64,000 bases of DNA from Sedimentisphaerales bacterium (lineage in GTDB: Bacteria; Planctomycetota; Phycisphaerae; Sedimentisphaerales; SM23-30), in the NCBI GenBank assembly GCA_963663965.2, contig CAXXFK010000042.1, positions 32,001 to 96,000 on the forward strand. Reading direction: 5' to 3'. Of the stretch, positions 1-64,000 are shown in pieces. The first letter of the stretch is position 1, and each line of letters begins with the position of its first letter. Both the position numbers and the translations under genes were made by a program. The notes beneath the pieces are model-generated. The model was not told the origin of the DNA, made no database searches, and was given only the letters and a program-made list of their open reading frames with translations.

Positions 1-1
1 C

Positions 2-940
2 CTGGACCAGTTTGCTAGTCGGGGATTGCGTTTTTCCATTGGTGCGTATGAAAATCTGATTGGCGGTGATCCGGAACAGCGGTTGATTAACCAGAATCAT
101 ATGCTGAAATTGATTCGTATGGCGCATCTGATGGGGGGTGATGCTAATGGTGTTCGGGTTGGAACATTTGTCGGTTATAACCATGAACTGAGCCATACCG
201 AAGGCGGCTTCGAGAAGAACCTGCTGGAATACCAGAAAGTATTTACGCCGATCATTCGTTATGCCGAAGATCTGGGAGTTACCGTTGTATACGAAAACTG
301 CCCGATGGAAGGCTGGCGATCTGCACGATTCAGCGCCACCTATAACAATCTGCCCTGTACCCTGGCCGCGCGTAAATTGATGTACGCCCTGATTCCCAGC
401 AAGGCGCATGGCGAGACTTATGATCCTTCGCACGATGTCTGGCAGCATACCGATCCGGTTGACGTGTTGCGTAATAGCGATCCGGCCCGCATCAAGATGA
501 TTCATATCAAAGCGACCCGTATGAGAAACTCAGTGGCCTCGGTTCATTGGGGCGGCATGTACCCGATGCAGCATGTCGATCCGGATCTGGCGGCCAAGGC
601 CGGTGTGCCGGTACCGGCTCACGACTGGGATCGCCATCATTACGAAGCCATGCTGCCGGGATTCGGCGGCAGTGACAGTATGGACTGGCGGGCCTTTCTC
701 AATCAACTGAAAGAAATGAAATTCGACGGTCCGTTCTGCATCGAAAACGAAGCCGAACTCTCTAAAGGCACTGGAAAGCTGGCCGCTATTCTACAGGGAT
801 TTAATGGAGCCGTTCATTGCGTCATGCCATTGATCTGGCCTTTGACGGATAAAGGATACTGTTACGATTCTTCCAGCCAAAAACCGCTGGGCCCGGCTGC
901 CGCCAAAGACATTCCGGTTGTTACCATGGCTGATTTGTAA
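2..940 (+). CDS. Sugar phosphate isomerase/epimerase family protein (xylose isomerase-like TIM barrel), 5'-truncated by the window edge
   Basis: Frame is open from position 2; metal-binding motifs YENCPM, YDPSH, HIK and IENE. Confidence 0.75.
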   Translation: MDQFASRGLRFSIGAYENLIGGDPEQRLINQNHMLKLIRMAHLMGGDANGVRVGTFVGYNHELSHTEGGFEKNLLEYQKVFTPIIRYAEDLGVTVVYENCPMEGWRSARFSATYNNLPCTLAARKLMYALIPSKAHGETYDPSHDVWQHTDPVDVLRNSDPARIKMIHIKATRMRNSVASVHWGGMYPMQHVDPDLAAKAGVPVPAHDWDRHHYEAMLPGFGGSDSMDWRAFLNQLKEMKFDGPFCIENEAELSKGTGKLAAILQGFNGAVHCVMPLIWPLTDKGYCYDSSSQKPLGPAAAKDIPVVTMADL

Positions 941-998
941 TCGAAACTACCTGTTTGAGTAATTAAAGCTATCCATTTAGACTCGATTGTCTGGACTT

Positions 999-3473
999 TC
1001 AGTCGAGTCTTTCAAATTCCAGACAGGTCAGAATGAAAGGACCAATGGCCTTGGGGTCATTGTCCCGGATCGGTTCACCGACATAATATTCATAAGAGCC
1101 ATCCCGATAGGGATTGCCTCCCAGGCCTGCTACTGAGCAGCAGTTGTGGATATCCACCCAGCCTCTGGCATCAACGGTAACCAGGGATTTCAGTATGCCG
1201 TCGTAACCTTTGCGAGCTACTTTGATGAAATTATTATCAAGGTAGCCTTTGCGGACAGCTTTGGCGATCGCATAAACAAACATGCAGGATGCGGTCGATT
1301 CCAGATAATTACCTTTTCGAGCACCCTGATCCAACACCTGATACCACAACCCGGTCTCAGTATCCTGGTATCGGGCCAGGGCATTGCTCATTTGCTTTAG
1401 AATATTAATGATGTCTCCTCGTTTTGGATGGTCGGTTGGCAGGTCATCCAGTACATCAACAATGGCCATGGCATACCAGCCCATGGCGCGGCCCCAGAAA
1501 TGGGGGGATTGTCCCGTATCGGGATTGGACCATTTCTGTTCGTGGCTTTCATCCCAGGCATGATAGAGCAAGCCGGTTTTGGAGTCGCGGGCGTGTTTGT
1601 TCATCAGGATGATCTGGTTGGCGACATCATCATATAGCGCCGGCTCATTGAACTGAGAGGCGTAATGCGCCAGGAACGGTGAGCCCATATACAGGCCGTC
1701 CAGCCACATCTGGTGCGGGTAGCGTTTTTTATGCCAGAAACCGCCTTCAGAAGTGCGGGGATGGTTTTTCATTTGCTGACGCAGAGTTATGATCGCCTGG
1801 CGATATTTTTCTTTTTTGGTCAGGTTGTACAATTCGAGCAACACGGAGCCAGGCTTGATCATGTCGATATTATATTGCTTGATATCGTAAGTCTGTATGG
1901 CGCCGTCATCATTGATCAGGGTGTCATAATAACCTTCGATATAGGCCAGTAGCGCCGGATCCTGATTGATTTTCCAGACATCCCACATGGCTTTGAATAC
2001 CAGACCATAGGTATAGGTCCATTTGGGTTTGTCGGAGAAGTCCAGGCTCCAATAGTCCGCATTGCGTTGCAGGACGGTCTGGGCCATCTTTGTGGACCAT
2101 AAGTCAGTAGAGGAATGATCTGAGCCGGCTGGCAATATCTGGAATCCTTCGACGGCTTCCGCCACGCCTTTTTCTGCTATCGAATCGAACGTACAGCCAG
2201 TTAATACTACATTCTGAATAGGGTTGTGAGCATAACCGCGCATATGCCAGGGGTATTTGCTTTTCAGACAATGGACATTGGTCATGAAGATGTTGCGGAC
2301 GGTTGGTTGAAATTTTCCAACATCACCTTCCTGATAATAGTAATTGATTTTAAGAGCGGCTTCTCGAACCTGTTTCATGGTGACGTTCCTCATAAATATA
2401 TTTTCGACGATGCCACCGCGAATGGAATTGGTTTTGATCCGCAAGCCCCGATCCAGGTTGGGGCTGTCCATCACACAATCTTCCACAAAGACGTTCCGGG
2501 CGCTGCCGGATATTTCGCTGCCGATGACCACTCCGCCGTGGCCGTCTTTCATGGTGCAGTTTCGGACGATGATATTTTCAGACGCGACATTCACCCGTCT
2601 GCCGTCCGCGTTGCGGCCGGATTTAATAGCAATGCAGTCATCGCCGGTATCGAAATAACAATCTTCAATTAAAATATCCTGACAAGATTCCGGGTCACAG
2701 CCATCATTGTTGGGCCCATGTCCTGCGACGGTGACATTGCGAATAGTAATATTGCGGCTTAGAACCGGATGAATATGCCACATAGGGCTGTTTTTTATGG
2801 TAACCCCTTCGATTAAGATATTCTGACAGCGATAGGGTTGGATCATGTTGGGACGCAGTTTATGGCCATTCCCATATTGCCGCTCGCTGACCGGAATGCC
2901 ATCTTCCGCTTGTTTGCATAATGCTGCTACGTCAGATTTCTGTGTCCATTTCCAGCGCCACCAGTTGGTATTGTTGGCATTGCCATCCAGAATGCCGCTG
3001 CCAGTGATGGCGATGTTTTCCTGTTCAAAGGCATAGATCAAGGGCGAAAAATTCCAGCATTCAGTGCCTTCAAACCGGGTATAGACCGGGGGCAGATAAT
3101 CGTCAGTGTTGGTAAAAAAGCTGATTAAGGCATCCTTGGTGATATGCAGATTGACATTGCTTTTTAAATGGATGGCTCCAGTGAGATAAATACCCTCCGG
3201 CACCACCACCCGGCCGCCACCGGCGGTATGGCAGGCTTCAATGGCTTTTTTAAAAGCCTCAGTACAATCCGTGTCGCCATTTCCTTTAGCACCATATTGG
3301 GTTACCAGGAAATCCTTATCTGGAAATCGGGGAGGAACGATCCGACGGGCTATCTCTGGCATTAAGGCCCAGCCTTCCGATTCGGTCATGGCCAGGCATT
3401 CTGATGATCCATTCAACCAGGCCGTCAGATAAGACACAATGAATGCAATTTTTACCGTTCTTGAAATATTCAT
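999..3473 (-). CDS. Secreted GH28 polygalacturonase-like domain fused to a GH105 (GH88/105) unsaturated rhamnogalacturonyl hydrolase
   Basis: N-terminal half has GH28 motifs NNDG-DP, GDDCIAIKSG, GHGG and RIKT; C-terminal half has GH105 motifs GGFWHK, WLDGLYM, WGRAMGW and YLESTAS; signal peptide. Confidence 0.9.
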   Translation of the reverse strand: MNISRTVKIAFIVSYLTAWLNGSSECLAMTESEGWALMPEIARRIVPPRFPDKDFLVTQYGAKGNGDTDCTEAFKKAIEACHTAGGGRVVVPEGIYLTGAIHLKSNVNLHITKDALISFFTNTDDYLPPVYTRFEGTECWNFSPLIYAFEQENIAITGSGILDGNANNTNWWRWKWTQKSDVAALCKQAEDGIPVSERQYGNGHKLRPNMIQPYRCQNILIEGVTIKNSPMWHIHPVLSRNITIRNVTVAGHGPNNDGCDPESCQDILIEDCYFDTGDDCIAIKSGRNADGRRVNVASENIIVRNCTMKDGHGGVVIGSEISGSARNVFVEDCVMDSPNLDRGLRIKTNSIRGGIVENIFMRNVTMKQVREAALKINYYYQEGDVGKFQPTVRNIFMTNVHCLKSKYPWHMRGYAHNPIQNVVLTGCTFDSIAEKGVAEAVEGFQILPAGSDHSSTDLWSTKMAQTVLQRNADYWSLDFSDKPKWTYTYGLVFKAMWDVWKINQDPALLAYIEGYYDTLINDDGAIQTYDIKQYNIDMIKPGSVLLELYNLTKKEKYRQAIITLRQQMKNHPRTSEGGFWHKKRYPHQMWLDGLYMGSPFLAHYASQFNEPALYDDVANQIILMNKHARDSKTGLLYHAWDESHEQKWSNPDTGQSPHFWGRAMGWYAMAIVDVLDDLPTDHPKRGDIINILKQMSNALARYQDTETGLWYQVLDQGARKGNYLESTASCMFVYAIAKAVRKGYLDNNFIKVARKGYDGILKSLVTVDARGWVDIHNCCSVAGLGGNPYRDGSYEYYVGEPIRDNDPKAIGPFILTCLEFERLD

Positions 3474-3563
3474 GCAACACCTCGCTAGTAAAGTAACAGT
3501 TCGAATTCTATTTTAGATTTTTATGTATTCTACCCGGATCATCTGGCTTGACAGGATACCACA

Positions 3564-5666
3564 TTATGGCATTCGTTTCAATCCTTCCCATTCAACGATC
3601 CAGTTGCCATTGTCGGGAAATCCCGGCGCATGGCCGGGCGGGGCGCCATCCCATCCCGCGGCCATCATGGCTACGGCGGTCAGCAGCCCACCATTGCCGG
3701 GCAGATAGAGTGGCAGATTTTCACGTTGATAATTATGGCCGTTAGGCCAGTACAGGTTCTTTTTTGATACGATAAAAAAGGCGTCTACTGCCAGTTCCCG
3801 TAATCCAGTACGAGCCGCGGTCATGGCCAGCATGGGATAATCCCACCCCCAGGTATCCGGCCAACTCCAGGTACGATAGGTGTCAAGGGCGGTCTGGCGC
3901 ATTACCGATTCATCCACTAACGGTGTTTTTGGCAGCAATCCCAGCGCAGCCAGCATGGAAGGATGGTCAGTGATGTTGGTGTATGGGGGCGGCTCGACAG
4001 CGCTATAGATCCCATTTTGAACTGGCAGTGATGATAAGTTGTCAATGATATGGTCCCAATCCTTTTGGCGGGCCAGACCCAAACGTTCACGCCATTGTTG
4101 CGCAGTATTAAGCCCCCACGACCAGTAACATAGTTCATAGGTTGGATTCCAGGTGATGGCGTATTTATAATTTTCCTGGGCGGGAATGACCGGCGGACCG
4201 AGGACGTACCGTTTTTGCTCCGCATCCCAATGGGAAAAATCGGCCATAAATTCAGCAGTTGAAAAAACGATATCCTGATATTGTTCTAATGTTGTTCGGG
4301 TTGGTTTCTCACGATAGATTAATTCGGCAAAATAAATCGGGTGCGGCTGCTGCCAGATTAATAATGGACCGATACCCGAAGGTGAATCTTCACCATTGGG
4401 ATTGGTCATTTTGGGCCAGCGTACACCCTGATATCCCTGGCGTCTGGCAATGGCGCGGGCGGCCGGCATAATGTCATGATACCATTCAATTCCTCGTTCG
4501 AGCATTTCCAACCGGTCCCAGAGAGCAAAATGGACACTATGCCACCAGTGCATTTCCAGATGGAATTTACCGAACCAGCTGTTACAGGTCAGGCCGGTTT
4601 CCTGAGGAGGATATTTCTGACCAGACTGGATGGCTGTCAAATATTGTGATAATACGATTCGACGCTCCAGTTCTTGCCAGCGGGGATCTTTGCTTTTGGA
4701 TAAATCAATCGCGCCACCGGTCATCCAGAATTGTTGCCAATGTTGAGAACAGAGGTTCTGGATATTCACTACCGGTTGGGCGGGCTGGTGAATAGTGTCC
4801 TCATTAAAAGAGATTGAACATTCAAAAATCGAATTTTGACTGTCTGGGATCAATTGATAATAATGATCTTCGATATATTTCAAATCGCTATTTTGATTTG
4901 CATTTAGCTGACAGTAATACTGTTTCTGATCCATGGTCCGTTCAAACAGAAATGAACCATCATTGTTTGAAACTAATCTGGTTTGATGTTTATCCGGTTT
5001 TGACCAATCTGCCGGATCGCGCCCCCAGGTACCGGCGGCGTAGGGAAATTTCAAGCTGATCAGGCAATCTCCAGTTCGGATCAGTTCCGATTCGATCCTG
5101 ATCGCAATCTGGTCGAGATAGGGATGTATACAGGTTTGCACCTTTACCTCTTTGCCATTGACTTTGAAATGACTGATGATCATTCCCTGCCAGAGATCGA
5201 GGATTTGATTAATATCAGTTAAATCTTCTGCTTCGGCTGGTTTACCATCGTTTTTTTTGAGTACTAAGCCGATCAATCCCAGGGTGATCTGGTGAGGATT
5301 GGCGCGCAAATAATCGCCGGCTGGTCCTTTTTGCTGAATATTATAGGGGACCGGCCGTCCGTAGGTATCTACATCGACAAACGTATCTTCCAATTTATAT
5401 TGGTTGGTGTTAGGAAAAGAATGCCAACCCCATTCAGCCATTGTGGTTAAAGGAATACCATCTTGATAGGCGGTTGGAAAGGATTGCAGGCCGGTGATAT
5501 CTACCGTATAGGCAAAGCGCCCGTTGCCAACGGAAAGTGGAGAGAACGAGTGAACTTTATCGATCTTGACTCGATGACGATTGACCAGGGCAAATCGATC
5601 GATGGCACCGTAAGTCAGCGTTGAAAGATAGTAGAGTGACAAACAGACACACACGATTTTTTTCAT
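3564..5666 (-). CDS. Secreted six-hairpin glycosidase (GH65/GH95-like)
   Basis: Likely start MKKIV with signal peptide; PLSVGNG, GKFHLEM and WGWDYP motifs. Confidence 0.65.
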   Translation of the reverse strand: MKKIVCVCLSLYYLSTLTYGAIDRFALVNRHRVKIDKVHSFSPLSVGNGRFAYTVDITGLQSFPTAYQDGIPLTTMAEWGWHSFPNTNQYKLEDTFVDVDTYGRPVPYNIQQKGPAGDYLRANPHQITLGLIGLVLKKNDGKPAEAEDLTDINQILDLWQGMIISHFKVNGKEVKVQTCIHPYLDQIAIRIESELIRTGDCLISLKFPYAAGTWGRDPADWSKPDKHQTRLVSNNDGSFLFERTMDQKQYYCQLNANQNSDLKYIEDHYYQLIPDSQNSIFECSISFNEDTIHQPAQPVVNIQNLCSQHWQQFWMTGGAIDLSKSKDPRWQELERRIVLSQYLTAIQSGQKYPPQETGLTCNSWFGKFHLEMHWWHSVHFALWDRLEMLERGIEWYHDIMPAARAIARRQGYQGVRWPKMTNPNGEDSPSGIGPLLIWQQPHPIYFAELIYREKPTRTTLEQYQDIVFSTAEFMADFSHWDAEQKRYVLGPPVIPAQENYKYAITWNPTYELCYWSWGLNTAQQWRERLGLARQKDWDHIIDNLSSLPVQNGIYSAVEPPPYTNITDHPSMLAALGLLPKTPLVDESVMRQTALDTYRTWSWPDTWGWDYPMLAMTAARTGLRELAVDAFFIVSKKNLYWPNGHNYQRENLPLYLPGNGGLLTAVAMMAAGWDGAPPGHAPGFPDNGNWIVEWEGLKRMP

Positions 5667-5777
5667 AGTATTCACCCATGAGTTTGCATACCAAGACTTA
5701 CATATCAACAGCAAAAAATGAAAAAGTGGTATTCAGTCCGGTACTGTTACAAGCTTATGTTAACTATATTAAAGGAC

Positions 5778-7319
5778 TTAATCTGAGTTCGCAACAAGAA
5801 TATATATCTTGCCTGACATTTTGTTACCATCGTTAACGGTGAAGGAAACCGTATCGATTCCAGTATAATCCCGGGTAGGCTGATATTTTATGGTATGCCC
5901 ATCAGCTTGTAGCTGGGCTGCACCTGAAGAGCAATCATCGATGGTATATTTCGCATCGGAATTAAATCCGTTGGTAAATTGATGTAAATCTATATTCAAA
6001 TATGAATTTTTTGGCGCGACAGCATGCCAGGATCCCAGCCAGTTCAGATAATCTTCCAGATTAGTATATCCGTTCTGATTTGTGTCTTGATTATGATCTG
6101 CTTGATTTGGATTTAATTCTGGAAAAGTTTTTTCCCAGAAATCAGGCATGCCATCCTGATCGGTATCTTGTGGAGTTTTACCGTTGTTCAGTGTGCCGGG
6201 ACCTTGAGTTGGGAGTTGAGATTCATCCGAAATAATTTTGCCTTCTTTACCCAGACTTTTAAGTTCGTTCAGCAGAAAATGGTCGACCTCATCGCGATTG
6301 GGTAAGGTGGCTCCGGCGCAAGACAGGATAACTTTGTATGCTGTTTCCGGATGATAAATGGTTTCGATGGGAGGATAGTCATAGGGTTGGGATTGCCATG
6401 ATACAATGCCATAATCCGCAGCAATAAGCGCCTGACCGTCCAGAGCTCCGTTTATGTTCGCATCGTAAAAATTCTGTTGGGCGAACAGATGGAAATTTTC
6501 GTTACCCCGACTGAAAGGGGGGCTCTGGCCGGATTCGGGACCGGCAATGTAGTAATTATTCAAAATATTGGCATGCGATTCGGCACTGGAATCGCCCAGA
6601 ATATAGCCGGCGGCCCGCCAGTTATAGATGATATTATTGATAAATTGATTGACACCTTTAACTTTTGGATTGCGTGTTTTGTTGTCAATATAGAGCGACC
6701 GCAGGATGCTGATACCACCCCAGTTTTGTATCAAGCCGCCACAGGAGTGAGTATCCAAACCCTGAGCGATTATGGAGTTCTGGATCGTGAAAAAACCATT
6801 TTCGCCACTGATAGAAAATGTTTCATCACGGCCCCATGATACTGAGACATGATCAAAGATCATTGGGCTGCCTTCAGCGATAGTAATGGCATCTTTACCT
6901 TTAGAACCATTTACTCCCATTCGAAATCGCATATAACGTACGATAGAGTGGTCTGCACTGGAAAAGGACAGACCATCGCCATAAATCGTAATTCCATCTC
7001 CGGGAGCGGTCTGGCCGGCGATCATGATATGATCAGCTACGACTATTCGGCTTTTGATGAGTATGATACCGCTGACATCAAAAACAACTATGCGATGGCT
7101 CTGGCTAACCGCATCCCGGAATGATCCCGGGCCGGAATCATTCAAATTGGTTACATGATAAACCGTTCCCCCGCGGCCGCCGGTAGCATTACAGCCAAAA
7201 CCTTCGGCTCCGGGAAAAGCCAGTGGGGCGGCGAAGGTGGGGTTTGTGAGTGAAAATAATGTCAGGGATGTCAGGAAACACGTCAATAACCAATGGTTTT
7301 TCGGGCCGGATGGTAACAT
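5778..7319 (-). CDS. Pectate lyase (PL1-like) with C-terminal Ig/cadherin-like domain
   Basis: AFPGAEGFG...TGGRGG..VYHVTNLNDSGPGSFR, DHVSVSWG-DE, RNP and DTDQDGMPD motifs. Confidence 0.85.
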   Translation of the reverse strand: MLPSGPKNHWLLTCFLTSLTLFSLTNPTFAAPLAFPGAEGFGCNATGGRGGTVYHVTNLNDSGPGSFRDAVSQSHRIVVFDVSGIILIKSRIVVADHIMIAGQTAPGDGITIYGDGLSFSSADHSIVRYMRFRMGVNGSKGKDAITIAEGSPMIFDHVSVSWGRDETFSISGENGFFTIQNSIIAQGLDTHSCGGLIQNWGGISILRSLYIDNKTRNPKVKGVNQFINNIIYNWRAAGYILGDSSAESHANILNNYYIAGPESGQSPPFSRGNENFHLFAQQNFYDANINGALDGQALIAADYGIVSWQSQPYDYPPIETIYHPETAYKVILSCAGATLPNRDEVDHFLLNELKSLGKEGKIISDESQLPTQGPGTLNNGKTPQDTDQDGMPDFWEKTFPELNPNQADHNQDTNQNGYTNLEDYLNWLGSWHAVAPKNSYLNIDLHQFTNGFNSDAKYTIDDCSSGAAQLQADGHTIKYQPTRDYTGIDTVSFTVNDGNKMSGKIYILVANSD

Positions 7320-7400
7320 TATTCATCTTCTTTCAGTCATGGGTGTTACGATTTATGACGCTCAGGTTGGGAATCAAGAATACGCATCGTTGCCGGGGCA

Positions 7401-9134
7401 TTACCATTGCAGGCGAATCAATGAAAGGCCCAGACGGGGCAAGTTAAAATTGAGTTCGGTACTACCGTTATTAACTTTAACTTTATCCGGGCCGGGCAGT
7501 TGCTGCAGTTCGGATGACTTGAGCAAAAGTTCGATTTGTTCGTGACTGGGTGGTTGCGGGGAACCCATTTTCAGCCAGGTTGTATAGGCATTACTAAATT
7601 GGTCGTCGATTCGGTAATGTGTGAGGCGGGCTTGTTTAATCTGGATGGGCAAGCGATTTATATCCAACACAATGTCAGCGGCCGGACCGGTTTCGCTGGA
7701 ATCGTGATAATGCCAGATTAAAATACTGACGGCCTGATCGCTACGAGTAGCGAACGCGTCAATATCTGGTTCGGAGCGAACACTGGATTTCATCAAGTCA
7801 TTGAGACTGTGGGCGGCTGTGCTGACAGCGGCAATCCGTTCGGTTTCGAGAAGACTGAACATGCGGAACGCGTTGAAAACAGGTTTAGGAACCTGGTTTG
7901 TGCTTAAACTTCGAAAACCGTCAAACCAGGGCTGATCGGGGAAGGTAAAAGCCCAGGTGACTCCGCCCATAATTCGAACGCCCCGGCGCTGTGCCAGTTC
8001 CTGTTTACGTAAGAAGGTGGCGGCGGTATAGACGGCGTATTGGGTGCCGTTGCGATAGCCATTTCCGGGATAAAGCCGAGCGGAACAGGCCGCGCAGCCA
8101 TCTGGATCGGATTCGCCAATGATGACCGGGATTCCTTCCAGTTCGGGATAAGAAGCGATAATTTCAAATCCGTGGTCCATGGTACGCAGATGGTTGCCGT
8201 GATTCATAATGACTTTGCCATCACGGTATTGGGTGCCGCCTTTGGTGTGAAACGCGATAAAATCAACTGGAGTACCTATATCGCCGGTCGCTTCATTTTT
8301 ACCGTGCAGGCAATGCTCTATGAATGCCCGTAACAGCCGGTCGGAACCGCCTCCATCCGGATTGGTGACGTGCGGACCACCCATACGAGCGCCGGGTAAG
8401 ACTTTTTTGATGGCAGTGGCGGTGTAATCATACAGTTTGATATATTCCTGCGGGGTACCACGCCAATAACCGATATTAGGTTCATTCCATAGTTCCCAGA
8501 GCCAACTTTCGGTTTCTTCCCGGCCGTAGCGTTCGACGCAATGCTGTGCCAACGCTTCAATTAACGCCTGCCATTTCTGATAATCTTTGGGTGGGTAAAA
8601 GGCACCGCCCTCGACCATGCCTTTGGGTTCACCACTGAAAACCTTTTTGGGGGTATAGTTTTCGGGGCGGCTGCTGAGGGCTTCGGGCATAAATCCCAGT
8701 TCGACCAGCGGTTTTAATCCGCGTTCATGCCAGGTGTCGAAAAGTTTATCGATGATGGTCCAGTCGTAAACTGGATTGCCGTTCTGGTCTTCGGTATAAA
8801 CATTGGTACTGCACCATTTAAGCGAGGTGGAACCATCGCCGCTGGTCAGGAGATGGTGGCAGCGAATATAAACCGGCTGGGGGCTCAATTGAGCAATTTC
8901 ATCCAGCAGCGCCAAGCCATCGGGAGAATAGGTGTAATTTGCCTCATCATATCCAATAAAACGCCAAACCGGTTCAACCGGTCCCATGGTACGGTCATAG
9001 TAGACTTGAATATTTACCGGTTCAATGGCTGAAGCTGAGATTGACCAAGTGACAATTGAGAAAAGGAGCAAAAGCAAAGAGCATTTAAGTCCCGATGATT
9101 TGATAATCATTCTGGATTGGGTTGGGTTGTTCAT
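7401..9134 (-). CDS. GH39 beta-xylosidase-like glycoside hydrolase
   Basis: WELWNEP acid/base motif; AGGAGA RBS upstream of the ATG at 9134; signal peptide. Confidence 0.85.
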   Translation of the reverse strand: MNNPTQSRMIIKSSGLKCSLLLLLFSIVTWSISASAIEPVNIQVYYDRTMGPVEPVWRFIGYDEANYTYSPDGLALLDEIAQLSPQPVYIRCHHLLTSGDGSTSLKWCSTNVYTEDQNGNPVYDWTIIDKLFDTWHERGLKPLVELGFMPEALSSRPENYTPKKVFSGEPKGMVEGGAFYPPKDYQKWQALIEALAQHCVERYGREETESWLWELWNEPNIGYWRGTPQEYIKLYDYTATAIKKVLPGARMGGPHVTNPDGGGSDRLLRAFIEHCLHGKNEATGDIGTPVDFIAFHTKGGTQYRDGKVIMNHGNHLRTMDHGFEIIASYPELEGIPVIIGESDPDGCAACSARLYPGNGYRNGTQYAVYTAATFLRKQELAQRRGVRIMGGVTWAFTFPDQPWFDGFRSLSTNQVPKPVFNAFRMFSLLETERIAAVSTAAHSLNDLMKSSVRSEPDIDAFATRSDQAVSILIWHYHDSSETGPAADIVLDINRLPIQIKQARLTHYRIDDQFSNAYTTWLKMGSPQPPSHEQIELLLKSSELQQLPGPDKVKVNNGSTELNFNLPRLGLSLIRLQW

Positions 9135-9193
9135 ATTCGATCTCCTATTTAGAGCATTAGGTACTCTTTGTGTTATATGATATCGATTGGGAA

Positions 9194-9547
9194 TCAACCT
9201 CCTGCTTTTTTGACTGTCCATCCCTTCTTTTGCAAGGTTTCCACCAGTTTGTCCCGATGTTCACCCTGAATCTCGATGACTCCATCTTTGACGGTACCAC
9301 CGCAACCACAGCGGGCTTTTAATTCGCCGGCCAGTATTTTCAGTTCCTCAAGCCCCAGCGGAACACCGGTGATGAGGGTAACTCCTTTACCTTTTCGTCC
9401 TTTAGTCTGGCGACTGACGCGGACAATACCATCGCCGGCAGGTGGTGCTAACTGATTCTGGCACCGGCATTGGGCCAGAGGTTGATTGCAACCGGGGCAC
9501 ATCCGGCCATGTTCAGTTGAATAAACCAGTCCGTTTGATTTTTTCAT
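9194..9547 (-). CDS. yciH: Translation initiation factor SUI1/YciH
   Basis: LVYST, KGRKGKGVT and CGCGGTVKDGVIEIQG motifs. Confidence 0.93.
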   Translation of the reverse strand: MKKSNGLVYSTEHGRMCPGCNQPLAQCRCQNQLAPPAGDGIVRVSRQTKGRKGKGVTLITGVPLGLEELKILAGELKARCGCGGTVKDGVIEIQGEHRDKLVETLQKKGWTVKKAGG

Positions 9548-9586
9548 ATTAGACCTGAAAATATTCTGGCAGTATGAACGAGAGTT

Positions 9587-10939
9587 TTACAGGTTATATT
9601 CTTTAATCTTACGATAAAGTGTCCGTTCGCCGATCCCGAGCATTTTGGCGGCCATTTCGCGGTTGCCATTGACCATTTCAAGGGTACGTTTGATGGCGGT
9701 TCGTTCCAGTTCGGTCAGATTGACTCCGGCCAGGTTACTCAGTTCGGTTTCAGTAGTATCGCTGGTCTGATAGATTTCGACCGGCAGGTCGGCGACATCG
9801 ATGATTTCTTTATCGGCCAGAACCACCATCATTTTTACGCTGTTGCGCAATTCGCGGACGTTGCCGGGCCAGTCATAATTTTTCAGGATGCGCATCGCCG
9901 TGGCGGAATAGCCTTTGACTTCGCGATTTTCGGTTTGGGCGAATTCGTGGAGAAAATGATCCAGCAGCATGGGGATATCTTCGCGTCTTTCGCGGAGTGG
10001 CGGGATCTCGATATTGACGCCGCGAATCCGGTAATAGAGATCCTGGCGGAAAGATTTTTCTTCGATCATCGTTTCCAGATCCTGGTTGGTAGCGCTGATA
10101 ATGCGGACATCGACTTTATGGCCGGTGGTACTGCCGACTGGGGTGACGATCTGATCTTCGAGCACGCGCAGCAGTTTGGCCTGCATGTTCATGGGCATGT
10201 CGCCAATTTCATCGAGGAAGAGAGTGCCGCCGTCGGCCATAGCGAAAAAGCCCTTACGGTCGGTCATGGCCCCGGTAAAGGCACCTTTGACATGGCCGAA
10301 GAGTTCACTTTCGAGGAGGGTGTCACTCAGGCCGGCACAGTTAACCGGTTGGAAGGGGCCGTTTTTTCGCGGGGAATTGTAATGGATGGCTTCGGCGAGC
10401 AGTTCTTTGCCGACTCCGCTTTCACCTTGAAGCAGGACGGTAACGGTTGAACTGGAAGCCCGGCGAAGCATATCCAGCACTTTGAGCATGCGTGATGAAT
10501 CGCCGATGACGCCGGCGAAGTCGAATTTTTCTTCCAGGCGCTGCTGCAGGCGATGGTTATCGCGTTGCAACTGGACTTTCTGGGCGGCGCGATTGACAGC
10601 GTCACGCAGGCGGCTCAGGTCGATGGGTTTTTCGATATAGTCATAGGCACCATCTCGAATAGCCTGTTTGCAGGTTTCGATAGAACTGTGCGCGGTGATC
10701 AGGATGACTTCGCAGGGGCGGTCGCTTTTGACGACTTCATCTAAAACGACGAGCCCGTCGACCGGGCCACCCAGACGCAGGTCAGTGACTACAACAAATG
10801 GATCGCCCAGCCGGAAGATATCCATGCCTTCTTCGCCGCTGGTGGCGATCGTGATTTCGTAATCTCGTTCCATGGCCTCGGCCAAGGCGTCGGCATGGGC
10901 TTCTTCATCTTCGATAATTAAAACAGGTATTTTGCTCAT
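9587..10939 (-). CDS. Sigma-54-dependent response regulator (NtrC/AtoC family)
   Basis: REC domain, GESGVGKE Walker [15 protein letters not shown] and Fis-type HTH. Confidence 0.93.
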
Positions 10940-11047
10940 GACGGAACACTGTATCGATTCGCCGGGTAAATTGCAAGGAAAGACTGCCAAAATGACAGAA
11001 TTTTGGTAAAGTTGTGGTAAAAAATGAAGTTATGATCATGGAATTGG

Positions 11048-12139
11048 TCAGGGCATGGGTGCCACCACGGGCCAGTCCTCTTTCCAGACAATGGTTGAAA
11101 TCTGCAGATAGGAGCGTCCAAACTGGGCGTCGTAGGCGTGGCAGATGAGATAATCGGTGTTGTTATCATGGAAGACGGCCTGGTGTCCGACACCATGCCA
11201 TTTTTCAGTGGCGGCGGCAAGGATCTGAGTTCCGCCGCCAATAGCCATGTCGATACCGTTCTGATCAAGGTAGGGGCCGGTGAGGTCGTGGGAGCGTCCG
11301 ACGATAACGTTGTAGGTGCTGTTGACACCCCGACAGCAGAAATCGGCCGAGACAAAAAGATACCACCATTTGCCGTGTTTGATGATGAAAGGCGCTTCGA
11401 TAGCACCTTCAACCGGTGGGGTGACATGTTCGCTGCCGCGCGGCCGGGCGCAGAGGGTATAGAGGGTTGTGTTATCCGTGGAGAACATGCCGGTTTGGGG
11501 ATCAAGCTGACGCATTTTGATGCCGCCCCAGAAACTGCCCCAACAGAGCCAGACGGAATCTTTATCTTCGTATACCAGGTTGGCGTCAATCGCGTTGAAG
11601 TCATCCTGGCCGGCGGTAGAGCGGACTACCATGCCGTGATCGATCCATTTGTTGTCGGGGCTGTTCGGGTCAAGGGTGGTGTTGGTGGCGAGTCCGATGG
11701 CGGAGTTGTTGCGGCCGAAGGTTGAGATGGAGTAGTAGAGGTGGTATTGGCCGTTGAAATAGGAGATATCGGGGGCCCAGGAGCCGCGCGTGCCGGGGAT
11801 TTGCTCGGTACACCATGCGGGGAGTTGATCGAAGACGTAGCCGCAGCGCTGCCAGTTGATCATGTCTTTGGAGCAGCGGATTGGGATAATACCACCGCGA
11901 CGACCGCCTCCGCCAGTGCAAAACAGATAATAGGTGTCGCCTTCCTTGATCATGACCGGATCGTGTACGAAGGTATCGCCTTTGGGTTCGAAACGGATGG
12001 GTTCGTTTGGAATGGTCAGGGATTGACATCCGGCGAGATAGATGATCAGGATAAACGCAATGGCTGGCAGGAAAGCCGATTTAGAGAAGTCGCTGGAAGC
12101 AGGGGATCGATGGGGATGCTTTAATTTTGAGTTACGCAT
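11048..12139 (-). CDS. GH43 endo-1,5-alpha-L-arabinanase (lipoprotein)
   Basis: VHDP, WAPD, NAID, GSFWGGIK, IEAP and CCRG motifs; lipobox LAGC. Confidence 0.9.
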   Translation of the reverse strand: MRNSKLKHPHRSPASSDFSKSAFLPAIAFILIIYLAGCQSLTIPNEPIRFEPKGDTFVHDPVMIKEGDTYYLFCTGGGGRRGGIIPIRCSKDMINWQRCGYVFDQLPAWCTEQIPGTRGSWAPDISYFNGQYHLYYSISTFGRNNSAIGLATNTTLDPNSPDNKWIDHGMVVRSTAGQDDFNAIDANLVYEDKDSVWLCWGSFWGGIKMRQLDPQTGMFSTDNTTLYTLCARPRGSEHVTPPVEGAIEAPFIIKHGKWWYLFVSADFCCRGVNSTYNVIVGRSHDLTGPYLDQNGIDMAIGGGTQILAAATEKWHGVGHQAVFHDNNTDYLICHAYDAQFGRSYLQISTIVWKEDWPVVAPMP

Positions 12140-12332
12140 GCTAATAATCCTTTCCGTTACGATTGAAAATCAGTTTAGAGTTATAACGGGATAAACTCGC
12201 GATTTATTGTATGGATAATATCAGCCTGCATCCAGAGGTTGGGAGCGGCTATGTGCGCACGTGGATTGGTCCGACTTGAATTCTGGATCAAGACGGTAGC
12301 TAGAATGTATGGTTGTGGTAGTTGAGGTTACT

Positions 12333-13172
12333 TTATTTCTTATCCTCCTGGATGGGGATGTCGGCGGGTGGTTTGGTGGGGATGCCGAGGGCGTGGAGGG
12401 CTTCTTCGCCGTTCTGCTGGGAGAAGGTGTTGAGGGCTTCGTAGCGGTTACAGGCGTAACTGAAGACCTGGTCGTCAGTTACGCTGTGGTCTTTCATCAA
12501 TTCGGGGAGTCGGTCTTTGATGTATTCGGGGGCGAGTTTGGCTTCGCTGGGGTGTGTGGGGATTCTGGGTGGGTCGGGGATGTGGACGCGGGGTAAGTCG
12601 GGAAATGGGTACTCTGGGGGGTAGGCATTGGGTTCGTTTGGTTTTTGTTGTAATTGCAACTGTTGCAGTAGCTTAAGATTGGCCTGGAAGGTACGATTGA
12701 GGTGGGCTTCGTAGCGGGCCAGGCAGTTGAAGGCGGGGACTTCGAGGGTGAAGGCGGTGCCGACTTCGTTGTGGCGGGGCAGGTAGATACTCGAATGGGC
12801 GAAGGGCTGGTCGATGACGGTGTCTTTGCGAATTTCTTCGTTGGTGAGTCGGAGTTGATAGACGCGGGCATCGATCATTTCGGCTTCGATGCGGCCGATC
12901 CGTTCCAGTCGCCAGGCGGTGGAGACTATCTGGTCGGCGATGTGGCGCTGGAGATAGGTGGTGGGTTTGAGGTCTTGCAGCAATGCGGCGCGGAACTCGA
13001 GGTAAGTGAGTTCGGACTCGCCGGGGACAATGAGATGGGCGGGGTCCCGGCCACTGAGGCCGTGCTTGATGGCATTTTTCGATGAGATGGCCTTGCCTTC
13101 GGGGGTTTTGGGGCCGGTGGATTTCTGGGCGTTGCGACGGTTGGCTCTGAGTCTTCTTAGTGACGATGACAT
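12333..13172 (-). CDS. Hypothetical protein with N-terminal 'ANRRNAQKSTGPKTPEGK...NAIKHGL' motif (HGGxSTG-related), helical core and Pro-rich tail
   Basis: AGGAGG RBS (13181-13186); recognisable STGPxT motif; function unknown. Confidence 0.8.
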   Translation of the reverse strand: MSSSLRRLRANRRNAQKSTGPKTPEGKAISSKNAIKHGLSGRDPAHLIVPGESELTYLEFRAALLQDLKPTTYLQRHIADQIVSTAWRLERIGRIEAEMIDARVYQLRLTNEEIRKDTVIDQPFAHSSIYLPRHNEVGTAFTLEVPAFNCLARYEAHLNRTFQANLKLLQQLQLQQKPNEPNAYPPEYPFPDLPRVHIPDPPRIPTHPSEAKLAPEYIKDRLPELMKDHSVTDDQVFSYACNRYEALNTFSQQNGEEALHALGIPTKPPADIPIQEDKK

Positions 13173-13226
13173 GGTTGGTACCTCCTGTTAAAAATAGGTT
13201 AAAAGTTAAATCAGTCGAATCTTTGA

Positions 13227-13802
13227 TAAGTTTAAGTTTTGGTTGATGTTATGGTCATATTTTTTGTTGTTGGCTTCGTTTCGTTTTATGTTGGTATTCG
13301 CTGCGCTCATGTTAGTTTTATCTATCTCTTTTGCGAGATATCCTGTCGGTACGCCTCTACGAGGCGAGGGTTAAAAATTTCAATCTCATGATCGTTACCC
13401 AGGGTGGCGCTCGTCCCGTTATACGGGATTCGCTCTACCCTGGGCTGTTTTATGCCGGCCCGTTGGGCTGCTTTGGGTATCCGCCATTTGGCGGATGAAA
13501 TTATTATTTTCGTTAAGCTCATTTTGTGGTTGAGGTTATGGTCATTATTTTCATCATTGGGTTCGTTTCGTTTAGCATTAGTTTTCGCTGCGCTCATGTT
13601 GGTTTTATCTATCTCTTTTGCGAGATATCCTGCAGGTACGCCTCTGCGAGGCGTGGGTTAAAAATATACGTTTCGGATTCGGGTATTCCCGCCAATGAAT
13701 TGGCGGGCTAGGCGCTTTTGATCTCTCCGAGATATTATTTGTATCCGCCTTGAGGCGGATGTTGTTTTATTTTTTGGTAAGCCCAATTCATATTGGAGTT
13801 CA
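13227..13802. repeat. Modular hairpin repeat array 1 (two full units, A then B cassette, plus a degenerate third start)
   Basis: Unit starts at 13227, 13514 and 13778; shared blocks TTCGCTGCGCTCATG, TATCTCTTTTGCGAGATA, ACGCCTCT(G/A)CGAGGCG and ATCCGCC..GGCGGAT. Confidence 0.92.
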
Positions 13803-14123
13803 CAAGGCGACGCATGCACCCACAAGCTGCGCTTGAAGGGTGGCACCCGGCACACAGCTTAACCCCCAAAAATGCGCAGAGAATCTCTGTAGGCGTGGCC
13901 GAGTGGGTGTGGGGCACACCGGGGGTTCGGGGGCTATTGGGGCGACTTTGGGATTATAGACTGGTGTTGTAATATAGTCAAATAAATAATATAGTATTGT
14001 GTAATAAAAACACAAATATATTTAAGTTTCGTTATGAATAAATATGGGACAAATGGGGCCGATGGGACGTATGTGAGTGTAAGATACTGAAATGTATGTT
14101 GTTATGGTGAATATGGTGGTGGG

Positions 14124-14183
14124 ATTGGGAATAATGGGAATAATGGGAATAATGGGAGTTATGGGAGTTATGGGAACTTTGGG
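14124..14183. repeat. 9-bp tandem repeat ATGGGA(A/G)T(A/T)
   Basis: About 6 copies in tandem; a degenerate triplet also occurs at 14044-14070. Confidence 0.85.
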
Positions 14184-14228
14184 AGGAGATCTTTGGGGTA
14201 ATGTCTTTAAACTAGTATTCACTGTGAT

Positions 14229-14537
14229 TCATAAATGCTGGTCGCCGGGGTTCTCCGCGAACAGCCGGTAGCCGCTGCGGGTGATGGCGGTCAGGCGGTA
14301 GGTGGTTCCGGGCGGGCCGGCGGTGAACTGGCCGGCGGGGTCGGTGGTGACGGTGATGGTGCGAGACTCGCCGCCGTCAGGCGGGGCAATTTCCAGCCGG
14401 AGGGCGGCCTGGCCGACCGGTTCGCCGTACTGGTCCACAACGCGGTCGGTGCCCTCGGCCGGCCGGGGCAACAGGGTCAGGATGGTCAGGATCAATACGG
14501 CGGACAGTGAAAGGATGGTTCGTTGATGGTGCTGCAT
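14229..14537 (-). CDS. Short exported protein fragment (carboxypeptidase-regulatory-like beta domain), probably truncated
   Basis: AAGGAG RBS, signal peptide, 'VVDQYGEPV..A' and 'TTDPAGQF' motifs; GC-rich. Confidence 0.5.
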   Translation of the reverse strand: MQHHQRTILSLSAVLILTILTLLPRPAEGTDRVVDQYGEPVGQAALRLEIAPPDGGESRTITVTTDPAGQFTAGPPGTTYRLTAITRSGYRLFAENPGDQHL

Positions 14538-14720
14538 ATCGGGCTCCTTTGTTTTTAGGGCTTGCTGGAATTTTGCTTCATTGTTTGCGGAATTTCTATC
14601 AGGGTATTATTGCACTCTTTGTTATCACTGGTTTTATTGGTTCGTCTTTCTGATTTGTTGTCTTAATCCATCCACAAGTTTCACTGCGTTACGCTTGAAG
14701 TGTTATGTAAATTTTGGTCT

Positions 14721-15092
14721 TTATTCGAAACTAAATGAGAATAATTTATCTGTAATCAATAATAATACTGACCGACATTTTAATTCAAAACTATTTTCGT
14801 CATCATGCAAGACACAAAGATGTTCATCTTCCATTTCGTTATTAGAGTATTCAATAGTTAATGTTAATTCATTATATCTAAATTTTCCACAAAAGAAATC
14901 GCATCCTAAACAGCATATATACAAATGTTCTTCTTTATCATCCCTACTCAAACGAATAGCAAATCTTCTCCCTAATGATATAGTATAATGCCATAATTTT
15001 GCTTCTGACGCCTCCCATTGTCTTAATACAGGTGGTATTTGTTGGGGGGAAAAAGTAGAATCTACTTGTTTATGAACTCTGTCCCATTCCAT
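14721..15092 (-). CDS. Putative immunity protein of the Rhs toxin
   Basis: Small AT-rich ORF overlapping the 3' end of the Rhs C-terminal domain ORF. Confidence 0.6.
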   Translation of the reverse strand: MEWDRVHKQVDSTFSPQQIPPVLRQWEASEAKLWHYTISLGRRFAIRLSRDDKEEHLYICCLGCDFFCGKFRYNELTLTIEYSNNEMEDEHLCVLHDDENSFELKCRSVLLLITDKLFSFSFE

Positions 15093-17408
15093 TTCACATG
15101 ATCTCCATTTTTTATGAATTTTACTTTGTCCAAAAGATTTTCTTCGATCAAATAATTTAGTTCAGCATTCGTAATATTGCCACATGAAAAACCTTTAGAT
15201 CTATCTTTTAAAAATATCTGTACATCAAAGTTAGACACATCAAAAACAATCTCATCTGCATTTTTAACGGCCTCTTCAAATGATTTTCTAAAATAAAAAT
15301 CATTCCCCCATGCTCTCCCCCAATCAACTCTTGTCAGGCCAGCTTTTTGCCAACCACCTTCATAATATTTTATAACACCTCTTGGCAATCGATGAAGATC
15401 ATCATCAAGGCCTAATCCAATTATTCTCTTTTTATTGTTAGAAGTCAATCCGTATTTACTGTTTATCAAGTTTATTTCATTAACAAAATCATCTCCAATT
15501 TTAATCCATTCTTGTCGATTGATAGCAGGAAAATCGTCGATTGATCCACTAATATAATTTGTGCTCAATTTTGGAAATCTGGAATTTGTCCATTGTAAAG
15601 ACTGTAATTTGGCTCCTATCTTTTGAAATGCAATATTCTCAATAATACCGTAAGCAATATTACCACTCGCCATACCAACAACCGGAGCGTTACCACAAGA
15701 TAAATCAGCTTTATATTGACTGATCATTATTGATACATGTTCAGCTGATACATTTGTTAATGCCGCCATAAATGCCATCTCTTGAGTAGCATAATTATTT
15801 TTGCATTTATCGTATTCAATGAAAAAAGGCGTGGCGACAGTAGTAACAACTCCTTGAAATTTATTGATAGTCTCCGGCGGAGGGGTTTTAAAGAAATTAT
15901 CTACACTCTCAACAGTATTCGCCACATTAACAACAATTTGTGCTGCTCCAACTTTAATTACGGTCTCAACATTATCAGAGAATTGACTTGCTTTTCGTGT
16001 ACCTGGGCGAAATCCATATTTATTGAAATAAGAATCTTCAATTAATTCATAACGTTTCTGTTGCCTTTCCAACCCCAACAAATCCACCCCATTCACGCCC
16101 ATATAGGCGTTATAGAGGTTCAGGCCATCGGCGTATCCGGCCGGGTCTTCGCTGAGCCAGCGGCCGTGGACGGGGTCGTAGTCGCGGAAGTGGGTATGCG
16201 CCCATCGGGCGTTTCTATCGTGTCAGCATCAGGGCGGATATTAATCTGAAGATTCGTTGACAGACTATCACAAATGAATGAGGCAATGCCTCTTACCCGT
16301 AAAGGGATCGCGAACCATGCCGCACCAGCCGAAGGGGATATATCGGGAACGGCCGATATTGTAGCCGGTATTGTCGGGGGTGTTTTCGGTGGTTCCATCT
16401 GCCGCAAAGGATTTGCACAGGCCGGTGGAATTGTATACCCAATGGGTATGAATATTCCTGATCGCTCGCAAGCTAAGTTTTTACTCGTGTAGAACTAATG
16501 CACGGCCCAGCGGGCATTTTCAATGGTAAGCTGCAGAATTGAGCTTTTCGACGAGCTGGCCTACGTTCGCACTGCCGGGTGTGGCATCGACCACGCCCAT
16601 CAGCGTGCCGCGGTCGTCGGTGATGGGCACATAGACCGTTTGCGGGGTGGTCTGGCCATTATAATTTTCGACCAGGGCCAGCCGGTTGATGCCTTCTTCA
16701 GAGAGCACCTGACAAAATAAGTTATCTACTCCGACCGGCTGCAAAAGTCACCCGCTGCGTTCTCGGGGCAAAACATCCTCGACAACCCATAGCAGGGTTG
16801 CCTGCGGGTGTTTTACCCCTGCGGCCTTGCCGGTAACTTTTTCGCTCGGTCTCGTTACGATAATTATTCAGTCAGGCACTCTTATAGTAGCGGCGTTTGA
16901 GCTTGTTTTGCAGCGCGGCCGGGGCCGAATCGGCATACCATTCCTCCACGAGCATGACCCCGTCGTAAACCAGTTCCTTGTCGTGGAATTCGCTGGAGGC
17001 CGGCAGACTGGCAGGATTGCCGCTACCGGTGGGCCATTTGTAATAATGGCCCACGCGCCGGCCGAAGGCGTCGTAGCGGTAATAGACTTCGACAGGGATG
17101 TCAGCATCTGGGCTGTCGCCATCCTGCGTCTTGTCGATGACCCGGGTACAGCGCGAATCGGGGAGATTGTCGTTCCACTGGTAGCGGTGGTGATAATCTT
17201 CGTCGATATGGCCGGTATTGGCGGCGCTATAGCCAAAATAGAGGTTGCCGGGGATCTGGTCCGGGACCATGTGGGTGATTTCAACAGAACACAGGCGGGC
17301 GTTTTGCGACCCGGCGCGAGAAAGAGTAAGCTTGCGGTCCGCGCCGACAAAAACGGTCTGTTCGCCGGCGAGGAGGGGTTCGGTCTGACTGGGCGATTTG
17401 ATATTTAT
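15062..17408 (-). pseudogene. 5'-truncated, interrupted Rhs-repeat polymorphic toxin (core plus AT-rich C-terminal toxin domain)
   Basis: Joined reading gives YRYDAFGRR...KRRYY|EEGINRLA...EKL|YNSTG...PFGWCG..DPFTGK|HTHFRDYDPVHGRWLSEDPAGYADGLNLY..VNGVDLLGL-CT; three inserts; no start codon or RBS at the 5' edge. Confidence 0.85.
16702..16882. mobile_element. MITE-like element inserted in the Rhs gene
   Basis: Imperfect TIRs AGAGCACCTGACAAAATAA / TTATTCAGTCAGGCACTCT; internal ATCCTCGACA...GCCTGCGG shared with the other MITEs; removal restores the Rhs frame (YYTEEG). Confidence 0.75.
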
Positions 17409-17409
17409 T

Positions 17410-18880
17410 CATGTTGGGTTTCCCGTTAGATCGGGATTTTGCTGTGCTCAACGTTTTGTGTTGGTATTCGCTGCGCTCATGTTAGTTTTATCTATCTCTT
17501 TTGCGAGATAACCTGGCGGTACGCCTCTGCGAGGCGTGGGTTAAAATTTTAATTTCGGGTTTGGTACCCAGGGTGTCGCTCGTCCCGATGGATCGGGACT
17601 CGCTCTGCCCTGGGCTATTTTATGCCGGCCCGTTGGGCCGCTTTGGGTATCCGCCATTTGGCGGCTGTTCGTTTTATTTTTAGTTAAGCTCATTTTAACG
17701 CTGAGGTTAGAGTGACATTTTTTCATCATTGGGTTCGTTTTGAATTTGGTATTCGCTGCGCTCATGGTTAGTTTTATCTATCTCTTTTGCGAGATATCCT
17801 GTCGGTACGCCTCTGCGAGGCGTGGGTTAAAAGTTTCAAACTCGGGTTCGGGTATTCCCGCCAATGAATTGGCGGGCTATGCGCTTTTGATCTCTTCGAG
17901 ATATCATTTGTATCCGCCTTGAGGCGGATGAGTTTTTATTTTTTGTTAAGCTCATTTCGTTGGTGAGGTTAGGGTTATTATTTTCATCATTGGGTTTCCC
18001 GATAGATCGGGATTATGCTGTGCTCAACGTTTTGTATTGGTATTCGCTGCGCTCATGGTTGGTTTTATCTATCTCTTTTGCGAGATATCCTGGCGGTACG
18101 CCTCTGCGAGGCGTGGGTTAAAAATTTAATTTCGTGTTTGTTACCCAGGGTGGCGCTCGTCCCGATGGATCGGGACTCGCTCTGCCCTGGGCTATTTTAT
18201 ACTTGCCCGTTGGGCCGCTTTGGGTATCCGCCGTTCGGCGGATGTTTTTTTATTTTTTGTTAAGCTCATTTTAACGCTGAGGTTAGAGTGACATTTTTTC
18301 ATCATTGGGTTTCCCGATAGCTCGGGATTTTGCTGTGCTCAACGTTTTGTAATGGTATTCGCTGCGCTCATGGTGGTTTTATCTTTCGCCTTCGGTGCGA
18401 AATCCTGCAGGTACGCCTCTGCGAGGCGTGGATTAATCAAAGTAGCAAGCAGGAAGTAGCAAAGTTTTCCCGCCAATGAATTGGCGGGCTAGGCGCTTTT
18501 GATCTCTTCGAGATATTATTTGTATCCGTCCTCCTGAGGCGGACCTGCGGCCTTGAGGCGGATGAGTTTTTATTTTTTGTTAAGCTCATTTCGTTGGTGA
18601 GGTTAGGGTTATTATTTTCATCATTGGGTTTCCCGATAGATCGGGATTTCGCTGTGCTCAACGTTTTGTATTGGTATTCGCTGCGCTCATGGCTGGTTAA
18701 ACCAGGATGGGCAACCGGGGGTTGCCCATGCTACGTTATCTTTCGCCTTCGGTGCGAAATCCTGTCGGTACGCCTCTGCGAGGCGTGGAAAAAATTAAAA
18801 AACAATCGTTGACCGGCGGTCTTACGACCCCGGCTAGAAACGGTCGGCTCCTCCTGAGGCGGATCTTCGACCTTCGGGCC
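17410..18880. repeat. Modular hairpin repeat array 2 (five units, cassettes A-B-A-B-C)
   Basis: TAAGCTCA-N9-TGAGGTTA boxes at 17685, 17947, 18261 and 18581; same scaffold as array 1. Confidence 0.95.
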
Positions 18881-19247
18881 TTTTACGTTTGGGTTGCCGG
18901 GTTGTGTTGTTTTTGCTGGCTTCCATTTCATTCGTACCTTATTAACAGTCAAAATAAATTGGCTGGTTGGGCCCGGTTCGTACGCTATCGCACCAAGCCA
19001 CTAAGATAAACAGCCATTTAGACAGGATAATCCCGATCCCGAGGGCTCGGGGTTTCGCTTTGCTCAATATCCGGGACTTTCAGCCGATCAACAGGATCAA
19101 AAGTTCGGGATCATTAAAATATCTTGTAAGATGTAGTCATTACTTTGCTTATAAAACATAAGAACAAAAAGCTTGCTAAGAAAACAAAGAAATGATGGAT
19201 TGTAGTACGAAAAGATATTACTTGTGATTTGGTAAAAAAGGTTCATT

Positions 19248-19613
19248 GTGGCAATAGAGATTCATTTTGTGGATGAGGCAAGTTACCTGGTTGCTGAGAT
19301 CAGCGGTCAATGGGAGCAAGTCGACGTGGAACAAGCGATTACGACCCTGCGCGATGAGGCCGAGCGGCGTGGTTATCGCCGGATATTACTTGATTTGAGT
19401 GAGTTTTTGCCGCCCAAGGATATGATGACTCGTTTCTATTCGGGTGAGTTTCTGGCCAGTCAACTTGGTTCTCCTTTCAGAATGGCAACACTCTGGAAAC
19501 CGGAGTATTACAACCGGTTCGCTGAAACAGTGGCCGTGAACCGCGGGGCCCATATTCTGACCTTTTTTGAAAGGGATAAGGCTTTGGAATGGCTGCTGGA
19601 AGATTCCCAATAG
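19248..19613 (+). CDS. Small STAS/SpoIIAA-like protein
   Basis: 'RILLDLSE' and 'RFAETVAVNRG...FFERDKALEWL' pattern. Confidence 0.65.
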   Translation: MAIEIHFVDEASYLVAEISGQWEQVDVEQAITTLRDEAERRGYRRILLDLSEFLPPKDMMTRFYSGEFLASQLGSPFRMATLWKPEYYNRFAETVAVNRGAHILTFFERDKALEWLLEDSQ

Positions 19614-19693
19614 GGTAATGCCCGTTATGCCCATGGTGTCTCATGGGAACGGGCATGCTGTCAGGGAAAAGTAATCTGAAAAGAGAATCGGAC

Positions 19694-21253
19694 TCAGGGC
19701 ATTGTTTTGAGCCAGTTGGCTGACAGGAGCGCCAGGTCGTTCATATCGACGATGCCGTTGCCATCGATATCACCGGGCAGGCCGACATGAATCGATACGG
19801 TGGTTTCGGTGCGGTTGCGGTTATGGCCGTCGCAATCGAGAATGGACTGATCGGTGACGACCAGCCGAAGGGTGTAGGCGCAAGGCTGCAGGCCGGTGGT
19901 ATCCCATTGAGCCAGGTAACCATTGTAGACCGGGGCGCTACTGGAAGCGATGTCCACCCAGCCGGGATAATCCCCGCCGGTGAATTGCAGGACCCAGCTG
20001 TCCAGGTTGGCGTCCAAGGCTGTCCCGATGATATCGACTAGTCCCTGAACATAATCGCATTCGGTGGGATTGAGAATCCAGGCAAGCGGGGAGGTGTTGT
20101 CAACGGTAATCACTTGAATGATATTGTCGGTATTATTGCACTGGTCGATCGCCTGCACCCAGATCTGATAGTCGCCATCGGGGATCGCGTAACCGATGGT
20201 ATTCCAATAAGCAAAGGGATCATTGACGCGTGACGAGGTGTAAGTCGGATAGGATGGATTCACCGGTTGCCACCAACCGGCGCCGATGGGCTGGTAATCG
20301 ACGGTATAATGATCGAAGCAGTGGTTATCCCAGACGGTGCCATCGAAGCAGATGGTCCGGCCGTAGATGCCGCCATCGACGGGAGTGTTGAGTATGAGCG
20401 AGGACCAGGAATGGTCGACCCAGACCGTGGTGATATCGGAAGCGGTCATGCTGCAGGGATTTTCGGCGGTGAGGCGGATATTATAGTAGCCTTGGGGCAG
20501 GGATGAGGTATCCAATGAGCCAAGATAGCAGTCGCAACCCACCGGGTAAATACTGGTTCGAAAGGTCGTCCAGGCGGCAGCGCCAACGGGTTGATATTCA
20601 AGGATATAACGCTGGAACGGGCCATCGGGATCCCAGGCGTAGCCATAGACAGCAATGGGGTCGCAGCCGCAGGCCTCAAACCCCGGAGAGGTGATGTCGG
20701 CTACGGGCGGGGTGGTGTCAATGTCGAAATGGAGGTCGTCGATGGTTTCGGCGGCGCCTGAACCGCCGTCGATTTCGAGTCTGACGATGCTGGCAGAGGG
20801 ATAGGTGACATTGACGAAGCGATGAACACCGTGCAGTTTGGTGCAATCGGAGATAGTAACGATTTGATTTACAATGAGGTTAGAGCGGGAGTCGTATCCT
20901 CGGATGGCATAGGTGCCGCAATAATAACCCAGGGTGAACGATATGTTATTCTGCTTTTTATCAAAGTCGATCCGAAGATATTCGGGTGAGAATTCGCATC
21001 CGGCCTTGGGTCGGGTGGTCAGGGCCTGGGATGGAGACGAAGTTCCGCCACGGTTAGTCATATCGATGAGATAAGTCTCGCCGGTACAATTGCCACCCGG
21101 GGCGGAAAAGGTGACGCCATAATACTGGCCGACCACAACGGTGCCGACGGGAAGTTCTTCGAAGGTGTAATTGGGGCATACGCCTGAAGTTATGGTTGTG
21201 AAAAGCAAGACTGAACCAATGGTTAAAAAGACATTAAGCTTACACCGTTTCAT
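19694..21253 (-). CDS. Secreted multi-Ig-like domain protein with C-terminal dockerin-like motif
   Basis: Signal peptide; three repeats ending 'G.Y.I.L.A.D/N'; C-terminus PGDIDGNGIVDMNDLALLSANWL. Confidence 0.75.
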   Translation of the reverse strand: MKRCKLNVFLTIGSVLLFTTITSGVCPNYTFEELPVGTVVVGQYYGVTFSAPGGNCTGETYLIDMTNRGGTSSPSQALTTRPKAGCEFSPEYLRIDFDKKQNNISFTLGYYCGTYAIRGYDSRSNLIVNQIVTISDCTKLHGVHRFVNVTYPSASIVRLEIDGGSGAAETIDDLHFDIDTTPPVADITSPGFEACGCDPIAVYGYAWDPDGPFQRYILEYQPVGAAAWTTFRTSIYPVGCDCYLGSLDTSSLPQGYYNIRLTAENPCSMTASDITTVWVDHSWSSLILNTPVDGGIYGRTICFDGTVWDNHCFDHYTVDYQPIGAGWWQPVNPSYPTYTSSRVNDPFAYWNTIGYAIPDGDYQIWVQAIDQCNNTDNIIQVITVDNTSPLAWILNPTECDYVQGLVDIIGTALDANLDSWVLQFTGGDYPGWVDIASSSAPVYNGYLAQWDTTGLQPCAYTLRLVVTDQSILDCDGHNRNRTETTVSIHVGLPGDIDGNGIVDMNDLALLSANWLKTMP

Positions 21254-21462
21254 GAAAGCCCCCTTTCATAAAGGCCACTCTTGCTGGGGAGTGCGCAGGG
21301 ATTAAAACACCGAATTGTGGAAGAATATCCTCACCGTGTCCTGTTATTTATAAAGGACACGGTTAAAGGATTTCACCAGTTACAGACACTAGAAATTTAT
21401 AGACCGCGTTTGCAGACTATTTCCAATCAATTTAAAAAAAACGATTTAAATTTTTTGGGTTA

Positions 21463-21644
21463 GGAACCGCGTATAAATAAATAACACCCTTATTTTTCAT
21501 CCCATTTTGCCGCCATCTTCAGCCGCTTCTCCATCGCGAAATCCTCGACATAGAATCGCACTGCCTGCGGTTTCGCTCAATCGGCGCGACTGAATCTGAC
21601 AACCATCTGTGCGATACATGTAGCATTTATTTATGCGCGGTTCC
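21463..21644. mobile_element. MITE copy 1 (182 bp, TTA target duplication)
   Basis: TIRs GGAACCGCGTATAAATAAAT / ATTTATTTATGCGCGGTTCC flanked by TTA...TTA. Confidence 0.85.
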
Positions 21645-21650
21645 TTACTT

Positions 21651-23363
21651 TTAATTTGCTTTCAGTTGGGGGGTATTTTTGTCGATCAGGATGGGCATTT
21701 CGCGCCAGTTGTGATCTTTGAGATAACCGATCTGTTCGACGCGCGGGCGGCGTTCGCGCAGGCGGACCGAGTTGACGTGGATCAGGTCGTTGTCGGATAA
21801 ATGGTTACGGCCGACACACTCCAGCCGGAAGGTGTATTTGCCCGGTTCGGGCCAGAAGTCCATCAGCTGGAAGTCGTCGACCTCGTTTTCGTCGCTGTAC
21901 AGGTCGATGGGATTGCCGATTTTGACGCCTTCGAGCGAGGCCTGGTAGATCCCGCTGTGGGGGGAGCGGCCCAGCACGACGACCAGCCGGTAAGGCTGCT
22001 TTCGCTGGACTTCGAAGGTCAGTTCGATCCAGGCATTGTCCCGGGAGATGGGTGTGAATTCGAGCAGAGGATCGGTGTCGAAATAGGTGTGCGTGTTGCG
22101 CATCCGGGTGCGTCCCTGGCCGTGATACTGGTCGGCCTGAAAGTCGCTGCCCCAGGCGCAAATTGGGTCGATCGAGGGCAGCTTGCGCTGTTCGGCCGTG
22201 GTGGTCTGGGTATAACGTTTAGAGGGGCCCAGTTGGTACCAGTAGGCGACGCTGCTGACATCATCCTGGCGCTGGCCGTACAGGCGTGAGAGGTTTTCCG
22301 GATTTTCGTCCCGGTTGGCGAATCCCATGGTTTCGATGGCCACTTTCAGGCTGGTATTAAACACGATGGGATCGGCGATATGCCAGCGGTAACAGGATGA
22401 CATCTGGCCGACATCGCGGTTTGGGTGGCTGAGGTAGGCGGTGCCAAAATAGGGGGTCAGGCAGGGTTTCTGGCCCCAGGCAGAAAGAAAATAGTCTTCG
22501 GTGCCTGTGCCCCAAACTGAAGGCGTTTCTTCAGAGTCGATGGTCATACGGATATCTCCTTCCCCGAACCAGTCCGGGCTGCGAGTCCGTACCGATAGCA
22601 GGGTGCCAACGTAGTAGCCCGTGCCTTCGGCGTCGAGGATGAGATATTCGTTGTCGGGCTGGTCGGGATTGCCCAGGACGGGATATTCCTGTCGGTATCG
22701 GGCGCAAAAATACATGGTATTGGCCGGGAGAGAATTTTTTTTGATCCAGTCAACCGAATGAAACAGGGCCCGCAGATTTTTGTCACTTTGATTGATGACC
22801 TCGATCCGCGCGGATTTGCGGAAGGGCATACGCCACCAACAATTATAGGAGTCGCCATCTTCGGTTACCACCGGCAGGCTCAGTACGGTGGTGCGTTTAC
22901 CGAAACCGGCGGCGAAAAAATCGCTCATGGGCACTTCGACGTCGGGATCGGGCCGGTCATCCCAATACATGCGGATGAGGATTTCCTGGGGATTGGCCCG
23001 TCCGCCCGGTTCGGCGCCGAACTGAAGCGACTGGAAATGATAGAGGGTCATCCAGATATGGGTGATCACACCCGGCCCGGTCAGGTCGGCGATGACGACG
23101 GTCTGGCCCGGCTCGACGACGTGATTGCAATCGACGTTGGCAGTGGGATCGGGCAGGTTGTCCAGGCCAAGGCGGACCGAACTGGCGGACATGCTGCGAC
23201 CATCTTCCCAGCGGGTGATATCATCCAGCAGGCCCTGGGCCTGGGTGGTTTGGGCAAGAAGAACGGCATGGATTGCCAGAATGGCAATGGTCAAGCCCAG
23301 GGATGGGTGTTGGGCCGGCAAGGTCAGTTTGCTTCGTGGTTGAATAGCTGTTATTTTTATCAT
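21651..23363 (-). CDS. DUF2961/GH172-family glycoside hydrolase with C-terminal extra domain
   Basis: GPGVITHIW, RMYWD, MPFRKSARI, WFGEGD, GTGTEDYF and SSVAYWYQ motifs. Confidence 0.85.
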   Translation of the reverse strand: MIKITAIQPRSKLTLPAQHPSLGLTIAILAIHAVLLAQTTQAQGLLDDITRWEDGRSMSASSVRLGLDNLPDPTANVDCNHVVEPGQTVVIADLTGPGVITHIWMTLYHFQSLQFGAEPGGRANPQEILIRMYWDDRPDPDVEVPMSDFFAAGFGKRTTVLSLPVVTEDGDSYNCWWRMPFRKSARIEVINQSDKNLRALFHSVDWIKKNSLPANTMYFCARYRQEYPVLGNPDQPDNEYLILDAEGTGYYVGTLLSVRTRSPDWFGEGDIRMTIDSEETPSVWGTGTEDYFLSAWGQKPCLTPYFGTAYLSHPNRDVGQMSSCYRWHIADPIVFNTSLKVAIETMGFANRDENPENLSRLYGQRQDDVSSVAYWYQLGPSKRYTQTTTAEQRKLPSIDPICAWGSDFQADQYHGQGRTRMRNTHTYFDTDPLLEFTPISRDNAWIELTFEVQRKQPYRLVVVLGRSPHSGIYQASLEGVKIGNPIDLYSDENEVDDFQLMDFWPEPGKYTFRLECVGRNHLSDNDLIHVNSVRLRERRPRVEQIGYLKDHNWREMPILIDKNTPQLKAN

Positions 23364-23420
23364 ATGCGTTTTATCTCCATTTCTGACGGATTGTCAACTT
23401 GTTTAAGATAGCCGGACTTT

Positions 23421-25700
23421 TCAGACAGGGGGCCGGCCGGATTCTATGCCGATTTTGTTGAAGGATTGGAAGAGAAAGACCATGGCTGCCAATGCGATGA
23501 CGGCTAAAACCAATCCCCAGATCATGTTTCCATAGACAAAATTGCCCACGGAGAAAAGTGAGGCGTAAATGGCCACGCATCCGAGGAAGACGCACAGGAT
23601 CTGCATGGGGAGTTTCCAATCGCCGATAGCGTTGGTCCGGTCGATTTCTTCGCCGTCGGAGCGGGCGGCTTGAACGACTTTTTTCCAGCCCGGGCCACCC
23701 GGGTGACAGAGTTTATAGAAGCGACGCAGCGTCTGGGTATCGGCCGGGGGGGTTACCAGGGTGGTGATTATCCAGACGATCGTGACGATGAGGACGGCGA
23801 CGAGCAGTTGAACGGAGAATTTGAGTTCGTTGAGGCTGGGGTGATAGATATAGATTTTACCGTTATGGATCAGACCGCCAAATGCAAGTGCCATTTCATC
23901 ACACGTCAACGGCTGATCAATGCCGCTGTCCGTCCGTTGTCGATTCTGTTTATCACATTCCTGTTGTTTTTGCCGATCATAAAACTGCTGCAGGTCCTGC
24001 TGCCAGGGTTTGTCATCCAAGACTTTTAATCTGTTGGGTATGGACACTGCTGATTGAATTATTTTGACTTGATCATGTTTGGCATCGTAAGCGGCCCGGG
24101 CCGTGTCACGAGCTTCGATGCTTTGTTTGCGGGCCTGCCGCCAGTCGGTGGCCAGGCTTTCGAGCTCTGTTTCGGCGTTCTTGAGGGATTCCTGAAGTAT
24201 CAATTGAGAACCGGTGACGGCTTCGACAGTATCGGCATCATCGATCACGAATACTTTGTCCTGGACGGAAGGGTTATTGATATACCATTTGAGTGTGCCC
24301 TCGTTGCCGACCCCCATAACAATCCAGAAAGCCACGATGGTCGCGGTGAGCATGGCGACAATTTCGGTCCAGGCATTAATCCGCCACCAGAACCAGCGCA
24401 TCAGGTAGATGGCGCCGGTGCCGGCGCCAGAGAGGAGCAGGATTTCGAAAGCCTGATTGGCATCTTCCAGAAAGGTCAGGGAAAAGACCCCGGTGATCAG
24501 CATCAGCACCACGGTACAGAGGCGTCCTGCCGTGACCATTTCCTTTTCGCCGGCTGAGGGCCGGACAAAGCGTTTGTACCAGTCGTTGACGACGTAGGAG
24601 GAACCCCAGTTCAGGTGGGTGCCGATGGTGGACATGTAGGCGGCGATCAATGAAGCCACGACCAGCCCGAGCAGTCCCGGCCCCAGTTTGGAAATCATGA
24701 CCGCGTAGGCGATGTCATCCTGTAAATAGGTTGGGTCGATGCCGGGGAATTCGGATTTGATTTTGCTCAGTTCGGGGTAGCAGATGAGAGAGGCGAGGGC
24801 CACGATGATCCAGGGCCAGGGTCGCATGGCATAGTGCATGAAGTTGAAGAACAGGGTGGCGCCGATGGCATTTTTTTCATCTCTGGCCGAGAGCATGCGC
24901 TGGGCGATATAGCCGCCGCCGCCCGGCTCGGCGCCGGGGTACCAGACACTCCACCATTGCACGGCCACCGGGATCAGCAAGAGCGGCACCCAGGCCAGCC
25001 AGGTGGAGAAATCCGGCATCCAGCTTAACTTGCCCACGAGTGCCGGATTGGAGAGCAGGCCGCTGAGCCCACCGACTTCGGGCTGCCGGCAGGCGATAAT
25101 GGCGGCGTATACCGCCCCGAACATGGCGATACTATACTGAAAGAAGTCGGCCCAGATACAGCTTTTGATCCCGCCGGCGGTAGCATAAATCACCACTCCG
25201 ATCGATCCGCAGACTACCGCGACCCAGGGCTCGACGCCGAAAATAACCTGTCCAATTTTGATGGCGGCCAGCGTAACGGCGCCCATAATCAGGCAGTTAA
25301 AAAAGATACCCAGGTACAAAGACCGGAAGTAGCGAATAAAAGCCGCGCTCTTGCCGCTGTAACGCAGTTCGTAAAATTCCAGGTCGGTCATGACGTTGGA
25401 CCGGCGCCACAGCTGGGCGTAGATGAAGACGGTGACCATGCCGGTGATCAGAAAGGCCCACCAACCCCAGTTAGAGACTACGCCCCGGCAGCGGACCCAG
25501 GAGGTGACGAGGTTGGGTGAATCGCAGGAGAAGGTGCAGGCTACCATTGATACTCCCAGCAGCCACCAGGGCATGCTGCGGCCGCCCAGAAAGAACGACG
25601 CGGTATCACTGCCGGCCTTTCGCGACATGATCAGGCCGATCAAAATTACTGTCACCAGAAAAGCACCGATAATCAGCCAGTCAATCCAGATCAATGTCAT
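23421..25700 (-). CDS. Sodium:solute symporter (SSS family) with a large soluble insertion
   Basis: FFLGGRSMPWW, PGAEPGGGGYIAQRM and AAYMST motifs; multiple TM helices. Confidence 0.9.
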   Translation of the reverse strand: MTLIWIDWLIIGAFLVTVILIGLIMSRKAGSDTASFFLGGRSMPWWLLGVSMVACTFSCDSPNLVTSWVRCRGVVSNWGWWAFLITGMVTVFIYAQLWRRSNVMTDLEFYELRYSGKSAAFIRYFRSLYLGIFFNCLIMGAVTLAAIKIGQVIFGVEPWVAVVCGSIGVVIYATAGGIKSCIWADFFQYSIAMFGAVYAAIIACRQPEVGGLSGLLSNPALVGKLSWMPDFSTWLAWVPLLLIPVAVQWWSVWYPGAEPGGGGYIAQRMLSARDEKNAIGATLFFNFMHYAMRPWPWIIVALASLICYPELSKIKSEFPGIDPTYLQDDIAYAVMISKLGPGLLGLVVASLIAAYMSTIGTHLNWGSSYVVNDWYKRFVRPSAGEKEMVTAGRLCTVVLMLITGVFSLTFLEDANQAFEILLLSGAGTGAIYLMRWFWWRINAWTEIVAMLTATIVAFWIVMGVGNEGTLKWYINNPSVQDKVFVIDDADTVEAVTGSQLILQESLKNAETELESLATDWRQARKQSIEARDTARAAYDAKHDQVKIIQSAVSIPNRLKVLDDKPWQQDLQQFYDRQKQQECDKQNRQRTDSGIDQPLTCDEMALAFGGLIHNGKIYIYHPSLNELKFSVQLLVAVLIVTIVWIITTLVTPPADTQTLRRFYKLCHPGGPGWKKVVQAARSDGEEIDRTNAIGDWKLPMQILCVFLGCVAIYASLFSVGNFVYGNMIWGLVLAVIALAAMVFLFQSFNKIGIESGRPPV

Positions 25701-25787
25701 GTCATCCCCTTGTTAAATATAAGCGAAAATAATCGGGTTAAAAAACTAAAAAAAATTCTGGAGTAATATTAGTAAGAAATCTTCTTA

Positions 25788-25965
25788 GGGACCGTAAATA
25801 AATAACACCTTCATTTCTCATCCCATCTTGCCGCCATCTTCAGCCGCTTCTCCATCGCGAAATCCTCGACATCGATTAGCACGGGCTGCGGTTTCGCTCA
25901 ATCGACGCGACAGAATCTGACGACAAGCTGTGCGATCAATGCAGCATTTATTTATATACGGACCC
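25788..25965. mobile_element. MITE copy 2 (178 bp, TTA target duplication)
   Basis: GGGACCGTAAATAAAT...ATTTATTTATATACGGACCC; homologous to 21463-21644. Confidence 0.85.
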
Positions 25966-26040
25966 TTAGTGGCTACAGGCATCGCTAAAGTGATTTTTGA
26001 GTTTTTTCTAAACATATCTCTCTGCGCTGACAGCGCCGGA

Positions 26041-26928
26041 TTAGTCGGTAGCGCCGGACCGGCCCTGCAGTGGAACCTGTCGAGCGATACGGCGGTTCGA
26101 TATTCCTACAAATCGTCTTAAATTTTCACCATATATCTGATCGAGGGTCTCTTTTTTAATTTCGAAGTCCGCCAGTATCTGGCCGTCGATATCCAGCCAA
26201 TGTTTTACCCAGTCGATATTATAATTCCGGGTAAAGCTGTCGCTGCCGAACATGACGTTGTGGGCGACATCATAGCCGATCTGGAAGACCTTCGACAAGG
26301 CGTCGCGCCGGTACAATTCGGGGGTACCGGGTGAAATGTCAATAAACATTTCCGCGGTGGCTTCCTTTCGCTGACCACAGGCGTTCAGGAATTTTCCGTA
26401 TACCGCGATATGCTCATCACACCACGGCCAGGAGATATGGGCCAGCGCGAAACGAAGGTTGGGGATTTCGATGAAGGCTTCAAACGCGGCGGGCATGTTG
26501 TATTGGCTGCTGGCCTGGCCATCCCATAAAATTCCTGAATGGAAGAGAATGGGTTTGTTATGGGAAGCGATATAACGAAAAACATCCAATGCGATGGGAT
26601 TGGAGGGGTAAAAATAATTGCAAATGACTTTAAAACCACTGATCCTGGCCGCCAGGGCGTGATCGATCTGTTGGCGGGCATCGTTTTCAAGCGGATCGAT
26701 CCAGTAAAAGGGGAACAGCCCGGGATCCTCTTCACACCAGTTCAGCAGGTCGCGCAGTCTTTGCTCGTTGGAAAGCGAGAGCTCTGAGAGATGAAAACAC
26801 ACCGGAGGCTGGGAGATTACCAGACCGCCGCTGACGCCTGCCTGAGCGGCTTTTTTCAGAAACTGTTGTTTGGTATCACCGTTTAAATCGCCTGTGGGAG
26901 AAATGTGGATATGACCATCTAAAATCAT
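26041..26928 (-). CDS. Amidohydrolase family (TIM-barrel metal-dependent hydrolase)
   Basis: DGHIH, LFHSG, LAH and FGSD motifs. Confidence 0.85.
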   Translation of the reverse strand: MILDGHIHISPTGDLNGDTKQQFLKKAAQAGVSGGLVISQPPVCFHLSELSLSNEQRLRDLLNWCEEDPGLFPFYWIDPLENDARQQIDHALAARISGFKVICNYFYPSNPIALDVFRYIASHNKPILFHSGILWDGQASSQYNMPAAFEAFIEIPNLRFALAHISWPWCDEHIAVYGKFLNACGQRKEATAEMFIDISPGTPELYRRDALSKVFQIGYDVAHNVMFGSDSFTRNYNIDWVKHWLDIDGQILADFEIKKETLDQIYGENLRRFVGISNRRIARQVPLQGRSGATD

Positions 26929-26942
26929 GTTTTATACTCCTT

Positions 26943-27491
26943 TCACCAATTGATTCCCTGGAGATGAATGGCGCCGGGAGGAAGTGACTTTTTCGTAAGT
27001 GGGTAGTACATGGCCATGTCATCATTTTTCCAGGCGGAAAAGCTTTCATCCGTTCCACCCGGACCGATTCTGATGATATCGGGGGCATTGACGGCTATCC
27101 AGCCGAGATTGGCGTAAATGTTTTGAATTTCGGCCTTGCAAAAGAGGAATCCGACATCGAATGCCTGGGCGGTTGCCTCTTCCATGGCCTTTGACAGGAG
27201 TATCCTGGATACTCCCCGGCCCCGGCCGGAAGGATGAACGCAAACATTGCCAATCCCCGCCACGCGATAGCTTTCGGTACCGATGAGGATTGGCCGGTTG
27301 ATAACGGCCAGATGGGCTAACAAGGTTGAGTCTTTGCGAATGATGACAGAATATTCAGGAACGGTTTGGTTCCAATACCGGGTTCTGGAAAAAACACCCC
27401 GGTCTTTGGGAAAGCAAAGACAAAGCAAATCTCTGATTTCATTGTCAAGATAATCTGTAATCTGGTTTTCGTGAATAATTTCTACCTGCAT
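26943..27491 (-). CDS. GNAT family N-acetyltransferase
   Basis: VCVHPSGRGRG acetyl-CoA motif; YANLGW. Confidence 0.88.
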   Translation of the reverse strand: MQVEIIHENQITDYLDNEIRDLLCLCFPKDRGVFSRTRYWNQTVPEYSVIIRKDSTLLAHLAVINRPILIGTESYRVAGIGNVCVHPSGRGRGVSRILLSKAMEEATAQAFDVGFLFCKAEIQNIYANLGWIAVNAPDIIRIGPGGTDESFSAWKNDDMAMYYPLTKKSLPPGAIHLQGINW

Positions 27492-28290
27492 GATTGACTC
27501 AATGTTCCCATTCGCAGTGGTTTTCGATTATTCATCTAATCCTGACTCGGCAATAGCGATTCCAATAGAGGATCACGCCGGCATTTGCCGCTCTGGAAAG
27601 AAAATTGACCATTCTATACAATGTTGACGCCAGCGTCAAAAGTCGATAATTTTGACAAAAAGCCGCGTTTTTCGTTTGTTATGGGCATTTTTTTTGCCAA
27701 TTTTATACTTTTGTCGCTGCCATCAATGTTATATTTGTAAGGGAATAATCTAACAAATCTAAATTGAACTATCAAGTCTCATCCGAACAGAATCGCATAT
27801 ATTTTATAAAAAAAGGGATAAACCAGCAATACCAGCACCCAAAAGGATTGCGATATGTTTTTCAAAAGGCCTGCGCAGGCGAATGGGTTTTATAACCTCA
27901 GCAATAACAGTTGATTAGAAAATTTCATGTTGTAATACGGGTTAATCGAGTCCATCTAGTGGTTTGATAATCCATCTCAGTAATGGTATGGTGACTTACA
28001 AGCGGGTAAGAGGTAAGCCAGACTGGTCGGACGTTGTTCCCGTCGTAATGCAGTGCGGTTAAACCTTTTTTTAAATAGCGGGTAAGATTATTGAAAAAAT
28101 GTTTGTTCGGTCTTGTGGGATATTATAAAGAAAAAACCACAATGCGGTAATTAAAGGGGATAAAAAAGGCTGGTATGGTGGTGATATGCGGTTAATATAG
28201 TAAGGTGTAGTGTCATATTGGAGTCCGGTTTCTGTCGTTGGGCTATGTGTCCGGCCGGATATTAATATTAGCTTGTTACGATGAGGTGTC

Positions 28291-30552
28291 ATGATGAGGC
28301 AAGCGCGTGTGGAGAGGTATCGTTTGGTATCAAAAGAGGCTGATGACTTATGGATTACCGGGCAAAAAGAAGCCTGTTTTGGATTGCTGGATGAGATGAT
28401 TGCCCTGGCCGAGGGAAATGGTGATGATGATTATCGATTATTCTTTGAATCGGAGAAATTGGGGTATCCGAAAAAAGATTTCGGTACTGCTCTGGAGTTA
28501 GTAAAACAGGCATTGGCATGGCAGGAGGAATATCTGGTTGAACCAGATTATTTTATCTTACGTGTGACCGGTTCTGTATATCTATCATTGGAAAATTATT
28601 CGGAAGCACTGAATTGTTATGAACGGGCACTGGCTGCGAATCCGAATGACTTTGGATCATGGTTCAATAAGAGTGTTATGTATTTGAGGCGGCAGGAACT
28701 TGATCGTTGTCTCGAATGTTGTGAACATGCGGAAAAGCTGGATTCCCAGGATGACCGGGACTGGCGAAATCTGGGTGGTATCTTTTTCCGAGCCGGACAA
28801 ATAGAGCGGTCTTTAACGTGTTGCAATCGGGCACTGGCGATGAACAGTGATCGCGCATTGAACTGGCGGGAAAAAGGGGCAATCTTACTGCAAAGCGGCC
28901 GGTTTGACGAGGCGATAGAGGCGTTAAACGGGGCGCTGGCCCTGGATAAGGAAGATTATCAGTCCTGGCGCTGCAAAGGCGTTTGTCTGATACACCAGAG
29001 GAAGTTCGCAGAAGCGCTGGCATGTTTAAACCAATCGTTGTCGATCAACGATGGCGATTTTATGGTCTGGAAAGATAAGGGTTGGGTATTGGGGCAACTG
29101 CGGCAACTCCGGGAAGCGCGGTTCTGTTTTGAAAAGACGGTGGCGCTTAATCCGAATGACTCAGAGAGTTTCAGTGAACTGGGCAAATTATCCTCGGCGC
29201 TGGGTGAGGGGGCAAAGGCGCTGGATTATTTTGACCGGGCGCTGGCAATCGATGGCCAGTTTGGCTGGGGATGGCACTGGAAGGGGGTGACGCTGTCAGA
29301 CCTGGGGCGGCATGGAGAGGCGACAGGTTGTTTTGACAAGGCGTTGAGCTATGAGCCGAATTATCAAAGCTGGTATCGCAAAGGGATTTCGAGCCACCTG
29401 ATGGAACAGTTAGATGTCGCGGTTACGTGTTTCCGCAAGGCGCTGGAACAGGATGATCGAGACAGTTTATTGTGGTATTTTCTGGGAGCGTCGTTATCGA
29501 AACTGGACCGGGATGACGAGGCGGTCGATTGTTTTGACCGGTCGCTGGATCTGGACCGGATGAATTATCTGAGCTGGCAACTTAAAGGGATTGCCCTGGG
29601 TAAACTGGGGGAGTATGATGAAAGCGAACTGTGCCTGCGGGAAGCCGTGCGTCTGCAACCAACCAATGCCAACAGCCAGCGGGAACTGGGAGCAATCTTG
29701 ATCATTAAGAAGCAGTATACCCCGGCGATTGAGGTTTTACGCGGGGCGAAAGACCTGAATCCGCAGGATGCGATGATCTGGATCAATCTCGGGTTGGCTG
29801 TGGCGATGACTGATCGGCATCAGGAAGCGGTTGGGTATTTTGAAAAAGGGCTGGCCCTGAAGCCGGAACCGGCCGGCTGGGTATTGATGGCATTATCGCT
29901 GTTTCAACTGGATCAGGCGGAGCAGGCGCTGGGGTATTTGAAAAAGGCGCGGCAGTTTATGCCGGAGGATTACCGGATCTGGTATCTGTGCGGTTGTTTG
30001 CAGTCCCTTAACAGTCAGACTCGAAACGCGATATCCAGTTTCGAGACGGCATTGCAATGGGGTGAGTCGGATCATCGGATCTGGCGTGAACTGGGATTTC
30101 TGCTGCTGATGGAGACCCAATTGGAGCGGGCGGCGGCATGTCTGCACCGGGCGCTGGATCTGAATGATCAGGATCCGTTCTGCTGGATATATTGCGGGAT
30201 ATTGTATACCGCAGTGATTGTGGAGGGAGAACCGGTCGCTACCCGGGCCGATGAGCCGGTATCGGAAACGGACGCGATAGCATGCGCGGACCGGGCGCTG
30301 GCGCTGAATGATGGTGATTTTCGACTGTGGCATTTGAAAGGGGAGATTCTGATGGTGTTCGAGCAAGAAGAGGCGGCTGAGGCCTGTTATCACAAGGCGG
30401 GTGCATTGAATCCGGATTACGATATCTGGAAAGCGGCCGATGGCCGGCCTGAGGTTGATAAAATAGAGCGGTTAAAAATGGCCCTGAAAGGGATGCTGGC
30501 CGAGTTGAAAGAAAATCTCTGGTCGCTGGCGCGACACATTTTATCTCATTAA
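28291..30552 (+). CDS. Tetratricopeptide repeat protein
   Basis: Many 34-aa repeats of the form W..KG..L......EA..CFD.AL..NP. Confidence 0.9.
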   Translation: MMRQARVERYRLVSKEADDLWITGQKEACFGLLDEMIALAEGNGDDDYRLFFESEKLGYPKKDFGTALELVKQALAWQEEYLVEPDYFILRVTGSVYLSLENYSEALNCYERALAANPNDFGSWFNKSVMYLRRQELDRCLECCEHAEKLDSQDDRDWRNLGGIFFRAGQIERSLTCCNRALAMNSDRALNWREKGAILLQSGRFDEAIEALNGALALDKEDYQSWRCKGVCLIHQRKFAEALACLNQSLSINDGDFMVWKDKGWVLGQLRQLREARFCFEKTVALNPNDSESFSELGKLSSALGEGAKALDYFDRALAIDGQFGWGWHWKGVTLSDLGRHGEATGCFDKALSYEPNYQSWYRKGISSHLMEQLDVAVTCFRKALEQDDRDSLLWYFLGASLSKLDRDDEAVDCFDRSLDLDRMNYLSWQLKGIALGKLGEYDESELCLREAVRLQPTNANSQRELGAILIIKKQYTPAIEVLRGAKDLNPQDAMIWINLGLAVAMTDRHQEAVGYFEKGLALKPEPAGWVLMALSLFQLDQAEQALGYLKKARQFMPEDYRIWYLCGCLQSLNSQTRNAISSFETALQWGESDHRIWRELGFLLLMETQLERAAACLHRALDLNDQDPFCWIYCGILYTAVIVEGEPVATRADEPVSETDAIACADRALALNDGDFRLWHLKGEILMVFEQEEAAEACYHKAGALNPDYDIWKAADGRPEVDKIERLKMALKGMLAELKENLWSLARHILSH

Positions 30553-30685
30553 TCGATGACGGGATAATCTGGTATCCGTAGAATCGCTGATGGCCAGGCC
30601 AGACTATAAAAAAATGCTTCAAGGTGGCACATTCCGGAGAGTTCTGCGCTCAAACTCAGATATACGGTGATTGATCAAAACGGGA

Positions 30686-31654
30686 TTACGGCAAGTAGAT
30701 GAAAAACTTTGATTTGCCGGTTGGAATATCTGAAATGTTGAAAAGGAGTGGACCGACTTGAGTGGGGAGGTCTGTTTCGATTATATTCACACCCAGTTGT
30801 TGCAGGGCTTGATATTTTTGCTCGATGGCCCGTGTGTTTAAGGATTGACCGGCAGAGAGCTCTTTATCGATATTTCTTGAGGTGCCTGCCATGCAGCAGG
30901 CACCTTTGGCATGGATCATTGGTATCAGATCCTTATCTGCCGGTGGGGTGTGGCCGACAAATGCGATGATATTGCGCCAGGGGATCCCGGTGATGTCGAA
31001 CTGATTAAACTTCTGGCGGTCAGGGATCATGACTTCCATCATGATATTTTTGTTCAACCGATAACATGTTCTGGCATCATCGAAGTTGTAGACGATGACC
31101 ATGACCCAGGCTTCGGCCTGGTGTTCTTCGATTTTTTTTACCCGGACTTCGACTGGGACATCCTTCTGGTCCAGAACCAGAATGGTCTTGCCCTTTGCCC
31201 AGGTAATGACTTCATCAAGGGTGGGGATCTGGAAATCCGTGATATTGCCATCCGAATCTTTCAGGCGCAATGCTTTCAATTGGGGCAAGGTCATCTCGGC
31301 AACCAGGCCCCGGCCGGTCGTGGTTCGATCCAGGGTGGGGTCATGGTGGACGACGATCGCACCTTCTTTGGTATAGCGGGGATCAGTTTCCATGATGGCG
31401 AAGGTATGCTGAAGCGTGTTTTCAAAGGTCTCGATGCAGTTTTCGGGAAAGTGTGGCCTGGCGCCGCCGCGATGGGCGCTGATTAAACACAGGGACTGGC
31501 TGGTGGGATTGAACAGTTCTTGCAAACCCTGTGGCGTATGGGTATCGATTAGAAACAATGGAGATGTTCTGGAAGGATCGGCTTGATCATTCCGGGTTGG
31601 TTGACAGCCGGATAGTATCAAAACCGTTACGAGTATGATCATTATTGGTTTCAT
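30686..31654 (-). CDS. Glycerophosphodiester phosphodiesterase family lipoprotein
   Basis: SAHRGG, PENCI, METD and HHDPTLDRTT motifs; lipobox LSGC after the MKPIM start (the longer ORF start crosses a terminator). Confidence 0.88.
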   Translation of the reverse strand: MKPIMIILVTVLILSGCQPTRNDQADPSRTSPLFLIDTHTPQGLQELFNPTSQSLCLISAHRGGARPHFPENCIETFENTLQHTFAIMETDPRYTKEGAIVVHHDPTLDRTTTGRGLVAEMTLPQLKALRLKDSDGNITDFQIPTLDEVITWAKGKTILVLDQKDVPVEVRVKKIEEHQAEAWVMVIVYNFDDARTCYRLNKNIMMEVMIPDRQKFNQFDITGIPWRNIIAFVGHTPPADKDLIPMIHAKGACCMAGTSRNIDKELSAGQSLNTRAIEQKYQALQQLGVNIIETDLPTQVGPLLFNISDIPTGKSKFFIYLP

Positions 31655-31811
31655 AAATATTCCAGAGTCAATGTTGTTAAATATCCAAATATATTCGTAC
31701 TCTACATCGACATCCATATTATCGGAATAACGCTTATACCAGTCAAGATATTTAAGGGTCAAAAAACATTCAAGGCTGCAATGTGTCAGACCTTCTTCTG
31801 GATGAGGACAT

Positions 31812-31854
31812 AAAAAACCGGGCTTTCGATGGAGATCGGAAAGCCCGGTTTTTT
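31812..31854. terminator. Intrinsic (bidirectional-type) terminator downstream of the MCP gene
   Basis: AAAAAACCGGGCTTTC-N11-GAAAGCCCGGTTTTTT perfect inverted repeat. Confidence 0.85.
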
Positions 31855-31909
31855 CTAATTTGCCAGGAAAACTATCCTGGTTTAATTCTCTAAGGTATCT
31901 AAAGGCCAT

Positions 31910-34048
31910 TTAGATGGTAAATTGGGAAACCAGTTCATGCAGGGTCTGGCTCATTCTGGAGAGTTCTACACTGGCAGTGGAGATTTTCCGGGTGTTCAGG
32001 GAGGTTTTTTTGACGTTGTCATTCATCGAGCCGATCTGGCCGGCGATTTCGCTGGTTACGGTGGCGGTTTGAGTTACCCCTTGATTCACTGAATCGGAAT
32101 CTTCGGAGGTCTGGGTAATCTGGCGGGCGACTTCCTGAGAGGTTACATTCTGCTCTTCCACAGCGGCAGCTATCGTCTGGGAAATCCCGTTGAGATTTTT
32201 AACGACGTCCTGAATTTCCTTTAAAGAGTGGGTGGAGCGATTCGATGAATCCTGAATGGCTTGAACCCGCTGGGCGATGTCTTCAGTTGACTGGGCGGTT
32301 TGCCGGGCCAGTTCCTTGACTTCGTTAGCAACGACCGCAAAGCCCTTACCCGCATCGCCGGCCCGGGCGGCTTCGATGGTAGCGTTCAGGGCAAGCAGGT
32401 TGGTTTGTTCGGCAATGTCCTGTATGACTTCAACGACTTTGCCGATTTCGGTCGTTGCCTGAATCAACTGGCTCATATCGGTGGCGCTACTGTCGGCCAG
32501 GCCGGACGCCTTGTTGGCGATACTCGAGGCCTGCTCTGAACTGACAGCAATTTCATTAATGCTGCTTGACAGTTGTTCGATCGTATCGGCGGCGTTACGT
32601 ACCTTGGCGGACATCTGACCGGTAATGTTCGATATGTTATCCATATTGCCGGTCATGGTTGAGGTTGAATGGGTTATCGTTTCGGACTGGCTGGTTATCT
32701 GGGTGGTTTCTTCGGATAGCGCCTGGGAGGTGGTGGAAAGCTCCGTGGAGGATGAAGCCAGCGATTGGGCGTTCTGAAGGATCTGTTTGATGATCGATTG
32801 CATGTTTTCGATAAAGAGATTGAAATAGTGAGCCAGATCTCCGATTTCATCACGGGACAAAATTTGCAGGCGACGGGTCAGATCGCCTTTGCCCTGGGCA
32901 ATATCCTTGAGCATGGTGACTGTGGAGTTGACCGGTTTGATAATGCGACCGGCTATCAGGTATAAACAACCCGCAGTGAGGACTGTAAACAATAATACCA
33001 GGGCGATACTGCTGCGCGCGAGTGAGTATTTCTGATCTTTCCCGCAATCCTGCAAGGCGAGCATTTCGTTTTGGAGCTGGGTGATATCCTGGGCCAGCAT
33101 AACGACCCCGATGGTCTGGTCAGAGAAATCCTTGACAGGGAAAGTGCATACCTGAAAGTTATCTATTGGCTGCAGTGAGGACATGCTATCCAATCCATTA
33201 TCCAGCAAAGCTCCGTTGACCAGAGGTGACGTGATTTCAGGATTGGTGGAGGCGATGAAGATATAGCGGTCATCAATCTGGGGATTTTTTTCGGGATCAG
33301 CCAGTTTAGTGGCGATATCAAGGAAGTCTTTTTTCATATAGACCGCCAGATGCTGATCTTCGGTCAGATTCATTTTTTTAAACAAAGAATCAAAGGAAAG
33401 CAGTACTTCATTAGAGCCCAGGTGATTGCCTGATTCATCCTGTATCGCGGTCAATCCTCGGATCACGAAACCGCCCCGGCCGATTTCGATACCCATGATG
33501 GGATCGTGATTGCCGCTGTTGATCTGCATGACGGTTTGGCGGAAGGAAGAGATATCATCGGAAACATCGATTTTCTGGCCATCCCGGGTGGTTTGCCAAC
33601 CCTCGCGCCAGAGCCGCACCAGGCTGCGGCCGTTGGGCAGATGGAAATGTAATTGGAAATCCGGGTGTCCGGTATTCGATTTGTATCCGGCAATGATGGG
33701 TGCGAATAGCCGGCGAAGCTGATCGCGAGCTTCCTGGCATTTGGGATCGGCTTCATCATCGATATTGCCGGTATGGGCCAGTTGATACGCTTCAACTACC
33801 TGCGGCATACGAGAGAAGAACGCCGCTTCTTCAAGCGCTTTCTGGCTCATTCGATCAATGTCGTTATTATAGGAGTTATATATAGTTTGGGCGTTGCTTT
33901 GGAACCGATCATGATAGATTGTCCGGGTTTGCTCAAATCGCCGATCCAGCAGGGAGGAAATGACATTTTGAAACAGGAGGTAACCAGTCAGGCAGGTAAG
34001 TAAAATCATTACGGTGCTGGGAAGAATGATTTTGGCTTTTAGTTTCAT
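31910..34048 (-). CDS. Methyl-accepting chemotaxis protein (Cache-type sensor, HAMP, MA domain)
   Basis: Two TM segments; [39 protein letters not shown]. Confidence 0.95.
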
Positions 34049-34303
34049 GGTCTCTCTTCTTTCTGTTTAATTAGGCACAATTAAAATTGATTGGAATCAG
34101 AACGCCGTGCTCTCAAACTATTTTTCGACATTACAGCTGGGAAGGATTATGTTTCATATGGATAATTTTTAATTTTCGATGATCTGGCAGATATGTGTTG
34201 AAACTGAATTTTTTTTTAGCCCTTGGTATGTCATAAGAAACAAATATTCATGAGAGAAAATAAGAAGGCCCGATATAACCATTTATATTTAACAGAAAGC
34301 GTA

Positions 34304-35522
34304 GTGCTCTGTAAAGATTAAATATTCGGATATAGTGATCTCAATTTACACCTGGCATCTTCCACTTTAAATTGCCAGTTAACGCCTCGTTGCTTTTCGT
34401 TGGAGTGGGTGGCCCATGCTTTCGTCTCTTTTTTCAGCCTATCCATGTCGGTCATTTTTCGATCCTTCAGACATTGCCGGGTCATCGCACTCAGTTCATT
34501 TTCGGCCACATTGAGCCAACTGCCATGCTTGGGCGTGTAATGAAATTCAATTTTTTCCACATACCGGCGCGCCTGCTCCGGAGGAAAAACCTCGTAAAAA
34601 GCTCCCTTGGTATGAGTATTCAAATTGTCGCACACCAGAAGCACTCGTTTCGCTTGGGCATAGCGGCCCTCCAGCAACTCTGCCATTTCAACGGCCCAGT
34701 CAACCTTTTTCCGTTGTGGACGAACGCTCACCCCACGCCAGCCGGATTTTGGTTCTGTGAACATGAATAGGCTGGCGGTTCCGGCACGTTCATATTCATA
34801 GTCCACTCGACGAGGATGATGCAAGGTCGCGGCCATCGGAGTGCGAGTTTCCTTGAGCAATTGCACCGGCTGTTCATCCATGCAGAGCGCCGGAAAATCC
34901 GGGTCATACGGCAGGGAATAGACATTCAGGACATCTTCCATGCACGCGACAAATTCACTGTTTTGCGCCGGCGGTATCACCCAGTACTGTATCTTTCGGT
35001 TCGTTATTTCATTTTTTTAAGCGTCGTGGCAACGGTGGTGTGACTGATGGATTCTACGATTCCCAATTCCACCGCTTTGTCGGCGATCAAACGCAACGAC
35101 CAATTACTGTAACCTTCCGGCGGATCGCTCAGCCTCAGGGCAATGATCTTTGCCTCCTGCTCGCCATCCAGCAGCTTGGCGCGAGGCGGCGTGTCACGCT
35201 GCTTACCGTTCAATGTGATGTCAAACCCTCTTTCTACCAGCGATTTACGAACTTTGGTTACGGTCCTGAGACGACACAAAAAAGCGTCGGCAATTTGATT
35301 GCAGGACCAGTTGGGACCGTCCGCATCCGCCTTAAGCAAGATTTGAGCCCGTTTGACTTTTTGCGAGGTGCCCTTGAGTTTTGTAACAACTTCAAGCAGC
35401 TCTTTCCGTTCTGCGTCAGTGAGACGAACGATGTACTTTTTCATAACAAACTCCATAAATATTCGGTTTATGGAGTTATTATCGGACATGCTATATAAGA
35501 ATATTTAGTTTTTACAGAGCAG
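34304..35522 (-). mobile_element. IS630-family insertion sequence
   Basis: TIRs GTGCTCTGTAAA / TTTACAGAGCAG flanked by TA; two transposase ORFs. Confidence 0.93.
34318..35444 (-). CDS. IS630 transposase (HTH ORF 35004-35444 plus DDE ORF, joined by a -1 frameshift at A7, 35012-35018)
   Basis: Motifs MDEQP, DNLNTH and TPKHGSWLNVAE; frameshift gives LKKNEITNRKIQYWVIPP. Confidence 0.9.
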
Positions 35523-35753
35523 TAGGCATACTAGCTCACATTGTTAATTAATAACGATATTGTCGATTATCGCTGATGTGACGATACTATGAATAAAAAG
35601 GGAATTTGATGAATGAGACCTGGAATGACATATTAATATGTTTTAATGTGACCAGATAACTAAACGAATTTTGGACCAATAGCCAGTAAGTAAATAAACC
35701 TAATGATTAGCAAATCGATTGAATGGAGATCGATGCAACAAAAATTTGATCTG

Positions 35754-36899
35754 CTAATTTAGCAGATTTTCCATCAGGTAGAGACCGGATTTGCCGGGGC
35801 AGAGCAGGTCGATATCGCCATCTTTGTCGATGTCGACAGCGGCGGTGTTGATGCCGAAGCCGACGTTGTCATTTTCGGAGATGGTGTGGCGAGTCCACTG
35901 ACTGGCGTCGGTATTGAGGGTATAGTAATAGACGCAGACCGGGTCGTTGCCGCCGGGATCATGGCCGTTATGGGCGCGATGCCGTTTGCCGGTGACCAGG
36001 TCTTGACGACCGTCGTTGTCGATGTCGACTGGAATCAGGAAGTGGGCCTGGGACCAGGATTTGTCGATTTCAAAGCGTGTCCAGGAGATTTTGCCATCAT
36101 CCTTTTTGTCCTGTCGGAGCCAGAACAAGCCGTAGCCGTGGCCGTTGCCATAGACGATATCGGCACGGCCGTCGTGATTGACATCCCAGACCAGAACCGG
36201 CGCCGAGGCGGAGCCCAGATCGAAACCATCGTTAAATTGCCAGTTATCATCGGGATTGCCGGTCTGGCGGAACCAGCCTTTGGCGGCGACGATATCGCAT
36301 TTGCCATCGCCGTCGATGTCGCCGGCCCCGATGCCGTGGGAAGCGGACTGGGCCGGCAGTGGGTGTTTTTGCCAGCGGATGCCATGGGGTGAGGCAGGAT
36401 CTTTGGTAAACTCATACCAGGCGCTGGGCGAGGGGACAACGTTGGGCAGGATATCGGGTTGACCGTCACTGTTGATATCGGCGATAAGAGCGGTTTCCAT
36501 ATTGCCGGGTTGATCGATGGGGATGACTTCCCAGGGCTTGTCAGATGAGCCGGGGTTGTGGAGCCAGAAAACCATTTTGGAGTGCCAGGCGGCGTTGACG
36601 ATGTCGGTATAGCCATCGGCATCCAGGTCGATAGGCAGGTTGGCGAAGTCGTGGTAGTATTCATCCTGTTCGATGACATCGCGGACAAAGTGTTTTTTCC
36701 AGGTGGGGGCTTCGTACCAGAAGCCGCCACAGAAGATATCCAGCTTATTGTCGTGATTGAAGTCGGCTATGGTACCGGCTTCGAAGCGGGATTCGGCGTT
36801 AATAATGTGTTTTTTGAATGTGGCCGGCTGGGCGGCGGCCAGGGGTAAACTCAATACAGCCAGTCCAAAGATAACCCATGAAATTGATTTTGCGTTCAT
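35754..36899 (-). CDS. Secreted FG-GAP/VCBS repeat protein
   Basis: Repeated D(F/I)NxDGxxDI motifs; signal peptide. Confidence 0.85.
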   Translation of the reverse strand: MNAKSISWVIFGLAVLSLPLAAAQPATFKKHIINAESRFEAGTIADFNHDNKLDIFCGGFWYEAPTWKKHFVRDVIEQDEYYHDFANLPIDLDADGYTDIVNAAWHSKMVFWLHNPGSSDKPWEVIPIDQPGNMETALIADINSDGQPDILPNVVPSPSAWYEFTKDPASPHGIRWQKHPLPAQSASHGIGAGDIDGDGKCDIVAAKGWFRQTGNPDDNWQFNDGFDLGSASAPVLVWDVNHDGRADIVYGNGHGYGLFWLRQDKKDDGKISWTRFEIDKSWSQAHFLIPVDIDNDGRQDLVTGKRHRAHNGHDPGGNDPVCVYYYTLNTDASQWTRHTISENDNVGFGINTAAVDIDKDGDIDLLCPGKSGLYLMENLLN

Positions 36900-37047
36900 T
36901 GATCGAACTCCAAATATTGGTGAGATCGTTGTGTTGGTATTTATCAATTACCTGATTAACGGAAATCTTAGCGGATTATTACCCGGAGAGTCAATCGATT
37001 GGTTATAAAAGCCCAGCAGTTATGCCGGGTGGGCATAGCGTGCCAGG

Positions 37048-38274
<1,227 letters not shown>

Positions 38275-39621
38275 TCAGTAGGCCCGGACCAGGATAGCTC
38301 CGGGGTAATAGTGTTTAAGGATGTCAACCGAATTGGATCCCTGGAGGGCCATTTGCTGAGCGCCCCACTGGCACATCCCGACACCATGGCCCCAGCCGCG
38401 TCCGTTGGTGAATCCCCAGGAGTCGCCCAGGTCTTGAAAGTTGAACCAGCAGCTCTGAACGGCCCGGCCGGTTGGGTCGACGGTGAGTCTTAAATCTTCG
38501 GCCCGAAGCCGCATGGTCCGGCCTTCCAGACCGGTCAGGTTGAAAGACTGGATCCGGCCTTGTTCGTTGGCGGCGGCAATCTGAATATTTACGATTTTGA
38601 TCAGGTCCTGGAGGAACGGGTAATTGTCGATGAGGAGTTCGGCAACTTTTTGCTTGGGAATACGAACATCCTTCCAGGTGAATAAGTCTTGCGGGGCAAT
38701 TTTTTCACAATACGGACAGGACACCCCGGAAAGCGGTTTGAGAGAATCGCCGAAAACCTGGCGGGCATTCTGGGTATGGCCGCCACAAATCGCGCTGTAA
38801 TAGGCCGGGAAGAGTTTTTCTTTGCCCGCAGGTCCATAAGCCAGCACGATTCCAGTTGTATCTTGGGTGACCTGGGCGATCCGGGCATTTTCGGCGCCGA
38901 TGCCTTTGTACATCTGGCTGGCCTGAGTGGCCCGGACATCATAAAGGCTGGTTTTGTCACGAAGATTCAACCAGTAAAGGGCATAGGTGCGCGAAGCGAC
39001 GCACTGGGCGCGCAAGGCGGCGATTTCCCAGTGACTGTAGGCTTCGGAGCCGACCACTCCCAGTAAATAGTCTTCGATATCCAGATCATTAATAATATGG
39101 AATAACGAACTATCCGTGGGGGTTAATTGAATTGTGCCTCGATACAGAGCCGTGCCGGTTGATTCAGCATTCGTTTTGAGTGACACGGCCTGATTGGGAC
39201 CAGGACGTAATTCCAGTCTGGCGACGCTGAATACCTGCCATTCTTTATTGTCCAGTCGAGTCATGGTCCAGGCGCCGTATTGGCGCGACATCTGGTAGCT
39301 GACCCCGGGCAGGAGGGAGTAAAGCTGGGAATTTTTTTCCGGATCGAAAATCGCCGTAACGGGATTGGCTGATTTCAGCGGGACCGTCAGAGCGGAGGGC
39401 TGGTCGCAGCCCAGAATGATCTCGTGTCGGTTTTCCTGCAACAGGACCCTGACATTGGAGCGGGGTTGGGATTTGATATCGGATTGGGTGGGCGCGTGAG
39501 AGGATTCGCCGGATTTGAACTCGCAACCGAGCGCCCAAACCGTTAAGGCGATCATGCCTAGAATGGCATGAAGATAAGAGGCGGATCGATCCGAGAGGTT
39601 TTCGATAAATTTAACGTTCAC
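38275..39621 (-). CDS. SpoIID/LytB domain protein
   Basis: EDYLLGVV.SE, ALRAQCVASRTY and GRGWGHGVGMCQWGA. Confidence 0.92.
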   Translation of the reverse strand: MNVKFIENLSDRSASYLHAILGMIALTVWALGCEFKSGESSHAPTQSDIKSQPRSNVRVLLQENRHEIILGCDQPSALTVPLKSANPVTAIFDPEKNSQLYSLLPGVSYQMSRQYGAWTMTRLDNKEWQVFSVARLELRPGPNQAVSLKTNAESTGTALYRGTIQLTPTDSSLFHIINDLDIEDYLLGVVGSEAYSHWEIAALRAQCVASRTYALYWLNLRDKTSLYDVRATQASQMYKGIGAENARIAQVTQDTTGIVLAYGPAGKEKLFPAYYSAICGGHTQNARQVFGDSLKPLSGVSCPYCEKIAPQDLFTWKDVRIPKQKVAELLIDNYPFLQDLIKIVNIQIAAANEQGRIQSFNLTGLEGRTMRLRAEDLRLTVDPTGRAVQSCWFNFQDLGDSWGFTNGRGWGHGVGMCQWGAQQMALQGSNSVDILKHYYPGAILVRAY

Positions 39622-39647
39622 GCCGGTGGTGTTCCAAGATTGCGCGG

Positions 39648-39686
39648 AAAAAAGAAAACCCGGCAGAAACGGTTCATGCCGGGTTT
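39648..39686 (-). terminator. Putative intrinsic terminator
   Basis: AAACCCGGCA/TGCCGGGTTT stem followed by a U-rich tract on the minus strand. Confidence 0.65.
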
Positions 39687-39701
39687 GGGGATTTTATCGG
39701 A

Positions 39702-41042
39702 TCAGTCATCCAGTTTACGCAAAGAGAGGTTTTTCTGCCCCAGTTTCTGCTGGACTTCGACCAGACTGGTCTGGCCAAAGTTTTTGCATCCGAGCAGTTC
39801 GGCTTCGGTACAATTGCATAAATCACGGATAGAAATCACGTTGAGGCGTTCGAGGCATTTGCGCGACCGCACGGACAGTTCGAGGGAATCGATCGGTTTG
39901 TCGAGCAATTCCTGATCGGCTTTCTGGATATTGGCGGCCTGTTTTTTGGCGGCGCCTTTTTTGTTGTCTTCGAGCATCTGACCCAGTCGCAGGCCTTTGG
40001 TGCTGAGAATCTGTTTGATTTCCAACAGGCTGGTTTCGCCGAAGTTTTTGTAAGCAAGCAATTCGGCTTCAGTCACTTTCAGGAGGTCTCCAAGCGTGCG
40101 GATATTCATTTTTTTGAGGCAGTTGCGCGAGCGGACAGACAGTTCGAAGTCGGAAATGGGTATTTCCATCACTTTGTTGCGATGATCCGTTCTGCGTTCC
40201 TGATCTTCATCGTAGAACATGGTCATGCTGGATTGGAGGTCTTTCATGAACATATTCGCGCGCGGATGGTTGGGGAACGCTTTGAGGACTTGAGCGACGC
40301 ACTCGCTGGCTTTATAGAATTCGCCGCAATCTTCATAGAGCACCGACAGGTTGAGCAGGGCATTAATGGGAGCGCTGGGTGAATTGCCGATACACTGGAT
40401 ATAATATTCGATCGCTTCCTCTTCACTGCCATAAAGCGAACTGATATAGGCCAGGTGGAAGAGGGCTTCGGTATGGTTCGAGTCGAGTACAATGGTCTTT
40501 TTGAGGGTCTGGATCGCGTGGGTATGTTCGCCATTGTCATCCTGGATACGAGCCAGTTGATAATGATATTCCGCACGGAACTCGCCAACCCGTGAAACCC
40601 GTTTGAGTTTTTCAGCGGCTTCTTCGAGACGGCCTGACTGACGCAGGCAATTGACAATCGTCATGGCAGTATCGAAGCTGTCGGCGCCTTTTTCTTCGGC
40701 GGTTTCAAAGGCCTGGATCGCTTCGGCGAACAAGTTGGCTTTTTCAAGGGTGCGTCCTTTTAAGGTCAGGGCGGTAGAGGTGTTGCCGGCTTTATCCAGC
40801 CAGGTGGCCGCCTGTCGCCACTGGCACAGGGCAAAAAACCCCTGGCCGATTTTCATCGCCATCGACGGGTCGCTTTCCAGATCAGCGCCCCGGGCAGTGA
40901 TGGTATCGTTGAGATACTGGGAAAAAGCTTCCTGTTCGATTGCGTTACTGCGCACTTTGTTAATCAGCAGGTCGAACTCTTCGTTTGACAACGGAATGTT
41001 ATTAGTCAGCAATTCGGTGATAGTCATTTCCTGAACTTGCAT
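39702..41042 (-). CDS. TPR protein with two RNA polymerase alpha C-terminal-like domains
   Basis: TPRs followed by two 'ELSVRSR.CL....I....DL....EAELL..KNFG.TSL.E' units. Confidence 0.9.
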   Translation of the reverse strand: MQVQEMTITELLTNNIPLSNEEFDLLINKVRSNAIEQEAFSQYLNDTITARGADLESDPSMAMKIGQGFFALCQWRQAATWLDKAGNTSTALTLKGRTLEKANLFAEAIQAFETAEEKGADSFDTAMTIVNCLRQSGRLEEAAEKLKRVSRVGEFRAEYHYQLARIQDDNGEHTHAIQTLKKTIVLDSNHTEALFHLAYISSLYGSEEEAIEYYIQCIGNSPSAPINALLNLSVLYEDCGEFYKASECVAQVLKAFPNHPRANMFMKDLQSSMTMFYDEDQERRTDHRNKVMEIPISDFELSVRSRNCLKKMNIRTLGDLLKVTEAELLAYKNFGETSLLEIKQILSTKGLRLGQMLEDNKKGAAKKQAANIQKADQELLDKPIDSLELSVRSRKCLERLNVISIRDLCNCTEAELLGCKNFGQTSLVEVQQKLGQKNLSLRKLDD

Positions 41043-41450
41043 CGGCCGCTCCAGAAAAAATCAAATTAGTTATAACAGGATCCACAAAATCCAATTTTCG
41101 ATAAACGGAATATTATAGCGGCTTTTATGGGGAATGCAATAGCATTTGAAGGGTATAAAGGGCGATTTGGGCTTACCAGGCAAGTTTTTTGTGCATTTAA
41201 AGTTAATTTTTTTGATTTATTTTGAATTTTGCCATCCGATTTGGCTTGATGAAAGCAAAGGGATAAATGAACATTTACAAAAAATGTACCGTAAGCAGGA
41301 AGAAAATTTAACTGGAAAAGTACAGTTGAAAGAAACCATTGAGATTTCGGTAATCAGTTTATAATTTATGGCGGTGATTGGAATTATGTGGTATTATAGA
41401 AAAAGTGATCTTTACGCTAAAGAAGAAATAAATCGCCAAGAGAATGTAAC

Positions 41451-42332
41451 TTGTTTAAGAAAAAGAAATTAAATAATGTTGCGGTCTTGCCCACCCTGAT
41501 AACGCTGATGAACGCGGTCTGCGGGTTTGCCTCCATCCATTACGCGGCTCGAGGCGGTTTGGAGCGAATGCCCATGCTGCATGGGACGATCCATATCAGT
41601 TTTTTTGCGTTGGCGGCATGGATGATAGTTATCGGCATGGTGGCGGATTCCCTGGATGGATTTGTGGCGCGCCGTGCGGGACTGGCCAGTGAATTTGGTG
41701 GTCAACTCGACTCGATGTCTGATTTTATAACGTTTGGAATAGCGCCGGCATTTTTGATGCTGAAGGTAGTAGAGTCCGAACTGGCAGATATCATCGGTCA
41801 CATTAACCCGTTATTCGGGACATTATCGGGCAAGTTGTTCTGGTTGATGGCCGCAATGTATGTCTGTTGCGCGGCGTTACGGCTGGCGAGGTTTAATGTT
41901 GAGAACTCGCTGCCGGAATCGGCTCATCGTCATTTTCATGGATTGCCTTCGCCTGCGGCGGCGGCGCTGATTGTTTCAATGGTATTATTATACAGCGATA
42001 TCGTCCCGGAAATTCAAGTGGAGATGGGGCGAACGGCGGCACGAATCGGTTCGAATATCATTATTTACCTGTTACCGTGGATGACATTGGGAATGGGGTT
42101 GCTGATGGTCAGCCGGGTGCCGTATACCCATCTGGTCAATAAGGCGATAAAAGGACGTAAACCCTTTGAGTATATAGTATTAGCTGTTATTATTACCCTG
42201 TTACTGTTTTGGAAATTGCAATTAACCCTCGCTGGATTGAGTATTATATATATCTTCAGCGGTTTATTGCCGTGGTTAAAGGCCGGTTGCAAGGTCCCGG
42301 AAGCCGGCTTTGAAGAATCCTGCAATGCATGA
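41451..42332 (+). CDS. pssA: CDP-diacylglycerol--serine O-phosphatidyltransferase
   Basis: DSLDGFVAR...SEFGGQLDSMSDFITFGIAP, LRLARFN and FHGLPSPAAA. Confidence 0.85.
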   Translation: MFKKKKLNNVAVLPTLITLMNAVCGFASIHYAARGGLERMPMLHGTIHISFFALAAWMIVIGMVADSLDGFVARRAGLASEFGGQLDSMSDFITFGIAPAFLMLKVVESELADIIGHINPLFGTLSGKLFWLMAAMYVCCAALRLARFNVENSLPESAHRHFHGLPSPAAAALIVSMVLLYSDIVPEIQVEMGRTAARIGSNIIIYLLPWMTLGMGLLMVSRVPYTHLVNKAIKGRKPFEYIVLAVIITLLLFWKLQLTLAGLSIIYIFSGLLPWLKAGCKVPEAGFEESCNA

Positions 42333-42439
42333 GGATTTGAAAATTTCTCCCAAGCAGGTATAATAACAGAGTAAGGTAAATTCAGATGACAGGCAAGTGT
42401 CCATCATAACCGGCGCCTAGAAATAGCGGAGGTTTAATC

Positions 42440-43189
42440 GTGCCTGAGAAGATCATCGGAAGTATTGAGACCATGAGCCTGAGAAGGAAAAAATGCCGAC
42501 AAGCGACAGGGTGGGCAGCCCTATTGATGATTATAATAATCATTTCCGGATGTCATACTGTTAAATCGGGATCAGGAGATCGTGTTTACCGTTCACAAGA
42601 CGGGCCAAGCCAAAATGAATCCCAACAATCCGGGGTAGACTCTGTTCAGTCACCTGAGCAGAAAACGCTTTCTGATGCCAGTCCCCGGCAATTGAACAGT
42701 TTGATTCCTGACAAGCGACATTGGAAATCGAGACAGGCCAATTCCGATGAGATCCCAATCGTCCAGCGGAGCAAGGTTTCCGGGAAGGCGCCACGAGTAC
42801 TTGAACCTGCTATCCACTGGGGCAGGATGGTTCATATCGTCCAACCAGGAGAGACCCTGACCTCAATATCGACAAAGTATTATGGCACAGGGAGTTACTG
42901 GCAGATTATTTTTAATGAAAATCATTCCCGGCTGACTTCGCCATCAGCAATCCCGGTGGGAGAAAGATTGTATCTGCCGGTTAATCCCGGAAAGGGCGGA
43001 GGGGGTATCGTCCTTGTGCCGTTGAGCCGGCCCGATTTTTTTATTGTGGGCGCGGGTGATACCCTCTATAAGATTGCCGATTTATTTCTGGGAGATGGCA
43101 ACCAGTGGCAGAAGATTTATGAGGCCAATCGCTATCAATTATCGAGTCCTGAGGATATACAGGAAGGATTATCGCTGGTGATTCCGTGA
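42440..43189 (+). CDS. LysM peptidoglycan-binding lipoprotein (two LysM domains)
   Basis: HIVQPGETL..IS.KYYG and VGAGDTLYKIA..FLG motifs; lipobox ISGC. Confidence 0.88.
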   Translation: MPEKIIGSIETMSLRRKKCRQATGWAALLMIIIIISGCHTVKSGSGDRVYRSQDGPSQNESQQSGVDSVQSPEQKTLSDASPRQLNSLIPDKRHWKSRQANSDEIPIVQRSKVSGKAPRVLEPAIHWGRMVHIVQPGETLTSISTKYYGTGSYWQIIFNENHSRLTSPSAIPVGERLYLPVNPGKGGGGIVLVPLSRPDFFIVGAGDTLYKIADLFLGDGNQWQKIYEANRYQLSSPEDIQEGLSLVIP

Positions 43190-43345
43190 TATCGGAGAAT
43201 CTTGTCAGATAATCCCGGCATTGTCTTGAAAAACAGGGTAATAAATACTAGCATACAACCGTTTGTCTCTTCAGTCCATCATGATGGCGGGGGATAATAA
43301 TTTTGCAGTGAATCCATAAAGAAAAATTGAGACGAATCGAGTTTT

Positions 43346-45826
43346 ATGAAAACGAGCGTATTTGAAATCGTTATCGCCATCCTGTGTCTGGCACCGTTTA
43401 GTTGGGGGAGGGAATTTTATTTAACGACGAACTATGCGGAATCTTTTACCCAGGGCTACCGAATTACGGTCAATGATCTTTCCATCGATGGTAATCCGTT
43501 GCGTTTGGGTGGGGTGACCTATAAACGAGGTTTGGGAACTCATGCCAACGGTGAGATCGTGTATCGATTGGGTGGCGCGGCAAAAAGATTTTCGGCGCTG
43601 GTCGGTATTGATGATGAAACGAACAAACTGGGAACCGTCATATTCAAGGTAGTGGCTGATGGCAAAGAGGTATTTAACAGCGATGTCATGAAGGGGGGGG
43701 ATCCTCCGAAGAAGGTTGAACTGGATATCAGCAATGTCAATGAATTGCGTTTGATTTGCGAGGGGACGGATGACCGGATCAGTTACGATCATGCCGATTG
43801 GGTAGAGGCCAGGATTGAAACGAATGACAAAGATTTAATCGCCCGCATTCGCGAGGCGGAACAGATCAATTACCTGAATTTGAAAGACCGGGCGGAAGTC
43901 GACAAGTTGCGGGAGGGCGATCAACCGATCGAACTTAAAGCGGCGGATGGCAGCCAGGTGTTGAGTTTTTATCCCCAGGCCGGGGTGTATGATATTTACG
44001 CCGGAAATGAAAAGATTACCGGCGCCCGTTTGGCCGTGAATGGGGAAGAAGTACTTCGGCAAGGAGAGGTTCAGGGCGCCGCCGATCATCTGATCGTTCG
44101 CAGCAAGCTGAAAACGTTTGAGATCGAAACCTGTTTTGGGCAATACGAAAAGCATTGGTTGAGCTTACAGGTAAAAATCAAAAACAGCGCGGATAAACCG
44201 CATCCGCTGAACAGTTTGATTTATCTGCTGGGGAATCTCGATGGGATTTTAAATGGTAAGCCGGTTCCAGATCTGCGGATATTTACGGATTCCTACAGTA
44301 TGTGGGATGAGATGCCGGGTCATCAGGAAATCGGTGAAAATATGCGTAGTGGGAAATATATCAGTTCGATATTCAGCCCGGATTACCCTCAGGCCTGGAC
44401 GATCGGATTCGCGCCTCCGCAAGACTGGCCGGGGACAATCTCGACTCACGGCAATGCCAACGAACTGCGCGTGTTTATCGATTTATTCGGCAAGCCGTTT
44501 ATGATCGGTCCGGGTGAAGAGGTGGTCTTCGACCGGATGATTCTTACCGGGCAATTCAACCTGGTGGATGGATTGCTGGCCTATGGCGCCTGTTATCGCC
44601 CGCATTTTGACCTGGCGAACGTCAAAAAGATACACGGCTATAACAGCTGGGAGTATTACAAAGGGGATATTAACGCGGAGACGATGGGCCAGGCCCTGAA
44701 GGATCTGAGCGCCTGGGAACCGGCGCGGGAGGCGATGACCTATTTTGTATTGGATAATGGCTGGAAAAACGCCTATGGAGACTGGACGTTTATCAAGGAG
44801 AAATGGCCGGCGGGCGGCAAGGCCTGGACCGATAGCGTCAACCAGGCCGGGTTAGCGCCGGGTATCTGGCTGGCGCCGTTCTGGATGTCGCCGGAATTAA
44901 CCCATGAACTTAATTTGCGGGACTATCCCCCAAACGAATCCGATGGTCTGGCAAAACTGCGGGTACTGATCGATCCATCGGATCCTGGGTTGCGTGATCG
45001 AATTTGTCGTCAGCTTCATGAATTGAGGGAGATGGGATTCCGATATTTTAAGACTGATTTTCTCTTTGATGTCTATAAAGGGAATCGCGATTACAAATAT
45101 TCCAAATATGCTCCGGAACGCGTGATGCGTGAATTTATGCAGGCGATCCGTCAGGCGATGGGTGAGGATGCGTTCTGGCTGGCCTGTGGTACGGTCACAG
45201 CGCCCTGTGCCGGATTAGTGGATGCCTCGCGAGTGGGGATGGATATCAAAGCCAGTTGGGGATGGTTGCGGGATACCATTGTGCGACGTAATGCCGTCCG
45301 GTTCTGGATGCATGGCAATCTGTGGTTATGCGATCAGGATTTTCTGGTCGTGCGCGGACCGGATTTGTGGAAAAAGGGCTTTGAGGAGCCCCTGGCAGTG
45401 GATGTAGCGGCCCCGGGATTCAGCCTGGATGAAGCGAGGACCTGGTGCGCCTATACCGTGATAACCGGCGGACCGGTTATCTGGTCGGATCATCCGGCTG
45501 GAATCACTGATGCCGGCCGCGATCTGGTCGCCCGGACATTGCGCCACGGCGGGGGTCATGCCGGCATCCCTCTTGATCTGGAGAAAACGAACCTGCCCAC
45601 CCGGTGGGTTCGCAGAGAGTCGGACCGGATCTATCTGGCGTTATTCAACTGGGATGAAAAAGAGGCAACTTTTGCACTCACGCCACAAGAAGTACCGGAA
45701 TTAGGCATCGTTAAAGAAGCCGTGGGGATTTTCGATGATAAGAAATATGATATCAATACCGGCCGGTTGGAAACCACGCTCAAGCCGCATCAATCCTTAT
45801 GTGTTTTTATTGCTAAGGGACCGTAA
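43346..45826 (+). CDS. NPCBM-domain alpha-galactosidase (GH36/GH27 clan)
   Basis: GLGTHA...HADW NPCBM domain; GYNSW, VLDNGW, GIWLAPF and YFKTDF. Confidence 0.85.
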   Translation: MKTSVFEIVIAILCLAPFSWGREFYLTTNYAESFTQGYRITVNDLSIDGNPLRLGGVTYKRGLGTHANGEIVYRLGGAAKRFSALVGIDDETNKLGTVIFKVVADGKEVFNSDVMKGGDPPKKVELDISNVNELRLICEGTDDRISYDHADWVEARIETNDKDLIARIREAEQINYLNLKDRAEVDKLREGDQPIELKAADGSQVLSFYPQAGVYDIYAGNEKITGARLAVNGEEVLRQGEVQGAADHLIVRSKLKTFEIETCFGQYEKHWLSLQVKIKNSADKPHPLNSLIYLLGNLDGILNGKPVPDLRIFTDSYSMWDEMPGHQEIGENMRSGKYISSIFSPDYPQAWTIGFAPPQDWPGTISTHGNANELRVFIDLFGKPFMIGPGEEVVFDRMILTGQFNLVDGLLAYGACYRPHFDLANVKKIHGYNSWEYYKGDINAETMGQALKDLSAWEPAREAMTYFVLDNGWKNAYGDWTFIKEKWPAGGKAWTDSVNQAGLAPGIWLAPFWMSPELTHELNLRDYPPNESDGLAKLRVLIDPSDPGLRDRICRQLHELREMGFRYFKTDFLFDVYKGNRDYKYSKYAPERVMREFMQAIRQAMGEDAFWLACGTVTAPCAGLVDASRVGMDIKASWGWLRDTIVRRNAVRFWMHGNLWLCDQDFLVVRGPDLWKKGFEEPLAVDVAAPGFSLDEARTWCAYTVITGGPVIWSDHPAGITDAGRDLVARTLRHGGGHAGIPLDLEKTNLPTRWVRRESDRIYLALFNWDEKEATFALTPQEVPELGIVKEAVGIFDDKKYDINTGRLETTLKPHQSLCVFIAKGP

Positions 45827-45994
45827 ATAAATAACCCCTTCATTTTTCATTCCGGCTTGCCGCCATCTTCATCCGCTTCTCAATCGCGAAATCCTCGATA
45901 TCGATTAGCACTGCCTGCGGTTTCGCTCACTCGGCGCGACTGAATCTGACGACAATCTGTGCGATAAATGCAGCATTTATTTATATACGGACCC
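45817..45994. mobile_element. MITE copy 3 (178 bp, TAA target duplication), overlapping the GH36 stop codon
   Basis: Homologous to 25788-25965; TAA...TAA flanks. Confidence 0.85.
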
Positions 45995-46194
45995 TAAACC
46001 GGCAGTGCCGGAACCAAACAGGGTCACAGCGGCATCCGCCTCCCTGCTGAGATTTCTTTGCCATTTTGCGCAAGATTTCACTCGCAAGACCCTAAACCGG
46101 CAGTGCCGGAACCAAACAGGGTCACAGTGGCATCCGCCTCCCTGCTGAGATTTCTTTGCCATTTTGCGCAAGATTTCACTCGCAAGACCCTAAA
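45990..46194. repeat. 98-bp tandem duplication bounded by GACCCTAAA
   Basis: GACCCTAAA at 45990, 46088 and 46186; the two units differ at one position. Confidence 0.92.
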
Positions 46195-46280
46195 TGACAA
46201 TTAATCTGTCATTAAAGTTGAGTTTGACAATCTGAATTTCAAATAAAACCATAAGCGATTGAGTCGCCAGAAAGAAGATC

Positions 46281-46949
46281 ATGTCGCATCATAAACTGTC
46301 GTATGAAGCCGTCCTGTTCGACCTGGATGGCACTTTGCTGGATACCCTGGCGGACCTGGGTGAGAGTGTCAACCGGGTTCTGGAATCCTTAGGTTTTTCC
46401 GGACATTCTATTGATTCATACCGATTCAGGGTGGGAAATGGCGTCAGGAAGCTGGTAGAACGCAGTTTGCCCCCAGACCGTCAGGAGGTATTTGAGCAGG
46501 CGTTAACGATGCAAAAAGAGCATTATCGCCGGTTTTGTACTGTTCATACCCGGCCTTATCCCGGTGTTATTGAAATATTGAAGTCATTAAAGGCATCTGG
46601 ATTGAAACTGGCGGTGCTTTCAAATAAACCGCATGATTTAACCTGTTATCTGGTGGATTATTATTTTGGTGATCAAGGGTTTGACCTGGTTTGCGGGCAT
46701 CAAGACGGGAGGGCATTGAAACCCGATCCCGGCAGTGCCCTTGGGATTGCCGCCGCTCTTGGGGTCAGGCCTGATCGGATGGTTTTTGTGGGGGACAGCG
46801 CTATGGATATGGAGACCGCACTGGCCGCAGAGATGGTACCGATCGGGGTATTATGGGGATTTCGTCCTAAAAATGAATTAATCAAGGGGGGGGCGGCCCG
46901 GTTGGCGGCGAATTGCGAAGATCTCCTTAAGTGTATTTTAAGTACTTGA
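46281..46949 (+). CDS. HAD-family hydrolase (phosphoglycolate phosphatase-like)
   Basis: FDLDGTL, LSNK, KPDP and VGDS motifs. Confidence 0.9.
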   Translation: MSHHKLSYEAVLFDLDGTLLDTLADLGESVNRVLESLGFSGHSIDSYRFRVGNGVRKLVERSLPPDRQEVFEQALTMQKEHYRRFCTVHTRPYPGVIEILKSLKASGLKLAVLSNKPHDLTCYLVDYYFGDQGFDLVCGHQDGRALKPDPGSALGIAAALGVRPDRMVFVGDSAMDMETALAAEMVPIGVLWGFRPKNELIKGGAARLAANCEDLLKCILST

Positions 46950-47300
46950 TGGATAAAGAGTTAATGTTATTTAGTCGACAGGTTAATCACTGCTTTAATA
47001 AAATTAATTAAAATTATAGTTGTCTTTTTACGATAAATAGGTTTAAAATAAGTGTGCTTGAGTATCTTGTTTTTTAGCAATACACGAAGAATTTCAGTGT
47101 ATTTATGTGAGACCTATATCGGCTGTTACGAAAACGGGTTTACGAACGACAGGATTTCCGGCTATCCAAGTTAATACGTGTATAAACAGCGTCACATTAA
47201 TTCGTGAGTTGTAATTTATTGGAAAATGCCTGTTGTTCGGCAGATTCCTGGTTTTATTTCGATTTTGCACTTTCCGTAAGTGCTGGAGGTTTCACCCGTT

Positions 47301-47606
47301 ATGAGTAACATTTATGTTGGCAATCTGAATTTCAAGACCACTCAGCAAGATCTGGAAGACATGTTCGGTGAGTTTGGTCCGGTCAAGAGCGTACGTATCA
47401 TTACTGATCGTGACAGTGGTCGCAGTAAAGGATTCGCTTTTGTTGAAATGGAATCAAGTGAAGACGCTGAAAAGGCTATTGAAGCCATCAATGGAAAAGA
47501 TATTGGTGGCCGCACTTTAAAAGTGAACGAAGCCCGACCCCGTGAAGAAAACAACAGTCGCGGGCCACGTCGTGGCGGTGGCGGCGGCGGTCAGCGTCGT
47601 TACTAA
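47301..47606 (+). CDS. RRM RNA-binding protein with Gly/Arg-rich tail
   Basis: IYVGNL (RNP2) and KGFAFVEM (RNP1). Confidence 0.95.
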   Translation: MSNIYVGNLNFKTTQQDLEDMFGEFGPVKSVRIITDRDSGRSKGFAFVEMESSEDAEKAIEAINGKDIGGRTLKVNEARPREENNSRGPRRGGGGGGQRRY

Positions 47607-47993
47607 GACTGACTAAAAAAACGAAAAGAAAACGTCGACTCAACAAGATTGGGTGGGCGTTTTCTTTTTTTTAAGGGAGCTGTGAAATGCAATCTGAAAA
47701 GGATTGGCCAGCCATTCGGGAGGAATTTGAATAAGAAACCGATGGGCTTGGTGTGGGCGTGATGTTTTCATCGAGTTATGATAAAAAAGAAAACATCGGG
47801 ATAACTTTGGTTATCGCGATGTTTTCCGGAGGGGAGAAAACTCATTTATCATATCGAAACAATAAGGAAAGAGACTTTAATCCGGGCCGATTTTCCAGCT
47901 TTGCAATTGATTATAGTGTTACAAGAATCAATAAAAAAAGTTGAACCATGTAAAATTTTAAATTTTACATTGATATTGATCGGTGAAGCGCAT

Positions 47994-48026
47994 AAAAAAA
48001 TCCCGCAGATCATCGATCGCGGGATT
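47994..48026 (-). terminator. Putative intrinsic terminator
   Basis: AATCCCGC..GCGGGATT stem followed by a U tract on the minus strand. Confidence 0.7.
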
Positions 48027-48060
48027 AAGTTACGCGAGAAAAAGTAATTAGCAGTAAGGT

Positions 48061-48327
48061 TTATTTATTGTTATCCGATTCTTCCAGCATTTTTCGAAGA
48101 TAGGAATTTTCGCGGCGGGTCGCTTCCAGATCGAACAGGAGATATTTAATACTAAGCCGCAAATAATCCAGAGAATCCTGCAAAGAGGACACGCTTTTTT
48201 TCAGCTGGTTATGTCTTTCTTTGGTTTCTTCGGCCAATTGTTCGAGTTTTTTTCTCTGGGAAGGGGGCAGAGAGCCAATTTCTTTGACCAGATCATTTAA
48301 CTTCTTTTGGAATGTCGTTTCGTCCAT
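48061..48327 (-). CDS. Small conserved coiled-coil hypothetical protein
   Basis: MDETTFQKKL...LDYLRLSIKYLLFDLEATRREN; heptad pattern; GGAG RBS. Confidence 0.8.
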   Translation of the reverse strand: MDETTFQKKLNDLVKEIGSLPPSQRKKLEQLAEETKERHNQLKKSVSSLQDSLDYLRLSIKYLLFDLEATRRENSYLRKMLEESDNNK

Positions 48328-48897
48328 TTTCTTGCTCCCAGGCATAAATGGTTTATATTCAATTTTTTGCCAGAGGCTTACGCTCTCCTCCAACGGTATA
48401 ATAGCTATGGATTATATTTTTTGCAAAAGATGTGCCAGTTGGAATAAATATTGACTTCGCGGTCTAAGGCAGTCAAATACAATGCTTTAGCATAAGTGGG
48501 ACTGGCAAATATTCGAACATGTCGACAAATGCCTTTGTGAGGCAATGTTGATGGAAATCAACATGAGCAACAGGTTTAAAAGACGAAAAAATACGTAACT
48601 ATTTAATCGATAATCTGTTAAGTAGTTATAGCGTGTGGAAAGGAAAAGCGATCCAAAAACGACATGATTCGCTCAGCATACATAATTAATCCGAAGCTAT
48701 GCAAATATCAAAGAGCATCTAATTCAGATTAGCTGATTTTGCTGAAACTCCAAACGCAAAAACTTAAATTTTCAGCGATTTTTATGTAAAATATTTAAGT
48801 GTTTCATAACTGTATTATTATCAATTAGTTAAATGATTTATTGCTTTGGCTTAGGGGTGTAAAAGGGAGAAATGGGAGACGGAAAGGGAGGGGGTAT

Positions 48898-49719
48898 TCA
48901 GGGCATTGGAGAGAAAAGTTGGTTGAATTCCGCGGTAATGTCTGTTTGACGCATGAGCGTTTCGCCAATAAGAACGGCATTGAAGCCATGGTCAATCAGC
49001 AATTCGACATCCTGCCGGGTTTTGATACCGCTTTCACTGACTAAAGGAATGATCCCGAGATACTTTTTAGCCACATTGATAGAATGGCCAAGATTAACAG
49101 TCATGGTTTTCAGATTTCGATTATTAATACCAAGTAGCCAGTGAGGCTGTTTTGGGGCAGAGATTTTCAATAATCGATCCACGATGGCAGTAGATTGGAG
49201 GTCATGAATCTCGAACAGGACCGCCAGATCCATATCGGCGGCGAGCAAAAACAGGTCTTCCAAGGGCTGGTACTGGTCAAAAGCCTCAGCAATCAATAAG
49301 ACGGCATCGGCTCCAGCCGCGCGCGCCTGATAAATCTGATAAGGATCGATGATAAAATCTTTGCGTAAAAGGGGGGTATCGACGGCTGATCTTACCTGAC
49401 TAAGGTATTCCAGTTTACCCTGGAAATATGGTTCGTCCGTAAGGATGCTGATCGCGTCGGCCCCTGCATGCAAATAGACGCGGGCAATGGCAACCGGATC
49501 GAAATCCGGACGAATTAAACCCGCCGAAGGCGAGGCTTTTTTAATTTCAGAGATCACATTAATACCCCGACGATTCGATTTCGTTAGACTGGCCAAGAAG
49601 TCTTTTGTTTTGCTTTGATTGTGAATGATGTTAACAAGAGAGTCCTGAGAAACTTCTAATTTTTGGTTATGAAGTTCCTGTTGTTTGGTAAGTAATATTT
49701 TGTGTAATATATCAGTCAT
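48898..49719 (-). CDS. trpC: Indole-3-glycerol phosphate synthase
   Basis: EIKKASPS, SILTD, LRKDF, GINNRNL and SESGI. Confidence 0.95.
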   Translation of the reverse strand: MTDILHKILLTKQQELHNQKLEVSQDSLVNIIHNQSKTKDFLASLTKSNRRGINVISEIKKASPSAGLIRPDFDPVAIARVYLHAGADAISILTDEPYFQGKLEYLSQVRSAVDTPLLRKDFIIDPYQIYQARAAGADAVLLIAEAFDQYQPLEDLFLLAADMDLAVLFEIHDLQSTAIVDRLLKISAPKQPHWLLGINNRNLKTMTVNLGHSINVAKKYLGIIPLVSESGIKTRQDVELLIDHGFNAVLIGETLMRQTDITAEFNQLFSPMP

Positions 49720-50149
49720 ATCAGATTAAGCCAAACTAACAAATTGTAGTATTCAGCAGGATTAAGTGGGCAAAAAACGATAAATCGCATCTAATTGAAA
49801 ATTAAACATTGTAATGTCCATTCTAATGGATCTGGAAAAAAAGCCAATATTTTTCAATAAATTATTTAATCCGGCCAATATAGCTAGAAATAAAACTTAT
49901 ATTTTGTTTTTTTCTGTTGCATCAGCAAATGAAATTTATTACAGTGACATATAGTTTTAGGTTAAAGAACAAATTTTTATTGAAAATCAGAGTTGGTGGT
50001 TTTGCTGATCGCAGAGATGGTTGTGGCAAATAAGTAATAGTTTATCAAGTATAGTATAGCCAGTATTTACGTGATTGATCTGTGTTCATATTGGTTTCGA
50101 ATGCGGTCAATGCGGATTTGGAAATCAGACTATCGGGGATAAATGGATT

Positions 50150-52459
50150 ATGACAAGCCTATTGCCTATCAGCTGTTTATCGGGCAAGTTTGAGGAGGAA
50201 TGTGCTTCCATTGCTCGGGAAATAGGATTTGATATTCTGGATACTGTTAACTGGACTGAATTAACGGTCAATCACATTGTTGCCCTTGAACCAGATTTAA
50301 TCGTATTGGATGGGCGGGCTTATGCCAATCAAGCATTCGATATCTGCCGTATGTTAAAATATCATCGGCATACAAGGATTATCCCGCTTTTAATAATATG
50401 GTCAGAAATACCCGCAGGTTATCCCGCCAGTTTGATTGAGGCCGGCGCCGATATTGTTGCGAGCGGTGAAGATAAGAAATCAATACTAAACCAAACGAAG
50501 GTTTTGATTCGCAGCAGGTCTTATACCAGGCATTTCCGGAACAATTATACCAATTTAATCCAGTCAATCAAACAATTGCGTCATCAATATTTACAGGCGA
50601 ATAAAGACAATCAGAAACTGATGGATGTGTCTGAGGCAATTGTTATTACATTATCATCGGAAGGTTTAATACAAAAAGTAAACCAGAAGGCGCTGGAAAT
50701 CCTGGGAGAAGAGGAGGAGGCGATCATTGGCCGACACTGGATCAAGACTTATGTTGTTTCCGAGAAACGAACCCTGGTGGAATCGATATTCGATCGATTG
50801 GGGCATGAGAATCAGGAATGTCAACTGGAATTGGAGCATAGCATCCTGACACAAGAACGCGGCGAATGTGTCCTGTTATGCCGCTATTCGCTGCGAGAGG
50901 ATATCTATGGCAATCCTGCCGGATTGATTCTGTCGGCCCAGGATATCACATTGGCAAAGCGGATCGAAAATGCCTTATATGACAGTGAGGGCCGCTATGA
51001 ATCAATGGCGCGAATTTCGCCAGTGGGCATATTCCGGGTAGATCCCACCGGTCATTATATTTATTTCAATGAACGCTGGAAGGCGATTACCGGACTGGAT
51101 CAGGAGGTTGCGTGGGAGAAGTACTGGATCGATACCGTTTGTGAACCAGACCGGGACGAGGTACAGAAAAACTGGAGGGCCTTTGTCCAGGGAGAAAAGG
51201 CATTCAGTATGGAATTCCGGCTTTGCGATCTGCCCAATCAAGAAATCTGGGTTAATTGTCATCTGGTCGCGGAAAAAGACAAAAAGGGCCTTGTGACCGG
51301 ATATCTGGGAACGATCACCGATATATCGGAACGCAAAAAAGCCGAAAAGATGTTGCGCAATTATGAGAACACGGTCGAGAGTACGGAAGATATGCTGATC
51401 GCGCTGGATCAGGATTATCGTTTCCTGATCGCCAATCAGGCGTTCCTGCGTTATTTTAATTTACGCAAGGAAGCGGTGATCGGTAACCGGGCCGGAGAGA
51501 CCCTGGAGGAGGGGTTTTTCGACAAAAATATGAAACCCAATCTGGATTTGTGTTTAAAGGGTAAATTTATTCAATATGAGCGGCCCTTGACATTGCCACA
51601 TGCAGGGAAACGTTTTGTGAGCGAATCGATGTTCCCGTTGACCGATCAGAGCGGTGAGGTTTGTGGAATCGTAGCTTCTATTCGAGATATAACAGATCGC
51701 AAAACAGTCGAAAAGCAGTTGCTGGATTATCAGTCTCAACTGAAAAAGTTATCAACAAAATTGTCACTATCGGAAGAGCGTGAGCGCCGCCAGATTGCGG
51801 TAGAACTCCATGACCGAATCTCTCAGACACTGGTCTTTGCCAAAATGAAGGTGGACTTATTACAAGACAAACCTTTAGTGGGGAAAGATCGCAAGGCATT
51901 ACAAGAAGTCGCGGATCTGATTCATGAAACGCTGGATAACGTTCATCGATTAACTCATGAGTTGAGTTATCCGATTCTGTATGAGATGGGATTCGAAGCG
52001 GCAGTAAGCGCCTGGGTGGCTGATCATATCGAGAAGAAGCATAAATTGCCGGTTGACATCTGTGATGACGGGAATCCCAAACCGTTAAGTGATGAAGTCC
52101 GATTGATCTTATTCCGAGCCGCCAGGGAATTGCTAAATAACGTAGTGAAGCACGCCCGGGCCCATCGAGTGCGTATTGTGATTCAGCGTGTTGGGCATCA
52201 GATTGAATTAATTGTTGAGGATGACGGTATTGGATTTGGGGGGTATGATCGGAATGTCAATCCAGAATTAGGCAGCGGATTTGGCTTATTCGATATCCGG
52301 GAACGTTTGGAGCAGGTGAAGGGTAATATCGTTATCAAATCAAATCCGGGAGAAGGGACAAAAGTTATTGTCAGAGCCCCGTTAAAAGGATATACTGATA
52401 AGCTTGAGGAACGGGCCGTTTATGGCCAGGCAGAAAAACGTACCTCAGATTTACATTAA
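50150..52459 (+). CDS. Cytoplasmic PAS-domain sensor histidine kinase (HisKA_3) with N-terminal receiver-like domain
   Basis: Three PAS/PAC domains; ERRQIAVELHD; N box ELLNNVVKHA; DDGIGF; GFGL. Confidence 0.9.
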   Translation: MTSLLPISCLSGKFEEECASIAREIGFDILDTVNWTELTVNHIVALEPDLIVLDGRAYANQAFDICRMLKYHRHTRIIPLLIIWSEIPAGYPASLIEAGADIVASGEDKKSILNQTKVLIRSRSYTRHFRNNYTNLIQSIKQLRHQYLQANKDNQKLMDVSEAIVITLSSEGLIQKVNQKALEILGEEEEAIIGRHWIKTYVVSEKRTLVESIFDRLGHENQECQLELEHSILTQERGECVLLCRYSLREDIYGNPAGLILSAQDITLAKRIENALYDSEGRYESMARISPVGIFRVDPTGHYIYFNERWKAITGLDQEVAWEKYWIDTVCEPDRDEVQKNWRAFVQGEKAFSMEFRLCDLPNQEIWVNCHLVAEKDKKGLVTGYLGTITDISERKKAEKMLRNYENTVESTEDMLIALDQDYRFLIANQAFLRYFNLRKEAVIGNRAGETLEEGFFDKNMKPNLDLCLKGKFIQYERPLTLPHAGKRFVSESMFPLTDQSGEVCGIVASIRDITDRKTVEKQLLDYQSQLKKLSTKLSLSEERERRQIAVELHDRISQTLVFAKMKVDLLQDKPLVGKDRKALQEVADLIHETLDNVHRLTHELSYPILYEMGFEAAVSAWVADHIEKKHKLPVDICDDGNPKPLSDEVRLILFRAARELLNNVVKHARAHRVRIVIQRVGHQIELIVEDDGIGFGGYDRNVNPELGSGFGLFDIRERLEQVKGNIVIKSNPGEGTKVIVRAPLKGYTDKLEERAVYGQAEKRTSDLH

Positions 52460-52474
52460 TTCAGGATTAATATC

Positions 52475-53128
52475 ATGGGAACGAAGATATTATTAGCCGA
52501 CGACCATGAAATCGTACGATGCGGATTAAAAGCGATCATAGAAACCAGGCCGGACCTGGAGGTTATTGGTGAGGCGGGGAATGGCCGCGAGGCCGTATCA
52601 ATGGTGGATGAATTAAGACCGCATATTGTGATCATGGACATTACGATGCCGGATTTAAATGGTTTGGAAGCTACCCGGCAGATTAAAGATAAGCATCCCG
52701 CCATCCGGATTATTGCTTTATCCATGCATCATAATAAACGGTTTGTAGTTGATATGCTGAAGGCCGGAGTTTCAGGATATATTTCTAAAGCAACTGTTCA
52801 TAATGATTTGCTGCTTGCTATCGGCGCAGCAATGGCGGGGGAAGTATATTTAAGTTCAAAGATTACCGGTATTGTGGCGGAAGATTATATTACCGGCCAA
52901 GCAGGTGGAGAAGCAGTACCCGCATCCGTCTTGTCTCCACGCGAACGGGAAGTCCTTCAGTTGATTGCGGAAGGAAAATCCACGAAAGAAATCGCGTTGC
53001 ACCTCCATGTCAGCGTAAAGACAATCGAGTCGACTCGACGCCAAATTATGAATAAATTGAACATATTCAATGTGGCAGATTTGACAAAGTATGCAATTAG
53101 CGAAGGCTTGACAACGCTGGAATTTTAA
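52475..53128 (+). CDS. NarL/LuxR-family response regulator
   Basis: LADDH, MDITMP and LSPREREVLQLIAEGKSTKEIA. Confidence 0.95.
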   Translation: MGTKILLADDHEIVRCGLKAIIETRPDLEVIGEAGNGREAVSMVDELRPHIVIMDITMPDLNGLEATRQIKDKHPAIRIIALSMHHNKRFVVDMLKAGVSGYISKATVHNDLLLAIGAAMAGEVYLSSKITGIVAEDYITGQAGGEAVPASVLSPREREVLQLIAEGKSTKEIALHLHVSVKTIESTRRQIMNKLNIFNVADLTKYAISEGLTTLEF

Positions 53129-53638
53129 GAGGGTACGGGGAGAAAGAGCCTTAATTCCGGTTTTGAGATAAGAACGGCATTTATAAAATATCTGTTTAAA
53201 TATATGTTGCTCAAGAGTGTGAATGTCGGGTTGTGTTTTTTAAGTCATTAATTTATAGTATTTTGTGGTAAATCGCATCATTGATGGTCCAGCCATCATA
53301 TATAGTGTGATGGGTCATAAAAAGAGTTTGTATTTATACAGGTTTTTCGGTAGCAAGATTAAGGGATTCCCTGTATTGATATATTTCATCAGGGTCGATA
53401 TGATATATGTAACAATAAGAAAACCGGGCTTGATGCATGCTATCTGGCTTTCCCTCAATCCCCGACCTCCAGATAGCATGCGATTTTTTTATGCAAAACA
53501 AAAAAACTGAGATTAGCTTGTTTTCGGTTCGATTCGGGATATAATCAATGCAATTGTGTGGCTGTTTGTAACTCTCTATAGTTTAAATAGATATGGCTTA
53601 TATGGCTGATGGGGCATTGAAGCGCCCATTTCGAAGTT

Positions 53639-55429
53639 ATGAAATCGATAAAACTCGTCATTTATCCAGAACAAATTGAAATAACCGCAGAACCGGGCCA
53701 GACGATTGCTGAGGTATTAAGAAACTCGGGATATGGTCTTGAAATGCCCTGCGGCGGTGCGGGAACCTGTGGGAAATGTCTGGTCCGGATCATTGAACCG
53801 GAAAGTATTGTCAAGGCATGCCAATATCATGTCAGTCATGATTTAGAAATTGAATTATTGAGAAAAGATTCAATCCGTAATCAGATCCTGGCGGATTTTC
53901 ATTTGGAGGGTATCTCCATAGCGCCTATGGTGCAAAAGCTTGAATTTCAAGTAACGCCGCCGGATCTCGACGATTTAAGGAGCGATGCCAGACGGATAGA
54001 GGACACACTGTCCCGGTTGTTGAATCGACCGATATCGTTTCAGCCAGAAGCGTTACGGAGCATGCCGTTGATATGCCGGGATGCGGATTGGATGATAACG
54101 GCAGTTGTCTGCAATGATATGATTATCGCGGTCGAACCGGGTGACACTACCGGGTCGTTATATGGAATCGCCCTGGATATTGGGACGACAACGCTGGCCG
54201 CCGCATTGATTGATTTAAGCAACGGCGGGATTCTGGCGACTGCCAGCGATACGAATCCACAACGGGTTTATGGCGACGATGTGATCAGCCGAATCGACTA
54301 TACCCGCGACTATCTGGACGGACTGGAACAGATGCATCAAGCCATTATCGATGCAACCAACCGTTTAATCGGGAAGTTGTGCCGGGAATGCAACATAGAA
54401 CATCATCAGGTCTATGCCCTTACCGCCGCCGGCAACGCCACGATGCAGCATATATTCTGGAACGCGGCGGTTCATCAGATCGGTCAGGCTCCTTATGTAG
54501 CCGGTTTCACGAGTTCGATTATCTGCGATGCCGATCATTTGCAGATTCAAATCAATCCTCATGGCAAAGTGGTCATACTGCCCGGGGTAGCCGGCCATGT
54601 GGGGGGGGATACCGTGGCTGTGGCATTGACAACGAATTTAAAAAAACTGGGTCCTTTAACGCTGGCCATTGATATTGGCACCAATGGCGAGATTGTTCTG
54701 GCCGGACGCGGGCGAATTCTGACATGCAGCACCGCGGCCGGGCCCGCATTTGAAGGGGCGCGAATCCGGCATGGCATGCGGGGGGCAACTGGCGCCATTG
54801 AACGGGTTCGTTTCGAAGATAATATCCAAATGCGGACTATTGGCAGAGTGTCTCCCAAAGGGATTTGTGGCAGCGGTCTGATCGATATTGTGGCTGAAAT
54901 GCTGCGGGTGGGGATGATCGATGCCAGCGGCCGTATGCTTGAGTCTCATGAATGGCCCAAATCAATCCCAAGCGGCTTTAAATCAAGGCTCATCCATCGT
55001 GACGGACAACCCGCGTTAATATTAGCGGATGCCACGGAAAGCGCCAGTGGTGAACCCATCCTGATTACTCAGCGGGATATCCGTGAAACCCAATTGGCCA
55101 AAGCAGCCATTCGTGCCGGCATCGATGTGTTGTTGAAAACCGTTGACGCTGCAATTGACAATCTGGACAGGGTTTATCTTGCGGGCGCTTTTGGCAACTA
55201 TATCGATCCGGCGAGCGCCCGGGCAATTGGATTGTTGCCAGATATCGAATTGGATCAATTTGCACCGGTGGGGAATGCCGCAGGGCGCGGCGCGGCGATC
55301 GTATTGGCCAATCGGGATTCCTTATCCCGGATTGTTGAACTGGCGGAGGAAATGATGTATGTTGAACTGGCGGGGGGAGTGGGATTTCAGAATATTTTTA
55401 TGGACTATATGGGATTCGAACGGGGATGA
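53639..55429 (+). CDS. ASKHA-domain [2Fe-2S] corrinoid reductive activator (RACo/DUF4445)
   Basis: CGGAGTCGKC, DIGTTT, DIGTNGE, AGPAFEG, GICGSG and LAGAFG. Confidence 0.9.
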   Translation: MKSIKLVIYPEQIEITAEPGQTIAEVLRNSGYGLEMPCGGAGTCGKCLVRIIEPESIVKACQYHVSHDLEIELLRKDSIRNQILADFHLEGISIAPMVQKLEFQVTPPDLDDLRSDARRIEDTLSRLLNRPISFQPEALRSMPLICRDADWMITAVVCNDMIIAVEPGDTTGSLYGIALDIGTTTLAAALIDLSNGGILATASDTNPQRVYGDDVISRIDYTRDYLDGLEQMHQAIIDATNRLIGKLCRECNIEHHQVYALTAAGNATMQHIFWNAAVHQIGQAPYVAGFTSSIICDADHLQIQINPHGKVVILPGVAGHVGGDTVAVALTTNLKKLGPLTLAIDIGTNGEIVLAGRGRILTCSTAAGPAFEGARIRHGMRGATGAIERVRFEDNIQMRTIGRVSPKGICGSGLIDIVAEMLRVGMIDASGRMLESHEWPKSIPSGFKSRLIHRDGQPALILADATESASGEPILITQRDIRETQLAKAAIRAGIDVLLKTVDAAIDNLDRVYLAGAFGNYIDPASARAIGLLPDIELDQFAPVGNAAGRGAAIVLANRDSLSRIVELAEEMMYVELAGGVGFQNIFMDYMGFERG

Positions 55430-55479
55430 TTTGATCCGGTTTGAATCAGGCTCGGCGGTAACAGAGAGAAAAAACCAAA

Positions 55480-57360
55480 ATGAACAAGAACGAATTTATT
55501 GACAGACTTAACAGCCGGGTGTTACTGGGCGATGGGGCGATGGGAACCTTATTGTATCAGTCTGGCGCATTTCTGAATACCTGTTTCGATGAACTGAATC
55601 TGGTCAATCCCAAACTGGTGGGTAAGGTGCATGAAAGTTACATACGTTGTGGCTGCGATTTGATTGAAACCAATAGTTTTGGGGCGAACGAATTCAAGCT
55701 GGGGAAATTCGGTCTGGCCGACAAGGTTGAGCAGATTAATCGAGCTGCCGTAGAATTGGCCCAAGAAGCCGCCGGGCGCGACAAGGTGTTAGTGGCCGGA
55801 TCCGTAGGGCCGTTGGGGGTTCCCATGACGCCATTTGGCCGCCTGGAGCGGGACCAGGCCTTCAACGCTTTTGTGCGTCAGATTCGTACGCTCATCGAAT
55901 CGGGAATCGATCTGTTGATGCTTGAGACCTTCAGTGATCCTCAAGAGATACTGGTGGCCCTGGATGCCGCCGCAGAGTTGGGGGATATCGCGACCGTCGC
56001 GCAATTGGTGACGAATGAATTTCAAGAAACAATCTACGGTCAGAAAATCCAGGATGCCCTGGGAATGGTGGCGTGTCATCCGGCGGTAGCGGCGGTTGGA
56101 TTGAATTGTTCGGTCGGGCCGTCGACGATGCTGAGCAGCCTGGAGTTGATTCGTCCGGTTACTGACAAACCGCTGTCATTACAGCCCAATGCCGGGTTGC
56201 CGCGCGAAGTGGAAGGGCGTAAAATCTACATGAGTACGCCGGAGTATATGGCGGAATTTGCCAAACGGTTTCTGGAAAAGGGGGTACGGATCATTGGCGG
56301 TTGTTGCGGGACAACACCGGAACATATTCGCGAGATCATCAAGGCGGTTCGTTCGGTTGATAAGGCGACCGGGGGTGTTTCGATCAAGGCGATTCGAGAT
56401 TGGGGGAGTGAACTGACCAAAGATCGTCCAGTGGGTCAGGATCCGGTTCCGCTGGCGCATCGTTCGAAATTCGCAGCCAAACTGGCTAAGGGTGAAAAAG
56501 TGATTTCCGTTGAAGTGACACCACCCCGAGGGGCGAATCTGGATTCCATTCTCGAAAAAGCCCGGTTGTGTCATACTCATGATGTCGACGCGATCAATAT
56601 TCCGGATGGTCCTCGCGCCAGTTCACGCATTTCGCCGATGATTACCGCAATCCAGATTCAGCAAGAGGTGGGAATGGAAACGATTTTGCATGTCTGCTGC
56701 CGGGACCGAAATATTATCGGGATCCAGTCTGATATGCTGGGGGCGCAGGCCATTGGATTACGGAATATGTTGTTTATTACCGGGGATCCGCCAAAACTGG
56801 GCGATTATCCGGATGCTACGGCCGTTTTTGATCTGGACGCGATCGGGTTGACGGATGTGGTGCGTGGATTGAACCGGGGGATCGATATTGGTGGAAATGA
56901 GTTTCAACCGCCGTTATCGCTGGTTTTGGGCGTTGGCGCCAATCCGGTGGCTTCCGATCTGGAGCGTGAGATAGAACGCTTTAAATTGAAGGTTAAAGCC
57001 GGCGCGGAATATGCCATTACACAGCCGGTGTTTGACACCCGGTCGTTATTCGCTTTTATGGATCGTGTTGCCGATGGCCATATCCCGATCATCGCAGGGA
57101 TCTGGCCTTTTGCCAGTTTTAAAAATGCCGAATTTATGGCCAATGAAGTACCGGGCGTTGTGGTGCCAGAAAATCTGCTGGAGCGTATGTCACTAGCTCA
57201 GACCCGGCAGGATGGTCTGAAGATCGGTGTGGAGATTGCCCAGGAGCTTATCGCAGAAATATACGATCGAGTCGCCGGTTTTGCCATTAGCGCCCCCTTT
57301 GGAAATGTAAAAATCCCGCTGGCAGTCATGGGGAAAATATCCGCTGATCAAATCGCGTGA
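55480..57360 (+). CDS. Bifunctional homocysteine S-methyltransferase / methylenetetrahydrofolate reductase (YitJ-like)
   Basis: DGAMGT, GLNC, PNAGLP and GGCCGTTP, then an MTHFR domain (CRDRN, TGDPP, TQPVF). Confidence 0.92.
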   Translation: MNKNEFIDRLNSRVLLGDGAMGTLLYQSGAFLNTCFDELNLVNPKLVGKVHESYIRCGCDLIETNSFGANEFKLGKFGLADKVEQINRAAVELAQEAAGRDKVLVAGSVGPLGVPMTPFGRLERDQAFNAFVRQIRTLIESGIDLLMLETFSDPQEILVALDAAAELGDIATVAQLVTNEFQETIYGQKIQDALGMVACHPAVAAVGLNCSVGPSTMLSSLELIRPVTDKPLSLQPNAGLPREVEGRKIYMSTPEYMAEFAKRFLEKGVRIIGGCCGTTPEHIREIIKAVRSVDKATGGVSIKAIRDWGSELTKDRPVGQDPVPLAHRSKFAAKLAKGEKVISVEVTPPRGANLDSILEKARLCHTHDVDAINIPDGPRASSRISPMITAIQIQQEVGMETILHVCCRDRNIIGIQSDMLGAQAIGLRNMLFITGDPPKLGDYPDATAVFDLDAIGLTDVVRGLNRGIDIGGNEFQPPLSLVLGVGANPVASDLEREIERFKLKVKAGAEYAITQPVFDTRSLFAFMDRVADGHIPIIAGIWPFASFKNAEFMANEVPGVVVPENLLERMSLAQTRQDGLKIGVEIAQELIAEIYDRVAGFAISAPFGNVKIPLAVMGKISADQIA

Positions 57361-57422
57361 TACGTTTGAAAAGGGTCCCAATCAGGGATGCAGGCAGCGG
57401 TAACCCGGTGGACGAGATCCAT

Positions 57423-57451
57423 AAAAAAGCCGCAGTCAGGAACCGCGGCTT
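57423..57451. terminator. Terminator between convergent genes
   Basis: AAAGCCGC...GCGGCTTT stem. Confidence 0.7.
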
Positions 57452-57476
57452 TCTATTCATTGCAGATGACTAAACA

Positions 57477-57917
57477 TTAGTCATGTTCGGCTTCCATCAT
57501 TTTTTCCACCCGTCTTTCATGGCGACCACCTTCGAACTCGGTCATAAGCCATGTTTCGACAATACGGGTGATCAGGGGATCATTCATTAGCATGGCAGGC
57601 AAGCATAATACGTTGGCATCGTTATGCTTACGAGACATTTGTGCCGTTAATTCATCATGACAAAGGGCGGCTCTGACGCCTTTGACTTTATTGGCGGTAA
57701 TAGACATGCCGATCCCACTGCCGCAAATTAGAATACCCCGATCGGTATCTTTGGAAGCTACCGATTTCGAAGCGGGAATGGCATAATCCGGGTAGTCACA
57801 ACTTTTCGACTCATTGGCGCCGAAATCGATAACTTCGTGTCCAAGCCTGCGTAACAATCCTTTGATAAGTTCCTTGGCTTCATATCCTCTGTGATCACAG
57901 GCGATCGCAACTTTCAT
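57477..57917 (-). CDS. rpiB: Ribose-5-phosphate isomerase B
   Basis: DHRG, DYPD, CGSGIGMSITANK, HNDAN and FEGGRH. Confidence 0.95.
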   Translation of the reverse strand: MKVAIACDHRGYEAKELIKGLLRRLGHEVIDFGANESKSCDYPDYAIPASKSVASKDTDRGILICGSGIGMSITANKVKGVRAALCHDELTAQMSRKHNDANVLCLPAMLMNDPLITRIVETWLMTEFEGGRHERRVEKMMEAEHD

Positions 57918-57946
57918 AAATAAACCTTTCTATGGTGTGGCATCCA

Positions 57947-59059
57947 TTACCCCAACCGTTGACTAACGCCTTCGGCTATCTGGATAGCACATTGTCGATA
58001 AACATCAAAACTCTGGCCGATAGGATCGGCAATTCCCTTATTCTCAAGGAGCAACATTGTATAATCTCTCGCCTGCGGTTCCAAATCAATAATTGCCCGG
58101 TAGTGTGGAAAATCCATGGCAAAAATGAGATTGGCTTTTCTAATTAAATCTACAGTTAAAACGCATGCTTCATGTTGACTGATATCAATGCCAACGGTCT
58201 GGCAGGCCCTGATGGCTTCGTTAGTAGCTGGAGCTCCTGGAAAAGCCATGATACCTGCTGAAATGATGTTATATCCCTTTTGAGGTAATTGGTCAATAGG
58301 GCATCCAGTTTTTTGCGCCAGGATGGACCGCCCAAATCCTGCTGCCATAGGAGAGCGACAGGTATTACCAGTACAAACAAAGATAATTGTCATTGGATGC
58401 AGTTTTTTCAGATAACTGTCTGGAACTACTCCTTCCCTTAAGACATTGATCTGATTCTCATTGAGGTCAACAATCGTTGACGGTCCTTTATATCGAGTTT
58501 CCCCGCTATCGATTATCAGATCGATTTTTCCATTTAATTCCTCCATTACCTGTCCGGCAGAGACAGGTGGAATCTTGCCGGCAAAATTCGCGCTGGATGC
58601 CACTATCGGGCAGTCAATAGAACCAAGCAACAACTTACAGAAGGGATCATCCGGATAACGGATACCAATCGTATCCCGATAATAAAGTTCGCCGGGATTT
58701 AAATCTGGTTTAACCGTAGTCAGATGTTGTATTTGAGATTGGGTTAAATGGGAAATTACCGTTACCGGCCCCGGCCAGACTTTTGAAAAGAAAAATTTTT
58801 CGTAGAGATTACGTTCCGGCAGATAAAGGCTGATATCTTCGGACCGTCCAATATGTAATGTGAATGGCTTGGCATCAGATCTTTCCTTTAAATGACGAAG
58901 TGCAGCCAGGGCATCAGGATGATTGGCGCAAGCGCCCACGCCATAGACGGTTTCGGTAGGAAAAGCAACCAATGAGCCGTCCATCAACGCTTTGGCGGCG
59001 GATTCAACGGCCAATGGGATATCTGAGTCTTTTTTGATTTTTAGAATTCTGGTTTTCAC
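57947..59059 (-). CDS. L-threonylcarbamoyladenylate synthase (Sua5/YrdC) fused to a LMW protein phosphatase
   Basis: AFPTETVYG, WPGP and SSAN, then CTGNTCRSPMA and IADPIG. Confidence 0.9.
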   Translation of the reverse strand: MKTRILKIKKDSDIPLAVESAAKALMDGSLVAFPTETVYGVGACANHPDALAALRHLKERSDAKPFTLHIGRSEDISLYLPERNLYEKFFFSKVWPGPVTVISHLTQSQIQHLTTVKPDLNPGELYYRDTIGIRYPDDPFCKLLLGSIDCPIVASSANFAGKIPPVSAGQVMEELNGKIDLIIDSGETRYKGPSTIVDLNENQINVLREGVVPDSYLKKLHPMTIIFVCTGNTCRSPMAAGFGRSILAQKTGCPIDQLPQKGYNIISAGIMAFPGAPATNEAIRACQTVGIDISQHEACVLTVDLIRKANLIFAMDFPHYRAIIDLEPQARDYTMLLLENKGIADPIGQSFDVYRQCAIQIAEGVSQRLG

Positions 59060-59244
59060 TTATGTGATGTAACTTGTTAAATCAGTTATAATTATGAGCT
59101 AGTATTCTGCTTGTCTGGCATAGCCTTGGGGTATCTTTTCCGCGGCACCCTCCTACCTGTTAAGATAGAAAAAATAATGCCTGGGACAATATCTGTCAAG
59201 CATTATCCCAGGCGTTACAATCAATCGGTTATCGTTATTGGAAG

Positions 59245-62200
59245 TCAGGGTTCCAGGTCAATAATGACCCGGAAACCGGTGCTGTTGCTGCAAGATACAG
59301 GCAGGCTGCCATCCCGGTATGTGACGCGGCAATAAACGGGCAAACTACCCCAGCTGCCGCCGCGGATTATTTTTTCAGTTCCGTTTTCCGGACCAATGGG
59401 ATCTTGTTGTTGATCGGAGGTATAAGGCCCTAACCAATCACGGCACCATTCCCAGACGTTGCCCGTCATATCATTCAGTTTAAACAGTCCCTGAGGGCCA
59501 TAGAATCCAACCGGGTTCGTATAAGGAGGTTGGGAGAAACTGGCAGGATTACACGGGCCGTAATAATTAGCCAGCGAGCAGTTGATGGTATTGTTGCCCC
59601 ACGGATAATCGGCACGATTGATCAGGAAGCCGCCATGGGCTGAAAATTCCCATTGCGCTTCCGTGGGCAGCTTATACCCGTAGAAATCGCAGAACGCTTT
59701 AGCGCCATACCATGACACGGAAGAAACCGGATGATCGCCCATATGGAGATTGTCACGAGTCGTGACTTCATATTTACCGGCGATATAATCAATCTGGCTA
59801 TCGGAATCGGCCAGGCTGGTTCGGAAATAGGGTCTGGCACGATCGACATCTTTACGATCATAAACAATGCCGTTTACGATTTTAATCAAGTTCGCGGACC
59901 GGGCTTCGGTCAGGTACTGAACATACTGATAATTGGTGATTTCATTTTGCGAAATATAGAACGGTTTCAGGGCCACCAGGTGATCGGGTTTTTCAATGGC
60001 CAGCGGCCAGCTGGGATTGGTGTTGCCCATCAGGAAAGTTCCGCCGGGGATATAGGAGAATTTCATGCCAACCGGCGCTCCCGGAAATTCGCAGGTGTCG
60101 AGTTTGCCGTTGTAGTTGATGTCGTACCCTTTGCCATAGTTCATTTCGCACAGGTCGAGCAGTCCGTTGCCATTGCAGTCCAGGTCACTGTTGGCTTGAA
60201 TTTCAATTTCATCAATCAGGCCATTGTCATCGCAGTCAATATTCATGTCGTAAGTCAGCCAGTTCTGCGCCAACTGGAAGAGGTCTACAATGTCAATTGT
60301 GCCATCATGGAACCAGTCAGTAACATAACAGGGTTTTCCGTCGCACTCAACTTCATTCCAATGACGCACCATCAGATCAAAATCCTCGAGATCGACGAAT
60401 GGGTCAAAGACAAAAATCTGCATGGGAATGACATGGTTATTAACCATGTCAGAAATCACCAGAGAACAGGTATGATACCCAGCTTCCAGTCCGGTTGTGT
60501 CGATTCGAATAACCACCTGGGTTACGTCTCCCGGTCCCGTGGTTACGCCGGAAGCCGGTTCGATGGCGTTTATCCAGCTGCAATGGTCCGCGCTGACCCG
60601 CCATCGCTGGGTTTCACTGGTGACGCCATAGATCTCGAAGGTGAATTCATATTGCCGTCCCATGGCTACCCGGGCAGACCAGATAGGCAAGCCGTCAACG
60701 GCTAACGGGAACAGAGATTGCCAGGATAATTTGGGGTAATCGTAAATCGGCTGGAGCCAGATGGTATTAAAATCGGTGGCAGAGATATTCCACCCCGCTT
60801 CGATAAACGTCGCGATCTGTTTCATCTGGTCGGTGGTCAGTCCAATGCCGCCACTACTGATGTCCAATCCGCTCAGTTCGACATCCCAGAAAGAGCTGTT
60901 AATCTTGCCAGGTTCACTAAAGCCGCACAAGCCACCGGTTTCATCCGCCATGGAATTCAGCGTGTTTGCCGCATAACACTGGGCAATCGATCCGGAATTA
61001 TAGCCGCATAAGCCGCCGACCTGAGAACCATCCTGAACAATGATTTTGCATATTGAGTAACAACTGGTAATTTTGCCTGCGAGGTTTTCTCCAACCAGGC
61101 CGCCAATCTGGCTGGATCCGCCAGCCGGCATCGTGATAGAACCACTGCTGAAGCATGAGGTCACGGAACCCTGATTACGTGCGACCAGAGGGCCAACGAA
61201 ACTCGAACCGGCACAGGCCTCAATTCTTATGGAATCAACGCCAAGGTTTTTAATGGTGGCCCCAGAGCGCAGGACGCCAAACAAACCCAACAGATCATGA
61301 CTGGATTCATCGTCGCAATCCGGGAGAATACGCAGGTTCCGCAAAACATGGCCATTACCATCAAAGTGACCACTGAACGACGGTTGGCCTTGCGCCGCAA
61401 TGACGGCTTGAGTAAAGATTTCTCCACCCAAATCCAGGTCATTCAGCAGGATAAAATATTTATTGAAATCTTCAAACGTAGTTGACAGTTCTTTCAGGTC
61501 ATTCACGGTTAAGATGCGATAGGGGTTGAGTTCGGTTCCGGTTCCTCCGGAATATTTCCGGGCAATACTGAATTTAACCGTTGGGCCCGGATCCGAAAGC
61601 ACTTTGATATACAATCCGGATGCCGTTCCATTCCACCAGTCGCTATTCGGGTTTGTGGATTCGTCGAAAAGATTGCGTTTCGTATCAAAGCAGTCGCTGC
61701 TATCTCCGCCATTGGTGCCATGTTCGAGATCGAACCTTCCATCGGCCTGTTCGACGGACACCAGATAATGTTTTGAAGGGGTCATCTGTTCGTCATCATT
61801 ACTGCCATCTTCATCCACGTGCCAGATAATCAGGCCCTCATCAGGCACATCTTCATTGCGTCCGGTTCTCAGTCTGCTTTCAATCAGGAAAAATTCTTTT
61901 GAATTGTTGGGATTCTTATATCGATAGGTTGTATTGGAATTGGCGGTGTGGGTCAGAACTTTTTCCGCTACGGTTGAAAGGTCGATGAAATTTTCCCAGC
62001 CCAATCGACCGCGGAAATAGGGGTTCGGCAAAATCGGATTACTACTATGACTTCCAGAGGCCATAATACAGAAGTTTCCAACACCGGAAGATTCGTAGCC
62101 ATAGTCATATAAATCAGGCCAGCCGCAGACCATGTGGCCATTTTCATGGCAAAACGTGCCAATTTGAAGGCTTGATCCGATATTCGTCATTTGGTATCGA

Positions 62201-63171
62201 TTTAATATGACGCCATTGGCGTTATAATTGCCAATCCCGCTGGCATGCGGCCAGAGCCCTTTGGCCCAACCGGATTCCGGATTGCCGGCATAAAAGAAAT
62301 TAATGGCCCTGACCTGACCGTTGTCATTTAAAGTCAAAGGACTAAAATCGAAACCGGTTTGGCAGAGATAATCCAACGCTTCATAAATGAGTTCTCTGGC
62401 GCGTCCATTATCGGGATTATCATAGTAATATTTGACGTGTTTAGCCGTGTAATAATTCGTTACCAGGTTGGTGTAGGTGAGTTTGCCATAAGAGGCGGCA
62501 TAATAATAGTCTCTGACAGAGCCATTGTTATTGAATTGAGTATATCCCACCTTGTTACAGTAATCTTCAACATCAGATTTGGTAATACTCGATTTGACAT
62601 CGGGGAAGTTAATTAATATGGTTAATCCGACCACCTCATCCGGCAGGGGGGCAGGAGTTATCGAATCCGCAGCGAACTCGCTATCGGGAGAGGCGGCAAA
62701 AAGCGCATTGTCCGCCTCAATCATCTGGGCGTCCAGAATTTGCTTTTGTTGCATGGCTTTTTCCCGGACAATATTTCCCGGTAAGCGCAGATGGTTTTCC
62801 AGAGTCTGGATTTTCTGGTAACTGTATAAGTCGTCCGGATTGTCCGGAGGGGCGGCTTGTATAACCGATTGACCGGAGTATATGATCCCCGTTGATACCA
62901 GTTCATTACCCTCTGCAGAGAGTTCTGCGTAACAAATCCAATTGGTTTCCGGGTCGCGAATCAGGGTATAGCCATCCGGAGTTTCAACGAACTGGTAATA
63001 TTCATCCCCCCAAACCAGAACATCCACTAAGGAGTCGTCAGGTTGCCTGAATTGGAATGGATCACCGAGATGGGGTGCCGCAAAAAGCGGTGGGCAGACC
63101 ATTATGGCGAAACATAAAATTAGAAATGATGACACGAACCAACGATTGATGTATACCTTATCAGGCATCAT
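59245..63171 (-). CDS. Secreted M6-family metalloprotease with GLUG, BACON-like, dockerin-like and FGE-sulfatase (SUMF1) domains
   Basis: HENGH..CGWPDLY zincin motif; GGLVG/GGLCG repeats; LPTEAQWE, DMTGNVWEWC, RGGSW and GFR. Confidence 0.88.
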   Translation of the reverse strand: MMPDKVYINRWFVSSFLILCFAIMVCPPLFAAPHLGDPFQFRQPDDSLVDVLVWGDEYYQFVETPDGYTLIRDPETNWICYAELSAEGNELVSTGIIYSGQSVIQAAPPDNPDDLYSYQKIQTLENHLRLPGNIVREKAMQQKQILDAQMIEADNALFAASPDSEFAADSITPAPLPDEVVGLTILINFPDVKSSITKSDVEDYCNKVGYTQFNNNGSVRDYYYAASYGKLTYTNLVTNYYTAKHVKYYYDNPDNGRARELIYEALDYLCQTGFDFSPLTLNDNGQVRAINFFYAGNPESGWAKGLWPHASGIGNYNANGVILNRYQMTNIGSSLQIGTFCHENGHMVCGWPDLYDYGYESSGVGNFCIMASGSHSSNPILPNPYFRGRLGWENFIDLSTVAEKVLTHTANSNTTYRYKNPNNSKEFFLIESRLRTGRNEDVPDEGLIIWHVDEDGSNDDEQMTPSKHYLVSVEQADGRFDLEHGTNGGDSSDCFDTKRNLFDESTNPNSDWWNGTASGLYIKVLSDPGPTVKFSIARKYSGGTGTELNPYRILTVNDLKELSTTFEDFNKYFILLNDLDLGGEIFTQAVIAAQGQPSFSGHFDGNGHVLRNLRILPDCDDESSHDLLGLFGVLRSGATIKNLGVDSIRIEACAGSSFVGPLVARNQGSVTSCFSSGSITMPAGGSSQIGGLVGENLAGKITSCYSICKIIVQDGSQVGGLCGYNSGSIAQCYAANTLNSMADETGGLCGFSEPGKINSSFWDVELSGLDISSGGIGLTTDQMKQIATFIEAGWNISATDFNTIWLQPIYDYPKLSWQSLFPLAVDGLPIWSARVAMGRQYEFTFEIYGVTSETQRWRVSADHCSWINAIEPASGVTTGPGDVTQVVIRIDTTGLEAGYHTCSLVISDMVNNHVIPMQIFVFDPFVDLEDFDLMVRHWNEVECDGKPCYVTDWFHDGTIDIVDLFQLAQNWLTYDMNIDCDDNGLIDEIEIQANSDLDCNGNGLLDLCEMNYGKGYDINYNGKLDTCEFPGAPVGMKFSYIPGGTFLMGNTNPSWPLAIEKPDHLVALKPFYISQNEITNYQYVQYLTEARSANLIKIVNGIVYDRKDVDRARPYFRTSLADSDSQIDYIAGKYEVTTRDNLHMGDHPVSSVSWYGAKAFCDFYGYKLPTEAQWEFSAHGGFLINRADYPWGNNTINCSLANYYGPCNPASFSQPPYTNPVGFYGPQGLFKLNDMTGNVWEWCRDWLGPYTSDQQQDPIGPENGTEKIIRGGSWGSLPVYCRVTYRDGSLPVSCSNSTGFRVIIDLEP

Positions 63172-63411
63172 TCAACACCTCCAATGCTAAAGAACTTTAT
63201 GTTAATACTACATTTACTCATATTTTACCAATTAAAGGCATAATAGCCTAATAGAAAGTGGATTTTTCAGTTCTGAAATTACAGTTTTTTTCAAAACTTT
63301 TACCGGGTTTGATGAACAGCAAGCAGGATACGATTGTTTTATACAATATAATATGTTATGTTTTTATTCAAAGTCCGTTTTTTAGCAAAATTATAACATG
63401 GAATTTACATA

Positions 63412-64000
63412 ATGACTCATTATATTCAAGGTGTCCTGTTCGATCTGGATGGTACGCTAACCCAACAATGGTTTGATTTTGATGTGATCAGGGCGGAATT
63501 AGGTATAGAGGAAGGTCCTATACTAGAGGCAATCGAACAGATGGATTGTGATAAGAAGGAGAAGGCGCTGGCTACCCTGCATCGCTGGGAGGCCCAGGGT
63601 GCAGAGGAGTCGCAATTGAATCATGGGGTACAAGAAATGCTGAACTGGTTACACGCCGAAGGGATAAAGACCGGTCTGGTCACGCGAAATCGCCGTCAGA
63701 ATGCCGAACGGGTGAGTGAATTGCACGGATTGACGTTTGATTGCATTGTCAGTCGAGAAGATGGGCCGGTTAAACCAGATCCTTTTCCGGTTTTGCGGGC
63801 TTGCGAAGCGTTGAAATTGAACCCCCGGCAGGTGCTGATGGTAGGAGATTTTCTTTTTGATATGCTGAGCGGGCGTTCAGCGGGAGCCATTTGTGTTCTG
63901 ATTACAACCAGTGATAAGCATTGGAATTATCATGAGGCTGCCGATTATGTCATCGATCAATTTGAAGAATTGCCAGAGTTAATTAACCGACTTGAATCTG
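63412..64000 (+). CDS. HAD-family hydrolase, 3'-truncated by the window edge (absent from the ORF track)
   Basis: MTHYIQGVLFDLDGTL...VTRN...KPDP...MVGDFLFD, open to the window end. Confidence 0.88.
   Translation, partial: MTHYIQGVLFDLDGTLTQQWFDFDVIRAELGIEEGPILEAIEQMDCDKKEKALATLHRWEAQGAEESQLNHGVQEMLNWLHAEGIKTGLVTRNRRQNAERVSELHGLTFDCIVSREDGPVKPDPFPVLRACEALKLNPRQVLMVGDFLFDMLSGRSAGAICVLITTSDKHWNYHEAADYVIDQFEELPELINRLES

Follow-up and report, generated by a model that had tools for sequence, protein, structure and literature searches.

What is a gene of no recognised family doing beside arrays of short hairpins with which it shares a DNA word, and does the Rhs toxin gene between these arrays belong with them? 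The question is raised at 12333-18880 of the window, the whole stretch of 64,000 nucleotides from a Sedimentisphaerales bacterium that was analysed here. An earlier note had read this segment as a candidate new system, in which a shared motif links the gene to the arrays and Rhs modules may be captured as cargo.

The gene was called within the window as an ORF at 12333-13172 on the minus strand and encodes 279 amino acids. It is part of a unit that spans about 12254-14237, is made of a promoter, an array of motifs and IHF-like sites, the gene and an end hairpin, and is present in 26 copies in the genome. The features of the unit and of its left flank are as follows.

12254..12332, minus strand: right end of the unit, with TAAC just past the stop, a hairpin at 12271-12296 and a TGCGCA box at 12254-12259; length fixed, sequence variable
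12333..13172, minus strand: STGP/NAxKHG gene, 279 aa, with a TerS-like N-terminal module (1-42), a helical hairpin core (54-176) and a 97-residue tail behind the motif
12628..12639, minus strand: in-gene motif copy AAACGAACCCAA, which translates as PNEPN
13181..13187, minus strand: ribosome-binding site CAGGAGG, which also precedes the start codon in 26 copies
13219..13860, minus strand: Array 1, the 5' leader of the gene, with two motif + TAAC-N17-CTTA modules among REP-like hairpins
13873..13946, minus strand: GC-rich conserved leader ending in a TGCGCA box (median identity 0.81, 22 copies)
13953..13981, minus strand: sigma-70-type promoter TTGACT-N17-TATAAT, of strong consensus
13982..14237, minus strand: AT-rich left arm, ending at a CTTTATAAA/CACAG-type box (from the alignment of 33 promoter-upstream regions)
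14229..14537, minus strand: small exported-type gene (PF13620 at E=5e-6, under the cut-off), the left flank of a sub-lineage of copies, of which 3 have the whole gene and 2 part of it

The gene is no one-off inhabitant of an island: the 26 gene copies are intact, 89-96% identical, and lie between unrelated host genes. They are under purifying selection (pN/pS 0.11 over the 26 copies), and four-gamete incompatibility of 0.59-0.79 among them points to heavy recombination. The orientation of neighbouring genes shows no bias around the 26 copies (downstream, 14 same and 12 opposite). In 22 of the 26, the same promoter is found within 1.6 kb upstream, together with a mosaic hairpin array of 0.5-1.5 kb. 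Array 1 lies upstream of the gene, as the earlier note had it, though at 47 bp (first repeat family at 13219) and not at about 55 bp; its motifs are at 13270-13281 and 13557-13568. When the 26 downstream regions were aligned and folded, their median identity was 0.57 and they were unrelated beyond about 80 nt. On the other side, identity drops to background beyond the box that ends the left arm. A reading of this arm as a dif/Xer site was dropped, the arms by eye not being 6 bp apart. Rfam returned nothing at gathering score for the window; the best match was Acido-Lenti-1 at 17608-17640 (26.3 bits against 37).

The protein belongs to a large family (36,094 clusters at E<=1e-10). Searches of Pfam, NCBIfam, PHROG, PDB sequences and the ESM Atlas gave no family assignment, and there was no Pfam match for the 279-aa protein or for 93 family members. 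Structure prediction, which the earlier note had proposed together with Foldseek, gave an all-helical model with a helical hairpin core and no significant fold match. Against the PDB and viral models (Foldseek, VIA-align), nothing was found at E<=0.001, and the best Z scores, 7.3-7.4, were to generic helical hairpins, a result that does not demonstrate a new fold. The family shares with phage TerS an N-terminal module of about 40 residues (RRNAxKSTGPxTxEGKxxSxxNAxKHG) followed by helices; in one family a core-only homolog without this module is kept, adjoining fatty-acid genes. In the literature, with most subscription papers and supplements outside the scope of the search, no title or abstract start among the matches listed dealt with the motif words or the N-terminal peptides ANRRNA/STGPKT. 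The matches listed on Solibacter repeats held nothing relevant, and nothing was found within the same scope on HGGxSTG, domesticated multicopy TerS in Planctomycetota, or selfish pac-like TerS in lateral transduction.

The shared word occurs where it had been reported, with CATTGGGTTCGTTT exact at 12626, 13555 and 17727 and a variant at 13270-13281. Allowing up to 2 mismatches, there are 4 matches against 0.70 expected and a maximum of 3 in 100 shuffles. Four further copies are split by a small hairpin (17414, 17990, 18305 and 18624). What is conserved is a word of 11-12 bases, AAACRAASCCA[A], and not the 14-mer first proposed. Its place at the border of core and tail is as described before: PNEPN occupies residues 178-182, just past the model's last long helix, which stops at residue 176. 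AAACRAASCCA follows the helical core directly in 58 of 82 homolog loci, which supports the view that the motif travels with the gene family; there it is read in four frame and strand combinations. It lies on either strand relative to the gene, often outside the ORF (within about 16 nt past the stop codon in 29 of the 40 loci displayed), and its synonymous positions are invariant in 26 of 26 genome copies. For these reasons the motif is a DNA site and not a peptide feature, as had been suspected. Many hypothetical proteins have tails with NEPN, ERTQ, TNP or GFV, peptides that would then be the read-through of a single DNA word.

The surroundings of the motif are also ordered. Of 258 motifs in the genome, 120 have TAAC at +18 and 119 have xTTA at +39, and an IHF-consensus match is present at 14.7% of motifs, compared with 3.4% after shuffling (shuffle maximum 7.4%). 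The motif is thus followed by an IHF-like dyad in fixed geometry, and motifs often stand as direct repeats about 90 bp apart (88-91 bp in 20 of 40 neighbouring pairs).

Could the protein itself mobilise the unit and the gene-less forms derived from it, as a transposase or recombinase of a new type, in the way that RAYTs move REPINs? Residues R12, H37, W87, R91 and Y154 are conserved, and gene-less promoter-motif modules exist in the genome. Among 41 related genomes, all five with at least 17 motifs carry the gene, and none of the 32 gene-negative ones exceeds 13 (Fisher p=1.7e-4, for kin that are not independent). The protein groups with sequences from Acidobacteriota and not Planctomycetota, as after horizontal gain (99/83, on a long branch of an unrooted tree). 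However, the fold searches returned no catalytic fold, the ends of the unit (0.57-0.63) are diverged beyond synonymous sites, identical young copies are lacking, and orthologous loci have retained their copies between species. The end alignments show no apparent target duplication or terminal inverted repeat, and of the 9 relatives that carry the gene, 4 have motif counts at background level. No known transposase domain was found in the protein. Short-read contigs from two runs of one sample contained no empty allele and no circle joint. We regard a transposase as improbable. The array hairpins were separately tried as REPs of the resident Y1 transposases, which failed for the 16 modules tested: all are more than 0.9 kb away from each of the 11 Y1 matches, although two Y1 loci carry hairpins that by eye resemble those of the arrays.

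The long 5' leader invites a reading in which a structured RNA is the functional part, and what the protein binds is the transcript of its own gene or the RNA form of the motif. The leader at 13173-13946 is more stably folded than any of its 20 shuffles (z = -4.4), it stands behind the strong promoter described above, and the hairpin modules are almost confined to the arrays. Yet palindromes fold whichever strand is read, the motif takes either strand relative to the gene, the unit extends 250 bp upstream of its own promoter, and most homologs have the motif and lack the hairpin arrays. This makes an RNA function decidedly improbable.

The Rhs remnant and the second array occupy the rest of the segment.

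14721..15092, minus strand: putative immunity gene of the Rhs module, by position only; no family match
15062..16222, minus strand: Rhs core end (DPxG...GLNLY) and low-GC C-terminal toxin region; adjoins the unit, not a constant part
16434..16531, no strand: short dispersed repeat with 81 near-full genome copies, interrupting the Rhs gene
16702..16882, no strand: second dispersed repeat with 8 near-full genome copies, interrupting the Rhs gene
16872..17408, minus strand: 5'-most Rhs core fragment, abutting array 2; contigs span the junction
17405..19000, minus strand: Array 2, an orphan with the same modules as Array 1; five motifs, four of them split; no promoter, no gene
19003..19213, no strand: two other dispersed repeats (13 and 16 near-full copies), in the expected promoter/leader place of array 2

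As previously noted, the Rhs frame ends beside a split motif at the edge of array 2: it is open from 17408 to 16875 (178 codons), and the split motif is at 17414. Short-read contigs, from two runs of one sample, run across this junction over 16784-17459 and 16779-17459 and show no differences; it was therefore not created by the assembly. If crossover took place at the arrays and cargo such as Rhs modules were captured in between, junctions should fall at the motif, and this is true in part. Array 2 ends 10 nt past the split motif at the Rhs frame, the 97-codon gene tail is inserted exactly behind the motif, and at one orthologous site in three related genomes the upstream content switches there; 16 other gene-less arrays, in contrast, stop 21-297 nt from their last motif. 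The unit and the Rhs C-terminal part recur on contig C3, and Rhs-like remnants lie upstream of the copy on C19. Either a second copy or a strain variant may lie behind the duplicated segments on C3, C10 and C32 (the assembly has 5.4% contamination, and read depth did not tell the two apart); these segments end at other repeats. Moreover, the Rhs gene is decayed and cut by the two multicopy repeats, only one of the seven Rhs-core signatures in the genome, that of the window, is near a gene copy, and Rhs is found in none of 113 nearest neighbours of homologs. The claim that Rhs is cargo of the system is thus not borne out, and the toxin remnant beside the unit looks incidental. We consider cargo capture very improbable.

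The N-terminal module leads to phages. A PHROG search with 93 family members gave weak TerS matches (9231 four times, 26270 twice, 1889 once; best E 0.002-0.006). The sole phage match by tblastn is the gene directly before an annotated terminase, and that gene matches TerS PHROGs at E 6e-7 and 4e-5. Among 36 viral ORFs scanned downstream of genes with TGPxTxEGK..N..KHG, PHROG identifies 12 as terminase large subunits. In hhalign, the family aligned to these TerS groups over 40-43 N-terminal columns with probabilities of 99.4 and 98.8, a match that is partly circular because the viral set was selected by that motif. The core without the N-terminal motif aligned to neither group (probability 1.3 and 0.7; reversed controls 0.1). 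When a short relative was compared with viral models in Foldseek, TerS came at ranks 2, 3, 15 and 47 of 50, all non-significant (E 0.69-2.0). That the motif might be common to phages with the same module failed: there are 0 strict motifs in 234 kb of such TerS loci, and the N-terminal module alone therefore does not dictate AAACRAASCCA. PHROG 9231 (phrog_9231) found nothing in 151 genomes of the phylum, and only two family loci were present in IMG/VR. No clear terminase large subunit is encoded in the genome, where phrog_2 gave two weak matches (E 1e-4 and 5e-4), and none lies beside the 26 copies or the homologs, whose neighbours are unrelated genes.

The relatives provide a context. Of 36 longer metagenome loci, 8 have an integrase or serine recombinase at a distance of up to about 3.2 kb and 28 have none in that range, and integrase and primase/helicase both surround the gene in single-copy relatives (L284, L293, L295, L307, L314 and L251). 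Hand-picked genes upstream of the family gene are primases or helicases in seven loci and one plasmid. The setting of single-copy relatives is thus a satellite-like element with an integrase, in which the gene follows a primase and is itself followed, directly past the stop, by the motif.

The protein could serve such an element by binding the motif for replication or recombination, where it would assist primase or integrase by organising an origin or a synapse, and not for packaging; the stand-alone copies would be DNA-architecture sites spread by host recombination. The motif-IHF-motif geometry also suits recombination sites (att/res). The switch of upstream content at the orthologous site is in line with this, as are a module that borders an inversion and four Acidobacteriota locus pairs that share the downstream flank, the upstream flank being not shared or only rearranged. 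The gene also lies directly behind primase-helicases, where PICIs carry their replication origin in the account of PMC6092414. This reading leaves the TerS-type N-terminal module without explanation, and the satellite-type loci mostly have one motif and no iterons. We hold it to be possible, though rather unlikely.

We favour, tentatively and with somewhat less than even confidence, a TerS-like protein with its own pac-like site, living free in chromosomes; the unit may be a packaging-start module escaped from phage satellites. The protein would work like a terminase small subunit, with the basic N-terminal module shared with phage TerS set on a helical hairpin that probably oligomerises. It would bind its cis site AAACRAASCCA, with host IHF/HU bending the DNA between copies, like P1 PacA at pac. 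The satellite-like relatives would use gene and site to have their own DNA packaged by a helper phage. In the genome studied here, the two would form a stand-alone chromosomal module that starts the packaging of itself and its flanking DNA, which would keep every copy under selection. Packaging by itself creates no new chromosomal copies; ordinary homologous recombination and gene conversion would shuffle copies and arrays and swap their flanks, and the decayed Rhs module would have been dragged along. Several results tell against this reading: the core does not align to TerS, phage loci with the same module lack the motif, IMG/VR yielded just two family loci, the genome has no clear TerL, most metagenome loci have no recombinase close by, and one family keeps a homolog that does without the TerS-like module. 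In addition, ten gene-bearing genomes in a 150-genome sample of the phylum have one copy each and motif counts at background (0-5).

A wider version, which we think unlikely, has a TerS-derived gene with its pac-like site leave the satellites, settle in dozens of copies in the chromosomes of Planctomycetota, Acidobacteriota and further phyla, and give rise to hundreds of start sites that lack the gene. These would form a very large and undescribed class of minimal packaging parasites, through which any compatible helper phage makes the whole chromosome transducible, a distributed arrangement like a gene-transfer agent with no particle of its own. If the unit starts packaging, it would give phyla of soil and sediment that are poorly studied a new way of transferring chromosomal genes at high frequency. 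For an unnamed family of tens of thousands of clusters there are now a defined unit, a candidate cis site, a relative in phages and a context that resembles satellites, and the function of the family becomes directly testable.

A 26-copy, selected and recombining unit of gene and site without a recombinase is not matched by the systems compared here. The Rhs region at 14721-17408 resembles the orphan toxin-immunity modules of Rhs loci in its core end, low-GC C-terminus and small downstream gene; here it is decayed, interrupted by dispersed repeats and no regular neighbour of the unit. Set against an integron array (IntI integrase, cassettes bounded by attC), the right end of the unit has TAAC at the stop and a hairpin, but by eye there is no GTTRRRY end, and each copy has its own promoter. 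REP/BIME and RAYT-REPIN systems, as treated in PMC3733652, PMC3333891 and PMC6006769, share the mosaic arrays of short palindromes by a gene and the expansion of repeats in gene-carrying genomes, whereas the protein here is not an HUH/Y1 enzyme and the PF01797 matches lie elsewhere in the genome. Phage TerS (PHROGs 9231, 1889 and 26270) and the HGGxSTG domain (NF041373, which touches one family member, at E 0.17 only) have in common with it the N-terminal module followed by helices. The core, in contrast, is not detectably homologous, no TerL, portal or capsid gene adjoins, and the gene here is chromosomal, multicopy and provided with an 11-base site that those phages lack. In P1, pac sits in pacA with repeats that flank an IHF site, as PMC10028697 describes it; here, too, short repeated words lie in or at the gene around an IHF-like site, in many homologs as direct repeats spaced by about 90 bp, although the site is an 11-mer without GATC and there is no PacB partner. 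In the unit at 12254-14237 and the flanks of the 26 copies there is no integrase, primase or regulator module of PICI type, in contrast to PICIs, SaPIs and the marine satellites (VEIMEs), and the relatives are followed by a conserved unknown gene where those satellites have known interference genes. PICIs are described in PMC6092414 and PMC9618062 with the gene order pri-rep, then terS, and the relatives resemble the TerS and pac of PICIs, SaPIs and VEIMEs in just this respect: they occupy the terS position in integrase-regulator-primase/helicase elements and carry a conserved site at the end of the gene.

The gene carrying the STGP and NAxKHG motifs occurs in this genome (G000) as 26 full-length, intact copies on 19 contigs, plus one tail-only and one start-only fragment (tblastn). 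Contig depth summed over the gene is approximately 100 versus 2–4 on the flanks, consistent with 26 copies. In 22 of the 26, a TTGACT-N17-TATAAT promoter lies 529–1536 bp 5′ of the gene, and a conserved leader and then a mosaic array come after it. Of the other four, three contain a transposase-like ORF within their array and the last lies at the end of its contig. Alignment of the copies placed the left homology limit ~190–250 bp 5′ of the promoter and the right limit ~80 bp past the stop, at a hairpin and a TGCGCA box. The positions proposed earlier for the gene, motif copies, arrays and Rhs frame were all confirmed.

12254–14237, window: unit (promoter, leader, mosaic hairpin array, gene and end hairpin)
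12333–13172, minus strand: gene, 279 aa

The gene copies are 89–96% identical, with a pN/pS of 0.11 (0.06 in the N-terminal module); 59–79% of their informative site pairs are incompatible by the four-gamete test, and the unit ends are far more divergent than the gene (median identity 0.57–0.63). On these grounds the copies read as old loci, held by selection and internally homogenised by recombination, and not as a recent transposition burst. Their neighbours are unrelated host genes in both orientations (named from reading the sequences). We consider a new transposase improbable as the gene product. G000 also has 11 matches to Y1 transposases and 9 to reverse transcriptases, all of them away from the units, and none could be tied to the units. 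Five equal-scoring reverse transcriptase matches (580–583 aa frames on contigs C2, C6, C21, C25 and C28) are probably one retroelement that spread recently. In the left arm, a short tandem 9-mer of the TGGGAATAA type (window 14126–14170) varies in copy number between related copies.

The earlier note had proposed a shared 14-mer acting as a DNA site. The shared word exists, with only AAACRAASCCA(A) conserved, and its role as a DNA site is borne out by fixed synonymous positions and by four frame/strand combinations where it falls inside homolog ORFs. The in-gene 12-mer is unchanged in 25 copies and has a permitted C-to-G variant in one; its four synonymous positions are fixed in 26/26 (~0.04 by chance), and elsewhere in the gene 50/126 four-fold and 48/100 two-fold sites are invariant. 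A set of 82 homolog loci joins two viral loci to the 80 best genome matches out of 537, several from the same few genomes; 58 have the strict motif 400–1100 bp past the gene start. That 54 kb holds 98 matches versus 8 in the remaining 539 kb; the reversed motif gave 5. A metagenome set has the motif in 48/73 parsed loci (7/80 unparsed), and in 29 of the 40 displayed it lies ~16 nt or less past the stop, on the opposite strand. The promoter, leader and hairpins would suit an RNA system; next to this evidence for a DNA site, we rate that as quite improbable. One array hairpin (window 17608–17640) reaches 26.3 bits against Rfam Acido-Lenti-1, whose cut-off is 37, a likeness hinting that Acido-Lenti-1 itself is a REP-like module.

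G000 holds 258 strict 12-mers versus 9 for a control word, and about two thirds lie outside units, frequently clustered. A dyad follows many of them (TAAC at +18 in 120/258, xTTA at +39 in 119/258) and is IHF-like, matching the IHF consensus in 14.7% versus 3.4% in shuffles; the genome has one HU/IHF-family gene. In homologs, 20/40 adjacent motif pairs are spaced 88–91 bp with an IHF-like dyad in between. Among 41 relatives, all five genomes with 17–258 motifs have the gene, four further carriers have 1–5 motifs, and none of the 32 non-carriers exceeds 13; counts of a permuted control word are flat. The link is weaker across the phylum, where 10 of 150 sampled genomes have a single gene match with 0–5 motifs and one without the gene has 29. 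Genomes G030 (L175–L181) and G036 (L170–L174) have gene-less modules of promoter, ribosome-binding site and motif–dyad–motif, ending in variable tandem runs of 10–11-base motif variants. Judged by eye, modules in L039 (at ~+730 relative to the start of the gene) and at the right end of L177 adjoin an apparent tmRNA 3′ end and an apparent tRNA gene.

A word search returned 969 homologs of the 279-aa protein; at 50% identity there are 52,652 homolog clusters (36,094 at E≤1e-10). Pfam, NCBIfam, PDB and Atlas searches gave the family no name. In the predicted model, the STGP loop is framed by two short helices at the N-terminus, and a long helical hairpin comes next, stopping at residue 176, immediately ahead of the motif; fold searches gave only non-specific matches. 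The terminase small subunit (TerS) is a lead suggested by sequence. Family members weakly match three TerS PHROGs, and a Bacillus phage homolog gene lies immediately 5′ of its terminase. The N-terminal module occurs in 49 distinct viral ORFs; of 36 following ORFs scanned, PHROG identified 12 as the terminase large subunit. Profile alignment with TerS covers the first 40–43 columns only (probability 99), with no alignment of the core (probability about 1); the family therefore appears to share a module with TerS, yet its gene context is not that of TerS. Phages whose TerS carries the module lack the DNA motif. An organiser of replication or recombination would fit the motif–dyad–motif geometry but leaves the TerS-like module unaccounted for; we hold it to be rather unlikely. 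In family f42, a single-copy, core-only homolog without this module (L246:5165–5854, L247:4811–5407, L248:4783–5409, L250:2086–2688) is, in most of the genomes viewed, next to a cluster resembling acyl-carrier/fabZ/fabF genes (named from reading the sequences) and is possibly a domesticated form.

The Rhs gene between the arrays had been proposed as captured cargo. Its junction with array 2 is bridged, without differences, by contigs of two runs of one sample. The gene is decayed and broken up by dispersed repeats, and array 2 has lost both promoter and gene. Only the window's Rhs signature, of seven in G000, lies near a gene copy, and neither Rhs nor integrase occurs among the 113 nearest neighbours of L021–L102. 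Cargo capture between arrays is thus very unlikely, and the Rhs link falls. A small gene (14229–14537) is common to a sub-lineage of five copies. Island segments recur on C3, C10, C19 and C32 and end at other repeats. Both observations are consistent with flanks exchanged through homologous recombination, or with variation between strains. A 98-bp repeat inside the Rhs gene (window 16434–16531) has 81 near-full copies in G000, and a duplicated segment on C10 stops precisely at its edge. Further dispersed repeats lie at 16702–16882 (8 near-full copies; terminal inverted repeats by eye), 19003–19097 (13) and 19086–19213 (16). Second partial island copies at contig ends (C3:50532–52758, C10:513–1012, C32:169883–172191) are 92–99.8% identical, with frameshifts, and are either paralogs or strain variants; an inserted element, with 8 bp duplicated, apparently joins C3 to C10.

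The suggested junction role of the motif stays alive because of three junctions. Array 2 ends 10 nt past a split motif. The gene's 97-codon tail lies between motif and spacer, and the same spacer is directly 3′ of the motif at C15:155408. G030, G190 and G191 share an orthologous site at which each has different sequence 5′ of the motif position and the 3′ side is kept. Against it, 16 other gene-less arrays end 21–297 nt past the last motif, many right behind the dyad.

Around relatives with a P-x-A-V-D-V-D-V C-terminal tail, a recombinase frequently comes first, then HTH regulators and a primase/helicase, then the gene, the motif and a conserved gene. A recombinase is ~3.2 kb or less from the gene in 8 of 36 longer loci, and primase/helicase domains were confirmed in seven hand-picked loci and one plasmid. 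The conserved gene (~175–215 aa; likeness judged by eye) had no match in PHROG or Pfam searches.

Conserved gene 3′ of gene and motif in satellite-like elements
L284:6676–7281
L293:6623–7180
L294:3877–4497
L295:6711–7268
L299:2326–2910
L305:6596–7240
L307:6598–7221
L288:6742–7266

An unrooted 68-row tree largely splits satellite-like from stand-alone chromosomal forms (3 changes versus 22.4 shuffled) and groups the G000 protein, on a long branch, with sequences from Acidobacteriota (99/83). Tentatively, we favour reading the gene and motif as a TerS-like protein with its own pac-like site. The protein would bind this motif, may form an oligomer, and with it would serve packaging; satellite-like elements would use the pair, and the stand-alone chromosomal modules would be survivors. 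A literature search found no description of such a unit, which is larger and stranger than first proposed. In the PICI phage satellites, terS is placed 3′ of pri-rep and serves recognition of their own pac (PMC6092414; PMC9618062). The P1 pac lies within pacA, with repeats flanking an IHF site (PMC10028697).
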